64,000 bases of DNA from an uncultured Acidobacteriota bacterium. Its GTDB lineage: Bacteria; Acidobacteriota; Thermoanaerobaculia; Multivoradales; JAHEKO01. The position numbers and the translations under genes were made by a program. Below, in pieces: positions 1-64,000 of the stretch. The notes below the pieces were generated by a model. That model saw nothing but the letters and a program-made list of their open reading frames with translations, was not told where the DNA came from and made no database searches. Location: positions 256,001 through 320,000 of the forward strand of contig CAVQNG010000014.1 in the NCBI GenBank assembly GCA_963713825.1. Direction: 5' to 3'. Every line of letters starts with the position of its first letter. The stretch's first letter is position 1.

Positions 1-145
1 GCAGTGCTGCCTTCATCGAATAGCCGCGAGAGAGGAGCCAGGAAAGGTCCTGGACTGCAATCCGCAGGGTGGGCAGTGCAGTCGCCGAAAAGCAGCCTTC
101 GTCCTTGGGATGGGGTCCGCGGGAAGTCCGTCGGTCTGGGCTCAC
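1..145 (-). CDS. DUF434-family protein, N-terminal part (runs off the window edge)
   Basis: Not in the ORF track. AGGAG then GTG at 145 on the minus strand translates to MSPDRRTSRGPHPKDEGCFSATALPTLRIAVQDLSWLLSRGYSMKAAL; RGPHP and DLSWLLSRGY match the DUF434 N-terminus as I recall it. Confidence 0.7.
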   Translation of the reverse strand, partial: MSPDRRTSRGPHPKDEGCFSATALPTLRIAVQDLSWLLSRGYSMKAAL

Positions 146-206
146 GAGTGCTCCTGTAAGGGGGGTCTAGTGTAAGAAGTGTGCAGCCCTCTTCTCGACT
201 TGGAGC

Positions 207-1760
207 TCAATGCAGGGGTATCGGTCTGAGGCGACTCATGACGGCCCGGAGAATGAGCTCTCGGGCCCGGCCGGCGGGCACGCCGAGGTTCGAGCCACCA
301 AACTCGGGAACGACGGCTGTGGTGACTGCGACGACATGCCCGTTCAAGTCCAGAACCGGACCGCCGCTACCGCCACGAGTAGTCTCAGCATCGTAGACGA
401 TCGCCGTAGGGACGACCTGAGCCACGATACCTCGGCTCGCCAGTGGCGCAATATGCCCTTTGCGGGCCAGAAGAGCGGCCACAGCCCAGAAGTCCAGGTC
501 CTGGTTGCGAGACAGCTCGAGCATGAAGGCCTCGTCAGCCCTGGCCAACAGGGCTCGAATGCCTGTCGGGTAGCCGAGGACGATGACTTCGTCTCCACTG
601 TCGGGCGAACGATCTGAGAGGGGGAGAGTGTCGACGGTTCCCGCGATCGCGCCGCATTCCAGGACGGCGAGGTCAGCGACATCGCTCGCCACGACCAGTC
701 CGACTTCGAACGCTTCGGGGATTCCGGGGAGATATCCCTGGAGCCGGCGCATGACGGGCATCAGACCCTGGGCCATCACCATCTTGGCAGCTTCGTCGTA
801 CTCCCAAGGTAGGACTACGTGGCGATTGGTGATCAACAGTCCGTCTCCTGTGACGACGAAAGCCGTGCCTGTGAAGAACGACTCGACGATTGGACCGTGG
901 CCGCCGAGCGCGACCAGAGGCGCTCCCTCGGGACTCCGCAGCGGTAGTCCGTCCTCACCGATGCCGGCGAATCGGAGAGGCTCCCCGCTGACGGGATCGA
1001 CAAAGCCATAGGCGCCCTGCAGCAGCACGACGGATGCCGATGCGGCAGCGACAACCCTGGACGGAGCCTCGGAACGGTCCTCGAGTGCTTGCACTCTTTC
1101 GAGGGCTGTCGAAATAGCCACTCGAACCGACTCGAGGTCCTCTGGCGCCAGGCCGCGATTGTCCTCACTCTCCAGCAGTTGTGAGATTCCTTCGACTTTG
1201 AGTACCTCCTCCGACAAGCGGTGCTCCAAACGGAAACTATGAAAGGCCAGGTACCCGGTGGTGAGGACCAGGGCTCCCAGCAAGAAGACCAGAACGGCGC
1301 GAAACGTCGCGGAAGTCTGGGTGGCCATCTCCTTTGGGGCGCCCGCCAGGATGAGCGCAGCCTGATTGATCCTCGAGTCGGTGCGATAGCGCGCGCAATC
1401 GACGCAATCTGAGAAGGCCTCTGAGAAAGTCTTGGCCGCTTCCGAACCGGGGGGGTAGAGACGAAAGCGAAGAATCGGACCATCTCGCCCGATCTCCAGG
1501 AGGTCGCCGGAGGCCAGCAAGGCTTCTTGCTTTTGCTCGCCGTTGACCCATACCTCTTCACCAGGTTCGACCAGCAGCTCGTAGGTGTTCTGCCTGCGGT
1601 GCAGGGTGGCGTGTCGTTCTGCGACGCAAGGCTCGGGCGAGACCCGGATTTCCAGCTCGGGACTGTCACCGATGCGGAGAATGTCTCCGCGCAACCGCTG
1701 GGTAGTACCTCGGCGAAGACCCGAGAGATGGACGATGACCGGAATCGGCTGGTTGGTCAC
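207..1760 (-). CDS. FHA domain + transmembrane helix + trypsin-like (S1/Trypsin_2) serine protease
   Basis: N-terminal FHA-like motifs (RIG, ERHA, VWVNG, GDLLEIG); hydrophobic helix AVLVFLLGALVLTTGYLAF; catalytic triad motifs TNRHVV, DLAVL, GGSGGPV. Confidence 0.85.
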   Translation of the reverse strand: MTNQPIPVIVHLSGLRRGTTQRLRGDILRIGDSPELEIRVSPEPCVAERHATLHRRQNTYELLVEPGEEVWVNGEQKQEALLASGDLLEIGRDGPILRFRLYPPGSEAAKTFSEAFSDCVDCARYRTDSRINQAALILAGAPKEMATQTSATFRAVLVFLLGALVLTTGYLAFHSFRLEHRLSEEVLKVEGISQLLESEDNRGLAPEDLESVRVAISTALERVQALEDRSEAPSRVVAAASASVVLLQGAYGFVDPVSGEPLRFAGIGEDGLPLRSPEGAPLVALGGHGPIVESFFTGTAFVVTGDGLLITNRHVVLPWEYDEAAKMVMAQGLMPVMRRLQGYLPGIPEAFEVGLVVASDVADLAVLECGAIAGTVDTLPLSDRSPDSGDEVIVLGYPTGIRALLARADEAFMLELSRNQDLDFWAVAALLARKGHIAPLASRGIVAQVVPTAIVYDAETTRGGSGGPVLDLNGHVVAVTTAVVPEFGGSNLGVPAGRARELILRAVMSRLRPIPLH

Positions 1761-1908
1761 TGCATGACCCTAGTGCCAGGCTCTGTGGAGGGCGAAGCGG
1801 GGCATTCCACGTCGCTGTCTCCGGCTCCATGAATAGGCGTTCTCCTCAACCAGAGATACGGCAGAAGTCTAGCAGTTGGATCCGACCCCATCGGCGGAGC
1901 CGCGTCCG

Positions 1909-2247
1909 TCAACCGAGTCGATACCGTTCACGGAGTCGAGCGCTACGGAAGACCAGTGCCGAGGCGAGAGTGAACAGGCAGACGGCCCCCAAGATGACGG
2001 CCGATCGCGCCCATGGCATGCCCTGGTGTTGTCGTTGCAGGGCCAGGATCACCGCTGTTCGCAACCACTCGAGACTGGCGAGGACGAGAACCCCTTGAAT
2101 GAGCCGCGCCACCCAACCCTCTCGCAGGAAGAGGAGACCGAGGAGTATCAGGGGCACGATAATGAGGAAACTCATGTTGTGTCTCGAGAAATGGGCCCCC
2201 AGGAGCAGCAGACTGAGGATCACCGGCAGCAGTCGAAGGAAGTTCAA
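1909..2247 (-). CDS. Small four-TM membrane protein of unknown function
   Basis: The TTG start at 2247 overlaps the TGA of the upstream radical SAM gene (TTGA coupling); LSLLLLGAHFSR motif and four hydrophobic segments. Confidence 0.7.
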   Translation of the reverse strand: MNFLRLLPVILSLLLLGAHFSRHNMSFLIIVPLILLGLLFLREGWVARLIQGVLVLASLEWLRTAVILALQRQHQGMPWARSAVILGAVCLFTLASALVFRSARLRERYRLG

Positions 2248-3524
2248 AGCAGGGCTCCCAGGAAATCGGCTTCGAAAGCCTCGTTGGTGGCATAGGCGTG
2301 TCCGAAGGTCTGCTCCCAAATGTGCGTCGGTTCCATGCAGAGATAGAAGAAGACGTCCTTCTGCCAGGGCTCTAGTGCCTGCAAGAGATGCCGAAACAAC
2401 TCCAGCTTGATGCTGTCCGGGTAGGTCAGTTTGCCGTGGGCGTCGGGCACCAGCTCCATCTGGAGAATTTTTGTCTCACCACCCCGGCGCCGAATTTCTT
2501 GCACTACCGGCTTGATCAGAGTGACCGAGCCCATGGATAAGAATGCCACTTCTTCTGTCTCGAAGCGTTGCACGAGCTTCTGGGCAACCTCGCTGTAGTC
2601 CTCTTGCCAGCCGCGATAGTGCACCATGGGATGGAAGTGGAAGGCGATCCTGATCCCCTTGTCTGCCACCTGGCGGGCCGCCTCGAGACGACGACGCAGA
2701 TCGGCCGTGTGGTGCTCCTCGTTGCGAATCAAGGTGTCCGTGGAGAGTGACCAGCTACAGACCACGTTCTTCGGTACCCGCCTCTCCAGGAGGTAACGGG
2801 TGTTGGCCGATTTTGTCTTGAGCTCGAGCAGCACATTTGGGTTGTCGGCGGCGAATTCGAGTAGGGATTCCAAGTGTCCGCCTCGGTTTCCCCAGACCAG
2901 TGAGTCCGAGGACTGCCCAGTACCGATGTGGTACCTCCGATCCGGGTCCAACTCGATTGCGGCGAGCTTGCCTGAGAGATCGGCTTCGAGCTCTGCCGTC
3001 TCCCCGTAGAACGTCTGAATCGTGCAGTAGCTGCAACCGAAAGGACAGCCTCTGACCGCGTCGAGCGTATGGAGCCCGCAGCAAACCGTGTGCTCCGAGT
3101 AAGCCGGGCAGAGACCGAGTACTTCCTTGTCCGTCTGGCGCTCCTCGAGACGTACCTGGCGGCGGGCGGGTGGAGTCAAACCCCGCGCCGGGTATGTCTT
3201 GGGACCGCGATCGAGCTCCTGGAGGTGTTGTTGCAGGCCCCGGAAGAGGGCCTTCTTGCGCTCCCTTCCCGCACCAGAGGTGATCGACTCCAGTTGGCTC
3301 CAAACAGGCTCGAATGCCGTCTCGCACCACATTTCGAGATCGCGAGCGGCCTGCGCGGTCAGGCGTAGCTCCTGAAACGTGAAGCGGTAGGTTCGTGCCA
3401 CTGCGAGGAGGAACTGGCGAGTCGAGGGCTCCAGCCGGGGGGCGAGTGTGCGCTCGACGAAGCTCTCCAGCTTGTCTGCATACCCTCCAATCCCGACCGG
3501 GGTCTCTGCGGCAGGTTCCAGCAC
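2244..3524 (-). CDS. Spore photoproduct lyase (SplB)-like radical SAM protein
   Basis: CxxxCxxC motif GCPFGCSYC; SPL-like motifs GTGQSSDSL, LELKTKS, SWSL, RLEAAR, FHFHP, YLCME. Confidence 0.8.
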   Translation of the reverse strand: MLEPAAETPVGIGGYADKLESFVERTLAPRLEPSTRQFLLAVARTYRFTFQELRLTAQAARDLEMWCETAFEPVWSQLESITSGAGRERKKALFRGLQQHLQELDRGPKTYPARGLTPPARRQVRLEERQTDKEVLGLCPAYSEHTVCCGLHTLDAVRGCPFGCSYCTIQTFYGETAELEADLSGKLAAIELDPDRRYHIGTGQSSDSLVWGNRGGHLESLLEFAADNPNVLLELKTKSANTRYLLERRVPKNVVCSWSLSTDTLIRNEEHHTADLRRRLEAARQVADKGIRIAFHFHPMVHYRGWQEDYSEVAQKLVQRFETEEVAFLSMGSVTLIKPVVQEIRRRGGETKILQMELVPDAHGKLTYPDSIKLELFRHLLQALEPWQKDVFFYLCMEPTHIWEQTFGHAYATNEAFEADFLGALL

Positions 3525-4133
3525 CTAGTCAGCTGCTGCGATGGGAACGCAGACCTCGGTCGTGATCCAACGCATGCAGAGATCCGCTCCTGCACCACTC
3601 GGCTCGAACGCGAAGGTGAATTGGTCGATCTCCTCTTCGAGAGCTGTCACGGATGCCTCGTAGCTCAGGACCTCGGAGGCCGCTAGGTCGGCCGCTTCGA
3701 ACTTCTGGGTCTCCATGTCGAACCGTCCGGTACCCGACAGGCCAAGTGCCGAGTTGAACTGCACCGCCCACGTTTCGGGTCCGGGTACCGTGAAGATGGA
3801 GTAGGTGCCGGCTGCGAGCTTCTGGTCGCCGATTCGAACATCTCCGGTCAGGGTGATCTCCGTGGCTTCGTTGGCACCGGTGCGCCAGGTCTTGCCGTAG
3901 GGCACCAGCGCACCGCTGTCCTCGGTGCCGAAAATGTTGTCCCGGCCCCGCATGTAGGGCCGGCTGTAGACGACCTTCACGTAGGTGTCGCCGATAAAGG
4001 TCCGTGCGATTCCGGTCGGACTCGGTCGCCGGGATGGGTGCAAATCCTGGGCTTCGACGGCGGTGGTCGAGAGCCAGGTGCCAAGCAACAACATGCTGGT
4101 CATCAATGCCAAGGTAGTCTTCTTCAGATACAT
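3525..4133 (-). CDS. DUF2911 domain exported protein
   Basis: Signal peptide; RPSP, YSRP, LVPYGKTWRTGANEAT and AGTYSIFTVP motifs typical of DUF2911. Confidence 0.85.
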   Translation of the reverse strand: MYLKKTTLALMTSMLLLGTWLSTTAVEAQDLHPSRRPSPTGIARTFIGDTYVKVVYSRPYMRGRDNIFGTEDSGALVPYGKTWRTGANEATEITLTGDVRIGDQKLAAGTYSIFTVPGPETWAVQFNSALGLSGTGRFDMETQKFEAADLAASEVLSYEASVTALEEEIDQFTFAFEPSGAGADLCMRWITTEVCVPIAAAD

Positions 4134-4330
4134 CGCAGCGTCTCCTTGTCTCCAGTTGATTGCGCCCTTCAGAGGCGAGCATCATCGGCTCACCGAACTG
4201 ATCGATTACAAACGTGGCGGGAATTCTAACCGAAGCGCAGGGTATGTCGCTCTTCAACCAGTTCGCGGAGCGACAGGCGGTTGTGACCGATCTAACTTCT
4301 TTCAGCGCCGGAAACAGTTGTAATACCTAG

Positions 4331-4429
4331 CGAGGACAGGCAGGCCAGAATTTCGAGAGTCCCATAGCTCCGGTCGTGGACCAAGCCAGGGGGATTAGGG
4401 GCTTCTCGCGACTCGGTTTCCTGTCCTCG
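4331..4429 (+). other. 99-nt imperfect intergenic hairpin (candidate structured RNA or MITE-like element)
   Basis: CGAGGACAGG (4331-4340) is the exact reverse complement of CCTGTCCTCG (4420-4429); inner helices AGGCC/GGTTT, CGAGAGTCCC/GGGCTTCTCG and GGTC/GACC. Confidence 0.4.
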
Positions 4430-4578
4430 TTCTATTTTCTGACAGCACCTCCCTTCCAAGACTCCCGGTTGCTGTGCCATGCCGAACGACCATGGACTGG
4501 CCATATACTTGTCTCGTATCGGAGACGGTGGGCTTCACCATCGACTCTCTAAGACGATATCGGAACGGGGATTTGAAG

Positions 4579-6297
4579 ATGAGACGTGCGCTGATCTTGA
4601 TTGTGCTGATGGCAGCCAATGCGCAGGCTGGGGTCGTGGAACGGTACTTGGAAGCCTATTTCGAGATGTACCCGAGCCGTGCAACTGCGGCAGGAATGCA
4701 CGATCGGGACGACCTCCTCGAGGATTTTTCGGCGGCCAAACTCTCGCAATGGGTGTCCTTCAATTCAGGTGTTGTGGAGGAGCTGAGGAGAGCCTTGGCG
4801 GGCTCCGAAATGGCCTTCGAGGATCGTTTGGATGCCGAGCTACTGCTGCGAGAGGCCGAGCTGCAGGTACTGGACCTGGCACGCCTCGAAAGGCCTCAAA
4901 AGGACCCTCTCTTCTGGACGGGAGTCGTCAGTCAAGCAACGGTGTTCCTGTTGGTACGCGAGGACCTACCGCGCGAAGTGCGCCTGACAGCGGTGGCCTC
5001 GCGAGCGGAACAGATCCCGCGGCTAGCCGCTCAGGCGCGGGCTTCGCTGACCGCGACCGACCCCAGCGCGATATCTCCCGAGCTCTGCCAGCTGGCTTCC
5101 GGCCAGGCGAGGGCCTCCTCCCAGTTCTATACCGAGGGACTCGCTGCGGCGACCCAGGACGAGGACGATCCTCGACTTCGACAGCGTCTGGCGACAGCAG
5201 GGGAGCAAGCGGGACGGGCTCTCTCGGACCTGGCGGGTTTCTTGGAGGAGCTGGGGGAGAAGGCGACCGGTTCGGCTCGCCTCGGAGAGGACTACCGGTC
5301 GAGGTTCGAGATCGTCAACGGAATGACCACTCCGTTGGACGAGGTGTCGAATGGGGCCAAGAAGGACTTGGCCGCAAAAGTCAGCGAGACCGCGGATTTT
5401 GGTCGTAGCGTCTGGACCGAAGTGATGGGCGATGAGGAGCCACCGGCTGACGACAAGCTCCTCGTGCAGGCTCTTTTCGCCAGAATCGGCGAGGATCGGG
5501 CCTCGTCGGTCGACGAGTTCATTGCCGACTATAGGCGACTGGTCGATGAATCTGTGGCCTTCGTAAGGCAGAGGGAGATCATCACGCTGCCGGAGCCTCT
5601 GACCCTTTTCGTCGGACGGTCGCCCGATTTCTTTATCGGTCAGTCGGTTGGAGGGGTTTATCCAGCGGGACCGTTTGCCGCTGCGGACAGCAAAACTCTG
5701 CTCTTTCTACCGACCCCATCGGCCGATGCCTCGGAGGAGCAGCTCGCGGCCTTCTTCCGAGACTTCAACCATCACTTTAACGTTATGATCACGCCGCATG
5801 AATTGATTCCTGGGCACTATCTGCAGCTCAAATGGGCGGCTCGGCACCCGAGAAAGGTACGGGCTCTCTTTGGAGATGGCGTCTATATCGAGGGTTGGGG
5901 GACATTCAGCGAGAGATTGATGCTGGATGTTGGCTGGGGTGGGCCTCTGGATCGACTGGCACACCTGAAGAAGCAGCTCGAGAACATCGCCCGCACCATC
6001 GTAGATATCGGAGTCCATACGCAGGGTATGAGCCGAGAGGAAGTTCTTCGATTGGTTCGGGAGGAGGCCCTGCAGGATGAGCAATTTGCCGACAACATGT
6101 GGTGGAGGGCTCTGACCAGCGCGCCGCAACTGACCTCCTACCATCTTGGCTATCGACAGGTACACGATCTATACGAGGACGTCAGGGCACGGCAGGGAGA
6201 GGATTTCCGATTGCAGGAATTCATGGACGGCATGATGGTTCTGGGGCCGGTTCCTGTGCGTTACTACCGGGAGCAGTTCCTGGGAGGGAGGCCCTGA
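4579..6297 (+). CDS. DUF885 family exported protein (putative metallopeptidase)
   Basis: ATG 4579 gives signal peptide MRRALILIVLMAANAQA; motifs HELIPGHYLQ, EGWG, DIGVH, PQLTSYHLG. Confidence 0.85.
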   Translation: MRRALILIVLMAANAQAGVVERYLEAYFEMYPSRATAAGMHDRDDLLEDFSAAKLSQWVSFNSGVVEELRRALAGSEMAFEDRLDAELLLREAELQVLDLARLERPQKDPLFWTGVVSQATVFLLVREDLPREVRLTAVASRAEQIPRLAAQARASLTATDPSAISPELCQLASGQARASSQFYTEGLAAATQDEDDPRLRQRLATAGEQAGRALSDLAGFLEELGEKATGSARLGEDYRSRFEIVNGMTTPLDEVSNGAKKDLAAKVSETADFGRSVWTEVMGDEEPPADDKLLVQALFARIGEDRASSVDEFIADYRRLVDESVAFVRQREIITLPEPLTLFVGRSPDFFIGQSVGGVYPAGPFAAADSKTLLFLPTPSADASEEQLAAFFRDFNHHFNVMITPHELIPGHYLQLKWAARHPRKVRALFGDGVYIEGWGTFSERLMLDVGWGGPLDRLAHLKKQLENIARTIVDIGVHTQGMSREEVLRLVREEALQDEQFADNMWWRALTSAPQLTSYHLGYRQVHDLYEDVRARQGEDFRLQEFMDGMMVLGPVPVRYYREQFLGGRP

Positions 6298-6310
6298 GAT
6301 CTCGGGCCTC

Positions 6311-7942
6311 ATGATCTTCGCCGATTGGAAGAAGCTCCTGGTCGGTGCAGGGCTGGTCTGTCTCTGTACGGTAGAGATTTCATCTGCAAGAGAACTCGCC
6401 TTGCAGGAGGTCAGTCTCTCACTCCCCGGCGTGCCGTCCCTGGTGCTGCCGGCTGATGTCGATCAGGATGGGCATCTCGACCTTGTCGTCGTTGTCGCTT
6501 ATACAGAGTGGGACCAGATCGACATCCAGGAAGTCAGCGAGATGCAGGGAGTCGAGGGACTGGTCGAGATCCTCACCGTCATTCCGGCACTTACGGACCG
6601 TCGAGAGCTCTGGGTCTTCCGATCCAAGCAGACGGGTGGCTATGAGCTCCTGGGTGATGCTCTGCCACTGGACCTTACGGTTCTCTCGATGGCAGCGACG
6701 GAGGATGGCGCCCGGGTCCTGGCGCTCACCGATCGTGGGGCCTCGGTGTTGCGGCTACAGAAGGAGGAATCAGGACCTCGCCTCGAGTTGGTGCCTTGGG
6801 TGGACAGACCGCCGGTGTTGGCCGGAAGTGGCACCTTTCTTCCGAACCTCGAACTGCTTCACGACTTGAACGGAGATGGGGCGGAGGATCTGCTCCTACC
6901 GACCCGAGATGGCCTGGCTGTATTTCTCGGACCGGTGGGAGAGGCATCGCCAGTGATGGCCAGCTTGTCGAAACTGCCCGGGGAGGAGAATCGGGTTGAT
7001 GGCGAAGTGGTTCTGCACTACCCGATGCCAGTTCTGCGGAAGGTGGATGGCGACGATTTGCCGGATCTTCTCGTTGCCGATCTGAATCGTGACTGGAGGC
7101 AATTCCACGTGCTCCGAAGTAGCGGTGACGGCCGGTTTGCTCTACCCATAGAACTGCCCCCAGGCGAGGAGAGAAAGGGTCATCCGATCGCCTACTTCGG
7201 GGACCTGGATGGCGATCATCTCGCTGAGTACGTCACCGAAGAGGATTTGAGTGACGACGATGCCGGCATGCGCAAGGAGGTGCGGGAGGCGAAACGCCCT
7301 CCGGTGCGCTACCGCCTGCACCGAGCGGGAGAAGACCTGGCGATGGAAGAGAATCCCTATGAGCAGTTCGAAGCGATCGGCTACGCATTCGAAGAGGGGA
7401 ATGATTCGGAGTTCCATCTGCCGGCGGGATTCCAGGACTTGGATGCCGATGGCCGCCAGGACCTGATCTCCATCACATTGGAATTTTCCCTGCTCAAGGC
7501 ACTGAGTATCCTGGCCACGCAGAGGATCAGCATCGGTCTGGACTTCCATGTCTGGTGCCAGGATGAAAGCGGTGCTTTCGAGCCAGTGGACGACCTCGAT
7601 CTGTCGGGCCGCTTTCGACTGAATCTCAAGAACCTCCGTGTCAGTCAGTTGTCACAATTCGCTGGTGACTTCGATGGTGACGGGCGCACCGACTTCGTTC
7701 AGATCGGCAGGGGCCGCAAGGTCACAATTCACCGTGGTGGGGAAGGATGTCGCTTTCCGGCAGAGCCCGACCTCTTGATCCGGTTGACGGCAGAGCCCCA
7801 GGATTTGAGCCTGGTCCAGGTGAGAGATCTCGACGGGGATGGCAGGGCCGACCTGATGGTGACCCAACCCGAGGGCCGACGGGAAATGGGAGTCACTCCA
7901 AGGGCTCGTCTCGACCTCTACCTGAGTGGGGTGGGCCAGTGA
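6311..7942 (+). CDS. FG-GAP/VCBS repeat exported protein
   Basis: Signal peptide; repeated DxDxDGxxD Ca-binding motifs (DVDQDGHLD, DLNGDGAED, DLDADGRQD, DFDGDGRTD, DLDGDGRAD). Confidence 0.8.
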   Translation: MIFADWKKLLVGAGLVCLCTVEISSARELALQEVSLSLPGVPSLVLPADVDQDGHLDLVVVVAYTEWDQIDIQEVSEMQGVEGLVEILTVIPALTDRRELWVFRSKQTGGYELLGDALPLDLTVLSMAATEDGARVLALTDRGASVLRLQKEESGPRLELVPWVDRPPVLAGSGTFLPNLELLHDLNGDGAEDLLLPTRDGLAVFLGPVGEASPVMASLSKLPGEENRVDGEVVLHYPMPVLRKVDGDDLPDLLVADLNRDWRQFHVLRSSGDGRFALPIELPPGEERKGHPIAYFGDLDGDHLAEYVTEEDLSDDDAGMRKEVREAKRPPVRYRLHRAGEDLAMEENPYEQFEAIGYAFEEGNDSEFHLPAGFQDLDADGRQDLISITLEFSLLKALSILATQRISIGLDFHVWCQDESGAFEPVDDLDLSGRFRLNLKNLRVSQLSQFAGDFDGDGRTDFVQIGRGRKVTIHRGGEGCRFPAEPDLLIRLTAEPQDLSLVQVRDLDGDGRADLMVTQPEGRREMGVTPRARLDLYLSGVGQ

Positions 7943-9441
7943 AGAGGTTGGCCCTCTCGATTGCGATCCTGCTCGCGTGCCCAGCGGGGGCGCTGTCGAC
8001 AGAAGAGGCTACCCAGACTCAGACAACTGGTGCTTGGAGGTCGAGCGAGGCTCCCGGTGCCGAGCTCTTCGAAGTCATGCTGCCAGGTCCGCTGCTCCAG
8101 GTCGAGGCATTCGAGTCACCGACGGGGGAGCGATCCCTGATGCTACTCGTCGAGGCTGCGGACGACTCGGCAGCGCCGCGTTTCATCTATCAGCTCCTCG
8201 TCGATCCCTCCAGAAGCTTGAGTGACCTTCCGGTGGTCGTGCCTCCAGATGCTGACGCTCTGGTTGCCGTCGATCTTGCCGGGGACGGAGATCTCGAGCT
8301 ACTGGTTGGAGAGCACGGCAGGATTTTTCGAGTTGGCGGCGAAGGCAAGCTCGAGGTTGTGCTGGAAGGCCTGTGGGTCGACCTGAAGGGAAGGGCGCGG
8401 TTGGGGTCCGATGACTCGACACCCCCCACCGGTGAGCTTGTTCTGGCCTCAGTCGGAAGTGCTGAGCGCCTAGCACTCGAGGCAGGTGGGGTCGGGCTTC
8501 GTGTCGTCGACCAGTATCGAATTCCGCAGCGAGCCAAGATGAAGGGGAGTTGGTTGCGTCTTTCCTCACCACTGGTGTCCGCGCTCCCGGACCCGGAGTC
8601 TCCTGGTGCCTTCATCTATCTTGTAGGGCCAGAGGCAGTCGGAGATCGGCGACTTCGAACGCTGGTTCTCGAGCCCGGCGGAAGTCTCGACGGATCGACC
8701 CGCGAGTTGTGGTCGCAACTGCCCTCACCCGAATCGGTGGAAGAGAGCCTCTATGCGCTGCTCGATGGCGAGATCGTGCTCCTGGTTACGACGGTTCAAT
8801 CGGATCGGCGCGGCATCTTCGAGAAGGAGAAGTTCCGAGCTCTACGGCTTTCCGAGGATCGAAGTCGATCTGGGGGCACGGCGATGTTCGAGACAAAGTC
8901 CCGGACGCGCAACTGGTACAGCGCTGGTATGACGGTGGCGGATGTAGACCGGGATGGCTTCGACGATCTGGTTCTGGTCCAGCCCAAGGGCCTTGGTGGT
9001 GGCAAGCTGGTGGTCGAGGCCTTTATGGGCCTGGGCTCGGGTGAGTTCGACGACCGTGCCCGCAGAACCAACCTGGAAGTCGAGACAGAGCACTGGAGCT
9101 ATGGGGAGGATCTCGATGGGGATGGTTTCCCGGATCTGGTTCTCATCGCAGGCGAGGCCCTGCTCGTGTTTGCCGGAGTTGCCGATTCGACGAGCAGTCT
9201 GGTGGTCCGCGAGGAGAGCACCTGGAGGGTTCCCACAGGCGGGGTCGATGACCACCTGAGGGTTTTCGATGTACAGGGCGACGACAGGCCCGAAGTCGTT
9301 CTGATCGACAGGCGAGGGGCGAGCTTCACTACCCCTGAGCCGCCAGAAACCGAGGACTCGGGACCGAGCTCGGAGGGTGAGGAAGAACCTATCCGAGGCC
9401 GTCTGAGCCTGGTCGTTTTCTCCAATCCCGATCGCCGCTAA
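7939..9441 (+). CDS. FG-GAP/VCBS repeat exported protein
   Basis: GTG at 7939 overlaps the upstream TGA (GTGA); signal peptide MKRLALSIAILLACPAGA; DLAGDGDLE, DVDRDGFDD, DLDGDGFPD motifs. Confidence 0.75.
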   Translation: MKRLALSIAILLACPAGALSTEEATQTQTTGAWRSSEAPGAELFEVMLPGPLLQVEAFESPTGERSLMLLVEAADDSAAPRFIYQLLVDPSRSLSDLPVVVPPDADALVAVDLAGDGDLELLVGEHGRIFRVGGEGKLEVVLEGLWVDLKGRARLGSDDSTPPTGELVLASVGSAERLALEAGGVGLRVVDQYRIPQRAKMKGSWLRLSSPLVSALPDPESPGAFIYLVGPEAVGDRRLRTLVLEPGGSLDGSTRELWSQLPSPESVEESLYALLDGEIVLLVTTVQSDRRGIFEKEKFRALRLSEDRSRSGGTAMFETKSRTRNWYSAGMTVADVDRDGFDDLVLVQPKGLGGGKLVVEAFMGLGSGEFDDRARRTNLEVETEHWSYGEDLDGDGFPDLVLIAGEALLVFAGVADSTSSLVVREESTWRVPTGGVDDHLRVFDVQGDDRPEVVLIDRRGASFTTPEPPETEDSGPSSEGEEEPIRGRLSLVVFSNPDRR

Positions 9442-9446
9442 CTCAA

Positions 9447-11768
9447 TCAGCCGGTAATTCGGACGCCGGCCGGTCGCTTGGGCTGCCGGCGATGTGCGAT
9501 CCAGCCCGCCGTGAGGAAGGCGATCTCCACAAGGGCCAGCACTACCATCCACTGGACGACACTGGACTCACCGAAACCGTAGGAGTGGAGGCCGGCGCTG
9601 AGCACGAAGTTGACCCCGATATAGGTCATCAGAACCGCCCAGAAGGCGACGATGCTGAAGGCAGCCGTGCCGAAAGGCCCGATCAGGCGGTCGAACCGAC
9701 CGTGCAAGATCGCCATGTAGGCCAGGAAGGCGATCAACGACCAGACCTCCTTCGGATCCCAACCCCAATACCTGCCCCAGGAGGACGCCGCCCAGATCGA
9801 CCCCGTGATGATCCCGGCCGCCAGGAGGATCGAACCGACGTGCATGTACCAATAGAGGAGCTGGTTCGTATTCCGGATGAGATCCTGGCGATCCTTTTTG
9901 AAAATCTCGATGCCAATCTGCATGTGAGCGAGTAGCACGCCAACGGCAAAGACGGAGTAGCTCACCATCGTGATCGGCACATGGATCGCCAGCCATGGTG
10001 TACCCGAGAGGACCGGCGGCATGGGATGCACAAACGGGTCCATCGGCAGTAGATCCACCAGAATCATGGTCAGGGTCGAGACTATGGCGGCGTTGAGGAT
10101 CACGAGACGATTTCGGATCGAACCCATGGCGACAAGGGCGAAGAGACCGACTCCCCAAGCCAGGAAAAGCATCGACTCGTACATGTTGGAGGCGGGGATC
10201 CGCCCAGCGATCTGCCAGCGGATGGCCAGTCCCCAGGTCATGACGGCAAACCCGGCGAACAGGCCGATCGCAGCTAGCCAGTCCAACCATGGCCGGGGTT
10301 TTACCCAGGCCACCAGGGAGGCGATCGTAGCGATCAAGAGGACGAGCCAGGCGATGCGGGTGGGACGGACACGGTTGTAGGTGATCTCCCGCTGCATGGC
10401 CGTCTGGCTCGGGTATCCGGCGAGGTTGGCTGAGCGCAGTTGCTTCTCGATCGCTTCCAGGTCGGCCAGGCTCTCGACGCGCTCGGGCTGACTCCAATTG
10501 GCCTGAGGGTCGGATGAGTCGGGGATCAGCCGGAGAGTGCGCCGTGTGGTGAACTGCTGCAGCCAGACCAGTCGTCGTTCGATCTCCTGTGCTGCCTTCA
10601 TCTGCGCATCGAGCGGTGCCTCGATCTCGGATGCCCGGCGCGCGTCGCGGATCAGCTCCATGAGTCGGGGAATCGAGGCGAGTTGCTGAAACGAGGCATA
10701 TCGAGTCCCTGGTGGCAGAGAGAGCTCGGCGGCGAGCTCAGAGCTGCCGATCTCGACGATGGGCTCGTTGCTCCAGCGCTCCGGTTCGACGACCCAGCTG
10801 AGGGCCATGGCCACCGGGTCGATGCCATTCCAGGTGCGCTTTCCGGTTACCTTCCAGACGCCTTCTCTGGCGACAGTATCCAGCGGCATGACTCTTCCAT
10901 CGTGCTGCACCGGCAGGGTCCGCAGAGCCGCCACGGTTCGAGCGTCAGGCAGGTTTGTCCCATCGACATCGGCTCGGAGAACGGCCCCCGTGGCGGTGAG
11001 ACCCAGCACCAGAAAGAACAGGGCCAACTTGGGGCCGGGAGCGCCGGACGCGAGCTCCGAGGGTAGCTTGCGGTATTGGTTCAGGCGGGTGAAGAAAACA
11101 GTGATCATGCCGATAATCAGCAGGACGTAGCCGGCGAAGACCAATGGTTGGCCAGGATCTTTGGATACCGACAGAACCGTCATCTCTCGGCCTTCCTCCT
11201 GACGATAGCTGCTCTGGAAGAACCGATAACCGCCGTAGGAGAGCTCGTGGTTCATTTCGATGTCGGCTGAGTACATCTGCCCGACCGGCGGATTCCCGAC
11301 TCGGACCCGACTCCGGAACTGCGCTGGACGCATGGTGCCGGGGTAGTAGTCGATCTCGAAATCGTCCAGATGCACGGTGAATGGGAGGGAGTGCTCGATG
11401 ATCTCGCCGGGACGGCTGGCATCGACAAAGACATTACTCGACTGTCCTTCCCACAAGGCGAGCTGCCCCTCGACCTTGACGAACTGAGTGATACCGGCTC
11501 CCAGCAGAATGATCACGATCGACGTATGGGTGAGGGCGAAGCCGATCCGCTCCTTGCCCCAGGGCCAACGCTCCCAGAGTGAACAGGCGATGTTGATCCC
11601 AAACAGGGCGAGAAGGCCCTGGAACCAAGGTGCGTAGTAGATGCTCCGGGCAGCCTGGGTGCCGAGTCTCGACTCGACGATCGTCGCAGCTCCCAGAATG
11701 AGCACGAGGAAAACCAGGAGCGCGGTATTCAACTTCAAAGATGCCAGCCATCGAATCCACTTGGGCAT
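9447..11768 (-). CDS. ccsA: Fused system II cytochrome c synthase CcsBA (ResB-ResC)
   Basis: N-terminal ResB-like region (conserved TM His in ALTH, MNHELSYGGYRFFQSSY); C-terminal CcsA with WWD motif WAASSWGRYWGWDPKE, LAIHV and GLHSY; GGAGG before ATG 11768. Confidence 0.9.
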   Translation of the reverse strand: MPKWIRWLASLKLNTALLVFLVLILGAATIVESRLGTQAARSIYYAPWFQGLLALFGINIACSLWERWPWGKERIGFALTHTSIVIILLGAGITQFVKVEGQLALWEGQSSNVFVDASRPGEIIEHSLPFTVHLDDFEIDYYPGTMRPAQFRSRVRVGNPPVGQMYSADIEMNHELSYGGYRFFQSSYRQEEGREMTVLSVSKDPGQPLVFAGYVLLIIGMITVFFTRLNQYRKLPSELASGAPGPKLALFFLVLGLTATGAVLRADVDGTNLPDARTVAALRTLPVQHDGRVMPLDTVAREGVWKVTGKRTWNGIDPVAMALSWVVEPERWSNEPIVEIGSSELAAELSLPPGTRYASFQQLASIPRLMELIRDARRASEIEAPLDAQMKAAQEIERRLVWLQQFTTRRTLRLIPDSSDPQANWSQPERVESLADLEAIEKQLRSANLAGYPSQTAMQREITYNRVRPTRIAWLVLLIATIASLVAWVKPRPWLDWLAAIGLFAGFAVMTWGLAIRWQIAGRIPASNMYESMLFLAWGVGLFALVAMGSIRNRLVILNAAIVSTLTMILVDLLPMDPFVHPMPPVLSGTPWLAIHVPITMVSYSVFAVGVLLAHMQIGIEIFKKDRQDLIRNTNQLLYWYMHVGSILLAAGIITGSIWAASSWGRYWGWDPKEVWSLIAFLAYMAILHGRFDRLIGPFGTAAFSIVAFWAVLMTYIGVNFVLSAGLHSYGFGESSVVQWMVVLALVEIAFLTAGWIAHRRQPKRPAGVRITG

Positions 11769-11968
11769 GGAGTCCTCCGAAAGGTTCACCGGACGATGAG
11801 GGCCGAGTATACGGCAAAGGTCAGGCCCTCCGGCGCCTGTATTCGCAGCGGTCGATACGCCTCGATCACGATCTCTCGGCGGTTGCGGCTAGAATGGTTC
11901 GCAGTGCGAATAACAATCAAGAAGACCAGTTGCCGCGAGGCAGGAGATTGCAGGGAAGGGGGAGCTTG

Positions 11969-12565
11969 ATGAGACGTTCAGGTTGGGTGTTGTTGGTGGT
12001 GATGGCATTGACCCTGTCGGGCTGCGGCTACAACACGCTGCAAACCCAGGATGAGCAGGTCAAGGCTGCCTGGGCCGAGGTGCTGAATCAGTATCAGCGG
12101 CGCGCCGATTTGATTCCGAATCTGGTCAATACCGTGAAGGGCTACGCAGAGCACGAGGAAGAGGTTCTGACCGAGGTCACCGAGGCACGGTCCAGGGTGG
12201 GTCAGATCCAGGCCACACCAGACATGATCGAGGATCCGCAGGCCCTGGCCAATTACCAGGCCGCGCAGGGAGAGTTGACGGGCGCTCTGAGCAGATTGCT
12301 GCTGGTAGTAGAGCAGTATCCCGATCTGAAGGCCAACGAGAATTTCCGGGATCTGCAGGCCCAGCTCGAAGGAACCGAGAATCGGATCGCCGTGGCTCGC
12401 AATCGCTATATCCAGAGCGTTCAGGACTTCAATATGACGGTTCGGAGGTTCCCGACGAATCTCACCGCCAAGATCTTTGGCCACGATGTCAAACCGACGT
12501 TCGAGGTTGAAGACGAAGCGGCGCTCGCTCAGCCGCCAACGGTGGAGTTCGGAGACGACAACTGA
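11969..12565 (+). CDS. lemA: LemA family protein
   Basis: LSGCGYN, QYQRRADLIPNLVNTVKGYA, YPDLKANENF and LEGTENRIAVAR motifs. Confidence 0.93.
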   Translation: MRRSGWVLLVVMALTLSGCGYNTLQTQDEQVKAAWAEVLNQYQRRADLIPNLVNTVKGYAEHEEEVLTEVTEARSRVGQIQATPDMIEDPQALANYQAAQGELTGALSRLLLVVEQYPDLKANENFRDLQAQLEGTENRIAVARNRYIQSVQDFNMTVRRFPTNLTAKIFGHDVKPTFEVEDEAALAQPPTVEFGDDN

Positions 12566-12566
12566 G

Positions 12567-13490
12567 GTGAAGTTCAGCGTGCACCGGAGCAGCCCACCGA
12601 GCAGGCTGTTGGCCCTCAGCAGGGAGATCCTCCTTGCCGCCCTGTGGTCGAGCGCCTTGCTGGCTGCCGAGGTTCCGGTGCCGGAGCTCAGCGCTCGCGT
12701 CACTGACCGGACGGCGACACTCGACCAAGCTGCGGTCGCCAGCCTCGAGGAGAGGTTGGCGGAGTTCGAAGCCAGGACTGGAAGTCAAATCGCCGTCCTG
12801 GTGATTTCGACAACCCAGCCTGAAGCGATCGAGCAGTACGCGCTGAGGGTAGTCGAGGCCTGGAGATTGGGACGGGACAATGTCGATGACGGAGCTCTCC
12901 TGCTGGTGGCTCTCGACGACCGCAACGTCCGTATCGAAGTGGGTTATGGGCTCGAAGGAGCGCTGACCGATCTGGTGTCCAGGAGGATCATCAGTGAGTC
13001 GATTGTGCCGAGCTTTCGGTCCGGCGACATTCCCGGTGGCATCGAACTGGGTGTGGATCGGATGATTGCGGTGGCGGCAGGAGAGGACCTTCCTGATCCG
13101 CAGTCCGATTGGGATCCGGGACCCTTGGCAGGTCTAAGGGGACTCCTACCGTTCCTGCTGATTCTGGCGTTCATCGGTGGGACCGTGTTGAGAGCTGTTC
13201 TCGGCCGATTCTGGGGCTCGTTGGCCAGCGGCTCGGTCGTTGGGTTCGTTGCCTGGCTCGTGAGCGGTTTGATTGGGGTGGCCTTGCTGGCCGCCTTCAT
13301 CACTTTTTTCGCCCTGTTGCTCGGCGGTAGCCGAACCGGGGGTGGCAGGTGGTCCAGTCACCCCCGCGCCGGCAGTTCTTCCGGTGGCGGCTGGACTTCC
13401 GGTGGCTGGAGCGGTGGTGGCTTCGGTGGCGGTGGCTTCAGTGGTGGCGGCGGGAGCTTCGGTGGGGGCGGTGCCTCGGGGAGTTGGTAA
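12567..13490 (+). CDS. TPM domain (YgcG-like) membrane protein with Gly-rich tail
   Basis: RVTDRTATL, QIAVL, DDGALLLVA, RIEVGYGLEG; C-terminal GGGGSFGGGGASGSW; usual position after lemA. Confidence 0.9.
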   Translation: MKFSVHRSSPPSRLLALSREILLAALWSSALLAAEVPVPELSARVTDRTATLDQAAVASLEERLAEFEARTGSQIAVLVISTTQPEAIEQYALRVVEAWRLGRDNVDDGALLLVALDDRNVRIEVGYGLEGALTDLVSRRIISESIVPSFRSGDIPGGIELGVDRMIAVAAGEDLPDPQSDWDPGPLAGLRGLLPFLLILAFIGGTVLRAVLGRFWGSLASGSVVGFVAWLVSGLIGVALLAAFITFFALLLGGSRTGGGRWSSHPRAGSSSGGGWTSGGWSGGGFGGGGFSGGGGSFGGGGASGSW

Positions 13491-13987
13491 TGGATCTGTC
13501 TCGTTGCTTTCGACACTTGAACACGACCCGGTGGACCCTTCTACGCCGGTTTCCTCCGCCGACACTCGAGGCGATCGAATCGTTGATTGGCGAGTCGGAG
13601 ACTCGCCATCGGGGGGAGATTCGCTTTGCGATCGAGGGCTCATTGGACGCATGGTCCGTCTTGAAGGGGGTCGAGTCCAGAGTCCGGGCCGTTCAGGTTT
13701 TCGGGGATCTTGGGGTCTGGGACACAGAGGAAAACAGTGGGGTCCTCATTTATGTGCTCCTGGCGGATCGCAGAGTGGAGATCCTCGCTGATCGCGGGTA
13801 CTCGCCTCGCGTTGCGGCGAATGTGTGGGATGAGGTGTGTCAACAAATGGAAAAGGACTTTTCCGAGAAACGATTCGAAGCGGGCGCGCTGGACGGTGTG
13901 CGAGCGGTCGGTGCCATTCTGACCCGGTGCTTCCCGTTGGAGGGAAGAAACCCGAACGAGCTGCCGGATAGCCCAGTAGTTCTCTAG
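13490..13987 (+). CDS. TPM domain protein (second member of the lemA operon)
   Basis: ATG overlaps the upstream TAA; SETRHRGEIRFAIE, VWDTEENSGVLIYVLLADR, NPNELPD. Confidence 0.88.
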   Translation: MDLSRCFRHLNTTRWTLLRRFPPPTLEAIESLIGESETRHRGEIRFAIEGSLDAWSVLKGVESRVRAVQVFGDLGVWDTEENSGVLIYVLLADRRVEILADRGYSPRVAANVWDEVCQQMEKDFSEKRFEAGALDGVRAVGAILTRCFPLEGRNPNELPDSPVVL

Positions 13988-14844
13988 CCAGTGCCGAAAG
14001 CACCCTCAATGAAGGCCCGCGGCCGAATCATCTCGAAACCGAACTTCTGCGCCACCTTGGGTGTGGTCAGAGGACCCATTCCCCCAGCAGCGGCGAACGA
14101 CCAGAGCTCGTTGACGATCGGGGGAAATCCTTCGATCTGACTGCTCGGCGGCAGGCTATGGACCTCGAGGTCTCTGCCGATGGATTTCGCGATCCAAGCG
14201 ACGATCTGCTGGTAGGAACAGGAGCCGGCGCTCAAGGGAATGTCGGCTCGCTGCGCATCAGGATGGTCGAGCACCGCAAGGGCCAGGTCGGCGACGTTCT
14301 CGACGGCGACAAAACCGTACTTTCGAGCCGGATCGCCGATGATTTGGACGGTGTTACCCCTTTGGATCTGGGCCCCGACGACGAAGGCGATCCAAGACTC
14401 CATGAAAAGCGACGGCTGGAGAATCGTATAGCTCAGGCCACTGGAACGAATCGCTTCGGCTGTCGAAGCTTTCGCCCGGGCCAGATCGACGGGAGAGTCG
14501 GTGTTGAACCCAGTCGCCGAGACATAGAGGAATCGGCTGATGCCGGCGTTTTCCGCACACCGAAGGAGGGTGGCATGGCCCTGTCGATCGACGTTCTCGA
14601 TAGAATCTTCGCCGCCCCGTGAAGCCCCAGTCGCCGTCGAGATGATCCGATCGACGCCTCGGCAGGCGGTGTCCACGGTGACGAGCTCCTTGAGATCACC
14701 AAACGCCAACTCGGCTCCCGCCGCCTTCAAGGGGCTCACATCCGACGTGTCGCGGACCAGGACCCTGACCTGCCCGCCCTGTTCCAGGAGGCGTCGGGTG
14801 ATGCGCCCTCCGAGTTCACCTGTTGCTCCAACTACGAGATCCAT
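13984..14844 (-). CDS. NmrA-like / atypical SDR NAD(P)-binding oxidoreductase
   Basis: Rossmann motif LVVGATGELG; VRVLVR, SGLSYTILQP. Confidence 0.85.
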   Translation of the reverse strand: MDLVVGATGELGGRITRRLLEQGGQVRVLVRDTSDVSPLKAAGAELAFGDLKELVTVDTACRGVDRIISTATGASRGGEDSIENVDRQGHATLLRCAENAGISRFLYVSATGFNTDSPVDLARAKASTAEAIRSSGLSYTILQPSLFMESWIAFVVGAQIQRGNTVQIIGDPARKYGFVAVENVADLALAVLDHPDAQRADIPLSAGSCSYQQIVAWIAKSIGRDLEVHSLPPSSQIEGFPPIVNELWSFAAAGGMGPLTTPKVAQKFGFEMIRPRAFIEGAFGTG

Positions 14845-15023
14845 GATGGATCCTCCCTGTGGCGGGTCAATGGCAGCCGTTGCAGACTTCCAGCCAGGTC
14901 GGCGGCTCAACCAAGGTCCGAACTGAGTTTCTGACGACAGTCTATCTCAGGTCGGCAGGCTGTCTGCGGAGGCGTCAGACGTAGGTATACTCGACTGGTC
15001 CATAGATACCGAAAGGAGGCAGT

Positions 15024-15425
15024 ATGAACTTCGGAAAGGCGATCATCGCCGGAGTTGTCGGAGGAATCGCGGTCAACGTGGCTGATTTCGTCATGCACGG
15101 CATGATTATGGCGAACACCTACACGAAGTACCCAGTTTTCACGCAGGAGCAAGCGAATCCTCTGCATTTCACGTTCGTAGCGGTGTGCATGTCGATCATG
15201 GCAGCCATTCTCTTTGCCAAGACTCGAAGCGTCTGGGCGGAGGGTCTCGCGGGAGGTGTCAGCTTCGGGTTCTGGGTCGGGCTGATCGCGTTCTTCGCAC
15301 CTTTCTACAACTCACTGGTGTTCGAGGGCTTTCCCTACTACATGAGCTGGTGCTGGGGTGGCATCAATCTCATTGGATACCTGGTTCTCGGAGCCGTGCT
15401 GGGGTTGATGTACAAGAAGCAGTAG
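15024..15425 (+). CDS. Small four-TM membrane protein, function unknown
   Basis: Strong AAGGAGG RBS; four hydrophobic helices. Confidence 0.75.
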   Translation: MNFGKAIIAGVVGGIAVNVADFVMHGMIMANTYTKYPVFTQEQANPLHFTFVAVCMSIMAAILFAKTRSVWAEGLAGGVSFGFWVGLIAFFAPFYNSLVFEGFPYYMSWCWGGINLIGYLVLGAVLGLMYKKQ

Positions 15426-15561
15426 GTAGCCCGGTTCGCAGCGCCGAATCGCAGCTTGGATCTGCGATCCAACGCTCCTCTCGATCGATTTCGAGACCGA
15501 ATCCAGAGGCTTGTGGTCTGGTACGATCCTGCTTTGTTGGTTTCTCCGGAGGGAGGTCCTA

Positions 15562-18500
15562 GTGATCCATTCGAAGCTCAGGTTGTGTGCAGTGGCGCTC
15601 TTGTCGTCGTCTCTGGTCTGCCTAGCCGGTTTCGCTGCGGCCGCAGTCGCAGATGAGGAGGCGACGCCGTACGATCATCTGGAGTGGCGCAACGTAGGGC
15701 CGGTGAACATGAGCGGCCGGGTGGCTGATGTGGAGGGGATTCCTGGCGACCCCAACGTTCTCTACGTCGGCGCGGCCTCGGGAGGGGTATGGAAGACGAT
15801 CGATGGAGGATTGAGCTTCGAGCCGATCTTCGATGATCAACCGATTGCCAGTATCGGTGATTTGGCGCTGGCTCCCTCGAATCGCGATGTGATCTACGTT
15901 GGGACCGGAGAAGCCAATGTCCGCAACAGCGTCTCCTTTGGCAACGGCGTTTACAAATCGACCGACGGCGGGCAGAGCTGGAAGCACATGGGGCTCGACG
16001 ATACTCGTCACATCTCTCGGATCGTCGTTCATCCGACCAATCCCGACATCGTCTACGTCGGCGCCCTGGGTCACATCTTCGGACCGAACGAGGACCGAGG
16101 AGTCTTCCGCTCCACGGATGGAGGTGCCAGCTGGGAAAAGGTGCTCTACCTCGATGATCGGCACGGCGTTTCCGACCTGGACATGGATCCGACCAATCCC
16201 AACATTCTCTACGCCGGTCTTTGGCATTTCGAACGCAAGCCCTGGACCCACCGTACCGGCAGCGAGGAAGGTGGAGTCTGGAAGACGGTAGATGGAGGAG
16301 ACAGCTGGGAGAAGCTGGACGAGGGGTTGCCGAAGCTGATGGGACGAATCGGTGTCAAAGTCGCGCCGAGCAACTCTCAAGTGGTCTACCTGATTGTCGA
16401 GTCTGATGAGGGAACCTTTTTCCGCTCAAGAGACAGGGGAAAGACGTTCGAGAAGATGACGGACAATGTGCAGATCGTGTCGCGCGGTCTGTACTACACC
16501 GACATGCGCGTCGATCCACAGGACGAGAATCGCGTCTACGCCATCTCGAGTCGGCTCTTCGCATCCATCGACGGTGGCCGATCCTGGGAGCGCATCTCGA
16601 GAAGTACCCACGTGGACTTCCACAGCCTCTGGATCGATCCGCTGGATCCAACGCGAATATGGCAAGGGCAGGATGGGGGCATCGCCGTCTCTTACGACCG
16701 TGGCGGCACGTGGGATCCAATCCGAAATCTACCGATCGCGCAGTTCTATCAGGTCTTTCATGACAACCGGGAGCCCTTCTACTACCTGGGAGGCGGCTTG
16801 CAGGACAACGGCACTTGGTACGGCCCGAGTCGAACCCGAGAGCCCGCCGGCATTCTGGAAGACGACTGGAGAATGATGAGTTTCGGTGACGCCTACTGGG
16901 TGGTACCGCACCCGGACGACCCTGAGCTCTTCCTTTCCGAGTACCAGGGGGGCGGAATTGTTCGCACCGATATGCGTACTCGGCAGCAGATCGATGTTTC
17001 ACCGCAGCCGAGGCGAAATGACGGTGGCCCAGTGGGGGTGCTCGAGTATCGCTTCAATTGGAACGCTCCCATTGTCCCGTCACCCCACGATCCACACACC
17101 ATCTACTTTGCCGGCAACGTTGTGTTCAAGACGCAAGACTTCGGTGATACCTGGGAGATCATCAGTCCTGATTTGACAACTGACGATGCCGAGAAACAGG
17201 GAGAAGCCGGTGGACCTGCTTGGACGGAGAACACTACCGCCGAGTACCACACGACCTTGATCAGTTTTGCGGAGTCGCCGGTTCAGGCCGGCATGCTGTG
17301 GGCCGGGTCCGATGACGGGCGGCTCCATGTGAGCCAGGACGGTGGTGGCGAGTGGTCCGATGTCACCGCCAACGTACCTGCGATGCCCGAGTTCTCTCCT
17401 GTCTCCCACATAGAGCCATCGAGAACAGCGGCAGAGGTGGCCTACGTCGCTTTCGATCGCCACATGTTCGACGATTTTGCTGCCCATATTTTCGTCACGA
17501 ACGATTCTGGCGGCACTTTTCGCCGCATTTCCGACGGCCTTCCCGAAGGCGCATGGGTATGGGTGGTCCGGGAGGATCCACGCAACCCCGACATGCTCTG
17601 GGCGGGTACCGAACTGGGCCTCTACACCTCTCACGATCGGGGAGGGACCTGGCAGCGCCTACACCTGAAGAATCTGCCGACCGTGTCCATCCATGATGTG
17701 CTTGTCCATCCACGAGACAATGATCTGATTCTGGGGACGCATGGGCGGGCGATTTGGGTCTTCGATGATGCGACACCCCTCCAGGAGTTCGATCCCTCCG
17801 ACAAGGAGCAGGGCATTCGGCTCTTCAGCGTGCGGCCGGCGTTGAGATATCCCTCCCGCTTCACTCGTTACGGGCTGGGAGACAGGCGCCACAAAGCTCC
17901 CAACCCACCTGCTGGCGCCCTGATCACCTACTACCTCAGCGAAGACTTGGAGGAAGAGGAGGGCGGTGGCTCCGGAGAGGAGGACGAGGAAAGCAAGGAC
18001 TCGGAGGGAGAAGTCGGCGAGGACGCCGAACGCTTGGAGATCGCCATCCTCGATTCTTCCGGTGAGACGATCCGAACCCTGGATGGGGAGAATCTGGGAC
18101 GCAAGAAGGGGCTCAATCGAGTCGCGTGGGACCTGGCCATGGATGGCCCGCGCCAACGAACGGACGAGAAAGCCGAGGTCAGCGAGTTCGACGGTCCCGC
18201 GCGGGGTCCCTGGGTCCTACCAGGCACCTATACCGTGCGTTTGACGGTCGACGGGGAAGTCGTGGAGGCTCCAGTCCAGGTCCGCGTCGACCCGACCATC
18301 GAAGTGAGTCTCGAAGATCTGCAGGAGCAATATCGAGTCGTCAGGTCCCTACAGGAAAGAGTCTCGGTACTCAACGATGGGCTGCGGAGGATCGATGTCG
18401 TAAGCGCCCAGTTGGAGGCCCGTCGCGAGACCGCCAAGAGTCTGAAGCAGGAGCTACCTGAGGATCTACTCACGGCCCTCGAAGAGTATGAAAGTGCCAC

Positions 18501-18792
18501 CTCCGAGCTACTGGATGAGTTGGCGCGAGCCGAGGACAAGCCCTACTGGAGTCAGGGGCCACGTTTGAGCGATCGCTTGCAGTCCCTGGCAAGGGATATC
18601 GACGGGCAGTTTGCTGCACCGACCCGCGCCCAGATGGACTATCTTGCGGAGCTCGAATCGGAGTTCGCCGAGAAGGTGGCAAGGGTCAATATCCTGTTCA
18701 CCGAGACACTGCCAGCATTGAACGCTCGGATGCAGGAGCAGGGAATCCCAGGAGCCCTTCTCCCAGCGGCCCTGGAGCTGCCGGCCCCTTAG
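15562..18792 (+). CDS. VPS10/sortilin-like BNR (Asp-box) beta-propeller exported protein
   Basis: GGAGG then GTG 15562; WRNVGP...SGRV, repeated S/TxDGGxxW Asp-boxes, GGLQDNG, LGTHGR; helical C-terminus. Confidence 0.88.
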   Translation: MIHSKLRLCAVALLSSSLVCLAGFAAAAVADEEATPYDHLEWRNVGPVNMSGRVADVEGIPGDPNVLYVGAASGGVWKTIDGGLSFEPIFDDQPIASIGDLALAPSNRDVIYVGTGEANVRNSVSFGNGVYKSTDGGQSWKHMGLDDTRHISRIVVHPTNPDIVYVGALGHIFGPNEDRGVFRSTDGGASWEKVLYLDDRHGVSDLDMDPTNPNILYAGLWHFERKPWTHRTGSEEGGVWKTVDGGDSWEKLDEGLPKLMGRIGVKVAPSNSQVVYLIVESDEGTFFRSRDRGKTFEKMTDNVQIVSRGLYYTDMRVDPQDENRVYAISSRLFASIDGGRSWERISRSTHVDFHSLWIDPLDPTRIWQGQDGGIAVSYDRGGTWDPIRNLPIAQFYQVFHDNREPFYYLGGGLQDNGTWYGPSRTREPAGILEDDWRMMSFGDAYWVVPHPDDPELFLSEYQGGGIVRTDMRTRQQIDVSPQPRRNDGGPVGVLEYRFNWNAPIVPSPHDPHTIYFAGNVVFKTQDFGDTWEIISPDLTTDDAEKQGEAGGPAWTENTTAEYHTTLISFAESPVQAGMLWAGSDDGRLHVSQDGGGEWSDVTANVPAMPEFSPVSHIEPSRTAAEVAYVAFDRHMFDDFAAHIFVTNDSGGTFRRISDGLPEGAWVWVVREDPRNPDMLWAGTELGLYTSHDRGGTWQRLHLKNLPTVSIHDVLVHPRDNDLILGTHGRAIWVFDDATPLQEFDPSDKEQGIRLFSVRPALRYPSRFTRYGLGDRRHKAPNPPAGALITYYLSEDLEEEEGGGSGEEDEESKDSEGEVGEDAERLEIAILDSSGETIRTLDGENLGRKKGLNRVAWDLAMDGPRQRTDEKAEVSEFDGPARGPWVLPGTYTVRLTVDGEVVEAPVQVRVDPTIEVSLEDLQEQYRVVRSLQERVSVLNDGLRRIDVVSAQLEARRETAKSLKQELPEDLLTALEEYESATSELLDELARAEDKPYWSQGPRLSDRLQSLARDIDGQFAAPTRAQMDYLAELESEFAEKVARVNILFTETLPALNARMQEQGIPGALLPAALELPAP

Positions 18793-18942
18793 CGTTTCTG
18801 GCGGCTTCGACTCGTGGTCGGCGCGACTCTGGTGTTAGATCCTGGGCAGAGCCGAGAGGGATTCTGCCTGTAGACTGGGGTGCCACGCCGGCAGCGGCGA
18901 ACGGACAGCAGTGCTGGTTCCGGACTCGGAGACGCCCTCAAG

Positions 18943-20103
18943 GTGAGCAAACTGACCCGATCCCTGACCAAGCCCCTCTGGTACCTGGAGGGGTTCATGG
19001 ACGAAAGTGGCAGGTTGTACCGGGTGCCGATCCACTCGCTTCCCTTCAGAGTCGGACGCGAGGCTGGTCTCGAGCTGACCTTGCCGCTTCAGGTGGTCTC
19101 TTTTCGGCACGCGGAGTTGTACGAGCGCGATGGCCGCCTGATGGCGCGCGACCTCGGAAGCACCAACGGCACATTCTTGAACCAAGAGCCTGTGGTCGGT
19201 GAAGTGCCCTTGGACGAGGGCGACATTCTACATTTCGCCACCCTCGAGTTCCGCCTTGGCCTGATGGAGGCCGAGAGCAGCGAGAGCCTGATCGGATCGA
19301 CCGCCATCATCAGCGCGAGGATGCCGCAGTTGGTGGTCGAGAAGGCTGAACGCCTCCGCGTCCTGCTGGCGCAAGGTGCGGTGCGGCATGTCTACCAACC
19401 TATCGTCGGCCTCGCAAAGCGAGAACTCCTGGGATACGAGGTGCTCGGCAGAGGGGACTTCGAGGGTCTTCCTACTGCTCCCTATGAGCTCTTCGATCTG
19501 GCAGCAGTGCTGGGAATGGAGGTGGAGCTCAGCGAGCTCTTGCGTCAGAACAGCTTTCCGGAGTGCGCCTCCTTTCTCGGTTCGCCCCGCTTCTTCTTCA
19601 ATACGCATCCCCGAGAGTTGCGTGAAGATCGTTTGTTGAGGTCGCTAGAGAGGGCCAGGTCCGAGTTTCCGCAGATACGGATGGCGATCGAGATCCACGA
19701 GGCGGCCGTGACCGATTCGAAGATGATCCAGCGCCTCATGGCCGACCTGCAGCGTCTCGACATTCTGCTGGTCTACGACGACTTTGGCTCCGGTCAGGCG
19801 CGACTGCTCGAGTTGGCCGATGTGCCGCCCGACTATCTGAAGTTCGATCGTAGTCTGATCCAGGACATCGATGGTGCGCCCCCGGCTCGCCGCCAACTCC
19901 TGGCGAGCCTCGCCGCGATGGCGTTGGACCTGGGGATCGACCTGATAGCGGAGGGAGTGGAAAGTGAAGAGGAGGCCAAAGTCTGTCGGCGAATGGGCTT
20001 CGCCTACGGGCAGGGCTTCCTTTTCTCACGTCCCGAGTCGAGCGACCAGTTGAGTCAGGGGGGCGGCGTCGAGGGGCTGGACCCATCGCCTGACCAAAAG
20101 TGA
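18943..20103 (+). CDS. FHA + EAL domain c-di-GMP phosphodiesterase
   Basis: FHA motifs VGR, VSFRHA, DLGSTNGTFLN; EAL motifs YQPIV, YEVLGR, EIHE, DDFGSG, LKFDRS, AEGVE, GQGF. Confidence 0.9.
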   Translation: MSKLTRSLTKPLWYLEGFMDESGRLYRVPIHSLPFRVGREAGLELTLPLQVVSFRHAELYERDGRLMARDLGSTNGTFLNQEPVVGEVPLDEGDILHFATLEFRLGLMEAESSESLIGSTAIISARMPQLVVEKAERLRVLLAQGAVRHVYQPIVGLAKRELLGYEVLGRGDFEGLPTAPYELFDLAAVLGMEVELSELLRQNSFPECASFLGSPRFFFNTHPRELREDRLLRSLERARSEFPQIRMAIEIHEAAVTDSKMIQRLMADLQRLDILLVYDDFGSGQARLLELADVPPDYLKFDRSLIQDIDGAPPARRQLLASLAAMALDLGIDLIAEGVESEEEAKVCRRMGFAYGQGFLFSRPESSDQLSQGGGVEGLDPSPDQK

Positions 20104-20145
20104 ATCCTCCTGCCAGAATCTCGCGAGCAGCGTCGTCAGTCGGCC

Positions 20146-21345
20146 ATGAAACAGATCCCTTGCTACGAAAGAGCGCCCTACCTGACCGAGCTGGAAGTCG
20201 AGGTAGTCGAGGTGCGGCAGGAGGAGGGGCGCCTTTTTGCGTTGCTCGACGACACGATCCTCTATCCCGAAGGAGGTGGGCAGCCTAGCGATTTCGGGTG
20301 GTTGAACGGCGTGAGAATCGACGACGTCAGGAAGCGAGGTGCTGAGATTCGGCACTACCTGACCGGTGGTGAGGTCATCGCCGGAAAGGGCTTGCTGCTG
20401 TTGGATTGGCCGCGCCGGTTCGATCACATGCAGCAACACACCGCTCAGCACCTCCTTTCAGCTCTGGCTGTGGATTTGTTCGGTTGGCGAACGAGGGCTT
20501 TTCACCTCGGCTTGGAGGTGAGCGATATCGATCTCGACGCTGCGGCACCCGCGGAAGAGGAGATCAGTGCGCTGGAGGAGGCCGTTGCGGTGCAGATTCA
20601 GGCCGCGCGGCGAATCCAGACACGAAGAGTCGACCCTGAGGACTACCGCAGCCTCGAGGTTCGGAGCCGTGGACTACCCGCTGGGCATTGCGGTGATGTA
20701 CGACTCGTGGAGATCGAGGGCGTCGATCTGAATACCTGTGGTGGCACTCATGTGGCGATGACTTCCGAAGTCGGTGGGGTAAAGATTATCCGTGCCGAGG
20801 CTCACCGCGGTGGCACTCGGCTGTTCTGGGTAGCGGGTGGGCGGCTCCGAAGGCGACTCGGGCGACACGAGGCGAGAAGTGGAGAGCTGCGAGGTCTCCT
20901 GGACACCGGGGACGACGAATTGGTGAGCGTTTGCCGCCTCAAGTTGGATCAGCTGGCCGGAGAGAGACGGCAGCGACGAGCGCTCGAGGAGGAGCTTGTT
21001 CAGAGGATTGTTCAGGAGCTGGAAGCCTCTCCTGGTGCGTTTCTGCATCGTCAGTTCGTTGGGGTGGAGGAGCATCTGCTACGCAGGGTGTCGGAAGAGC
21101 TTGGCAGATGGCCCGGGGAAAGAGTGGCGTTCCTGACCTGCGACAGGGATGGCGGTGCGTTGTTCTCGCTGGTACAGGGAGGCGATGGCAGGCGGGACCT
21201 TCGCGCTCTGGGCTCCCGGGTTTGTGAAATTCTGGGAGGTCGTGGTGGTGGTTCCGAGAGTGTTTTTCAGGGCAAGGCGGACTCACTGTCTCGTCGGGAT
21301 GAAGTGATTGGCCTGATCGAGACAGAAATGCGTCAGGATGCCTAG
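20146..21345 (+). CDS. alaX: Free-standing alanyl-tRNA editing protein (AlaX-L type) with C-terminal DHHA1
   Basis: LYPEGGGQPSD; Zn motifs HMQQHTAQH and CGGTH; C-terminal GGRGGG. Confidence 0.85.
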   Translation: MKQIPCYERAPYLTELEVEVVEVRQEEGRLFALLDDTILYPEGGGQPSDFGWLNGVRIDDVRKRGAEIRHYLTGGEVIAGKGLLLLDWPRRFDHMQQHTAQHLLSALAVDLFGWRTRAFHLGLEVSDIDLDAAAPAEEEISALEEAVAVQIQAARRIQTRRVDPEDYRSLEVRSRGLPAGHCGDVRLVEIEGVDLNTCGGTHVAMTSEVGGVKIIRAEAHRGGTRLFWVAGGRLRRRLGRHEARSGELRGLLDTGDDELVSVCRLKLDQLAGERRQRRALEEELVQRIVQELEASPGAFLHRQFVGVEEHLLRRVSEELGRWPGERVAFLTCDRDGGALFSLVQGGDGRRDLRALGSRVCEILGGRGGGSESVFQGKADSLSRRDEVIGLIETEMRQDA

Positions 21346-21379
21346 TACGTCCCTCTACAACTAGTTTTCCATGAAGAGC

Positions 21380-22279
21380 TCACCGCAAGTGGGATTTGTC
21401 TATCTCTCGAAGGGATCGCCAGGGCTGTTGTGCAGCGAGCCTTTGAGAGTCACGACTCTCCGCCATCCGGGTACCGAGGTTCGCCGATAGGGGAGGAGAG
21501 GGGGGTGGACTGCCGGTCATGGCGCACCATTGGAGGGAGTTGGCGAGGTGAATTGAGTAGCTGGACCGCGCTTCGCGGTCCCAATCTTCATGCCGAAATG
21601 AGTTGCCGTTGAGCCGTTGCGGCTCGAGCTCGGTCTGTGCCTGCTTTCTCGGCTGACCGTTGCCACCCGGGCGCTTGCTGGTAGCGGACAGGTGCGCTCG
21701 CCAGGAGTCGGGTGGGTGGTACAGATCGAAGGCGCCATGCGACAGGGGATAGACCTCGATCTGCACGGTGCCGTCGCTTTCGGTGTCACCATTGGAGACT
21801 TGCTCCAGCACCTTGTTGCCGAAAGGAACGGCGACAAACTGGTGGACTCGACCGTGACCATTGGAGAACCCGCCAAGCCACGAATGTTCCTCGAGGACGA
21901 GATAGTCCTGTGGATTGCGGTGCAGAGCGGTCGTCCAGGACCTTCCTGAGACAGCGTCCCTGCTGCCGGTGCGGATCTTCACTGCGAAGGGGTAGAAGGC
22001 TTCGTGGGCAACGCAATAGCACGGTTGGAAGCTGAGCCACATGGCCTCGGATTGATACATGGGGAGCATGGCCTCGACCCGATCGAGCCAGGGGGCCAAT
22101 CCCTGATCGAGCAACTCCTGAACCGGAAAGAGCGGAAAGCGGCCGAGACCCGGAAGCAGCGGGAACTCTCTTTCTCCGTCAGGAATCCTCAGCGTGCGTT
22201 GAAACTCGATCGTCAGTTTTGCGTCGGGGTGAACCTCCGGGAACGAGAATACGAGTTGGTCGTGAGTTAGCTCGATCAT
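21380..22279 (-). CDS. Uncharacterised protein of the FQRTLRIPD...PGLGRFPL...PMYQSEAMW family
   Basis: Recognisable conserved blocks shared with bacterial hypothetical proteins and fungal ubiquitin-fused proteins (from memory); AAGGAG RBS; start overlaps the XRE stop (ATGA). Confidence 0.65.
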   Translation of the reverse strand: MIELTHDQLVFSFPEVHPDAKLTIEFQRTLRIPDGEREFPLLPGLGRFPLFPVQELLDQGLAPWLDRVEAMLPMYQSEAMWLSFQPCYCVAHEAFYPFAVKIRTGSRDAVSGRSWTTALHRNPQDYLVLEEHSWLGGFSNGHGRVHQFVAVPFGNKVLEQVSNGDTESDGTVQIEVYPLSHGAFDLYHPPDSWRAHLSATSKRPGGNGQPRKQAQTELEPQRLNGNSFRHEDWDREARSSYSIHLANSLQWCAMTGSPPPSPPLSANLGTRMAESRDSQRLAAQQPWRSLREIDKSHLR

Positions 22280-22647
22280 AGGGTCGTCTCCTTTGGGTTC
22301 TTGCGTCTTCGGGCGCTGGTCACGAGATACCGCAAGCCGGCGTCCGGCATAGAGCGGACTTCACGAATCAGTTGAGCCATGAGGCGAGGTCGCCGCCGAA
22401 TGACCTCTTGGAGATCGACTGCTACTTTGCCCGCCATGGCCAACAAGGTGTCCGGATCCTCGTCGAGCTCGCGGGCCAGGGCGCGGATCTTGGGCTCGGA
22501 GGGTGGCGCCTCGCGGCCGCGTTCCACCTTGCTGAGATAGGAGGGCTCGACACCGACGCGAGCGGCGACCTGGCGAACCGAGAATGTTCGATCCACCTTC
22601 CTGAGGTTCTCGCGACGCTGTCGGATGTAGCTTCCGAAGTCGGTCAT
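22276..22647 (-). CDS. XRE-family HTH transcriptional regulator
   Basis: FGSYIRQRR...SVRQVAARVGVEPSYLSKVERG HTH; DTLLAMAGKV. Confidence 0.88.
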   Translation of the reverse strand: MTDFGSYIRQRRENLRKVDRTFSVRQVAARVGVEPSYLSKVERGREAPPSEPKIRALARELDEDPDTLLAMAGKVAVDLQEVIRRRPRLMAQLIREVRSMPDAGLRYLVTSARRRKNPKETTL

Positions 22648-22655
22648 CTGTTTGG

Positions 22656-22687
22656 GTAGTATATAGTACATACTACACATTTGTAAA
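22656..22687 (-). promoter_or_regulatory. sigma70 promoter (TTTACA-N18-TATACT) overlapped by a 7-7-7 palindromic operator
   Basis: AT-rich island. GTAGTAT (22656-22662)-N7-ATACTAC (22670-22676) is a perfect inverted repeat. On the minus strand, -35 is 22682-22687 and -10 is 22658-22663. Confidence 0.7.
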
Positions 22688-22746
22688 CCATCTCGTTCAG
22701 GAGAGAGGGCGCCCCGCGCTTTTGTGGAATCCGATAATCTGTCTCT

Positions 22747-23376
22747 GTGCTGACCGTCTGGGTTCTTGCTGCCTTGGTCGGTGTTCTTCTGTGGTGCGAG
22801 TTCAAGACCTGGCGAGTTGGGGTCTGGCTCAGCAAGCCACTGGCATCGGCTGCTTTCGTCGTCCTTGCCCTTGAATTTGGGGCGACGAATAGCCGCTACG
22901 GTCTATGGATACTGGCTGGACTGATGGCTTGTTGGCTGGGGGATCTCCTGTTGATCCCTCGTCACCAGGAGTCCTTCAAGGCTGGGATCCTGAGCTTCCT
23001 CGCCGGACATGTCCTGTACTCGGCGGCGTTCGTGGTGCTCCGAGTCGATATGGGCTGGGTGCTGATCGCGGTGATTCCGTTGGGTGCTGCTGCCTGGTTC
23101 GTCGGCCGGCGACTCATGGAATCCGTGGGCCAGGGCCTCCGAGGTGCGGTAGCGGCCTACATCCTGGTGATCTCTGGAATGCTCGCACTCGGGATAGGCG
23201 CCTGGGGCTCTTCAGGCCATGCAGTGCTTCTCATGGCGCCCGCTGCCTTCTACCTTTCGGATCTGGCTGTCGCCAGGAATCGGTTCCTGCAACCGGGGTT
23301 CGTCAATCGGCTGGTCGGGTTGCCTCTTTACTATGGGGCGCAGGCCCTCTTTGCCTGGAGCGTGACGCTCGGCTAG
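22747..23376 (+). CDS. yhhN: YhhN/TMEM86-family lysoplasmalogenase-like membrane protein
   Basis: KPL, LGDLLL, FLAGHVLY, FYLSD and YYGAQ motifs. Confidence 0.85.
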   Translation: MLTVWVLAALVGVLLWCEFKTWRVGVWLSKPLASAAFVVLALEFGATNSRYGLWILAGLMACWLGDLLLIPRHQESFKAGILSFLAGHVLYSAAFVVLRVDMGWVLIAVIPLGAAAWFVGRRLMESVGQGLRGAVAAYILVISGMLALGIGAWGSSGHAVLLMAPAAFYLSDLAVARNRFLQPGFVNRLVGLPLYYGAQALFAWSVTLG

Positions 23377-23380
23377 GGGC

Positions 23381-25057
23381 TCAGCTCGACACAGTTGGTT
23401 TGAAGGTTGGCTCGCGGCGAGCCTGGGTGGCTTGCTCGAAGGCAAAGGCCAGTTTCAGCAGCAACGGCTCACTCCAAGCCCGACCGAAGAACGATAGGCC
23501 GACGGGCAAGCCGTGAACGAAGCCGGCGGGAACCGTGATGTTCGGATAGCCGGATACCGCTGCATAGCTCGAGCTACCTCCAAGAAAGTGATCGCCATTG
23601 ACGAGGTCCGTCGTCCAGGCAGGCCCGCCTGTCGGAGCGACGATCGCGTCGAGGCGGTGCTGATCCATGACGGAGTCGATCCCGCCGGTTCGGGTGGCCT
23701 GACGGCAGAGCTCGAGAGCGCTGGTGTACTCGGGGCTCGTCAGGTCACCCCGTGACTCTGCTTCCAGGAATATGTCCTGTCCGAAGAACGGCATCTCGCT
23801 GTCAGCATTCTCGTCATTGAAACGGATGAGGTCGGCCAGGCTCTTGACGGTCGTCGATGGCCCAAGGTTGGCCAGGTACTGATTGAGATCGGTCTTGAAC
23901 TCATAAAGCAACACCTCATATTCTGCATCGCCAAACTGGCCTCGTGTCGAGAACTCCACGGGGTCGATCAACTCGGCGCCCTGGCCCTTCATCGCATCGA
24001 GCGCCTCCCCGAGGGTGGCGTCCACTCCCGGATGGAATCCGAAGTACTGTCTGGCGACGCCAATGCGAGCGCCCGAGAGACCCTCGGGGTCCAGAACGGA
24101 GGAGTAGTCGAGTGTGGCCCTTTCTTCATTTCCTCTGGTGGCCTTGTCCGCGGGATCGACGCCGACGAGAGCGCTGAGGAGAACCGCAGCGTCGACGACG
24201 GTCCGGGTCATGGGTCCAGCGGTGTCCTGCGAATGGGCAATCGGCACGATCCCGGACCGGCTGACGAGTCCAACCGTTGGTTTGACTCCGACGAGCCCAT
24301 TGGCGTTCGCTGGGCAGACCACAGATCCGTCGGTCTCGGTGCCGAGGGAAACCGCGGTGAGGCTGGCTGAGGTTGCGACCCCAGACCCGGAGCTCGAGCC
24401 GCAGGGGTTGCGGTCCAGTACATAGGGATTGCGACACTGACCGCCTCGCCCGCTCCAGCCGCTGGACGACTGACTGGAACGGAAATTGGCCCACTCGCTC
24501 AGGTTCGCCTTGCCGAGCAGGATGGCTCCAGCTTCTCGAAGTCGATGGGCGACCCAGGCATCCGCAGGCGCGACGCAGCCCTCGAGAGCTAGAGAGCCGG
24601 CGGTAGTCGTCATCTGATCGTTCGTGGCGATGTTGTCTTTGAGGAGTACAGGTATGCCGTGGAGAGGACCCCGAGAGCCGCCCGACTGGCGCTCTTCGTC
24701 GAGTCTCTGGGCGATGCTGAGGGCGTCGGGATTGGTCTCCAGAATCGAATTCAGCTCGGGACCCTGCCGATCCAGGGCCTCGATTCGCTCCAGATACATT
24801 GTGGTGATGTCTTGCGCCGTCCATCGACCCGACTCCATCGCCGCCTGAAGCTCGAGGATCGACAACTCTGACAATGCAAAGTCCTCGCCCCGGAATGGGA
24901 CCGAAGTCGAGTCGACGGTCGAATCGGCAGGTTCCTTTTGTCGGGAACAGGCAAGGGGTCCCGCCAGAGCTACGGCCCCTCCGAGTGCGCCCGCTTCCAG
25001 CAGCTCCCGTCGGCTCAAGCCGGACCCAACTTTCGAATTCTGTCTGCGCTGGACCAT
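23381..25057 (-). CDS. Amidase signature family enzyme, Tat-exported (possible lipoprotein)
   Basis: SRRELL twin-arginine motif then LAC; LHGIPVLLKDNI, GKANLSEW, GSSSGS, GTETDGS. Confidence 0.92.
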   Translation of the reverse strand: MVQRRQNSKVGSGLSRRELLEAGALGGAVALAGPLACSRQKEPADSTVDSTSVPFRGEDFALSELSILELQAAMESGRWTAQDITTMYLERIEALDRQGPELNSILETNPDALSIAQRLDEERQSGGSRGPLHGIPVLLKDNIATNDQMTTTAGSLALEGCVAPADAWVAHRLREAGAILLGKANLSEWANFRSSQSSSGWSGRGGQCRNPYVLDRNPCGSSSGSGVATSASLTAVSLGTETDGSVVCPANANGLVGVKPTVGLVSRSGIVPIAHSQDTAGPMTRTVVDAAVLLSALVGVDPADKATRGNEERATLDYSSVLDPEGLSGARIGVARQYFGFHPGVDATLGEALDAMKGQGAELIDPVEFSTRGQFGDAEYEVLLYEFKTDLNQYLANLGPSTTVKSLADLIRFNDENADSEMPFFGQDIFLEAESRGDLTSPEYTSALELCRQATRTGGIDSVMDQHRLDAIVAPTGGPAWTTDLVNGDHFLGGSSSYAAVSGYPNITVPAGFVHGLPVGLSFFGRAWSEPLLLKLAFAFEQATQARREPTFKPTVSS

Positions 25058-25207
25058 GATCGCTCTCCTCAGGGTGACAGGTCGAGTTCTGGGGATCGAG
25101 GATGGCAGCATCCAGCGTTTCGATCAAGCGAGTCCGAGCGCTCCTTCGGCTCGAGAAGCTACCCTCGAATAACCAGGACGGTGGCTAAATGACTGGCGGG
25201 TCTGCGT

Positions 25208-26569
25208 CTAGGGGAAGGTTTGCGACCAAGCGTCGGTGCTGGCCGATTCGAAGCCGTCGCGAAAGAAGAGCCCTGTTACCTCGTCGGCGCCAGCGTCAGG
25301 CTGATCGTCTCGCGACTCTAGGTCGATGTCGCCATCGGCTATGCCGTTTGGCAGGGCAGTACCGCTGTCGATGGGTCCAGAAGCACCGGCTGTGAGATGC
25401 AGATCGCCGAGGGTGGGTTCGACAAACCAGTCCAGTGGGGCGCCGGCAAGGTTGGTCGTGAGACTGGCAGAGGCGCCGTTACGTGACAGCAGGGTATGGC
25501 TGACGAGGTTATTCGTGATCTCGGCCAGGGTATTCTCGAAGCGCCATTCGATCGACGACGAGCTTGGGCTCTGGGTCGAGACAGCGCTGTTGTGGTAGAT
25601 GCCCGTGCCATGAGCTTGTTCGAGTCCGACCGCGGTGTCGAAACCATATTCGGATTGAAACAGTCGCGAGTCCGCAGCTGCTATGAAATTGTTGCGAATC
25701 ACGCCGTCGTAGTGGCCGATGTATGAGATTCCCGAATAGGGGTCGTCTGGATAGGTACGACTGGCTCCAGTCGAGCCGAGTCCGAAGCCGATGCCTCGCG
25801 CGCAGTCGAGGATGACATTTTCCTCGACGATCGTGTCGCGCGAGGCGGACCAGAAGTGCACGCCGTGCTCTGCGAGCCCACTAAGACACCAGAAGCCCTC
25901 GATCCGATTGCGTCGGATCAGCCAGCCCCAGGCCTGGTGAGCATCGATACCCCCCGTGTAGCAGTTCGAGACGTTCGGCCGTCCCGCGTCGGTGAGCTCG
26001 ATAAGGCTGCACTCGATCGTCCCGTTGTCGGCGAAACCGTCTCCGACGGGGTTGATCTTGATGGCCTGCTCGCCCGGGTCGACGATCCTCACATTGTGAA
26101 TCATCACCCCGGTAATGGGGTGGCCGGGGGAACCGGAGACATGAATCGGATGGTGGTAGGCCCTCTTCAGGGTCAGATCGGCAATGACCACATTCGATGC
26201 ACGAATGGAGGCCAGCTCGGCGGTGGTGTAGGCGCCATCCAGCACCACGGCATCACGATTGCCGCTTGCCGAACGCATGGTGACCCCTGGTGTTGCGAAG
26301 GAAAGCCAGTTCTCTCCGCTCATGTCGTAGAGTCCATCACTGAGCAGCAGAGTCGTTCCTGACGAAGCACCGGCCACGATGGCCTGGAGTTGATTGGCTT
26401 GCGAGGGTTGGACCTCGATGATCGTGCCACTCGGAGGAGGCAGCGGGGCACAGGGAGGCTGAGCGGAAGAGGGCGACGCCACCATGATGAGGGCGGCGAG
26501 AAACCCCTGAGCGACGATTCTGGTCACAGCTCGATGTCCTGGAGCCGGGTGGCTCGGAAGTCCGTGCAC
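25208..26569 (-). CDS. Secreted right-handed beta-helix (pectate lyase-like) protein with choice-of-anchor-Q-like region and C-terminal DGFES tag
   Basis: Signal peptide (start may be GTG 26527); parallel beta-helix repeats; DLHLTAGASGPIDSG...DAGADE; ends LFFRDGFESASTDAWSQTFP. Confidence 0.75.
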   Translation of the reverse strand: MHGLPSHPAPGHRAVTRIVAQGFLAALIMVASPSSAQPPCAPLPPPSGTIIEVQPSQANQLQAIVAGASSGTTLLLSDGLYDMSGENWLSFATPGVTMRSASGNRDAVVLDGAYTTAELASIRASNVVIADLTLKRAYHHPIHVSGSPGHPITGVMIHNVRIVDPGEQAIKINPVGDGFADNGTIECSLIELTDAGRPNVSNCYTGGIDAHQAWGWLIRRNRIEGFWCLSGLAEHGVHFWSASRDTIVEENVILDCARGIGFGLGSTGASRTYPDDPYSGISYIGHYDGVIRNNFIAAADSRLFQSEYGFDTAVGLEQAHGTGIYHNSAVSTQSPSSSSIEWRFENTLAEITNNLVSHTLLSRNGASASLTTNLAGAPLDWFVEPTLGDLHLTAGASGPIDSGTALPNGIADGDIDLESRDDQPDAGADEVTGLFFRDGFESASTDAWSQTFP

Positions 26570-26655
26570 TGGAAACTGTAGAGGCTAGTGGAGCAGTGGA
26601 CTGTGACTTCCTTCACAGTCCAATGCCCTCGGATTCGCACCCATTTGGGCGCCGC

Positions 26656-28062
26656 TCAAAGAGTCGCTTCAGCGGAGCTCGGAGGTAGCCAGCAGGTGAC
26701 CACGATTCCACCTTGAGGCCGTATCTGCAGACTGAGCTTGCCGCCGTGCGCTTCGAGGATCTCTCGGCAGAGTGGGAGGCCCAATCCGCTGCCGGTCTGT
26801 TTTGTCGAGTAGAAGGGCAAGAGCGCTTTGCGGAGATTCTCCTCGTCCATTCCGCGACCCCGATCCAGGACCTGGATGTAGGTGCCTCCCCCGCGAGTGG
26901 AATCGACTCGAAGGGTGATGTCCTGCGGGTCTTCGGAGGCTTCGACCGCATTCTTGAACAGATTCACCAGGACCTGCTGCAGCTGGCCGGGGTCGAAGTA
27001 GCCGGGACGCGTCGGCAGGCTCCCAGCCACAGCCACCTGGGGAAACTCGCTGAACCGGCCTAGAAACTCTTCCCAGTCGACCGCCTCGTATTGCGGCGCA
27101 GGAAGGCGCGCAAAGCGAGCATAGCCCTCGATGAAGCGTGACAGGTGCTCCAGCCGTTCCTCCATGGTGCTGTAGATCTCGTCTGCGCGGTCAGCATGGC
27201 GTGGTTCCCGTGCGACGATTCTCGCAGAGTGCAGGAGGGAAGAGATGGGAGCAAGAGAGTTATTGAGCTCGTGAGAGATGACTCGTATGACTCGTTTCCA
27301 GATGGCCGCCTCCTGGCGGCCAAGATCGCCAGTCATGCGACGCAGCAGGATCAGCCGGTGTGAGCGTCGATTGAGCTGGAAGACCCGCTGCGAAAGATGA
27401 TAGGTCTCGACGACGTCCTCGGACTGGACGGAGAAGAGCCCATCGGTGTTCCCAGTGAGGATCTGCCTCATCTGCTCTGGCAGGCCGTCCCGCAGCTCGG
27501 AGAAGCTCCTGCCCTCGAGCTTGGCGCCTCCCAGAAGCAAGCGGCGCGCCTCCTGATTGGAGTAGATGACTCGGTCTGAGTGATTGACCAGGGTAATCGC
27601 CACCGGTGACTGATTGAGGGCTGCCTGTAGGAGCAGCTCCCGTTCTCGCATGTCGCGTCGCTCGCTTTGCAGAATGGTCCCGACCTCGTTGTAGAGCTGA
27701 GCGATCTGTCCGAATTCGTCAGAGCGACGGCTTTGGAGTCGGACACTGAAGTCTCGATCCCGGAAGCTCCGGATCCCGTCGGAGAGGTCCTCGAGGATCC
27801 CTTCGATGGGGCGCAAGAGGCGGGTGATGAGCCATGCACCGACAGGGAAGGCGACCAGGAGCACCAACAGGAAAATACTCCAGGGGCCCAAGCCAGATTT
27901 CGTTCCCAAGGCGGCGAGCGCCGCCATCATGACGAGAATTGCGAGAAATCCGGCCGTAACCCTACCGGCGAACGAGACTCTCGGTCGGGCGTAGGAAACC
28001 TCGGGCCGTTCGACAAGGGGAATCGCGGTTCGTCGTGCTGGAGGGTCTGGATCAGAGCTCAT
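26656..28062 (-). CDS. Sensor histidine kinase (2 TM, HAMP, PAS, HisKA, HATPase)
   Basis: H-box SHELNNSLAPI; N-box NLFKNAVEA; DRGRG; PFYSTKQTGSGLGL. Confidence 0.92.
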   Translation of the reverse strand: MSSDPDPPARRTAIPLVERPEVSYARPRVSFAGRVTAGFLAILVMMAALAALGTKSGLGPWSIFLLVLLVAFPVGAWLITRLLRPIEGILEDLSDGIRSFRDRDFSVRLQSRRSDEFGQIAQLYNEVGTILQSERRDMRERELLLQAALNQSPVAITLVNHSDRVIYSNQEARRLLLGGAKLEGRSFSELRDGLPEQMRQILTGNTDGLFSVQSEDVVETYHLSQRVFQLNRRSHRLILLRRMTGDLGRQEAAIWKRVIRVISHELNNSLAPISSLLHSARIVAREPRHADRADEIYSTMEERLEHLSRFIEGYARFARLPAPQYEAVDWEEFLGRFSEFPQVAVAGSLPTRPGYFDPGQLQQVLVNLFKNAVEASEDPQDITLRVDSTRGGGTYIQVLDRGRGMDEENLRKALLPFYSTKQTGSGLGLPLCREILEAHGGKLSLQIRPQGGIVVTCWLPPSSAEATL

Positions 28063-29482
28063 CGGGGCCGCCTTTGGCTCGGCGCTCGAGCTCGATTCCG
28101 AGTCGTTCCATCTTCCGATAGAGCGCTTGACGGGAGATTCCCAGGAGACTGGCAGCATGTGCGACGACACCTTGCGCCTTGGAGAGAGCTCGAAGGACCT
28201 GCTTGTGCTCGGCGATGTCTTCGGCCCTTACCGTCTTCGACGAGGCGTCCGGTGGCGGCAGCTCCTCTTCGTTGACGAGTCCGAGATCGATCGCAGTGAT
28301 CTCTGCGCCTGGCGCCACGAGGGTGGCTCGGTGGACTCGATTCTCGAGCTCCCGAACGTTGCCGGGCCAATCGTGCTCCACGAGGGCGATTCTTGCCCTC
28401 TCACTGAAATCGGTGGCTCGGGATCCTCCCCCGTCGGCAAGCTTCTTCAGGAAGAACTCGGCCAAGGGAAGAATGTCGTCGCATCTCTCCTGGAGGCCAG
28501 GAACCTCGAGCTCGACGACATTGAGTCGAAAGAACAGGTCCTCGCGAAAGGAGCCCGACGCGATGGCTGCGGTCAAATTGGCATTGGTGGCACTCAGCAC
28601 CCGAACATCGGAGTGTAGTGTTCGACTACTGCCCAACCGCTGGAAGTCGCCACTTTGCAGGATGCGTAGCAGCTTGACCTGTCCGCTCAAAGAGAGGGCA
28701 TCGATCTCATCCAGGAACAGTGTCCCTCCGGCGGCCGACTCGAAGTGGCCGATGCGGCGTTTCTCGAGTCCGGTATAGGCCCCTACCTCGGCCCCGAAGA
28801 GCTCGCTCTCCATCAGCTCTTCCGGAATCGCTCCCACGTTGACCCGGATGAAAGGCCCCTGACTGCGGCGTGAGTTTGCCTGGACGATCTCGGCCAGCCT
28901 CTCCTTCCCGGAGCCGCTGGGGCCGGTGATCAACACGGGGGCGTCCGATCCGGCGATGCTCACGGCCAGCGAAATCGTGCGGTGAAGAGCCTCGCTCTCG
29001 TAGACGATGCCGCAGAGATCGTACTGGTCGGCCAGGCTTCGTCGTGTGGCGCGAACTTCGGCCTTCAACTGGTCGTTCTCGAGCTGCAGGGCCCTCAGTT
29101 GGAGGAGGTTACGCACCGCGGCCAGCAGCTTGTCGTCGTCCCATGGCTTTTCGATGTAGTCGCTGGCACCCTCCTTGACCAGCTGAACGGCGGTCTCGAG
29201 GGAGGCCCAGGCCGTCATCAGGAGAATGGGAACATCTGCCTGGGTTCGTCGGAGGGCGCGAAAGAGGTCGATCCCCTGTTCACCCGATGTCTGGCTGCGA
29301 CCGAAGTTCATGTCCTGGAGGACCGCTCCAAGGGTTTGGCTTCGGGCGATCCGCAGCGCCTCCTCAGGCGACGACGCTTTCAGATTAGCGATGTCGTGCA
29401 GGTCCAGGAGGACTTCAAGCGCTTTGACGACCGCAGGTTGGTCGTCGACAATCAGAATGGGTAGGGGAGAGACGTCGCTCAC
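28052..29482 (-). CDS. sigma54-dependent NtrC-family response regulator
   Basis: Receiver (VDD, QDMNF, KPW); Walker A GPSGSGKE; ESELFG, GAYTGL (GAFTGA variant), LFLDEI, WPGNVRELEN; Fis-type HTH. Confidence 0.93.
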   Translation of the reverse strand: MSDVSPLPILIVDDQPAVVKALEVLLDLHDIANLKASSPEEALRIARSQTLGAVLQDMNFGRSQTSGEQGIDLFRALRRTQADVPILLMTAWASLETAVQLVKEGASDYIEKPWDDDKLLAAVRNLLQLRALQLENDQLKAEVRATRRSLADQYDLCGIVYESEALHRTISLAVSIAGSDAPVLITGPSGSGKERLAEIVQANSRRSQGPFIRVNVGAIPEELMESELFGAEVGAYTGLEKRRIGHFESAAGGTLFLDEIDALSLSGQVKLLRILQSGDFQRLGSSRTLHSDVRVLSATNANLTAAIASGSFREDLFFRLNVVELEVPGLQERCDDILPLAEFFLKKLADGGGSRATDFSERARIALVEHDWPGNVRELENRVHRATLVAPGAEITAIDLGLVNEEELPPPDASSKTVRAEDIAEHKQVLRALSKAQGVVAHAASLLGISRQALYRKMERLGIELERRAKGGPDEL

Positions 29483-29488
29483 GAGCTG

Positions 29489-29494
29489 ATTCTA
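29489..29494 (-). promoter_or_regulatory. -10 element TAGAAT 6 nt upstream of the GTG start (leaderless-type promoter)
   Basis: Minus strand reads GC-TAGAAT-CAGCTC-GTG, with no Shine-Dalgarno. Confidence 0.45.
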
Positions 29495-29620
29495 GCCTCA
29501 CGTCGATGATGGTCTACCGGTGGTTGCCTTGCAGCCTTCCTCCTGGTGTGAGAGCTCTCGTCTCGAGTCCTCCGGTTCCCTGCTGAACCGGTACGGGAGA
29601 GGTTCCTGTTGGTTGCAGGT

Positions 29621-30844
29621 TCACACTGTGCGTGTCGCAATCTCGGGAGCCACCTTGGAGGCTCGGATCGCCGGCAACAGTGCGGCGACGATACCAGTGA
29701 TCCAGAGAGCAATCGGCCCACCAGCGAGCAGATACCAGTCCATCTTGGGAGCGTCAGCGGCGTTCGTCAAAGCGACATTCAATCCGATGGTCAGGGCAAG
29801 GCCCAAGGCGAGACCGAAGCCGGTGATCATCCAATTCTCGACGAGGAAATGTCTCACGATATCGACTCGTGTCGCACCGAGAGCTCTCCGTGTGCCGATC
29901 TGTCGCATTCTTTCGGTGACGGAGAACGAGGTCAGACCGATGATTCCAATCGAGGTCACCGCAACCAGAAGGATGATGACCACGGTGAGGATTTTGATGA
30001 GTGCGAGGTTCATGACGAAGACTCGTCGTTTCACCTCTTGCATTGTCCGAATGGTAATGACGCGGCCGGGCTCGGTACGTCGCATGAGGTCCTCGAGCTC
30101 CGAATATACGGAGTCCGCGGCTCCAGGATCGGCCCTCACGATGTATCTCATTCGGTACTCGTTGCCCGGCTTGCCAGGTAGGAGCATGGTGTCATCGCCA
30201 TACCGTGAAGTGGGCCAGGAGTTGAGCAGGGTGCCGACGACACCAACCACAGTCTCGCCGCGGTCGCCACTGTCGTTTTGAATGACCTTGCCGACTGCGC
30301 TCTCGTCAGGGAAGAGCTTCTGAGCCAGTGAGCGGTTCAGGATGACGGAACGCACCGGCTCGCCGTTCTGGTAGGCGTCTTGGTCGTAGTCGAAGTCGGC
30401 TGCCGTGAAATCTCTACCCTCGATGAGCTCTACATCGAGCGTTTGAATCGCCCTCTCCGTGACAACGAACATTGGCGCCACCGTCGTGTCTAACTCCGAT
30501 CCTGCTGGCCGACGGTTCGTGGCGCTTCCCGAGCCACTCAAGGGGATCTGATGAAACCCTGCGGCCTCGACAACCCCCGGATACGAGCGCAGCCTGAGCA
30601 AGTCTTCAGCGCGTAGGGAGTCGACAAACTCCTCTTCCTTGAACTCGGGTGCGAAGGGCTCGGTGGCAACGACGAGAAGGTGGTCCTCGCTCATCCCCGA
30701 GGGCTTGAGGAACTCGGACCGCATGTCGAGCATGATGTTGATGCAGTTGGTGACGATGGCCAGGGTAAGGGCCACCTCTAGTGCGATCAGCCAGAAGCGG
30801 GACTTGTTGTGCATCAGGGCGCGAAAGATGGGGCCTAATTCCAT
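29621..30844 (-). CDS. MacB/FtsX-like ABC transporter permease
   Basis: N-terminal TM, periplasmic core, QIGTRRALGA, three C-terminal TMs. Confidence 0.9.
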   Translation of the reverse strand: MELGPIFRALMHNKSRFWLIALEVALTLAIVTNCINIMLDMRSEFLKPSGMSEDHLLVVATEPFAPEFKEEEFVDSLRAEDLLRLRSYPGVVEAAGFHQIPLSGSGSATNRRPAGSELDTTVAPMFVVTERAIQTLDVELIEGRDFTAADFDYDQDAYQNGEPVRSVILNRSLAQKLFPDESAVGKVIQNDSGDRGETVVGVVGTLLNSWPTSRYGDDTMLLPGKPGNEYRMRYIVRADPGAADSVYSELEDLMRRTEPGRVITIRTMQEVKRRVFVMNLALIKILTVVIILLVAVTSIGIIGLTSFSVTERMRQIGTRRALGATRVDIVRHFLVENWMITGFGLALGLALTIGLNVALTNAADAPKMDWYLLAGGPIALWITGIVAALLPAIRASKVAPEIATRTV

Positions 30845-30860
30845 GGTGCGGTCCTTTCTT

Positions 30861-32174
30861 CTATTGCAGCTTCAGGTATGTGGCAGGAGCCACACGGCAG
30901 ATGCGCCATGCGGGGTACAACCCGGCAACCAGCCCAGCGAACAGCGACAGCATGAAGGCCGCGAAAACCATTGTCAGATCGAGATGAAAGGCGAGGCGGT
31001 TGTCGAACAGGCGGTTGATGAGCTCCAAAGCCAGCCACGAGAGACCAAGTCCGAGAACACCTCCAAGGAGGCCAACCACCTCACACTCGACGATGTGTTG
31101 CAGGAAGACCGACAGCCGACTGGCGCCCAGTGCTCGACGAACGCCCACCTCCGGGGCTCGCCCCAGGAACTTCCCCAGTAGTATTCCGATGAGGTTCACA
31201 GAACAGACGATGAGAAACAGGATGGAGATGATGAGTAGCATCTTGGCTTCGTCTTGGACGACCTCTTCCGTCACCATATAGTCGGTGACGGAGAGCAGCA
31301 CGTTGTTGACGGGTCTGCCGTGGCGCCCCAACTTCTTTTGCTCCTGGGCATAGGCATCCAGAAAGGCCAGATACTCTTCCTTTTGCCGGCGGGAATTCAG
31401 TTCAACCCACATCTGAATCCAGACGGACTCCGACTCCAGAAAGTCCTGGTAGGTGTTTTGAGCGTAGGTCTTCCAGTTCGAATCGTTGCCGGAGCTGGCG
31501 ATTTCCATCGACTCGAGAAAGTTGAAGGGGATGAAGATCTCTTCTGGTTCCCCGAACGGGTTGTTGTTGAGATCGTAGAACTTGACGTCGGGTCGCCAAT
31601 CCCCGATGACGCCGACGACCGTGAACTCCTGGTTGTTGATTCGAATCCTCTGCCCGACGCTGTCCTCACCACCGAACAGTCGACGGTTGGTCTCAGCGCT
31701 GAGGACCACGACCGGTTCGAGGTCCTCATCGACGCTCGGTCCCCACGGACCTCCGAATTCGAAAGGGACCTCGAACATTGGAAAGAAGCCAGAGAAACAG
31801 AGCCGAGAGCTCGCCCGGTAGGGTTTGTCGTCGGCTCCTTCTGGCTGCACAGTCAGAGAGGACTTGAACATGCCGCTCTGGTAGGTGGGGATGTTGCTCT
31901 CCATGATGCTGCGCATGTCGCGATAGGAGACCTGGTTGGGTGGGCGGTCCGGATGGAACTCGTCGAAGGGGTCGTCAGGGTCCCAGGTGTCGATTTCCAC
32001 ATAGAAGAGTTGGTCGCTTTTTTCCGGGATCGGGTCTCCCGCCATGAGGTAGTAGGTAGTGATAAAGGCACTCGAGACTGCAATGCCGAGCCCGATTGCA
32101 CAGACCATGAGCGTGGATAGTGCCGGATTGCGACGCAGGCTCTTGAGGGCTAGTTTGATCTGGTAAGCGAGCAT
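30861..32174 (-). CDS. MacB/FtsX-like ABC transporter permease
   Basis: ALKSLRRNP, EVGVRRALGA, GLYPAWR. Confidence 0.9.
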   Translation of the reverse strand: MLAYQIKLALKSLRRNPALSTLMVCAIGLGIAVSSAFITTYYLMAGDPIPEKSDQLFYVEIDTWDPDDPFDEFHPDRPPNQVSYRDMRSIMESNIPTYQSGMFKSSLTVQPEGADDKPYRASSRLCFSGFFPMFEVPFEFGGPWGPSVDEDLEPVVVLSAETNRRLFGGEDSVGQRIRINNQEFTVVGVIGDWRPDVKFYDLNNNPFGEPEEIFIPFNFLESMEIASSGNDSNWKTYAQNTYQDFLESESVWIQMWVELNSRRQKEEYLAFLDAYAQEQKKLGRHGRPVNNVLLSVTDYMVTEEVVQDEAKMLLIISILFLIVCSVNLIGILLGKFLGRAPEVGVRRALGASRLSVFLQHIVECEVVGLLGGVLGLGLSWLALELINRLFDNRLAFHLDLTMVFAAFMLSLFAGLVAGLYPAWRICRVAPATYLKLQ

Positions 32175-32192
32175 GGTGCGTTCTCCCAGTGG

Positions 32193-32921
32193 CTAGAAGT
32201 TGGCGGCTTCCTGGCTTTCGGCTGGTGTGTAGAGGGGGGTGTGCTGCTCATGCGAATCGATGTCGATGAGCTTGCCGTCCAACAAGTAGATCTGTCGCTG
32301 AGTGCGGTTTGCCAGTTCCGCGTCGTGAGTGACGATCACCACGGTGGTGCCGAGATCATTGATCTTCTCCAGCATGTCCATGATCTCGTTGGCCATGGCC
32401 GAATCCAGATTTCCCGTCGGCTCATCGGCCAGTATGAGATTGGGGGTGCCTACGAGAGCGCGGGCTACGGCAACCCTTTGCTGCTGCCCACCCGAGAGCT
32501 GAGAGGGGTGGTGGTGGATTCTCGAGCTGAGACCGACGATATCGAGTGCCTGCTCGATAGCCTGGCGCCGTTGCTTCGAGGCCATGCCGCGATAGCGCAG
32601 GGGTACGTCGACGTTGTCGAAAACATCGAGATCAGGAATGAGATTGAAGCCCTGGAAGATGAAGCCGATCTGGCTGTTTCGAATGCGGGACATCTCCCGA
32701 TCGGCGAGACGACTGACATCCTCGCCGCCCAGTAGATAGGTGCCCTGATCGAAAGTGTCGAGGAGACCTGCGATGTTCAGGAAGGTTGTTTTTCCCGAGC
32801 CGGACGGACCCATGACGGAAACGAACTCCCCGGACTCGATCTTGAGGCTGAATTCGCTCAGGGCGTGAGTCTCTACGTGCGCTGTGCGGTAGATCTTCTG
32901 AATGGACTGCATATCAATCAT
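32193..32921 (-). CDS. ABC transporter ATP-binding protein (LolD/MacB type)
   Basis: GPSGSGKT, LSGGQQQR, ILADEPTGNLD, VTHD. Confidence 0.95.
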   Translation of the reverse strand: MIDMQSIQKIYRTAHVETHALSEFSLKIESGEFVSVMGPSGSGKTTFLNIAGLLDTFDQGTYLLGGEDVSRLADREMSRIRNSQIGFIFQGFNLIPDLDVFDNVDVPLRYRGMASKQRRQAIEQALDIVGLSSRIHHHPSQLSGGQQQRVAVARALVGTPNLILADEPTGNLDSAMANEIMDMLEKINDLGTTVVIVTHDAELANRTQRQIYLLDGKLIDIDSHEQHTPLYTPAESQEAANF

Positions 32922-32958
32922 GTCGGTTCTCCCTCGAATAGGGTGGAGTGCTTCGGCC

Positions 32959-34233
32959 TCAGCGCCGCAGGAGTACCCTCTTGGCGCCCTCGAACCGGGC
33001 AGTGTCGGAAATGATGAGCTGTTCTCCCAGCTCGAGTCCTGAGGAGATCTGAACCTCCGCCAGGCTGACGGCACCAACCTGGATGGGGCGAAGCACAGCG
33101 ATCCCATCCTCGATCACGTAGGCTTGACGACCTCCCCCTGCCTCCAGGAAGGGCCCTCTTGGCACCTTGAGCACGTCGATCTGTGTGTCCATGAGCAGTC
33201 TTGCCTGGACTCGTTGGTTCTGCTTCAGCCCGGTCGGAGGAGCTGCATCGAATGCGACACGTCCTCGAACTCGGCTGCCCTCGACTTCGGGCGAGATGCT
33301 GGCTACGCTGCCAAGGAAGGTCTCTCCTTCATAAGTAACTTCTGCATCTGTACCTATGACGATCTCGTCGGCGAAGCTCTCTGGCACTTGAATCTCGATC
33401 TCCAGTACCGAAAGGTCGACCACGGTAACCAGGCCCTGCCCTGGCGAGACCGCATCGTGGTCCCCGATCAGGAGGCGCGACAGGAGGCCGGATACCGGTG
33501 AGCGGATGGTCAGCTCATCGACCTGTCTCTCGAGCTCTTCCACCAAGAGACGCTGCCGCTCGACTTGCGATTCTCGGTTCTGCAGCTCGAAAGAGAGTGA
33601 GTCGGATTCGAAAATGGCCTGTTGGCGGGATACTTCCAACTTCAGCTCGGCAACCTTGACATCGTCCTGGGCCTTCTCGTACTCGACCGCGTTGAGAAGT
33701 CCCTCTTGGCGGGTGCGCTCGGCACGGTCCATGGCCCGCCTAGCCGCTTCGAGCTCGACCTCGAGGAGACCGATGCTCTGGCGATATCGAGCCCGAGACT
33801 GTTCAGCCAGGATGCGTTGCCGGTCGAGATCTGCCTGCAGCGAGAGGAGATTCGAGCCTTCCTGGCGAGCTCGGCTTTGGAGCTCGGGGCTCTGGACGTG
33901 ACCCAGAACCTGGCCTTGCTCGATAACCTGGCCGGCCGTGACTCGGAGGCGCGCGATGCCTTCGGTCTGAGCAAAAACAGTGGGATGAAATGCTGCGACG
34001 ATCCGTCCCTCGACGGCGACATCGCGGACGAGATCGCCTCGAGTGACCGTGCCCATGCGCACACGAGCGATGTCGATCGAGGTCTCCGATTCGGCCCATC
34101 GGCGCCAGGATGGAAGAAAGAGAGCCACCAGCACGATGAGGAGGAGCGCGGCGGCACCCCAGATCAGTTGCTTTCGAATCTTGGCGCCCGCGTTCGACAC
34201 CGGGCGATCCATGGATGAGTCGTCGCGAATCAT
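32959..34233 (-). CDS. Periplasmic adaptor (membrane fusion, MacA/HlyD-like) subunit
   Basis: N-terminal TM, lipoyl halves (G...V..GQVL; IRSPVSG), long coiled coil, SGLELGEQLI. Confidence 0.9.
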   Translation of the reverse strand: MIRDDSSMDRPVSNAGAKIRKQLIWGAAALLLIVLVALFLPSWRRWAESETSIDIARVRMGTVTRGDLVRDVAVEGRIVAAFHPTVFAQTEGIARLRVTAGQVIEQGQVLGHVQSPELQSRARQEGSNLLSLQADLDRQRILAEQSRARYRQSIGLLEVELEAARRAMDRAERTRQEGLLNAVEYEKAQDDVKVAELKLEVSRQQAIFESDSLSFELQNRESQVERQRLLVEELERQVDELTIRSPVSGLLSRLLIGDHDAVSPGQGLVTVVDLSVLEIEIQVPESFADEIVIGTDAEVTYEGETFLGSVASISPEVEGSRVRGRVAFDAAPPTGLKQNQRVQARLLMDTQIDVLKVPRGPFLEAGGGRQAYVIEDGIAVLRPIQVGAVSLAEVQISSGLELGEQLIISDTARFEGAKRVLLRR

Positions 34234-34262
34234 GGTCTTGATCCTTTGTCGAGGGTCTCTCG

Positions 34263-34278
34263 AGCAAGGCCCGTGCCA
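34263..34278 (-). promoter_or_regulatory. sigma54 (-24/-12) promoter of the exporter operon
   Basis: Minus strand TGGCACGGGCCTTGCT matches the TGGCAC-N5-TTGCW consensus and lies 29 nt upstream of ATG 34233. Confidence 0.85.
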
Positions 34279-34290
34279 GATGGAACTGGT

Positions 34291-34310
34291 GTGGACAAGT
34301 CGTTGTCCAC
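34291..34310. promoter_or_regulatory. Perfect palindrome GTGGACAA-N4-TTGTCCAC next to the sigma54 promoter
   Basis: 8-bp inverted repeat seen directly in the sequence. Confidence 0.55.
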
Positions 34311-34348
34311 GAAACACTTATGGCCGTTCCTCGTAGGAAACGATCATG

Positions 34349-34396
34349 GACTGGTTGTCAGGTGTCCGGTGGCAAGCGGACAGGTGTCAACCAGTC
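34349..34396. promoter_or_regulatory. Candidate upstream activator sequence (nested dyad) for the NtrC-family regulator
   Basis: GACTGGTTG...CAACCAGTC and TGTCCG-N8-CGGACA share one symmetry centre (34372.5), about 70-120 bp upstream of the -24 box. Confidence 0.65.
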
Positions 34397-34469
34397 GAGC
34401 GGGTGAATCGGTTAGACTGCCGAGCGTCCACCAAGTGCTTCTAAATTTCGGTTCCAGGGGATTTTTCAA

Positions 34470-35807
34470 GTGAGAAGGACGAATCTTCACGAGCTCATTC
34501 GCCTGCCGGAGAGGCAAGCGGTGAAGCAGTATCTCGACGGGGGGAACTTCAATGTTCTCAAGCAGATGCTGTTGGCCTGGGGTACGGTGTTCATCATTGG
34601 TGTGATCGTCTTGCTGAGCGAGAATCGCTTCGATCAGGCCGGAATTTGGGGCGGCGCCCTATTGGCGACCTTGAGTATCTATGTGGCCCGAAGAACTCAC
34701 TTTCTGCACGATAACTTGCGGCCGATCCTCGGGATCTATTTGGTCCTCGTGCTTCTGGTCTTCGCCCGAACGCTGGAGGAACCCGGTGCCGTGTACGCCT
34801 TTGCCGGGTTTCTCTTTCCAAGTCTGCTCTTGGTGTTTCGCCTTCGCTGGTACGAGTACCTCGCACTGCTGAGCATCTTCTTGGCGACCACGATCTGGGT
34901 GGTGATCACCAGCGATTTGGCACCTCAGGCCGGCTCTCGTGTCGGCATGCTGATCGGTGCCCTGGCGTGGTCGAGTGCGGTCTTCGGCATGAGCCAGCGC
35001 TTCACCCGCCGCAGAGTCGAGCGGTTTATCAGGGACTGGCGGGCCGAGCTGCTGCGCGAGAGAGAGCAGTCACGCATGAGGGACGAGTTGAACTCGGCCC
35101 GCGAAATGCAGTTGAGTATGCTGCCGCGTCACGATCCGGACATGGAGTGGCTCGACTTTTCAGGCGTCTCTCTGCCGGCGTCGGAAGTGGGCGGCGACTA
35201 TTTCGAGCATTTCAAGGTCACCGATTCCGTGCTGGCAGTGGTCATTGGCGATGTTGCAGGGCACGGCATGGCCAGTGGACTAGTCCTCTCCGGTGTCAGA
35301 AGTGGTCTCTACCTCTTGCGAGAGAATCTGATCTCACCCGTGGAGGTGCTAGAGCGCCTCAATCGCCTGGTTCGCGAAACGGCTCCCAGGCGGATGTTCG
35401 TAACTCTGCAAATCGCTGTGCTGAACGCGAAGACCCGGCGGCTCACGGTTGCGAATGCGGGCCATCCTCCGTTGGTGCGTCTCGACGCTTCGACAGGCAA
35501 GGCTGGTCTTCTGGGGTCGAGTGGCCTTCCTTTGGGTACTCAGCTCGAGCCCGAATTCGCGGTCGTTGAGCAGTCGATGGAACCCGGTGATGTCCTGGTT
35601 TTTCATACGGACGGTGTTCTGGAGGTCCGCGACTTCCACGAAGAAGGCTTTGGGGAGGACCGGTTGCGGCGGGAAGTCGAGCGCACCGGTCGCCGAAACT
35701 CGGCGCGACAGATCCGAGACTCGATCCTGAACGAGGTTTCCAGGTTCAAGGGCGATGTGAGCCAATCCGACGACCTGACTCTGGTCGTGGCTCGTTTCAC
35801 GCCGTGA
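34470..35807 (+). CDS. Membrane-bound PP2C/SpoIIE (RsbU-like) phosphatase
   Basis: About six TMs, then AREMQLSMLP, VGGDYF, GDVAGHG, NAGHPP, HTDGV, DDLT. Confidence 0.9.
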   Translation: MRRTNLHELIRLPERQAVKQYLDGGNFNVLKQMLLAWGTVFIIGVIVLLSENRFDQAGIWGGALLATLSIYVARRTHFLHDNLRPILGIYLVLVLLVFARTLEEPGAVYAFAGFLFPSLLLVFRLRWYEYLALLSIFLATTIWVVITSDLAPQAGSRVGMLIGALAWSSAVFGMSQRFTRRRVERFIRDWRAELLREREQSRMRDELNSAREMQLSMLPRHDPDMEWLDFSGVSLPASEVGGDYFEHFKVTDSVLAVVIGDVAGHGMASGLVLSGVRSGLYLLRENLISPVEVLERLNRLVRETAPRRMFVTLQIAVLNAKTRRLTVANAGHPPLVRLDASTGKAGLLGSSGLPLGTQLEPEFAVVEQSMEPGDVLVFHTDGVLEVRDFHEEGFGEDRLRREVERTGRRNSARQIRDSILNEVSRFKGDVSQSDDLTLVVARFTP

Positions 35808-35997
35808 AACGACGGCAGGGGGTGCGCAGACCCTCCCAGGAGTGGCTCCGATGAGGACTGTGGTGACTGCATCAAGACTCTGGACTATTGCGGGTTACCG
35901 TGCCTCTGACTAGGATGGGAAGATAGACGGGTAGAGGATCTACCCCGCAAGCTCTGCCCCCGCTGATTTCTCGATGGATCGAAAGGAGAACAACCCA

Positions 35998-36675
35998 ATG
36001 GATGTCAACGATTTCGCGATCGCCACAGTAGCGCCTCGCCTGCCGAGAATTGGCGACGCGGCTCCCCAGTTCGAGGCTCCAACGACCCATGGCACCTTGC
36101 GGCTGGAGGATTTCAAAGGCAGTTGGCTGGTGCTGTTTTCCCACCCGGCGGATTTCACTCCGGTCTGTACGACCGAGTTCATCGGATTTGCCAAGGCCCA
36201 AGGGGCTTTGCGGCAGCTCAACACGGAGTTGCTGGGCCTTTCTATCGATAGCGTCTACTCCCACATCTCGTGGGTGCGCAATGTCGAAGAGAAGATGGGG
36301 ATCAAGGTCGAGTTCCCGGTCATCGCTGATCTGAGCAAGGAAGTGGCAACTCTTTACGGCATGATCATGCCTGGAGAGAGCAAGACCGAGACCTCACGCT
36401 GTGTCTTCGTCATCGATCCCGAGCAGATCTTGCGGGCCATGATCTATTACCCACTGACCACCGGCAGGAATATCGACGAAATCATTCGTCTCATCAAGGC
36501 CCTGCAGACCGCTGACGAGTATGGCGTCGCGACGCCAGCCAACTGGCAGCCTGGGGACAGAGTGATCATTCCGCCACCACAAACCCAGGAGGCGGCTGAA
36601 GAGAGAGTGCAGACAGAGGGGGTGGAGTGCAAGGACTGGTACTTTTGCACGAAGGAACTGCCGGAGGCCGGGTAG
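35998..36675 (+). CDS. Peroxiredoxin, Prx6 subfamily (archaeal-like, with C-terminal Cys pair)
   Basis: FSHPADFTPVCTTE; YYPLTTGRN; TPANW; C-terminal CKDWYFC; AAGGAG RBS. Confidence 0.92.
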   Translation: MDVNDFAIATVAPRLPRIGDAAPQFEAPTTHGTLRLEDFKGSWLVLFSHPADFTPVCTTEFIGFAKAQGALRQLNTELLGLSIDSVYSHISWVRNVEEKMGIKVEFPVIADLSKEVATLYGMIMPGESKTETSRCVFVIDPEQILRAMIYYPLTTGRNIDEIIRLIKALQTADEYGVATPANWQPGDRVIIPPPQTQEAAEERVQTEGVECKDWYFCTKELPEAG

Positions 36676-36905
36676 TGGCCTGTGTCAATTCAGACGGGAG
36701 TCTCTCGAGCTCGGGGCTCGAGCTCCTGAAGCTGGCGACCGAGCCCGTGTCGCCAGATACGATCTCCAGGGAGTTGGGAATTCCTCTGTTCAAGGTGCGA
36801 GCCAGTCTGAGGGAAATGCTGGCAGCAGGTCTGGTCGTTGAGAAGCCAGCCGGTTACCAGACTACTGAGGACGGTCTTAACAAGGTCGGTACTGTGTTGG
36901 CCTGA
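36675..36905 (+). CDS. Small winged-HTH protein with N-terminal Cys
   Basis: GTG overlaps the prx TAG; MACVNSDG...SPDTISRELGIPLFKVRASLREMLAAGLV...YQTTEDG wHTH pattern. Confidence 0.75.
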   Translation: MACVNSDGSLSSSGLELLKLATEPVSPDTISRELGIPLFKVRASLREMLAAGLVVEKPAGYQTTEDGLNKVGTVLA

Positions 36906-36961
36906 TAATAGAACTGCGTTCGACACGGATCGAAGGACGACAGGAGAGACTCTTCCATCAG

Positions 36962-38074
36962 TCAGGGCAAGAAGGCCTTCTTGTTGGCCATCTTGCGCGG
37001 CAGGTACTCGTCGATCACGAAGTTGAGACCGTGTTTGGCGAGAGCCTGCTGCTCGACGCGAACGCCCATGCGGATCTGCTTCTGGAGCGCCTCCTGCCAG
37101 AGGCGGTGATGCTGGATGAAGGGATCATTCTTCAGCGCATCTTTGGCTCGTTTGACATCGACGTCCTTCAATGGATGCGTGGGCAGGTCGTATTCCTCGA
37201 TGTCGTCAGGTGTGACACCCAGGAACCGTGCCTGGGGGACGCAGAAGAACTCGTTCAGGTGAGCGGCATTGCCCGAGCCCGCTTTGAGAGTTCGGTAGAT
37301 GTTGCTGTAACCGTAGGGATCTCCGTCGACAAAGACATACACGGGTAGGTGGTGATCGTCGGCGAGACGTCGAATGAACCTCCTGCAAGCTCTCGTCGGT
37401 ACTCCCCCAAGGGAGATGAGGATGCAGTTCGCCGAGCGCCAGTAGGCGTGCTTGACCAGCCGCTGGAACATGCCAGCCGTCTCGATGGCCAGGATGAACT
37501 CCGCGCTGGTCTCGAATTTGAGCTGTTCGACCGAAATGGGGATGGAGTAGGCGCCACTTCCGAAGCGCGTGCAGTCGATGCGGAGACTCTCACCGGTCTC
37601 CCGATCGTGGTCGATGACGACGAGCTGGCCAGCGACATCGCCTCCCTTTTCCTCCGGGATGAAGCCGAGTTGTTCGCGATTGACGCCGAAGAGTGCTTCG
37701 ACATCGTCGATGACCGTGTCACTCTCCGGTTGTTCGTTGAATCGGGCATCGTCCCAGTTCTTGCTGACGTAGTAGGCCTCTCTCTTGGTGGCGATATCGT
37801 CGGTTTCGACCAGCTCCTTGCTGAAGGCCATCATGCGAAGAGTCTGCGCAAAGGTCTTGACTGTGCCGACAGTGAGCGTGCGTTCCTTCTTGCGGCCTTT
37901 GATCTCGAAATGCCCTTTCTTGGGCCGGTAGATGACGTTGGACAAGCTGCGCACCGGAAACTTCATGGACGGGGTCTTGCGTTGCAGGATCTTGGTGCGG
38001 ATGCCGCTAGCTTCGGCGCGGATTCGTTTGGCCACCGATGAGGCGGCCGGCTTGGAAGACGTCTTGGAAGGCAT
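36962..38074 (-). CDS. top6A: DNA topoisomerase VI subunit A (Spo11 family)
   Basis: Catalytic Tyr motif TKREAYY; QPESD; TOPRIM IETAGMF, GGVP, DGDPYG; EQQAL. Confidence 0.93.
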   Translation of the reverse strand: MPSKTSSKPAASSVAKRIRAEASGIRTKILQRKTPSMKFPVRSLSNVIYRPKKGHFEIKGRKKERTLTVGTVKTFAQTLRMMAFSKELVETDDIATKREAYYVSKNWDDARFNEQPESDTVIDDVEALFGVNREQLGFIPEEKGGDVAGQLVVIDHDRETGESLRIDCTRFGSGAYSIPISVEQLKFETSAEFILAIETAGMFQRLVKHAYWRSANCILISLGGVPTRACRRFIRRLADDHHLPVYVFVDGDPYGYSNIYRTLKAGSGNAAHLNEFFCVPQARFLGVTPDDIEEYDLPTHPLKDVDVKRAKDALKNDPFIQHHRLWQEALQKQIRMGVRVEQQALAKHGLNFVIDEYLPRKMANKKAFLP

Positions 38075-38136
38075 CAAAGGCTCCTTGGGTAGAGCTCGAT
38101 CATCATGACGAGACTTAGGTGTTTCAATCCGGGGAT

Positions 38137-39723
38137 CTACATCTTTCGGCTGCGGGCCAGGGTGGCGGTGAGCGTGTCGACGATCTCGGCTTCCTGCTTC
38201 TTGCTCAACCCCAGAATGTCCTGCAGAGCGATGCCGATGTGAGGGATGTACTGTTCGATGTAGGCCCTCTTGCGGTCCGCATCCCGGCGGCGTTGCGCAC
38301 GTTTTACATGCTGGGAGAGTTTTCGCCCGAGCTCCTGCAAGGCGAGCTTCATCTCGCGGATGATCTCGTCGTAGCCGGCGACGGCTTCTTTGCTTTCACT
38401 GGTGAAGGGGACCCATACGCTGGCAACATGGGCCATGAGGATCATCGGTCCACTGGGTAGGGCACCTCTGCTCTGTTGGAGACCGTAGGCCTTCCAATTG
38501 GTGGATAGGACGCTCTTGAACAGAGCACACCCACCCTGCTGGTAGAGCAGGGGGACCCGATTTGCGAATCGATAGAGGGAGATGAGATTGTCTGCAGGCT
38601 GCTCTCCACCATAGGCCAGTGCGACTTCGACCTGAAAGGGATTGCCTCTGTAGACGGCAGGCGAGCGGCTGACGGCGGCATAGAAATCGGCCTCGATCTG
38701 CTCTTTCAGACTGGCCAGCAATCGGTCTTCGCCGATCGGCGAAAGGCAGTTGGTTGGCGGTGCGGGAATTCGCACTTGGCGAATCGAGGCGACAAGTTTC
38801 TCAGCGCCCTCAGCGGTGATCCGTTTCGGGGAGCTCTTCGGCTGTAGCTCGGCGCCGTCCACGATCCGCTGTGCGAGGGTCGGACCGATGCGACTGAATT
38901 CGGTTTGGAGGAAGGTGTTCAATCGTCGTGCCTGAGTCTCTTTCAGCATGCGAAGAAGTAGACCGACCTCGACTCCATAGGGGTGGGGCTGAATTTCCAG
39001 AGCCTCGGTTGGCAGGTGCACCGAGGCGCGCCGGAAGACGAGAACATCCTCTTCGCCGGGCCCCTGAAAGTGAATCTCGACGTGAGGGTTGGCCAGTGCT
39101 GTCTGGCGAAGATAGGTCTCGACTCCGTGCCTACCCTTCTTGTAGGTGCCTTCGAGCTCGATCGTGACCCGAGTGCCGTGCGCAGTGTCCCACTCGACCT
39201 CGAGGTCCTTTTTGATGACCGGCTGGTTGCGCAGGGTGTCGATGACCAACTCGTAGCGATGAGCGGGCTTTCTCCGACTTGTTCGACTCTCGATGACGAT
39301 GGGCTTGCCGGTCGTCAGCTGGCCGTACATGCCGGCGGCGCTGATGCCGATTCCCTGTTGGCCGCGACTCTGTCGAAGGCGATGGAACTTCGAGCCGTAC
39401 AGCAACTTGCCAAAGATCTTCGGGATCTGAGCTCTGACGATTCCCGGTCCGTTGTCTCTCACCTCGACGCGAAAACGACTCTCGGCGACCGGATGAATCG
39501 CGATTTCCAGATTGGGCAGGATCCCAGCCTCTTCGCAGGCGTCCAGGGAGTTGTCGACCGCTTCCTTGATGGTGGTGAGGAGAGCCTTGGTCGGGGAATC
39601 GAACCCCAGGAGGTGTCGGTTCTTGGTAAAGAACTCGCTGACCGAAATCTCCCGTTGCCGTGCCGCCATGCTCTTGGCGGTGGCGCGGCGTGGAGGCGCA
39701 GGGGGAGCAGTCTTCTTCTTCAA
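38137..39723 (-). CDS. top6B: DNA topoisomerase VI subunit B
   Basis: EISVSEFF.KNRHLLGF; GHKL motifs KEAVDNSLDA, DNGPG, YGSKF, QSRGQQGIG; H2TH; RFANRVPL; VPFTSESKE. Confidence 0.95.
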   Translation of the reverse strand: MKKKTAPPAPPRRATAKSMAARQREISVSEFFTKNRHLLGFDSPTKALLTTIKEAVDNSLDACEEAGILPNLEIAIHPVAESRFRVEVRDNGPGIVRAQIPKIFGKLLYGSKFHRLRQSRGQQGIGISAAGMYGQLTTGKPIVIESRTSRRKPAHRYELVIDTLRNQPVIKKDLEVEWDTAHGTRVTIELEGTYKKGRHGVETYLRQTALANPHVEIHFQGPGEEDVLVFRRASVHLPTEALEIQPHPYGVEVGLLLRMLKETQARRLNTFLQTEFSRIGPTLAQRIVDGAELQPKSSPKRITAEGAEKLVASIRQVRIPAPPTNCLSPIGEDRLLASLKEQIEADFYAAVSRSPAVYRGNPFQVEVALAYGGEQPADNLISLYRFANRVPLLYQQGGCALFKSVLSTNWKAYGLQQSRGALPSGPMILMAHVASVWVPFTSESKEAVAGYDEIIREMKLALQELGRKLSQHVKRAQRRRDADRKRAYIEQYIPHIGIALQDILGLSKKQEAEIVDTLTATLARSRKM

Positions 39724-39833
39724 TGGATCACTGCCTTTCTCTCGGGCTGTGGCCTATCGCCGGACGGGCTCGGTCCTGCGACAGCAGACCAGTCCCTGGC
39801 CCGTCGTCGTCGCTGAGGTCTTGGGGAAGGCTG

Positions 39834-40754
39834 TCAACCGTGAAAAACCCTACGCCGATGCCAATCCAGAAAGGCCGGTCGAGGTCGATGCTCGAGCGTT
39901 TCTGGAGTCGTGATGGAAGCTCCGTCGAGGGTGAGGTAGACATCGGAACCGGCATAGTCGCGACTCAGAAGGCGACTCGCCCGGATCTGGTAGTCATCAG
40001 TGAGCGTCAGATACCCACGGTCGAAGAGTCGGCGCAAATCGGACCTCAGAAGCAGGCCATTGTCGACGCGATGGAGCCCACCCTGCGCTGGAGGGCGGAT
40101 ATGTGCGACTTCGAGAGCGGGCAGAGTCGGGTCTCCGGTCATGGCGCAACGCCGCTCATAGGCGTCTGTGACCAGGATCCGAAAGGCTCCAGGACCCAAT
40201 CTGGGAGGGGCCAGCGGGGGTTCACCGAACATCTCTGCCTGGGGCTCGAGTATTCGCCCGATATGCAGGGCGGACATGCGGCTTCGAACGTCTTCCCACA
40301 GAGACTTCCCGGCAGGTTTCGCAGTGTCGTATACCTTGCCCTGCACGATGCTCTTGGAGAAATCCTTCGGCGGCTCCAGCCAATCGGCCTCGTCGAAGTA
40401 GAACGGCCTCTCGAGGACGATCGAGCCGACGTCGTAGTCCTCGCCCCGCTTCGAGGGTTCCCGTCGATATCTTTGGATGCGCCTCTTGAGGGCCTCCGGA
40501 GTGACGGCACCGTTGCCCTCACCGAATACCTCCCAGGCGAGGCTCGCAGGCAGCAAGGATGAATGGGCGAAGAATCCTCCGCCGACAATGAAGGGGCGGG
40601 GACTGTGCAGCTTGAACAGGAATGGCTCTCCAGGTGTCAGTGCCTGGAATCGTCTCCGACCTCCCGGTTGCAGAAAGTTGATCTCGTCCAGGTCTGGACG
40701 GGTTCGCAGGAACTGAAACAGTCGGTCGTCGGTGACCGCGACGTAAATCTTCAT
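39834..40754 (-). CDS. COG3440-like HNH endonuclease (putative restriction endonuclease) with degenerate motifs
   Basis: RLGPGAFRILVTDAYERRCAMTG, EVAHIRP, NGLLLRSDLRRLFDRG, FLDWH; N-terminal LFKLH...IVGGGFF domain. Confidence 0.85.
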   Translation of the reverse strand: MKIYVAVTDDRLFQFLRTRPDLDEINFLQPGGRRRFQALTPGEPFLFKLHSPRPFIVGGGFFAHSSLLPASLAWEVFGEGNGAVTPEALKRRIQRYRREPSKRGEDYDVGSIVLERPFYFDEADWLEPPKDFSKSIVQGKVYDTAKPAGKSLWEDVRSRMSALHIGRILEPQAEMFGEPPLAPPRLGPGAFRILVTDAYERRCAMTGDPTLPALEVAHIRPPAQGGLHRVDNGLLLRSDLRRLFDRGYLTLTDDYQIRASRLLSRDYAGSDVYLTLDGASITTPETLEHRPRPAFLDWHRRRVFHG

Positions 40755-40908
40755 CTCTCGGCTCGCTTCGACTCCTGCCAAATGTACCGCTTTCCGCGAG
40801 CAAGGTCGATACCTGCAGCGGTACTGAGCGGGTAGTCCCAGTCGTTTCTCGAGCTCGATATCCCATGCAGAGTTTCAGGGATCGGGTCCGACGATCGAGC
40901 GAGTTGCT

Positions 40909-42753
40909 TCAGTTGGGGATCGACAGCCGCTGCCCGGGGAAGATCGTGCTGCGCTTGGAGAGTCCATTGACACTCATCAGGCTGCTCAGGGAGACACCCT
41001 GCCTCTGCGCAATGCGACCGAGGGTGTCCCCTCTTTGGACGACATAAGTGCCGCCGCTCGTCGTCGGTGCCGCCGAGGCGCTGCGTATTCTGAGTGACTG
41101 CCCTGGCCTGAGCATGGTGCTGGACAGGTTGTTGTCGCGTTTGAGGCGGTCAATCGTCGTGCCGTAGCGACTGGCGAGGAGCCAGAGACTGTCGCCACCT
41201 CGAACGGTGTACTGAATCTCCTGGCCTGGAGGAATGGGATTCGACGCGTAGGTTGCCCTGGGACGGCCCTCAGGCACCTGCAATTGCTGTCCCGTCCCGA
41301 TCCTATTGGCGCTGCGTAGATTGTTCATGTCCATCAGCGTCCGCACGCTGGTGCCGTACCGAGAAGCGATTCCGGAGAGTGTCTCGCCTCTGCGTACTCG
41401 ATGGACCGTGTAGGAGGTCGAGGGTGCGTCCCATTCGGGCACCTGGTCCAAGCTGGCCAGCAGGTACTCTGCTTGCCCCGTGGGAACCTTGACTTCATAG
41501 GGATCGGTCGGAGTGGCCTGACGCCGTAGCTCCGGGTTCAGTGCCGCGAGAGTTCCGCTTGACAACCCCAAGACCTGGTCGAGAGCGGTGAGCTCGGCAG
41601 AGCGCTCGATCTCGAGAGTTTCCCATTCGAGTGGAGCTGCCGGTTCCGGAAGGTCGAAGCCGTAGGCTGCAGGATCACTGACAATCTGCAGCACGGCAAG
41701 AAAGCGGGGCACATAGCGACGGGTCTCGCGGGGCAGCCGAGTGTAGATGTCCCAAAACTGATCGAAGTACCCTTGGCTTTGGCTGTTGATCCCGCGTAGC
41801 ACGTTACCCTCGCCGCAGTTGTACCCGGCCAGGGCGGTCAACCAGTCGCCAAAAAGGTTGTGAAGGTCGGTCAGGTACCCAATGGCCCCGATCGTGGCCT
41901 TCTCGGGATCCATCCGCTCGTCGATCCACCAGGAGCGTTCCAGGCCATATCGGTAGCCAGTCGAGGAGATGAACTGCCAGAGTCCCAATGCCCGAGCGCG
42001 GGAGAGGGCTCGCACCTTGAAGCCGCTCTCGACAAGCGGTAGCCAACTGATCTGCTCCGGCAGTCCGGCCTTCTTCAGCTCCTCGAGGATCATGGGTCGA
42101 TAGAGCCCGGATCGGATGTAGGACTCGAGGAAGAAGTCCCGTTCGGGGCCCTGAAAGCTCTTGATCTCACGCTCGACGTACTCGTTGAGAACCATCGGAA
42201 TCGATCGAGCGACATCGCCGACGGCCGTCTGTCGGGAGGCATAGATCTCGATCACCCGGCGAGAGATCAAATGGCGAAGATCTTCCTTCTCCTGTGCTAG
42301 CAGGGGATCGCCGTTCAGCGGCGCTGCGGCCATGAGCTCGTAGGCCCGGTCGAGGGCGGCGAAGGCATCGTCGAAGTTGCCCTGCTTCCAGAAGATATCC
42401 GCCGACTCGTAGGCCTCGAGCGAGTCCTGCAACAGCGCCACACTCTGGTCGTGGTCGGCTGCGATCGAAGAGGACCCATCGACGATCTCATCCGGGAAGT
42501 CGGAATCGCCGAGGATCTCTGACTCGATGGGCTCGCCGGGCTGCAGCGCGAAGGCATCGCCCTCCTCATCCTGTCGGTCTGCCGTGGAGTCCTCCGGTCC
42601 TGCCGCCTCTTCAGCGATTGTTTCCGGTGGCGACTGTCCCTCGGAGGGCGAGTAGAAGACCTGGACTGAGGAGGAGGGTGGGTTGCTCCGGCAACCCAGC
42701 ACTGGGAGAAGGAACACGACTCCGGTCAGGAGTAGGAGGATACGACGCATCAT
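40909..42753 (-). CDS. mltD: Membrane-bound lytic murein transglycosylase D-like lipoprotein (SLT + three C-terminal LysM)
   Basis: Lipobox VLGC; VESG, ALGLWQF, AGYNCGEG, ETRRYVPR; LysM repeats HRVRRGETL, YTVRGGDSL, YVVQRGDTL. Confidence 0.9.
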   Translation of the reverse strand: MMRRILLLLTGVVFLLPVLGCRSNPPSSSVQVFYSPSEGQSPPETIAEEAAGPEDSTADRQDEEGDAFALQPGEPIESEILGDSDFPDEIVDGSSSIAADHDQSVALLQDSLEAYESADIFWKQGNFDDAFAALDRAYELMAAAPLNGDPLLAQEKEDLRHLISRRVIEIYASRQTAVGDVARSIPMVLNEYVEREIKSFQGPERDFFLESYIRSGLYRPMILEELKKAGLPEQISWLPLVESGFKVRALSRARALGLWQFISSTGYRYGLERSWWIDERMDPEKATIGAIGYLTDLHNLFGDWLTALAGYNCGEGNVLRGINSQSQGYFDQFWDIYTRLPRETRRYVPRFLAVLQIVSDPAAYGFDLPEPAAPLEWETLEIERSAELTALDQVLGLSSGTLAALNPELRRQATPTDPYEVKVPTGQAEYLLASLDQVPEWDAPSTSYTVHRVRRGETLSGIASRYGTSVRTLMDMNNLRSANRIGTGQQLQVPEGRPRATYASNPIPPGQEIQYTVRGGDSLWLLASRYGTTIDRLKRDNNLSSTMLRPGQSLRIRSASAAPTTSGGTYVVQRGDTLGRIAQRQGVSLSSLMSVNGLSKRSTIFPGQRLSIPN

Positions 42754-42980
42754 GATCGGGCGGCGTAAGGATAGCTCAGTGTTGGTGGCGTGCGCTGTCA
42801 CTCTCGTCACAAGTTCTCACCGGTTCATCGGGGGTCGACCCGAGTTCAATGGGTGCCGGCTCGCCTATCTGCTACCCGGCGTTGACGCACGAGTATATGC
42901 GAGCCGATCGACAGGGTCGGGGTCGCCCTCAGAGCAGTGGATCTCGGCGGCGGGCCTCAGCGAGCCGGAATCGGAGTTCC

Positions 42981-44309
42981 CTAACGTACGCAGCCCCGCA
43001 GCCAGCGTCCATCGAGGGTGACATAGGCGGTGAGGTCGCGGCGAACGCCAGTCTCGGGATCGGGGCAGGGTTCTTGGTTGATCACCACCTTGAGATTGTG
43101 AGGTGGGTCGCCGGCCACCGAAGTGACGTAGGTTTCGCCATTTGCCGAACGCTTCGGAATGGCGTAGGGAAAACGGATGGAATCGCCCGCCGCTGGACTC
43201 GCGTAGACGATTCCCGTGGCCTCGATGTTCACGGTCCAGACTGGCGGTCCGCCTGCAATGGCGATCCGAGATGGGTCGGAGTCGGGAACGACAGATGGAG
43301 ACGGTTTCGGAGGTGTGGGCGCCGTGGGGGGTGGTTGACTAGCGCTGTCTGCGATCACAGCGCAGTCCGTGTTCTGGGCGTCGGCTTTCAGAAGCTCGAT
43401 GACGGTGACCTGCCTGGCGTAGTGAGCGCCAAAGCCCGACGCTGGAGCAGGCCCCATAGCCCCGCGGAAATGAATCAAGAGCGGCAGGTTGGGAGCCGAA
43501 ACCCCACTCCGATAGACCTTCCACAACTCCTGACCGCTGTCGTCTTCGATCCAGATGCTCGCTTCCTCGCCGCAAGGAGTGAAGGAGCGGGCCTCGATCC
43601 CGGAGCCAATGGTCAATGTGCCCATGATCGACTTCCCATTGACGGTCGAGGTACTGGACGGACTCGATGCGGAGATAGCTACTGGCCTCTCGGCAGGCAC
43701 GACAGCCGATGTCGCTGTGGTTGGCGGAGTCGGCTCGGTGGCGACGATCTGCTCCTCGGCAGGGACGGTAGCTGGCGTCGATTCGGACGCCGTTGTGGGG
43801 AGTGCTGCCGCAGCCACTGGTGGAGCCGGGGCGGTTTCAGGTTCGATCGCGGGCGTCTCGACGGGAGCAGCTGGCGGGGAGGCGAGTGGTTCCGAAGTTA
43901 CCTCCGGTACGGCAAGCTCTTCGACTTCGGTCGCTCTGCGGTCCGAGATCGCTGGCTCGGCGAAGGTCTCGAACTCTTCGAGGACCTGAACGACCTTGTA
44001 CCGGGTTCGTTGAGGCTCGCTTTCGCCCATCGCTGGATCCAATTCGACCAACAGAATGTAGGCGACACCTTCCCGGTAGTAGAAGTTGCTGATGCTACCT
44101 TCGAAGACACTCCAGTCGTCGTACTGCTCCGCCTTTGTCTGATAGCAGAGGCGGGCAGGGTCGCTGGGACAGTCCACCAGCTCGTGGCCGACCCAGAGCT
44201 CGAAGAGCCCGGGCTTTTGCGCCATGGCCTCAGAGCCGTAGCTGAGAGCTCCAACCGCGAAGAAAACAAGAATGCACCGCTTGAAAAGAGAGATCATCGA
44301 GTTCAACAC
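42981..44309 (-). CDS. Exported modular protein: DUF4377-like domain, Pro/Ala linker, NlpE-C-like and COG3650-like domains
   Basis: AGGAGG RBS; signal peptide; VDC...CYQ...ISNFYYREG; FTPCG; C-terminal EPC...LRGC. Confidence 0.6.
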   Translation of the reverse strand: MLNSMISLFKRCILVFFAVGALSYGSEAMAQKPGLFELWVGHELVDCPSDPARLCYQTKAEQYDDWSVFEGSISNFYYREGVAYILLVELDPAMGESEPQRTRYKVVQVLEEFETFAEPAISDRRATEVEELAVPEVTSEPLASPPAAPVETPAIEPETAPAPPVAAAALPTTASESTPATVPAEEQIVATEPTPPTTATSAVVPAERPVAISASSPSSTSTVNGKSIMGTLTIGSGIEARSFTPCGEEASIWIEDDSGQELWKVYRSGVSAPNLPLLIHFRGAMGPAPASGFGAHYARQVTVIELLKADAQNTDCAVIADSASQPPPTAPTPPKPSPSVVPDSDPSRIAIAGGPPVWTVNIEATGIVYASPAAGDSIRFPYAIPKRSANGETYVTSVAGDPPHNLKVVINQEPCPDPETGVRRDLTAYVTLDGRWLRGCVR

Positions 44310-44472
44310 AACTTCCTCCTGCCTCCGTCACCCTGCGCCTCATGGTTCCAGCTTGATCACGTCTAGGAATGCTACACGATCAGTGGCCGGATGAGACGAC
44401 GGCCTTCGGTCCTGGTGATCAGGGCCGAGACCCAAACAAGTGCCAATTTGGGAAGAAGGCTGCCGGCGACAG

Positions 44473-47037
44473 CTAGGTGGTGGGTGAATCGCCGTTCCCG
44501 CCGGAGGTCGGGTCTGGCGGGTTGAGATCCAGTGCCTCGAGAGACCCTTCAGCGATCCAGTGCTCGAAGAGGCGGCGCACACGGAATCGATCCACCGCGA
44601 TCTCCGACTCACACTCGAGGGGTGAGAATCCGGCAGCAGCTCGTCGCCAGACCTCGCGAACCAGCTCGCCGTCGGACTCCTCCTCGAGCTGCGATGGTGA
44701 CTTCGGCCCTTTCTTGAATCGGGCGTCGTCAGGAGCCAGAGCGGCGGCACGATTGAACTCGTCGAACCGTCGTATGCCTTCGAATAACAGGTCCGGAATG
44801 GGCACGACTGCGCCCTCTCCGAAGTCTCCTGGCTCGGCGGCGGTATCCTCCTCCAGAACGAATCGCCCGGGCGCCGGGTCCTCGAGCAAACGGTAGACAG
44901 CGTCCCTCCCTTTCAACTTCCCTGCCCGTGCACGGCGAAGACGTCCTTCTTCCAGGGCCAGCTCGGCTGCAACGCTGCCGTCGCTGCCATAGACCAGCAG
45001 GATGCCGCCGATTTGCGATTCGGCCAGATTCTGCAGCAGGTTGGGGAGGCCGAAGAGGCCGAGATCACCGGAGAGTGTGACATCGGGGGCGTCCTGGGTG
45101 GTCGTTGGCGCGGCCGGTCCACCAAGCTGTTTCAAGGTCGTAGAAGCAATCTCGGCGAAGGGCTCGCCCTCGAAGTCGGCTGCAATTTCCGATAGGACGT
45201 CCCGCACGGTGGGCAGATCGGTAGAGCCCAGGGATTCGATGAGGTGTTCGAGGTTGCGAACCTTCCGCTGGCTCTTGAGAGTCATGCCGAGGACTTTTTT
45301 CGGCAACTCCGCCCGCAGGGCAGTGATGATCCGATCGACCAGGTCGGCTTCCTTCGAGAGATCCTGCCCGGACAGCCGAGCCAGGCGCTCGAGAGTGTCG
45401 CCGAGAGCTGCTTGTCGCTTCAGGCCATGAGAAACGAGGCTGCGGCGGGCATCGGCACTGTCCTGACGCAGAAGAGACCGGGAAATGGAATCTACGAGGG
45501 CGATCAGCTGATCGGCTTCGTGGGGCAGTTCCTTGACTCCGAGAAGCGCGTCTTCGAGCTCGCCGAGCCGAGCCGACAGGTTGGTGACGACTCGCTCGTG
45601 CTGGATCTGCCCGAGGGCGATGAGGGCTTCCCGAACCAGGGGCACCTCACCACTGAGGTCCGATAATCTGACCATCATGTCGATCTCGGGATCGATCTCC
45701 TGACCTGGCGTCCTGGGGAGAGTTCGCAGGAGATGCACGAGGTTGCGGCGGTAGTACCAGGGGAAGGACGCTGAGCCGCTGGCCTCCTTGCCGAGATCGT
45801 CCATGACGGCCTGGCGAGTCGCCTCGCCCTGCGCCGCCAAGAGCATGAGAAGGTACCGCCGCCGATCCCGGTTCTGCTCCTCCTCGAGCTCGGCGAGCAG
45901 TGCATCCGGACCGAGCTCTGGAAAGAAGTGAAGGAATCTCCGCAGCAGGTGATGTTGATCCTGCTGCTCGGCAAAGGATCGCAGTCGCGACTCGTCGATC
46001 ATGCTTCGGCCTCGTCGCTGCACTCCCTTGACGTACGCCCCATCTACCACCTTTTCGGCTGCCATTCTCTCGGCCAAATCGAGCAGGGTTACGGCGCGGC
46101 CCAGAGATCCGCTATTGAACTCATTGACCGCGGTACTGACCAATTCGTCGTAACGCTCCAGGCCTTCGTTCTGGTCTTTGGCGAGACCGATGAATTTCCG
46201 CATCGCCCTGACCGCACCAAGAGGGGAAGAGCCGGATTCTTCGGCTGGGGAAGATGCAGACTGTGCGGCAGCAGGCGCTGCCCAGTCCGGCAGTTGAGCG
46301 GCGAGCATCTTCATCAGTCCATCAGGGGTCGCGGGTAGGCCCCGCTTCTGAAGCTCGGTCAGGAACTGCTGGAGCTCCGCAGCGTTGTGGGCGCCGGTGG
46401 TCGCCTGCGTCAGGGCCTCGGCGGCGGCCCGGTTGCCTCCAGCCTGTGCATGGCCGGCGACGTGGATGGGGCCGCTCGGAGACTTGACCTCCAGACGTCG
46501 CAGCAGATGATTCAGCCGTCGCAACTCGGTTCCGACGGCGGCTGACGGAACAAGGCCGTCGTCCAGACTCCCTTGGTCCGCAGGCCTGATCCTGGTGCGG
46601 GTTGGTTGATCCTCCCGTCCGGATCGGTCAGCGCTGCGGTAGATGACGTCAACGGTCGCACCGCCAACAGCGACGCCGAGATGAATCCGATCCAGGTCGG
46701 CGGCGAGACTCTTCTGGTCCTCGATCGGGCAAACCGAAATCAGGGCCGGCCTGAGAGTGACGAGAAACTGCTCGACCGCTTCCTTGGGGATGAGCCCCAG
46801 CTCGCCGAGAAGGTGGAGCTTCTTGGCACCGTGAAATAGATAGTCAGCAATCGGCAGGGGCTTGATCTGACCCGCGGCCCAGGCCGCCATTCCCCCTGCC
46901 ACCTGTTCTGGAGGGCTACCCAGCAACACCTCGGCCGAAGAGGCGAAGAACAACGGCGGAATCTCGTCGGATAGGTACTGCTGCAGCTGTTCCAGGGCCT
47001 CCTGCAGCTGAGGATCACCAGGTGTATTCAGATCCAC
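44473..47037 (-). CDS. Large helical (HEAT-like) protein with C-terminal DUF4388 (PatA-N) domain
   Basis: LSGDLGLFGLPNLLQNL...GILLV...LEEGRL...G...GRDAVYRLL is DUF4388-like; the preceding part is Leu/Ala-rich helical repeats. Confidence 0.65.
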   Translation of the reverse strand: MDLNTPGDPQLQEALEQLQQYLSDEIPPLFFASSAEVLLGSPPEQVAGGMAAWAAGQIKPLPIADYLFHGAKKLHLLGELGLIPKEAVEQFLVTLRPALISVCPIEDQKSLAADLDRIHLGVAVGGATVDVIYRSADRSGREDQPTRTRIRPADQGSLDDGLVPSAAVGTELRRLNHLLRRLEVKSPSGPIHVAGHAQAGGNRAAAEALTQATTGAHNAAELQQFLTELQKRGLPATPDGLMKMLAAQLPDWAAPAAAQSASSPAEESGSSPLGAVRAMRKFIGLAKDQNEGLERYDELVSTAVNEFNSGSLGRAVTLLDLAERMAAEKVVDGAYVKGVQRRGRSMIDESRLRSFAEQQDQHHLLRRFLHFFPELGPDALLAELEEEQNRDRRRYLLMLLAAQGEATRQAVMDDLGKEASGSASFPWYYRRNLVHLLRTLPRTPGQEIDPEIDMMVRLSDLSGEVPLVREALIALGQIQHERVVTNLSARLGELEDALLGVKELPHEADQLIALVDSISRSLLRQDSADARRSLVSHGLKRQAALGDTLERLARLSGQDLSKEADLVDRIITALRAELPKKVLGMTLKSQRKVRNLEHLIESLGSTDLPTVRDVLSEIAADFEGEPFAEIASTTLKQLGGPAAPTTTQDAPDVTLSGDLGLFGLPNLLQNLAESQIGGILLVYGSDGSVAAELALEEGRLRRARAGKLKGRDAVYRLLEDPAPGRFVLEEDTAAEPGDFGEGAVVPIPDLLFEGIRRFDEFNRAAALAPDDARFKKGPKSPSQLEEESDGELVREVWRRAAAGFSPLECESEIAVDRFRVRRLFEHWIAEGSLEALDLNPPDPTSGGNGDSPTT

Positions 47038-47181
47038 GGATTTGGCTCCAGCTCTAGTGTAGCGGAGTTGATCTTAGGTTCTCCGTGGTGGACTTCACAA
47101 ATTCACGCGGAGCCGCGGTGAACGGGTAGCTCTTTGGGTGCATCGCCGCGTGGCTCGCGCATCGAGAGCGGCGATCCTCCG

Positions 47182-48690
47182 TCAAGTCTTCGAAGCGGTC
47201 GCTACTGGCTCGGAGTATCTCGATTCCATCGCCAATTCGGGCAAGCCGTCTACGCCGGCCTCCCGGGCCTCGCTCTGCATGATCTCCTCGAGGTAGGTTG
47301 TCACAGAAGCATCGAGAGGCTCTGGTTCGTGCCGTGTCAGGATCGACAGTACCCGCTCGCTGGCACGGGTGGCCGAGTCCTTCGCACCGGCCGCCTCCCA
47401 TTCGCCGAGCGTGGCGCGATCGATCACATCACTGGGATAGTAGCCTTCCTGCCGGAACCACTTGGCAGTGTGCTCCAACGATAGGAATTCTTTGGCGACT
47501 AGGCCTTCTTCCAGGATGGGAAGCGCGATGGGGTCATCGCGCAGCTCGATACCCGCTGCCAACCGTAGGACCAATCCACAGATCTCGTGATCCAGGACGA
47601 GTTTCTCCAGGCTTTGACAAGTTTCGAAATCGTGCATGCCCGGTCCGGAGACGTTGTTGACGCCGCTCACTGCGGCAAGGGTCGCTCCCATGGCGCTTTC
47701 CATTCCGGCCTGAAAGTCGACCACCTTCGAGTCGCTCATCGCCATGTAGGCGTGCGTCGGAACGTTGAGGTGTTTGCCAATCTCCGCATAGGCGCCGTCG
47801 ATCATCTGGGTCTCGACGGCCCCCATGGGGGTGGTGCCCTTGCGCATGTCGAAGAATGCGGGTGAGCCTCCGTAAATAATGGGCGAGCCGGGCCTGGCGA
47901 GCTGGTGAATGGTGATGCCGCTGAGGTTCTCGGCGCAGTGTTGTGTTATCGCGCCCGCCAGGGTGACCGGCGAGGTGGCACCGGTCAAGGGCATGGAGAC
48001 GAGCTCGGCGGGGACGCCGGTCTTGGCGCAATCGATCAGGGCCTGGGCGGTGAGGTCGCTCCACATCAGCGGAGGCGAAGGACAGCAATCGAAGATGGCA
48101 AGAGGCTTCTCCCGCAGCTTTTCCGCGTCACCACGAACCGCAGAGAGCATGTCGTGCATCACCCGGAAAGCGCGTTTCTCGAAGGTGCCGGTGACGATCG
48201 GCTTCGTCGAGGAGAGCAGCCCGATGTAGACACGATAGCGGTCGGCGAGATCCTCAGGCACGTCCCCGGGGATGACTCCAGTGCTCTGGGCTGCGTAGTT
48301 GGGGAGCGCGTCTGTCAGACGAGAAAAAGCGACGACATCCGACGTTACAGGTGTCCTCGCCTTGCCCAGTTGGTAGTCGAAGACCCGTAGAGCTGCCGAA
48401 CCGGGATTGAAATGGACTCGGTCGCCTCCGAGATCCATGGTCATCGCACCGTTGCGGTCGAAGACCTGGATGCGGCTGGGAGCGCTTTGCAGGGCCGACT
48501 CGATCATTGGCGCCGGAATCAAGACTCTTCCCATGCTCCGGTCGATTTTGGCGCCGGCACCATCGAGGAGCTCGATCGCTTCGTCATTCTCCACAAAGAC
48601 GCCGACGCGTTCGAGAACCTCGACAGCCTCTTCGACGATCTTCTCTCGTTCCTTCTCGCTGAACCATCGAACACGGGGTTGTAAGCTCAT
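47182..48690 (-). CDS. Trimethylamine methyltransferase (MttB) superfamily protein, non-pyrrolysine type
   Basis: SPPLMW, GATSPVTLAG, PGSPIIYG, DMRKG, SDSKVVDFQAGMES, SLEKLVLD; no in-frame amber codon. Confidence 0.88.
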   Translation of the reverse strand: MSLQPRVRWFSEKEREKIVEEAVEVLERVGVFVENDEAIELLDGAGAKIDRSMGRVLIPAPMIESALQSAPSRIQVFDRNGAMTMDLGGDRVHFNPGSAALRVFDYQLGKARTPVTSDVVAFSRLTDALPNYAAQSTGVIPGDVPEDLADRYRVYIGLLSSTKPIVTGTFEKRAFRVMHDMLSAVRGDAEKLREKPLAIFDCCPSPPLMWSDLTAQALIDCAKTGVPAELVSMPLTGATSPVTLAGAITQHCAENLSGITIHQLARPGSPIIYGGSPAFFDMRKGTTPMGAVETQMIDGAYAEIGKHLNVPTHAYMAMSDSKVVDFQAGMESAMGATLAAVSGVNNVSGPGMHDFETCQSLEKLVLDHEICGLVLRLAAGIELRDDPIALPILEEGLVAKEFLSLEHTAKWFRQEGYYPSDVIDRATLGEWEAAGAKDSATRASERVLSILTRHEPEPLDASVTTYLEEIMQSEAREAGVDGLPELAMESRYSEPVATASKT

Positions 48691-48828
48691 TGCCTCGTCC
48701 CTCTCACCGTTGAAGAAATTACATCGAGTTGCCGATGTAGAAATCGACTGGTTCCAAACTGCCTGAAGTCGGCGCAGCCTGTCACTGCGCCCGCCGAATC
48801 AAGCTAGCAGAAGGGAGGACTGCTTAGA

Positions 48829-48844
48829 CCACCCCGAAGGGTGG
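48829..48844 (-). terminator. CCACCC-TTCG-GGGTGG hairpin (cUUCGg tetraloop) after the 48894-49745 gene
   Basis: Perfect 6-bp stem; no U-tract, so a terminator role is uncertain. Confidence 0.4.
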
Positions 48845-48893
48845 GTTGGAGAGGCGCTGGGCGAATCTGGCAGCAGCGCTACCTATACGAAGC

Positions 48894-49745
48894 TCAGGGT
48901 AGAACGTCGATGGTGATCGGTTGTGTCAACTCCAGGATCATTTCGGTTCCAGCCGGGACCTCGACGGGCTTGCCTTTCGTCTTCTTGGCTGCGAAGGCTC
49001 CGCCGATGCCCCCAGCCACTGCACCGATGATCGTTCCCGTGTCTCCGCCTACTTGCTTGCCGAGCACTGCCCCTCCCAGGGTGGCACCGCCGATGATGGC
49101 GGCGTCCTTCCCCGTCTGGCTCTTGCCTTTCTGGGAGAAGACCGCAGCAATGGGATAGGTTGCACCGTTGGTCAGGCTCAGCGTCTCGAAATCCAAGGCC
49201 AAGCGGGCACGGCCGCCAATCTTCTTGGCAGGCTCTGCCTCGATGACCCTGCCGTGGATCGTTGCTCCGGCGGGTATGACCAGCTTCTCGCCCACCAGAA
49301 CGGGTTTGGTGACCCGAGCTTGGAACGGTTGACCTACCTCACTGGTATGGCTCGATAATGTCTGCCGAAACTGGACATCGATTGTCTCGCCCGCCACTAC
49401 CGTCAGGGGCACAGGATGAGGCTTCGGCCTCGGAGCGGTGGCAGGAGTCGGTTCTGGAGCCTGCGAGTACGGCGCTGGCGATGCTGCTGCCTGAGGTTGC
49501 TGGGGCGGTTGAACAGGTACTGAAACAGGGCTGGCCGAAGGCGATTCGGAGTCCGCCTCGACCTGAACTGCTGCAGGTTCAGTGTCCTGAAGATCCGCAG
49601 TCAGCTGCGATTGCGCCGTCTCAGTGGGGATTTCTTCCCGGCTGCTCACCTCGTCCTGGTTCTTGACCCCGCACGTAGACAGCAGCAGATACGAGCCTGA
49701 GAGTAGCAACGCGAGCAGAAGTGACGGCTTGGCTTGTAATGGCAT
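48894..49745 (-). CDS. Putative lipoprotein with Pro-rich linker, TrbI-like beta domain and glycine zipper
   Basis: Hydrophobic leader ending LSTC; LSS...GQPF.A.V...IPAGATIHGRV; IIGGATLGGAVLG...IIGAVAGGIGG. Confidence 0.7.
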   Translation of the reverse strand: MPLQAKPSLLLALLLSGSYLLLSTCGVKNQDEVSSREEIPTETAQSQLTADLQDTEPAAVQVEADSESPSASPVSVPVQPPQQPQAAASPAPYSQAPEPTPATAPRPKPHPVPLTVVAGETIDVQFRQTLSSHTSEVGQPFQARVTKPVLVGEKLVIPAGATIHGRVIEAEPAKKIGGRARLALDFETLSLTNGATYPIAAVFSQKGKSQTGKDAAIIGGATLGGAVLGKQVGGDTGTIIGAVAGGIGGAFAAKKTKGKPVEVPAGTEMILELTQPITIDVLP

Positions 49746-49965
49746 GAGATCCTCCCTTGGTCGAAATGCGAAGCCTGCTGGAGGTCCTTCTAGCATTCTG
49801 CATGCCGGCGCACCGGAGCACTGTGGACTATCAACACTACCCTTTCACCGACCGGAACGGCGCAGTCCAGTCGGGTATGCGGTGGCTTGGCCATCGCGCG
49901 CCACGGACTCGAGAGATGACAGGAGGTACTCGGGTACGAAAGAGAGGGGAGTGAGGGAGGGAGGT

Positions 49966-50355
49966 TCAGTTGAAGGTGGGGAGGACATCACCGTGGTGAA
50001 TTGTCACCTGCTGAATGCGGGTGGTCCTGACCCGATTGCCAAACTCCAGGAAGAGGCCGGGAGCGGCGAGGATGTCGCTCTTGATGGCGCTGCCACCCCA
50101 TGTACAGCCGTTGATATTGACGGTCAGAGGAGCAGCGTGGTTCTGGTCGAACCATCCACCGGCCACGGAGTATGACTCGCCGCCCAAGAAACAGATCGAG
50201 TAAGTGGAGTTCTTGGTGACGACGACCACCCAGTCGCCTCTCGAGAGATCCGACTTGAGTACAGGGTTTATGTCGCCGGCATGCTCGACAATGGCTCCCA
50301 AGGTGCGAGCCGGGAGGGCGTCATGCACGCCGCTGGCATCAGGCGAATCGTCCAT
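49966..50355 (-). CDS. Hypothetical 129-aa beta-rich protein
   Basis: Globular composition (VTKNSTY, GCTWGGSAIK, LEFG); has its own upstream promoter. Confidence 0.65.
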   Translation of the reverse strand: MDDSPDASGVHDALPARTLGAIVEHAGDINPVLKSDLSRGDWVVVVTKNSTYSICFLGGESYSVAGGWFDQNHAAPLTVNINGCTWGGSAIKSDILAAPGLFLEFGNRVRTTRIQQVTIHHGDVLPTFN

Positions 50356-50378
50356 TTTTGCTGCCCCAGGTTTTGCCC

Positions 50379-50407
50379 ATGGTAAGCAACCACGTTGTCC
50401 TAGTCAA
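50379..50407 (-). promoter_or_regulatory. sigma70 promoter TTGACT-N17-TACCAT
   Basis: Near-consensus boxes with exact 17-nt spacing, 23 nt upstream of ATG 50355. Confidence 0.65.
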
Positions 50408-50435
50408 TTATGGGTCTCACCAGACCTGGGATGGG

Positions 50436-50479
50436 GGCGCCCGAAGCCGCAGAGTCCTTGGGGACTGCGGTTCGCCGCC
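50436..50479. terminator. GC-rich hairpin downstream of the redoxin-tlpA operon
   Basis: CGAA/TTCG, CCGCAG/CTGCGG and TCC/GGA nested stems; no clear U-tract. Confidence 0.4.
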
Positions 50480-50510
50480 TTCGGCCAAGGGGGCCGTGGG
50501 AATTCTTGTC

Positions 50511-51086
50511 TCAGCTGGCGGCCAGGAGCTCTTCGATCGCGTCGGCGACGTCTGCGTCGGTGTACTGGTTGTTGGGATCGTCTCCGGTGAGTCGATAGCG
50601 GAGAACCCCGTCAGGCCCATAGATGAAGACGGCTGGAATTCCAAGCAAGTCGAGCTTCTCGAAGGCGTGCGTCACGACCTCATCCATCAGGTAGTTCGGA
50701 AACGTCGCCTTCTGCTCGGTCAAAAACTTCCTGGCGAGCTCGATAGCATCTGCATCGTCTCTGTCGTCGAGGCACAGGGATACGAACTCGACGCCTTGAT
50801 CGGCGAATTCCGTGGACAATTCCACCATGTGAGGGAACCTCTCGATGCAGGGCAGGCACCAGGTGGCCCACATGTCGACCACCACGATCTGTCCCTGTAG
50901 CGAGTGCAGCTCTTCCTGCCAACCTTCGAAGCTCACGGGCTCGAGAGTGGCTTTCCACTGAGAGGGCTTGACGGCTTCAGGTGCGCCAGTCCCGGCTGCT
51001 GTCTGAGCCGGTTCGGGTTCGGATCCACAGCCGACAGCGAAGCAGGTGGCCACGGCCAGAGCCGCTGCGAGGCGCCGAGTTCTCAT
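50511..51086 (-). CDS. TlpA/ResA-family thiol:disulfide oxidoreductase lipoprotein
   Basis: Lipobox AVGC; VVDMWATWCLPC; GIP cis-Pro motif. Confidence 0.9.
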   Translation of the reverse strand: MRTRRLAAALAVATCFAVGCGSEPEPAQTAAGTGAPEAVKPSQWKATLEPVSFEGWQEELHSLQGQIVVVDMWATWCLPCIERFPHMVELSTEFADQGVEFVSLCLDDRDDADAIELARKFLTEQKATFPNYLMDEVVTHAFEKLDLLGIPAVFIYGPDGVLRYRLTGDDPNNQYTDADVADAIEELLAAS

Positions 51087-51091
51087 CGGCG

Positions 51092-51733
51092 TCAGTCCTG
51101 CGCGTACTCGACAGAGCAGCCATGAGCGCGGGTCTCGGCAACGGCAATCTCCTGGCCGGCCAGAAGCGCTTTGACCGCGTCCGCGACATAGAACTGCGTG
51201 GGGTCGCCCTCGGTGTAGTTGATAGTGCCGTCTTGCCGTTTCGAAGCCGGTGAATTGTGCAGGAGACCCATGTAGACGAGCTCGCGATCCTTGTTGAAGA
51301 CGTAGTATTCGGGAGTCCTGGTGGCACCCAGCTCTCTGCCGAGTTGCTGGCTCTCGTCGTAGATGTAGGTGAAGTTGTAGCCGGCCTCGGCTCCATGCTT
51401 CTTCATCGCGGGCAGTCGATCATCCTCGCGATGATTCACGCTGACGCCGATGATGCGGACCTTGTCGCTCTGAATGGCCTCTCCGAGCTCGATCAGATCC
51501 GGGTCCATCCCCTTGACCCAAGGACAGTGATTGGCGAGGAAGACGAGGATTACAACCTCCTCCTTCAGATCGGCGTAAGAGAGGGTTGTCCCATCAGTTG
51601 AAGGCAAGTCGGAGAACTGCGGCATTGGTGCGCCAATTTCGACGACAGCGTTGTATTCGCCGGCTTGCAGAACGACGGGCAGAACAACAAGCATCAAAAC
51701 GGATGTGGCCAGGATGAGTCCTCGAAGATTCAT
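51092..51733 (-). CDS. Exported AhpC/TSA redoxin-family protein
   Basis: Signal peptide; ANHCPWV, YDESQ, GATRTPE, C-terminal GCSV. Confidence 0.85.
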   Translation of the reverse strand: MNLRGLILATSVLMLVVLPVVLQAGEYNAVVEIGAPMPQFSDLPSTDGTTLSYADLKEEVVILVFLANHCPWVKGMDPDLIELGEAIQSDKVRIIGVSVNHREDDRLPAMKKHGAEAGYNFTYIYDESQQLGRELGATRTPEYYVFNKDRELVYMGLLHNSPASKRQDGTINYTEGDPTQFYVADAVKALLAGQEIAVAETRAHGCSVEYAQD

Positions 51734-51776
51734 GGCGCCTCCTCAGGTGTTGATGTTCGGACGATCGGGGATTGTA

Positions 51777-52205
51777 TCAATCGGGTCGAGCGGCCAGAAG
51801 GCTCTCGGCGAACCGGGTCATGAGCCGCTTCAGATCGGGCTCCTGGACTCTGCGAGCTGCCTCTTGCGGTGCGAACCAACGACGATCACGAGTGCTTTCG
51901 GGCCAACTCTCGGAGAGTCGCTCCACCTGCAGGGGGAAGACTTGCACTGTGCAGACCCCACCCCATTTCTCGTAGCGGTAGGTGCCAACGGTGTGCGCTG
52001 TGGCGAGGCCTTCGAGACCAGCTTCCTCCCAGGCCTCCTTGACTGCCGAATCGACGGCGCTCAAACCTGGTTCGACGACGCCCTTGGGGAGTACCCAGCG
52101 CTTCTTGCGTCGGGATGAGACCAGGAGAATCTCTACCCGACCGTCGAGAATGCGGTAGGGGAGAACCGCGGACTGGGTGTAGAAGTGCTCTGGTACTTCG
52201 GTCAT
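51777..52205 (-). CDS. NUDIX hydrolase (DIPP-like)
   Basis: LLVSSR, WVLPKG and Nudix box GVVEPGLSAVDSAVKEAWEEAGL. Confidence 0.92.
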   Translation of the reverse strand: MTEVPEHFYTQSAVLPYRILDGRVEILLVSSRRKKRWVLPKGVVEPGLSAVDSAVKEAWEEAGLEGLATAHTVGTYRYEKWGGVCTVQVFPLQVERLSESWPESTRDRRWFAPQEAARRVQEPDLKRLMTRFAESLLAARPD

Positions 52206-52211
52206 TGATAC

Positions 52212-52694
52212 TCAGTAGAGATAGGCGACCACGAAGATCCCGAGCATTGCGAAGATCAGGGCAAGGCGGGCGGCGACGCTCAGCACCAGGCCGATCCAGG
52301 CGCCAGCGCCAGCTCGGCTCGCTTCGAGCAGGCCCCGGCGGGCCAGCAACTCCCCAACGACCGCGCCGACAAAGGGTCCGACCACGACACCGATGAAGCC
52401 GAAGAACATTCCGACCAGGGCGCCGAGGATGGCACCGACTACCCCCCAACGGCTGGCTCCGAGACGGCGAGCTCCGTAGGCACCGGCCAGGAAGTCGAGG
52501 ACGTAGAAGAGAACCGTCAGGATCGCAAGGACTCCGAGCACGGCCCAGCCGACACGGCTGAAGTCGTCGGCCCAGGCTCCGGCGAACATGCCCAGAAAGA
52601 CGAGCAGGGCACCAGGCATCACCGGCAGCAGAGTGCCAACGAGACCTACCAGTATCAGGACAAATGCCAGGACCCAGAGCAAGACCACTGTCAT
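52212..52694 (-). CDS. DUF456 (YqgC-like) membrane protein
   Basis: GLVGTLLPVMPG, YGARRLGAS, GPFVGAVVGEL. Confidence 0.88.
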   Translation of the reverse strand: MTVVLLWVLAFVLILVGLVGTLLPVMPGALLVFLGMFAGAWADDFSRVGWAVLGVLAILTVLFYVLDFLAGAYGARRLGASRWGVVGAILGALVGMFFGFIGVVVGPFVGAVVGELLARRGLLEASRAGAGAWIGLVLSVAARLALIFAMLGIFVVAYLY

Positions 52695-52741
52695 TGTCGA
52701 GGAGCCTACCAGAGCGCGGGATGTCGTAGGATGGGAGAGCT

Positions 52742-53131
52742 ATGAGCCCGCAGGAGACTCATGAAGGCGTTTTCTCGACGCTGACCTTCGACGATTTCTG
52801 GGAATGGGTCGCAGTGCACCCGAACTGTATTCTTCGGGCTGGGATTCAGAACTCGGTGATCTATGACGACGAGGACTACCATTGGCAGTTCGCTCAGGAC
52901 AACCCCGAGACGTTGCTCGTCCAGGTCATCCGAGGCAAACGTCTGGTGGGTGAGTTCGCCGTCTATCGTGAGCGAGTGGCGTATGTCCAGAGCTTGGCGG
53001 GGGACCAGGAGGGCGAGGTCCTTTTCGAAGCGGTCGCCGCCGACGAAGCCGAGTCTCCTCTCGTCTGCTTTTTCGTCATGTCCCACGGCTTCGACGCCGA
53101 AATCGACGATTCGCTCCATCCGGTCCACTGA
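52742..53131 (+). CDS. Hypothetical acidic 129-aa protein
   Basis: GGAG RBS; globular sequence (FWEWVAVHPNCILRAG); fills the gap between flanking genes. Confidence 0.7.
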   Translation: MSPQETHEGVFSTLTFDDFWEWVAVHPNCILRAGIQNSVIYDDEDYHWQFAQDNPETLLVQVIRGKRLVGEFAVYRERVAYVQSLAGDQEGEVLFEAVAADEAESPLVCFFVMSHGFDAEIDDSLHPVH

Positions 53132-53174
53132 GCTTGGACGCCCCAGTCTAATCCGTCGACGTCTCTTCGACGGT

Positions 53175-53564
53175 TCAACTATAGGCAAAAAGGGCGGCCA
53201 CAGCGCCAGCTGGATCTTGAATGACGCAGTAGCGGCCCATCTCTCCCATATTCTTGGGCCCACTCAGGACACTGCCGCCCATCTCCTCACAACGCCCTGC
53301 ACTGGCATCGACATCCTCCACGGTGATGTAGATCAACCACTGAGCTGGCAGACCGGCGTTGCCACCTCTGGCGTGACAGATGCCAGCCTTGGGCTCGCCA
53401 CTGGCAGGGGCCGCCATGTTGAAGTCGTCGTAGTCGCCCATGGAGACTGGGCTGTGCTGCCAACCTGCCACCGCGGCATAGAAGTCCCTGATGCGGGGGG
53501 CGTCTTCCACGGTCAAGTCGATCCAGCCGACGGAACCGATCTCGGGGTTCTTGTGCTCTGTCAT
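53175..53564 (-). CDS. VOC/glyoxalase family protein
   Basis: WIDLTV, FYAAVAGW, WLIYITVEDVD, IQDPAGA. Confidence 0.9.
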   Translation of the reverse strand: MTEHKNPEIGSVGWIDLTVEDAPRIRDFYAAVAGWQHSPVSMGDYDDFNMAAPASGEPKAGICHARGGNAGLPAQWLIYITVEDVDASAGRCEEMGGSVLSGPKNMGEMGRYCVIQDPAGAVAALFAYS

Positions 53565-53577
53565 GGGGCCTCCGATC

Positions 53578-55119
53578 TCACTGGGATGGCGTCGCCGTTC
53601 GGATGAAGTCAGCCACGTCCTGTTTGAATTTGGCGTGATCCACTTCGCGTATGTACATCATGTGACCAGCCTCGTAGTAGGCGATGGAGATGTTGTCGCG
53701 CAGCCCTTCCGGAAGGCCGAGATGGGCAACGGAGAACGGCGTATCGAAATAGGGGGTCGCCAGATCGTAGTAGCCAGAAGTGAATAGGACGCGAAGTGCA
53801 GGGTTGCGTGTGATGGCCTGCCGCAGGTCCTCCGATACGTTGACGTATCGGTTGGTGTTCTCCCCCCAGGTCCAATCACGCCACAGGCGAGCTGAAGCTC
53901 GAAATACCAAGTCGGTTTCGTATCCGAGCTCGCGACGCAAATAGTCGTTGAGCAGGGTGACATAGCCGACCCCGACGGCTTCGCTGGCTGGGTCGTACTC
54001 GTTGCGCTCGCCGGCAGAATCACGATCGAACCCGGTGAAACGGGTGTCGAGACGTCCGACGGTCCTACCGTCGGCGCGCAGGAGCTCTTTGACGAAACGC
54101 CAGTTGGCGATCCTCAGGTTGGTGCTCTTGACGTAGTTCCGAGAAAGGCCGGTGTAGGTAGCAAGACGCTCCTCAATCGAGTCTCTCTCTGCCGCGGAGA
54201 GCCAGTCGCCCTGGATCAGGGCGGCGGCGTAGTCGCCGACTGCGAAGGCCTCGACCTCGTCGAGGAACGAGCGCAGGTCCCGGGATTGGTCGTTCTCGAG
54301 GCGTTGGTGGAACCAGGCGGTCGCTGCGTACGTTGGAAGGTGGGTGATGTAGGCAGTGTCATTGCCCGGATGAATCTCCTGGTTCTGCCAGTTGAGAATC
54401 GTCGAGATCATCACCAGACCATTGAGATACATGCCGTGCCGTTGCTGCAGATGGAGGGCGAGCCCAGCACTACGGGTCGTGCCATAGCTCTCCCCGGCGA
54501 TGAACTTCGGCGATGCCCATCGTTCGTTGCGCGTCGTCCAGAGGCGAATGAACTCTCCCACCGACTCGATATCCCCTCGCAGGCTGTAAAACTGCTTGGG
54601 ATCGGCGCCAGGGGCGGGACGACTGTAGCCAGTGCCTACCGGATCGATGAATACCAGATCGCTGACGTCGAGTATGGAGTGGGGGTTGGTAACGAGGCGG
54701 CCTGGAGGAGGCATGGGCATCCCCTCGGGGTCGGCGAGGACCTTCTTGGGACCGAAAGCTCCCAGGTGGACCCAGACGGCCGCCGAGCCGGGACCCCCGT
54801 TGAAGCTGAAGGTCACCGGTCTGCCGGCGGGGTCAGTAACGCCCTCGCGCTCATACGCGACGTAGAAGACAGAGGCCTGAGGTTCTCCCTCCTCGTTGGT
54901 CAGAACCAGAGTACCGGCAGTAGCCTTGTAGTCGATCCGGTTACCATCCAGGACGATCGATTGATGGGTGATCGAGCTGGTCTCCTCTAAGTCCGCAGAG
55001 AGCTTCTTGGCCTCCTCAACTGACGTCTCGTCAGACTCCGCGGATACGAGTGGGCATACGAACAGAAAAACGAGCAACCACGTGGCACTGAGCAGGGACA
55101 TCATGCCTTCTCTTCGCAT
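53578..55119 (-). CDS. Peptidase S10 serine carboxypeptidase, exported
   Basis: FNGGPGS, IDPVGTGYS, GESYG nucleophile, GYYDLATP, AGHMMY. Confidence 0.92.
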   Translation of the reverse strand: MRREGMMSLLSATWLLVFLFVCPLVSAESDETSVEEAKKLSADLEETSSITHQSIVLDGNRIDYKATAGTLVLTNEEGEPQASVFYVAYEREGVTDPAGRPVTFSFNGGPGSAAVWVHLGAFGPKKVLADPEGMPMPPPGRLVTNPHSILDVSDLVFIDPVGTGYSRPAPGADPKQFYSLRGDIESVGEFIRLWTTRNERWASPKFIAGESYGTTRSAGLALHLQQRHGMYLNGLVMISTILNWQNQEIHPGNDTAYITHLPTYAATAWFHQRLENDQSRDLRSFLDEVEAFAVGDYAAALIQGDWLSAAERDSIEERLATYTGLSRNYVKSTNLRIANWRFVKELLRADGRTVGRLDTRFTGFDRDSAGERNEYDPASEAVGVGYVTLLNDYLRRELGYETDLVFRASARLWRDWTWGENTNRYVNVSEDLRQAITRNPALRVLFTSGYYDLATPYFDTPFSVAHLGLPEGLRDNISIAYYEAGHMMYIREVDHAKFKQDVADFIRTATPSQ

Positions 55120-55315
55120 CGGGACCTCCTGGTTCAGGGGCCTGAATCGGTGGACTCGGGCTCGGCCGGAATGGTAACAGCAGTGCCAGTGCTTCGACCC
55201 GGCGACCTCGGATCAGAGATCCTTAGCAGGCTTGTTGGCGATAGACTGGCAGCGTAACAAGGAGCCGGATCGGCGATATAGGACCTCGAGTTTGCGAGGC
55301 ACGAAAGGAACCATC

Positions 55316-57040
55316 ATGACCTGGACGCGTCTGCCGTTGATCATCGTCGCACTTTCGTCTCTGGTTGCATGTCGTGGAGACTCTCCGCATGGGGAGTCTG
55401 CGGACCTCGTGTTGCGTGGAGGCCGCGTCGTCACTGTTGATGGGCAAGGGACCGAAGCGACTGGAGTAGCGATCCGAGAAGGACGCATCGAAATGGTCGG
55501 TGATGACGAAGGTGTTTCCCAGCATATCGGTCCCGAGACTCGCGTCATCGAGCTCGACGGACGCCTTGCCATTCCCGGCTTCATCGAGGGCCACGGCCAT
55601 TTTCTGAGTCTGGGCGATTCGAAAATGATCCTCGACTTGACCGTCGCCAGGAGTTGGGAAGAGATCGTCGCCATGGTCGCGAGCGCGGCGGCGGAGGCCG
55701 AGCCGGGCGCCTGGATTCGAGGCCGTGGCTGGCACCAGGAGAAATGGGACGGGGAGCCGGTACCGAGCGTCGAGGGGGCGCCGGTGCATACTTCGTTGAG
55801 TGGGGTCAGTCCTGAGAATCCGGTCATTCTGGGGCATGCCAGCGGTCACGCGGCGTTCGCGAACGCGAAGGCCATGGAGTTGGCTGGATTGAGTCGGGAC
55901 TCCGTCAATCCACCCGGCGGCGAATTGGTGCGAGATTCTGACGGCAACCTGACCGGTCTGCTGCGCGAGACGGCTCAAAGAGCGGTCTCCGAGGCTCTTT
56001 CCGCTTCGAAGTCCGGGCGCTCTCCTGAAGAGGTGGAAGCGACTCGTCGTCGGATGGTGGAGCTGGCCGGGGAGGAAGCTCTTTCGAAGGGCGTCACGAG
56101 CTTCCACGACGCTGGCGTCTCTTTCGAAACGATCGATTTCTACCAGCAGCTCGAACAGGAGGGAGTACTTCCTGTCCGTCTCTATGCCATGGTTCGGTAC
56201 CAGAGCAACGAGGAGATGGCGGCCCGATTGCCGGAGTACCGCATGACGGCGGAAGGCAACGATTTCTTGACGGTGCGGTCGATCAAGCGCCAGATCGATG
56301 GCGCTTTGGGATCACATGGTGCCTGGCTTCTGGAGCCCTATGAAGATCTTCCGGAGAGCGTTGGCCTCGTCCTCGAACCCGAGGAGGAGATTGCGGGAAC
56401 GGCTCGAGTCGCGATGAAACACGGCTTCCAGGTCAATACTCATGCAATTGGCGACCGCGCCAATCGACGCGTTCTGGATATCTATGAGGAGGTCTTCGAG
56501 GCGAACGGAATGCCCGCCGACCTACGATGGCGTATCGAACACGCCCAACACTTGCACCCGGACGATATCGGACGATTCGCGGAACTGGGCATCATCGCAG
56601 CGATTCAGGGCGTGCACTGCACCTCCGACGGTCCCTGGGTTCTAAAACGGCTCGGATCGGCAAGGGCGGAGGAGGGCGCCTACGTCTGGCGCAAACTGAT
56701 CGAGAGCGGCGCCATTCTCGGCAATGGCACCGACGTCCCCGTCGAGGCCATCGATCCCATCGCCAGCTACTATTCCTCGGTGTCTCGGGTCATGAGGGAT
56801 GGCGGCGTCTTCTATCCCGAGCAGAAGATGACTCGCGAGGAAGCGCTCCGCTCCTACACCATGAACAACGCCTATGCCGCTTTCGAGGAGGATCTCAAGG
56901 GCTCCCTCGAGGTGGGCAAGCTGGCCGACATCACGGTGCTGTCTCAGGATATCCTGTCCGTTCCGGAGGTCGAGATCCCGCAGACCCAGGTCGATTTTAC
57001 CATCGTCGGCGGAGAAGTCCGTTTCGAGCGGTCGTATTGA
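55316..57040 (+). CDS. Amidohydrolase family 3 (YtcJ-like) lipoprotein
   Basis: Lipobox LVAC; PGFIEGHGH, DGALGSHGA, HAIGD, RIEHAQ, GTDVP, GKLAD. Confidence 0.9.
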   Translation: MTWTRLPLIIVALSSLVACRGDSPHGESADLVLRGGRVVTVDGQGTEATGVAIREGRIEMVGDDEGVSQHIGPETRVIELDGRLAIPGFIEGHGHFLSLGDSKMILDLTVARSWEEIVAMVASAAAEAEPGAWIRGRGWHQEKWDGEPVPSVEGAPVHTSLSGVSPENPVILGHASGHAAFANAKAMELAGLSRDSVNPPGGELVRDSDGNLTGLLRETAQRAVSEALSASKSGRSPEEVEATRRRMVELAGEEALSKGVTSFHDAGVSFETIDFYQQLEQEGVLPVRLYAMVRYQSNEEMAARLPEYRMTAEGNDFLTVRSIKRQIDGALGSHGAWLLEPYEDLPESVGLVLEPEEEIAGTARVAMKHGFQVNTHAIGDRANRRVLDIYEEVFEANGMPADLRWRIEHAQHLHPDDIGRFAELGIIAAIQGVHCTSDGPWVLKRLGSARAEEGAYVWRKLIESGAILGNGTDVPVEAIDPIASYYSSVSRVMRDGGVFYPEQKMTREEALRSYTMNNAYAAFEEDLKGSLEVGKLADITVLSQDILSVPEVEIPQTQVDFTIVGGEVRFERSY

Positions 57041-57268
57041 CTTGCCGGGGAAAGCCCGAGCCATTACTACCCCAATAGGTGGGACGCCTGCGGTCAATCG
57101 GAGTGGGGCAATTCAGGGCCCGGCACCATTAGTATCTCCAGGTAGCTGCGGATTCTGACCCGGCCAAGCCACAGCAGAAGCGCCCCGCAATGCCAACCCC
57201 CGCATCGAGCGACAGCCTCTGACCCGAACCCTTCCGCCCAGCAGGCTTTCCCGAACCCGGAGCATCCC

Positions 57269-59491
57269 TTGACGCGTAAGACGCAGAGATCGACCTCTCG
57301 TCTTGCGGCCGCGTTGGCGATTCTTGTGATCGTTACGGCGGGTGACCTGACTGCCCAATGGATCGAGCCAGATGAGCGACCGACGCTGGTACCGGTCTTT
57401 AGCGACATGGCACCGACTCTCGATGGCGATGTTCTGGGAGACCCGGCCTGGGAGGGGGCAGAGCCGGCGGTGGACTTCTGGCAGACCAGGCCTGATGAGG
57501 GAAGGGCCGCGACCGAGAAGACCGAGGTCTACGTCGTCTTCACCGAGGACACCCTGTTTTTCGGGGTGGTTTGCTACGATCGTGCTCCCAAAGACATCAT
57601 CGTAGCCAGTAGCCGGCGTGATTCCTCACTGGAGGAAACCGATAGCTTCCAGATGATCCTGGATACTTATCGCGATGAGAAGACCGGCTTCGTGTTCGGC
57701 ACGAACCCGGTAGGTATTCAGTACGACGGCCAGGTTGCGCAGGAAGGCGAGGGCGGCGGCTTCAGCACGGCGGGAGGGTTCAACATCAACTGGGACGGCG
57801 ATTGGGACGTCGAAGCGACGATCTCTGAGATCGGTTGGAGTGCGGAGTTCGCAATCCCGTTCAGGACTCTGCGGTATCCGCGCAATCCAGACCAGGACTG
57901 GGGTGTCAATTTCCAACGCAATATCCGGCGCCGGAATGAGCAGGCCTACTGGTCACCTCTGCCGCGGCAATACAACATCTATCGGCTCTCCATGGCTGGT
58001 GGCCTGGAGAGCTTCGCCGTACCGAGCCAGAACAACCTCAAGATCCTGCCCTACGTTTTGGGAACCGGAACGCGCGAGGGTGTCGAAGATGCGCCGACTG
58101 AAAACGATGGCAATGTCGGCCTGGACGTGAAGTACAGCCTGACTCCTAGCCTGACTCTCGATGGAACCGTCAACACGGACTTCGCCCAGGTCGAGGTCGA
58201 TGAGCTACAGATCAATCTAGATCGCTTCAATCTGTTCTTTCCCGAAAAGAGGCCCTTTTTTCTGGAGAATGCTGGCTACTTCACCGTTGGTGTACCCCAG
58301 GAGGTCGAGCTTTTCTACAGTCGTCGAATTGGACTTGGTCCGGATGGCGAGATCGTGCCGATCGACTGGGGCGTGCGCATGTCAGGCAAGGCGCGGGACC
58401 GCTACAACATCGGTTTGCTTTACATGCAGACCGATGAAGTGACGGAGGTGACGCCCCAGAACCAGTTCGGTGTCGTCCGTCTCAACCGGGATCTGCCCAA
58501 CCGCTCTGGCATTGGCGGCACTCTTATCAATCGACGAGGCAGTGGGACTCAGGCGGCAGATGAGGACTACAACTGGACCTATGGCCTGGATGGTCGGTGG
58601 GGACTTGGCCAGAACGGCCTGATCGACGGCTACGTTGCCCAGACGAATACGCCCGGACTGGAGGGTGACGACTATTCCTTTCGCTTGGGCGGCTCCTACG
58701 ATTCAGAGAAGTGGTCTCTGTCGGCCGGTTATACCGAAGTTGCCGACAACTTCAATCCCGAAGTGGGGTACTTGACCCGAACCGGCTATCGCAAGCCCGA
58801 CGGCTTCCTGATGCGGACCATTCGACCCGAGGACCTGTGGGGGTTACTCGAGCTCAGGCCTCACGTCTCCTACCGGGGCTATTGGAACTACGACGGCTTT
58901 CAGGAGACCGGGTTTCTCCACATCGACAATCATTGGGAGTGGCGCAACGGCTACGAGGTTCACACCGGGATCAATTTCACTCGCGAAGGACTGGTCGAGC
59001 CTTTCGAGATCGCGGTGGATGTGACCGTGCCGCCCGGAACCTACGACAACACAGAGGCGCAGATTGTCTTTTACACGAATCAGGGAGCGCCGGTGGCCTT
59101 CACGGCTCGAGTCGTGGCTGGAGGCTTCTTCAACGGAGACCGCTTGGCGCTCTCGCCGACGTTGCGATTCCGCATCGGTGACACCTTCAATACCGAGATT
59201 GGTTGGCAGTACAACGACATCGACCTCGAGACGGGTGCCTTCGAGACCAATCTCGGCCTGCTGCGCGTCTCCTATTCCTTTACCCAGAAGATCTTCGTTC
59301 AGGGATTGCTGCAGTACAACGATCGAGCCGACATCTGGGCCACGAACCTCCGTTTCGGCTGGCTTACCAGGGCCAGCGCCGGCCTCTACCTGGTCTACAA
59401 CGAGGTGCGAGACATCGAAGGCGCTGGGACTGGAATTCCAGGTCGCAGCCTTACCCTCAAGTACTCTCACCTTTTCGACGTTCTACATTGA
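57269..59491 (+). CDS. DUF5916 / CBM9-like domain outer-membrane-associated protein
   Basis: PTLDG, FGTNPVG, WSAEFAIPFRTLRY, NTDFAQVE, FPEKRPFFLE, FYSRRIG. Confidence 0.85.
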   Translation: MTRKTQRSTSRLAAALAILVIVTAGDLTAQWIEPDERPTLVPVFSDMAPTLDGDVLGDPAWEGAEPAVDFWQTRPDEGRAATEKTEVYVVFTEDTLFFGVVCYDRAPKDIIVASSRRDSSLEETDSFQMILDTYRDEKTGFVFGTNPVGIQYDGQVAQEGEGGGFSTAGGFNINWDGDWDVEATISEIGWSAEFAIPFRTLRYPRNPDQDWGVNFQRNIRRRNEQAYWSPLPRQYNIYRLSMAGGLESFAVPSQNNLKILPYVLGTGTREGVEDAPTENDGNVGLDVKYSLTPSLTLDGTVNTDFAQVEVDELQINLDRFNLFFPEKRPFFLENAGYFTVGVPQEVELFYSRRIGLGPDGEIVPIDWGVRMSGKARDRYNIGLLYMQTDEVTEVTPQNQFGVVRLNRDLPNRSGIGGTLINRRGSGTQAADEDYNWTYGLDGRWGLGQNGLIDGYVAQTNTPGLEGDDYSFRLGGSYDSEKWSLSAGYTEVADNFNPEVGYLTRTGYRKPDGFLMRTIRPEDLWGLLELRPHVSYRGYWNYDGFQETGFLHIDNHWEWRNGYEVHTGINFTREGLVEPFEIAVDVTVPPGTYDNTEAQIVFYTNQGAPVAFTARVVAGGFFNGDRLALSPTLRFRIGDTFNTEIGWQYNDIDLETGAFETNLGLLRVSYSFTQKIFVQGLLQYNDRADIWATNLRFGWLTRASAGLYLVYNEVRDIEGAGTGIPGRSLTLKYSHLFDVLH

Positions 59492-59514
59492 GACCGCTGG
59501 TCGAGGATCGAATC

Positions 59515-60564
59515 ATGGGATGGTCGAACCGAATGCTCAGGGCGCTCTTGATGGGTTTTCTGCTGTCCTCCTGGCCGACCGCGGTCGGGGCACAGAGCGC
59601 AACCATGCGGGTAGTCGCCGGTACTGGAGAGGCCGGTTTCGAGGATGGCTCGCCCGGTAAGTTCAACAAGCCGATCCGACTTGCTCCCTACGGTGAGGGG
59701 GCGGTCCTGGTGGCGGATATCTTCAATCACGCCATTCGTGTCGTCACCGTGGATGGAACCGTGCGGACTATCGCTGGCGCTGCAGATCGAAAGGGCTTTG
59801 AAAACGGCCCAAGTAGTTCAGCTCGATTTGCCTCGCCGCATGGCGTGGCGATCTCCAGAGAAGGCTTGATCGCGGTGGCAGAAGCCGAGAATCACACGGT
59901 GCGCCTGCTGCGGCCGGTCTACGGAGCGGACGAAACGACTCCCGAAAGCTACGACGTTTCCACGCTGGCGGGCGTGCCTGGGAATGGCGGGATGGAGGAT
60001 GGTCCTGCAGCCGAGGCCCTGTTCCAGTCGCCACACGCCGTGGCCTGGACTCCCGCGGGTGACCTCCTCATCGCCGATATCGGAAACGCCAGGATACGAC
60101 GCCTGCGATCCGGCGTGGTGCAGACGGCCGCAGGTAGTGGGGAAGTGGGCGGTCAGGACGGGCAGGGCAAGGCGGCCTCTTTTCACTACCCCATGGACAT
60201 CGCGTTGGACGAGGAAGAGACTCTCTGGATAGCCGACGCTGGCTCCCACTCGGTGCGATCTCTCGACCCCGAGGGTGTTGTTGCCACTCTCCGGCTTTCG
60301 AGCGCGATCGACACCCCCCACGGGATCGCCACTGGACCTGACGGCACCCTGTACCTGGCCGAGATGGGGACCCACAGAGTCCTCGCGGTCAGCCGTGAAG
60401 GAGACGTGACAACCCTGTGCGGAACTGGGGAAGCCGGCTCGGGACCCGACCAACTGAATCGCCCTGCGGCGGTTCTGGTGCATGACGGCAGCGTCTGGGT
60501 GGCTGATCTCGACAACCATCGCATCGTGATCTGCGAGATGCCAGCCAGTTCTTCGGGGTCGTAG
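59515..60564 (+). CDS. Exported NHL-repeat beta-propeller protein
   Basis: Signal peptide; repeated F..P.GVA...VAD..NH.IR...V.T.AG units. Confidence 0.88.
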   Translation: MGWSNRMLRALLMGFLLSSWPTAVGAQSATMRVVAGTGEAGFEDGSPGKFNKPIRLAPYGEGAVLVADIFNHAIRVVTVDGTVRTIAGAADRKGFENGPSSSARFASPHGVAISREGLIAVAEAENHTVRLLRPVYGADETTPESYDVSTLAGVPGNGGMEDGPAAEALFQSPHAVAWTPAGDLLIADIGNARIRRLRSGVVQTAAGSGEVGGQDGQGKAASFHYPMDIALDEEETLWIADAGSHSVRSLDPEGVVATLRLSSAIDTPHGIATGPDGTLYLAEMGTHRVLAVSREGDVTTLCGTGEAGSGPDQLNRPAAVLVHDGSVWVADLDNHRIVICEMPASSSGS

Positions 60565-60606
60565 GTAGCGATTAGAAATGGTGAGAGGCTGTGATCGGGG
60601 TTCTGG

Positions 60607-62376
60607 CTAGCGCAGAGCTCTGGCCCGCTCCTCGATCTTCTCGGCTTCCTCCGTCCGTCCAGTTTCCTCCAGCAGAGCGGCAAAACTCCACAAAAGAGAG
60701 ATCAGATCGGGGTGGGAGCCGACATCGACGCTCTCGAAGACCTCGAGGGAGCGTCGATAAAGCAGCTCCGACTCGTCGTAGCGCTGCAGCTTTTGATACA
60801 ACATTCCGAGGCTCTTCAGCGTCCAGGCGAGGTTCAGCGGATCACTACCCTGCGCAGCATCGAGTACCTCGAGAGCGCTGCGATAGAGTGTCTCCGCCTC
60901 TGGGTACCGATTTTGGCGATGGTACAACCAGGCCAGATTGCCGTAGCTCTTGGCGAGATCGGGATGGCTGGGCTCGAGTAGGCCCTGCCGCAGTTCCAAG
61001 GCCTGGCGGTACTGCCGTTCGGCTTCGAGGATCGATCCGAGTTGATCGCTGATCAAGGCTAGGTTGGAAATGTCGGATGCGACCTCAACACTGCTATGTC
61101 CGAAGGAAGTCTGGTCGATCTCCAGGACCCGCTGGTATAGCTGTCTCGCCTCGAGCAGCCTGCCGGTCTCGAAGTACACGAGGGCCAAATTGTTCAAAGT
61201 GCTGGCCAGCGCCTCACTGCCTTCGCCATGCGCCTCTTCCTCGATTGCCAGGGCTCGTCGAAGCAGAGGTTCGGCTGCAGAGAGATCGCCGAGCGCGGCC
61301 TGAATCGCGGCGAGGTTTGTAAGCAGTGCCACGAGCGAGGAGTGATCGGGCGAGGTAGCAGCCTCCTCGATGTCGATTGCTCGTTCGTTGAGATCGCGAG
61401 CTGCATCGTACAGACCTTGCTCGAAATACAGGACGGCGAGATTGCTGAGAATGGGCGATAGGCGGGGATGGCCGCTTCCGAACTGGCGCTCTGTCCCTTC
61501 GAGGACTTGCCGTATAGCCGACTCGGCCTCGGTGAAGCTACCTGCTTTATGAAGCGCTCTTCCGAGGATAGTCAGGAGGTCGAGGTCGTCGGGCCGAAGG
61601 TGGTGAGACTTCGACAATAGGAAGGCGGCACGTCCCGGCTCGCCTTGTTGAAGAAAGGCGATAGCAAGAAATGTTGCAGACTCGATAGCGGCACGAGGAT
61701 CAGGGTCGGTCGCAGCCTCGACATGCTTCCAAGCCGCCAGGAGTCGATCCCCGGCTTCCTGCAGATTACCGCTCCACAGGGAACCGATACCGGCTTCGAG
61801 CTCGGAGTCCGCTGATAGCGCCAGGGAGCCCAGAGAGTTGGTAAGCAGATCCGAGGGTATCCCGAGGCGCGAAGACAGATCCTCGAGCGCTTTGTGACGT
61901 CCATTGTCCTCGCCTCTCACAGACCGGCCGTGGAGAGCCTCTTGCATGATGATTTGCGCGGCGACCGCCCTGCTGATTCGAGAGTCGATGAGATTGTTGT
62001 CGACAGGGAGGCGTGCAACGACAAGGGGCGTGGGCGGTCCTGAGCGCCCTGAGCGGTCACCGATCCGAACCCAGCCATCCCACGGTTCGATCAGCAACAC
62101 TTCGGGGCCTGGAGGCTCGGAGGTAGTGGAGTGGATCTTCAGCCAGCCGGAGGCTCTGGTCTCGCTATCGAGAACGAGTGCAGTCAGACCCCTTGAGTCA
62201 GTCGGTGGGTCGCTCTTCTGACCTGACCCATCTCGGAAGACCAGGCCCGGTACCGGCCTCCCGTGGAGGTCGAGAGCTTGGAGAGGCAGTTGGTCTGTTG
62301 ACCCGAGGGCAGGGTGCGCAGTGGCCATGAAAATGGCGCCGATCAGACCGCTGAGTATTGGTCGTAGCCTGCCCAC
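60607..62376 (-). CDS. TPR (kinesin-light-chain-like 42-aa repeat) protein with exported-type N-terminus
   Basis: About seven repeats of HP..A..L.NLA.LY..QG.Y.EAE.LY.RAL.I; hydrophobic leader from GTG 62376 (start uncertain). Confidence 0.8.
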   Translation of the reverse strand: MGRLRPILSGLIGAIFMATAHPALGSTDQLPLQALDLHGRPVPGLVFRDGSGQKSDPPTDSRGLTALVLDSETRASGWLKIHSTTSEPPGPEVLLIEPWDGWVRIGDRSGRSGPPTPLVVARLPVDNNLIDSRISRAVAAQIIMQEALHGRSVRGEDNGRHKALEDLSSRLGIPSDLLTNSLGSLALSADSELEAGIGSLWSGNLQEAGDRLLAAWKHVEAATDPDPRAAIESATFLAIAFLQQGEPGRAAFLLSKSHHLRPDDLDLLTILGRALHKAGSFTEAESAIRQVLEGTERQFGSGHPRLSPILSNLAVLYFEQGLYDAARDLNERAIDIEEAATSPDHSSLVALLTNLAAIQAALGDLSAAEPLLRRALAIEEEAHGEGSEALASTLNNLALVYFETGRLLEARQLYQRVLEIDQTSFGHSSVEVASDISNLALISDQLGSILEAERQYRQALELRQGLLEPSHPDLAKSYGNLAWLYHRQNRYPEAETLYRSALEVLDAAQGSDPLNLAWTLKSLGMLYQKLQRYDESELLYRRSLEVFESVDVGSHPDLISLLWSFAALLEETGRTEEAEKIEERARALR

Positions 62377-62592
62377 GAAACGATCTCCGATCAGGACGAA
62401 GTCAATGGGGCCGGGAAGATGTAGATTCGAAGCCAAGCTATGACAGTCTCGCCTCCGCCGACAATACCCCCGGGGGTAGTGAATTCCTGCCTCGATGGGT
62501 GGTCGGACACAGCGCTGTTCAGCGTAGTTCCGACAGTACTGTTTCGCTTCAGCCAACGACACTCGTATACTCGGACCTGGACTGAGAGCGAC

Positions 62593-63693
62593 ATGCCCGA
62601 CCCCGAGCGCAGGACCGACATCCGAGGGTTGCTGATCACACTCGCAGCCGGCGTCGTTTTGATCTATGGGCTGAAGGCTGCCCAGACCATCGTCGTCCCG
62701 TTCCTGCTCAGCGTGTTCCTGACCGTCGTGGGAGTACCGCCTCTCACCTGGTTACGGCGCAAGGGAGTACCGAACTCCCTTGGCGTCGCCCTCGTTGTCA
62801 TCGGCATGGTTCTGGTGGTCGTCCTGATGGTCAGCCTCATCGGCACCTCGGTGGCTGATTTCACGGGCCGGATTCCTTACTACCAGGAGCGTTTGGACCA
62901 GCAGATTGCGACCCTTCTCGATCGCCTCGGGTTGGGCGACCGAATCGGTTCGACTCGGGAGCTTCTCGCGACAGTCGATCCGGGTGCCGCCATCGACATG
63001 GTGGGCGGTCTATTGAACAGTGTCAGCGGTATCTTCAACTACACCTTCTTGATTCTGTTTTCGGTCGTCTTCATGCTGGCGGAGGTGGCGAGCATTCCGA
63101 ACAAGCTCGAAGCGGCCTTTTCGAGCTCTGAAGAGACTCTCAGGGCTTTCAACCGGTTCAACAAGAGCCTCAACCGCTATATCGGATTGAAGACCGCAAT
63201 TGGCCTGGTCACCGGTATTGCTGTGACGATCTGGGTGATGATCTTGGGGCTCGACTTTCCACTTCTCTGGGGACTGGTGGCATTCCTCTTCAACTTCGTA
63301 CCGAACATCGGCTCGATCATCGCGGCGATCCCAGCCGTCCTGCTGGCGATGGTGCAGTGGGGCTTTGGCAGGGCGATCGTGGTGGCCGTTGGCTATTTGG
63401 TCATCAACCTCGTGATTGGCAACCTCATCGAGCCAAGAGTGCTGGGCAGGGGACTGGGTCTGTCGACCGTCGTGGTCTTCCTGTCTCTCGTCTTTTGGGG
63501 TTGGGTCCTGGGTCCCATGGGAATGTTGCTCTCGGTACCGCTCACCATGACTCTGGTGATGGCCCTCGAGAGCCACGAGAAGACGCGCCGATTCGCGATT
63601 CTCTTGGGAATCGAGCGCCGTGAGACCGCATCTGAGGACGGTGCTGAAGGCGCTCCCGGAGAGAACAGACCTCACGCTGCCACAGATTCCTGA
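62593..63693 (+). CDS. AI-2E family (PerM/TqsA-like) transporter
   Basis: IVVPFLLS, FLFNFVPNIG, GNLIEP, FWGWVLGPMGMLLSVPLT. Confidence 0.93.
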   Translation: MPDPERRTDIRGLLITLAAGVVLIYGLKAAQTIVVPFLLSVFLTVVGVPPLTWLRRKGVPNSLGVALVVIGMVLVVVLMVSLIGTSVADFTGRIPYYQERLDQQIATLLDRLGLGDRIGSTRELLATVDPGAAIDMVGGLLNSVSGIFNYTFLILFSVVFMLAEVASIPNKLEAAFSSSEETLRAFNRFNKSLNRYIGLKTAIGLVTGIAVTIWVMILGLDFPLLWGLVAFLFNFVPNIGSIIAAIPAVLLAMVQWGFGRAIVVAVGYLVINLVIGNLIEPRVLGRGLGLSTVVVFLSLVFWGWVLGPMGMLLSVPLTMTLVMALESHEKTRRFAILLGIERRETASEDGAEGAPGENRPHAATDS

Positions 63694-63878
63694 GTCGAAT
63701 CTCATCTGCTCGGCACGGCCAGGTCCGAAGCGCCTCCTGCTCGGGTCGCGACCCATCGATAGTTGTGCATAACCGGATTTCCGATAAGTCGTCAGAAATC
63801 GGCCCCCTCCGGTAACTCTCTTAGTAGATAGGGGAGTTTTACTGCCCATGCTCAAGAGACATCGGTACCAAGGGGAAG

Positions 63879-64000
63879 ATGCCCATGACGAGTGATCGAA
63901 TCCACCCGGTAAGACCAGAAGAGAGAGTCCTCGATCGTCAAAGCGAGGTGCAGGGAGTCGATCTGGAGCTGGCTGCGAGCCAGGCCGCAGATCGATTGCG
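63879..64000 (+). CDS. 5' fragment of a CDS running off the window
   Basis: AAGGGG then ATG; open frame MPMTSDRIHPVRPEERVLDRQSEVQGVDLELAASQAADRL to the edge. Confidence 0.45.
   Translation, partial: MPMTSDRIHPVRPEERVLDRQSEVQGVDLELAASQAADRL

Follow-up and report, generated by a model that had tools for sequence, protein, structure and literature searches.

A conserved HNH-type gene with a degenerate active site upstream of topoisomerase VI genes in an uncultured Acidobacteriota bacterium

A gene for an HNH-type protein is located directly upstream of the genes for a bacterial DNA topoisomerase VI (topo VI) in a 64,000-nt stretch of DNA from an uncultured Acidobacteriota bacterium (GenBank assembly GCA_963713825.1, contig CAVQNG010000014.1, positions 256,001 to 320,000), referred to below as the window. 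An initial annotation described the protein as a restriction-type nuclease that is intact but disarmed, and proposed that it had become an accessory or regulator of topo VI, or part of a topo VI-linked module. The locus raises two questions: whether the protein can still cut DNA, and whether its position reflects a partnership with topo VI.

Gene layout and domain architecture

The HNH-type gene, top6B and top6A are co-oriented on the minus strand (Table 1), and the gaps between them, first estimated at about 110 and 60 bp, were found to be 110 and 59 nt (the latter at 38078-38136). A co-oriented LysM gene, a conserved neighbour within the window's genus, lies upstream. The HNH-type ORF extends to 39834..40781 if a TTG start is taken; the ATG was preferred because the homologues among the matches listed are mostly 306 aa long. 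Top6B, which contains the GHKL ATPase and transducer domains of DNA topoisomerase VI, scored 680 bits against NF003218 (equivalog cut-off 274) and matched Topo-VIb_trans with an E value of 6.5e-58. Top6A contains the winged-helix 5Y-CAP, all-beta and Toprim domains, matching TOP6A-Spo11_Toprim (2.4e-59), TP6A_N and Topo_VI_alpha; although its equivalog scores stay short of the respective thresholds, none of the three Pfam domains is missing.

Table 1. Features of the locus, in window positions.
Feature	Position	Strand	Basis
top6B + top6A segment missing in locus L108 (similar limits in L018 and L022)	36906..39810		blastn
top6A, 371 aa	36962..38077	-	three Pfam Top6A domains
top6B, 528 aa, TTG start	38137..39723	-	Pfam and NCBIfam matches
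HNH-type gene/top6B gap, 110 nt	39724..39833	-	
HNH-type gene, 306 aa, degenerate active site	39834..40754	-	ATG at 40754, TGA at 39836-39834
C-terminal HNH (beta-beta-alpha-Me) domain, residues 185-306	39837..40202	-	Pfam, TagI, VcaM4I profile
Arg241 (CGC) at the family's metal-ligand His column	40032..40034	-	sequence, column mapping
His218 (in AHI), kept	40101-40103	-	alignment to VcaM4I His224
N-terminal PUA-superfamily (ASCH-like) domain, residues 1-160	40275..40754	-	fold match
Leu28 in N-terminal domain, family Trp	40671-40673	-	alignment columns
Leu12 in N-terminal domain, family Trp	40719-40721	-	alignment columns
LysM gene (3 LysM + SLT transglycosylase domain)	40909..42810	-	Pfam

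The HNH-type protein matched Pfam HNH_2 with 38.8 bits (gathering cut-off 21, E 8.5e-10), as did 52 of 52 aligned relatives; no Pfam family was found at E<=1 in the N-terminal domain of any of the 52 members. An AlphaFold2 model (pLDDT 87.9, pTM 0.85) gave VcaM4I (6yex, E 1.4e-9) and TagI (6ghs, 1.3e-5) as the best Foldseek matches. In VIA-align comparisons, residues 1-159 of the model were nearer to an ASCH domain (ZmASCH 5y6b_D; Z 12.3, rmsd 2.9, 132 aligned) than to an EVE domain (2eve; Z 8.5), and the HNH part superimposed on TagI (Z 12.2, rmsd 2.3, 108 aligned, 23% identity). Judged from the model and these fold matches, the protein is a PUA-superfamily sensor fused to an HNH domain, the sensor-plus-nuclease arrangement of type IV (modification-dependent) restriction enzymes.

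VcaM4I, an EVE-HNH modification-dependent restriction endonuclease, was the sole PDB sequence match (E 3.7e-5 with the single sequence, 1.4e-11 with a profile). Like the window protein, it joins a PUA-superfamily sensor to an HNH_2-type nuclease within ~300 aa, and its active-site columns align one to one with those of the window protein. The sensors differ, however: VcaM4I uses an EVE domain whose pocket consists of Pro24, Trp82 and Tyr130 (PMC7897488), its sequence similarity to the window's N-terminal domain is undetectable, and the domain orientation of VcaM4I departs from that of the window model (rmsd 16.9 over 227 residues). TagI, also modification-dependent, shares the overall PUA-type + HNH architecture; it was called an active restriction enzyme by its depositors, whereas the window protein is devoid of the ligand His.

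Canonical family members, annotated as 'putative restriction endonuclease' or 'HNH endonuclease', have 40-58% full-length identity to the window protein, equal length and common conserved core columns, with HNH_2 matching their C-terminal part only. They carry Trp12, Trp28, His218, His228, His241 and Asp245, where the window has Leu12, Leu28 and Arg241; this canonical set is present in 27/27 other loci of the phylum sample. A second HNH_2 gene follows the canonical gene in 7/80 genome loci.

In the window, the motif around residue 241 is D N G L L L R S D L R R L F D R. The family pattern given at the outset, SDLHxLFD, proved to be right, column 241 being His in 72/132 nearest members and in 123/150 broad representatives, and the reported His-to-Arg change at the last metal-ligand position stands. 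The two Trp-to-Leu changes were likewise borne out: Trp12 and Trp28 are 99% and 100% conserved, respectively, among 141 relatives with His at column 241. Also as described earlier, the AHI motif and the Asn are retained. The HNH domain keeps His218, Asn232 (132/132 nearest family members), Asp239 and Asp245, and His228 is also kept in the window's genus. In a profile alignment, VcaM4I His224, Asn241, Asp250 and Asp254 correspond to His218, Asn232, column 241 and Asp245, respectively. In VcaM4I, His224 is the water activator, Asn241 is structural, and Asp250 and Asp254 are metal ligands (PMC7897488). The window protein thus has the water-activating His and the structural Asn of HNH nucleases, and carries Arg in place of the metal-ligating last motif residue (His, or Asp/Asn).

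A clade without the metal-ligand histidine

The combination Leu12/Leu28/His218/Arg241 recurs in 17/132 nearest family members and in independent assemblies, which answers the question of whether the His-to-Arg change is found in related genomes and argues against chance or a sequencing error. In an IQ-TREE phylogeny of 97 sequences, the 52 non-His241 members of the main set all fell into one clade (52/52, SH-aLRT 95), and a FastTree phylogeny of 204 sequences agreed. Nested within it were a Leu12 subclade (34/34, support 51) and another lacking His218 (23/23, support 44). The degenerate clade is monophyletic and comes from Thermoanaerobaculia-type genomes; the ligand His was lost first, followed by Trp12, and the general-base His was lost in a sister branch of the window's genus. 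Across the clade, Arg, Lys, Gly or Ala stands in for the ligand His, and in the sister branch Phe, Tyr, Thr or Leu for the general-base His. His218 is missing in 24/63 clade members and Asp245 is retained in just 71%, while one subclade has a His one position further on (R-H). Every clade member seen is full length.

The gene is under strong purifying selection. Its dN/dS was 0.055-0.10 over dS 0.27-1.9, with within-genus dS near saturation (1.0-2.0) save for the pair with locus L108 (dS 0.27, dN/dS 0.10). For the same genome pairs, top6B gave 0.044-0.066, top6A 0.054-0.065 and the LysM gene 0.095. By domain, the values were 0.045-0.095 for the N-terminal part and 0.069-0.103 for HNH. The description of a gene disarmed but kept intact is therefore upheld: it is full length and its dN/dS equals that of its top6 neighbours.

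The pattern of constraint has nevertheless shifted. Seventeen columns that are >=94% conserved in 141 canonical members were relaxed or changed in 63 degenerate members (W12, W28, C111, R185, Q188, F191, T196, E208, A216, A217, H218, H228, L236, H241, D245, N269 and G270), and conservation largely persists at the N-terminal domain's remaining conserved columns. The HNH/N-domain ratio of protein distances, taken from pairs at matched divergence that are mutually non-independent, was 2.19, 1.93 and 1.15 for degenerate pairs versus 0.81, 0.77 and 0.83 for canonical ones. In degenerate members the PUA-like domain is now more constrained than the HNH domain.

The reading we favour, and hold to be somewhat better than evenly balanced, is that the protein is a nuclease-dead, domesticated DNA-binding protein of restriction origin, whose position beside topo VI is inherited gene order and not an obligate partnership. 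It would derive from a family of type IV restriction endonucleases; a flexible linker connects its ASCH/EVE-like domain to the C-terminal HNH domain. In one Thermoanaerobaculia-type lineage the metal-ligand His gave way to the four substitutes listed above, and further active-site columns were then freed from constraint; the general-base His disappeared in the sister branch, and two sensor-domain Trp changed to Leu. Most likely no longer a DNA cutter, the protein may have been retained as a stand-alone nucleic-acid-binding 'reader', the HNH fold probably providing a scaffold for DNA binding or dimerisation. Its place upstream of top6B-top6A would reflect inherited local order, possibly with shared transcription. 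To judge from the residues retained, some residual or altered catalysis is conceivable in the window's genus, where His218, His228, Asp239 and Asp245 are kept.

A still active type IV nuclease, in which Asp239, Asp245 and His228 hold the metal or Arg241 replaces its charge, is an unlikely but serious competitor. It would fit the four residues kept in the window (His218, Asn232, Asp239 and Asp245), the purifying selection on the HNH domain and the R-H subclade. Arg, however, cannot ligate a divalent cation, the general-base His is gone from the sister branch, Asp245 is incompletely kept, and the HNH domain evolves at ~2x the rate of the N-terminal domain, whereas in canonical members it is the slower of the two. 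Moreover, the genomic context of the degenerate clade is stable and housekeeping, not defence-island-like, and PADLOC returned generic HNH matches only for the gene. The last HNH position does tolerate substitutes, such as the working ligand Asp250 of VcaM4I, but cleavage by VcaM4I was drastically impaired by D250A, the equivalent change, as well as by H224A and D254A (PMC7897488).

Association with topoisomerase VI

A role of the protein as topo VI accessory subunit or regulator, in which it would be a DNA-binding partner of Top6A/B functionally analogous to plant RHL1/BIN4, is improbable. The likeness to RHL1 and BIN4 lies in the idea of a DNA-binding partner alone, and no homology is claimed. 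Eukaryotic topo VI is invariably found with these two proteins, which bacteria lack; for bacteria, 'alternative accessory proteins' have been put forward as a speculation (PMC11302465). The window gene, in contrast, does not track topo VI, each being found without the other.

The arrangement itself is operon-like. No terminator-like or promoter-like sites were found in a search of the 110-nt gap, and a 254-nt RNA-library contig with 0 mismatches bridges it (39651-39904; one contig, and weak as such). At loci L019 and L110, top6B has a single in-frame start ahead of its conserved N-terminal part, and this start overlaps the stop codon of the HNH-type gene, by a possible 4 nt. The adjacency also survives in a second genus (L023), where a PilZ/Cds6_C gene takes the upstream place of the LysM gene. 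Across 401 genomes of the phylum, both families co-occur in 19 versus 7.9 expected (naive Fisher p 3e-5; kin are not independent). The HNH-type gene and top6B-top6A are possibly co-transcribed through inherited gene order, and a facultative link between them is conceivable.

The expected recurrence of the HNH-top6B-top6A order held for these two genera only, and failed in three close lineages. At loci L108, L018 (genome G002) and L022 (genome G001) the order is LysM - HNH-type gene - peroxiredoxin, top6BA being absent; L108 retains a 43-nt top6B relic corresponding to window positions 39597-39555 (blastn). Genome-wide searches for Top6A and Top6B in G001 (91% complete) and G002 (84%) found neither. 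The gene is nonetheless kept in all three lineages, with dN/dS versus the window of 0.102 (L108), 0.055 (L018) and 0.079 (L022), which counts against both a topo VI accessory and a topo VI-linked module. L108 is sister to the window in the DNA tree (support 100/100), which implies at least two separate losses of top6BA.

Conversely, Top6B occurs with no full-length relative of the HNH-type gene in six genomes from the same family of bacteria (G008, G013, G017, G021, G023 and G024); in G021 an alpha/beta hydrolase gene takes the place immediately before top6B. The degenerate members at L025/L098, L027/L099 and L036 are far from any top6 gene, and clade members also occupy two other conserved housekeeping contexts. 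A top6 gene flanks only 4/80 genome loci and 3/80 metagenome loci, all close relatives, many of the metagenome contigs being too short to tell. The two families are adjacent in just 2/19 of the co-occurring genomes, and all 10 copies inspected among the other 17 were canonical.

A variant with slightly poorer prospects still is that domestication turned the type IV enzyme into a nuclease-dead protein that reads marked or unusual DNA and acts as a facultative topo VI accessory, losable by either partner. Co-transcription with topo VI would date back to the ancestor that the members of this Thermoanaerobaculia family share, and at such DNA the reader would either assist topo VI or hold it back. 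If so, it would be one of the bacterial 'alternative accessory proteins' that have been speculated upon (PMC11302465).

That the gene is a decaying passenger, or that Arg241 stems from an error in sequencing or assembly, hardly merits consideration. CGC is one base from the His codon CAC, and genuinely broken copies do occur elsewhere in the family (G403 with two stops, G054 and G229 with one each), but the full-length members and the dN/dS matching top6B and top6A, far from 1, show that this gene is neither. Arg is also present in metagenome contigs, and two DNA runs cover the site with no variant there among the listed differences, which rank above 90 others.

Possible restriction-derived readers beyond this locus

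PUA + HNH fusions are treated as restriction enzymes. The sizeable clade of such proteins described here lacks the metal ligand, and in part the general base, under constraint as tight as that on an essential-type neighbour, and it is vertically inherited in housekeeping contexts. Such residues are lost recurrently family-wide (28/137 representative clusters, at least 13 changes on the tree), which suggests that evolution regularly yields non-cutting, restriction-derived 'readers'; these would be candidate bacterial DNA-mark binding proteins. As far as topo VI is concerned, the outcome is mainly negative: the enzyme does not require the HNH-type neighbour as a partner, and its own genes come and go between closely related lineages.

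Architecture and active site of the HNH-type protein

The HNH-type gene stands on the minus strand between a LysM/SLT gene and top6B, which is followed by top6A; the gaps measure 110 nt (HNH-top6B) and 59 nt (top6B-top6A). The G+C content is 58-63% throughout the window, without a local shift. The longest ORF of the HNH-type gene begins at TTG 40781. However, its start was placed at the internal ATG because its homologues (303-320 aa) are mostly 306 aa long (120 among the matches listed).

Features of the HNH-top6 region of the window
Feature	Position	Strand	Remarks
LysM/SLT gene	40909-42810	-	three LysM domains and an SLT transglycosylase domain (Pfam)
HNH-type gene	39834-40754	-	start ATG at 40754
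top6B	38137-39723	-	well supported by family matches
top6A	36962-38077	-	well supported by family matches
Small ORF, 92 aa	36627-36905	+	no Pfam family; overlaps the 3' end of the peroxiredoxin gene
Peroxiredoxin gene		+	beyond top6A (Pfam)
SpoIIE phosphatase gene		+	likewise beyond top6A (Pfam)

An AlphaFold2 model of the HNH-type protein, built from an alignment of 52 relatives, had a mean pLDDT of 87.9 and a pTM of 0.85, with pLDDT below 50 for residues 165-183 only. The best Foldseek matches were two solved modification-dependent restriction enzymes, VcaM4I (6yex, E 1.4e-9) and TagI (6ghs, 1.3e-5), followed by ASCH domains. With VIA-align, residues 1-159 of the model matched ZmASCH (Z 12.3, rmsd 2.9, 132 residues), the HNH part matched that of TagI (Z 12.2, rmsd 2.3, 108 residues, 23% identity), and the EVE domain 2eve gave a Z of 8.5. 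On these Foldseek and VIA-align matches, the protein joins a PUA-superfamily domain of ASCH/EVE-like type to an HNH_2 domain, an architecture shared with VcaM4I and TagI and described for PUA-HNH type IV restriction enzymes in PMC7897488 and PMC6765204. The N-terminal domain had no Pfam family match at E<=1 in any of the 52 members, and an ESM Atlas search with residues 1-165 returned unnamed clusters only. The family comprises 19,169 representatives (50% identity) at E<=1e-3 and 1,024 at E<=1e-30.

Residue 241 of the protein is Arg (codon CGC at 40034-40032). An arginine side chain is unable to ligate a divalent cation. Profile alignment to VcaM4I placed His224 on His218, Asn241 on Asn232, Asp250 on column 241 and Asp254 on Asp245. 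According to PMC7897488, His224, Asn241 and Asp250 of VcaM4I are the HNH moniker residues, with Asp250 acting as the last His, i.e. a metal ligand, and Asp254 as the likely second ligand; H224A, D250A and D254A drastically impaired cleavage in vitro and restriction in vivo. By alignment to this solved and mutated relative, Arg241 occupies a catalytic position.

The substitutions named in the initial annotation proved to be real when columns 12, 28 and 241 were compared across the 132 nearest family members, a sample skewed towards the query's own kin, and across broader samples. Among the 132, column 241 is His in 72, Arg in 38 (the proposed His-to-Arg change thus recurs), Lys in 11, Gly in 6 and Ala in 5, and column 218 (the His of AHI) is His in 110, Phe in 15, Tyr in 4, Thr in 2 and Leu in 1. 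Column 12 is Trp in 87, Leu in 42, Gln in 2 and Met in 1, column 28 is Trp in 112 and Leu in 20, while Asn232 and Asp239 are invariant. Across 80 loci of species-representative genomes, only the query's closest relatives (Acidobacteriota/Thermoanaerobaculia-type genomes and one Candidatus Multivoraceae genome) showed the deviant states, and all more distant members carried Trp-Trp-His-His. This canonical set was also found in 27/27 other members among the best 30 loci of a 401-genome phylum sample. Of the top 150 representatives at 50% identity, 123 have His at column 241, 26 have a different residue there (9 Arg, 5 Ala, 12 others) and one has a gap; at column 218, 132 have His. One or both catalytic residues were lost in 28 of 137 near-full-length representatives, through at least 13 changes on a FastTree phylogeny whose deep nodes are uncertain. 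Loss of catalytic residues from a full-length protein thus seems, at the sequence level, to be a recurrent outcome in the family.

Phylogeny and selection in the degenerate clade

In a FastTree phylogeny of 204 non-identical sequences, three changes suffice to explain the loss of His241 and two that of His218; two isolated sequences, P0053 and P0100, lost His241 independently of the main clade. An IQ-TREE analysis of 97 sequences recovered the main His241-less set (52/52) as monophyletic (SH-aLRT 95). All 34 Leu12 sequences formed one group inside it (support 51), within which 23 sequences also lacking His218 were the sister of the window's genus (support 44).

A comparison of 63 degenerate with 141 canonical sequences revealed 17 columns with a conservation of 94% or more in the canonical set that are relaxed or changed in the degenerate one. 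The HNH domain contains thirteen of them (R185, Q188, F191, T196, E208, A216, A217, H218, H228, L236, H241, D245, N269/G270), and in the N-terminal domain the changes concern mainly W12, W28 and C111, the other conserved columns being largely kept. The relative rates of the two domains are inverted between the two groups: in three divergence bins of non-independent pairs, the HNH domain is slower in canonical pairs (HNH/N-domain ratios 0.81, 0.77, 0.83) and faster in degenerate ones (2.19, 1.93, 1.15). Net charge is +2.3 in the degenerate clade vs -0.75, with extra conserved Arg/Lys; this difference was set aside, since phylogeny and G+C content both confound it.

Nei-Gojobori dN/dS between the window and its congeners was 0.055-0.10 for the HNH-type gene, compared with 0.044-0.066 for top6B, 0.054-0.065 for top6A and 0.095 for the LysM gene in the same genome pairs; dS was high (1.0-2.0) in most of these pairs, and the closest pair, with locus L108, had a dS of 0.27 and a dN/dS of 0.10. 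Both domains are constrained (N-terminal 0.045-0.095, HNH 0.069-0.103), and ratios against more distant clade members reached 0.17-0.24. A decaying passenger gene, the simple alternative of the initial annotation, is ruled out because the ratio is comparable to that of neighbouring genes and not near 1, and on the same value a sequencing error was rejected as the source of Arg241. The annotation's intact but disarmed gene agrees with the full length, with Arg in the column of VcaM4I Asp250 and with this constraint, and the gene derives from a restriction-type enzyme, is catalytically degenerate and is well maintained.

In contrast to the window's gene, canonical copies elsewhere in the phylum that are truly decaying carry internal stops, two in G403:C253:455-1360 and one each in G054:C36:1331758-1332660 and G229:C83:75546-76256. 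For the idea that an active enzyme would kill a host that methylates its own DNA, the C5-methyltransferase count is uninformative: the window's genome has one match, yet such matches also occur in 9/14 control genomes.

Distribution of the HNH-top6 arrangement

Within the genus, 11 loci were readable downstream of the HNH-type gene (L111, which ends inside the gene, was not counted). Top6B adjoins the gene in eight (the window's genome G000, G003, G004, G005, L021, L107, L109, L110) and not in genomes G001 and G002 or locus L108, where the order is LysM, HNH-type gene, peroxiredoxin. In these three loci the alignment to the window breaks off at the HNH-type gene's stop codon or close to it, and restarts near 36905/36890. 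The top6B-top6A segment (window 36906-39810) is thus a presence/absence polymorphism within one genus, absent at the same place in L108, L018 (G002) and L022 (G001). Locus L108, whose DNA is 90% identical to the window, has kept a 43-nt piece of top6B (window 39597-39555, 97.7% identity), which therefore indicates deletion. Searches across the whole of G001 (91% complete) and G002 (84% complete) yielded no Top6A or Top6B. In a DNA tree of the LysM-HNH region, L108 is sister of the window (100/100), and L018 and L022 group with top6-bearing loci in the other half of the genus (99/99); at least two losses of top6BA must therefore have occurred. Topoisomerase VI seems dispensable in these bacteria.

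Only short, chance-like matches were found as direct or inverted repeats flanking the segment. Its common right-hand limit, close to 36905, simply reflects where the small convergent ORF ends, and that ORF's stretch is conserved in relatives lacking top6BA. One contig of DNA run X1 (depth 2) joins 39891 to 37077 with five other letters between, and may represent a further deletion variant, in which the HNH-type gene has lost its 3' end as well, or an assembly chimera; the signal is too weak for interpretation. Top6B of G005 (L020:2821-4378, contig C91) was matched in two overlapping pieces, a frameshift or assembly error, and Top6B in G279:C286 contains one TAG.

Outside the genus, G020 (L023) retains the adjacency, its upstream gene being PilZ/Cds6_C and not LysM. 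In G011, 14 kb separate the HNH-type gene and a Top6A fragment, in G009 the two occupy separate contigs, and in G031 the distance is 1.3 Mb. Top6B occurs without a full-length relative of the HNH-type gene in six genomes of the same family (G008, G013, G017, G021, G023, G024; 74-99% complete). The same genes, for an alpha/beta hydrolase, PAS-GGDEF-EAL, PilZ/Cds6_C and methionine sulfoxide reductase, recur in varying order at both the HNH-type and top6 loci: L025 and L098 have, in sequence, the hydrolase, the HNH-type gene and a convergent GGDEF-EAL gene, G021 has GGDEF-EAL, MFS and hydrolase genes before top6B, and G013 the sulfoxide reductase gene before top6B. The simplest reading is an old common neighbourhood from which either partner has since been lost or moved. 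In a third subclade (L027, L099) the HNH-type gene sits between a cytidylate kinase/NUDIX pair and homocysteine S-methyltransferase, and in L036 it is flanked by an amidase and a luciferase-like gene; across the loci examined, no partner gene was common to the whole degenerate clade.

In related genera the top6 genes themselves are not always contiguous. They are separated by ~2.6 kb in L023:8541-11178, with a long ORF having a weak BNR-like match, and by ~3.9 kb in L100:7534-11424, with a PilZ/Cds6_C gene and an antisense DNA-alkylation-repair gene inside; in L101 and L104 top6A was not seen within several kb of top6B. Top6A of the window gave weak PADLOC matches to JetD (E 1e-6), which are expected from the common Toprim/Top6A-like fold and are no sign of a defence system here.

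Canonical members are followed in 7/80 genome loci (L052, L054, L055, L061, L063, L089, L090) by a second HNH_2 gene whose N-terminal part is different; in L052:6919-7866 (+) this gene starts 4 bp after the stop of the first. The two may form a restriction pair. Unlike these loci, the window's genome has no second-gene partner (one match in G000).

On a larger scale, Top6 was found in the flank of 4/80 genome loci (L019, L020, L021, L023) and 3/80 metagenome loci (L107, L109, L110), many of the metagenome contigs being too short to tell. In the 401-genome sample (the only tallies that unpublished genomes G006 and G189 enter, with no conclusion depending on these two), Top6B occurs in 67 genomes and the HNH-type family in 47. 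Both are present in 19, vs 7.9 expected under independence (naive Fisher p 3e-5), a figure unsuitable as a test, since related genomes have both traits in common. The genes are adjacent in G000 and G004 only; in the other 17 they lie on separate contigs or at distances above 250 kb, and 10/10 inspected copies from these were canonical.

Relation to topoisomerase VI

The synteny on which the initial annotation built thus held in 8/11 genus loci and G020, and was absent in G001, G002, L108 and the other contexts of the clade. The service role in topoisomerase VI function that it proposed is not supported by comparative genomics, as top6-less lineages keep the gene and six genomes of the family have Top6B without it. 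Accessory proteins of bacterial topoisomerase VI are described as an open question in PMC11302465, and the HNH-type protein is a poor candidate for one. In titles and abstract starts of the literature on bacterial topoisomerase VI and PUA/EVE-HNH enzymes, neither a natural nuclease-dead PUA-HNH clade nor an HNH partner of topoisomerase VI was found described.

Complex prediction for the HNH-type protein with Top6B returned 'no answer' (score 0.00 vs a mark of 0.32), which counts neither for nor against an interaction. The HNH-top6B arrangement is operon-like, and co-transcription with top6 is plausible in this genus. A scan of 36600-43000 gave one promoter-like and five terminator-like sites, not above shuffles, none of them in the 110-nt or 59-nt gap. 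A metatranscriptome contig of 254 nt covers 39651-39904, across the 110-nt gap, with no mismatches, and two further contigs, both of 251 nt, extend over 39767-40016 and 40079-40329; RNA runs X19 and X20 cover 10/30 and 4/30 bins, as contigs, with DNA contamination possible and the stretches lacking coverage uninformative. The gap-spanning contig is a weak hint of expression and read-through, not proof of a single transcript.

Ahead of the conserved Top6B N-terminus, L019 (6767-6770) and L110 (6918-6921) offer a single in-frame start codon, a TTG that overlaps with the HNH-type gene's stop codon; this would mean translational coupling in that species.
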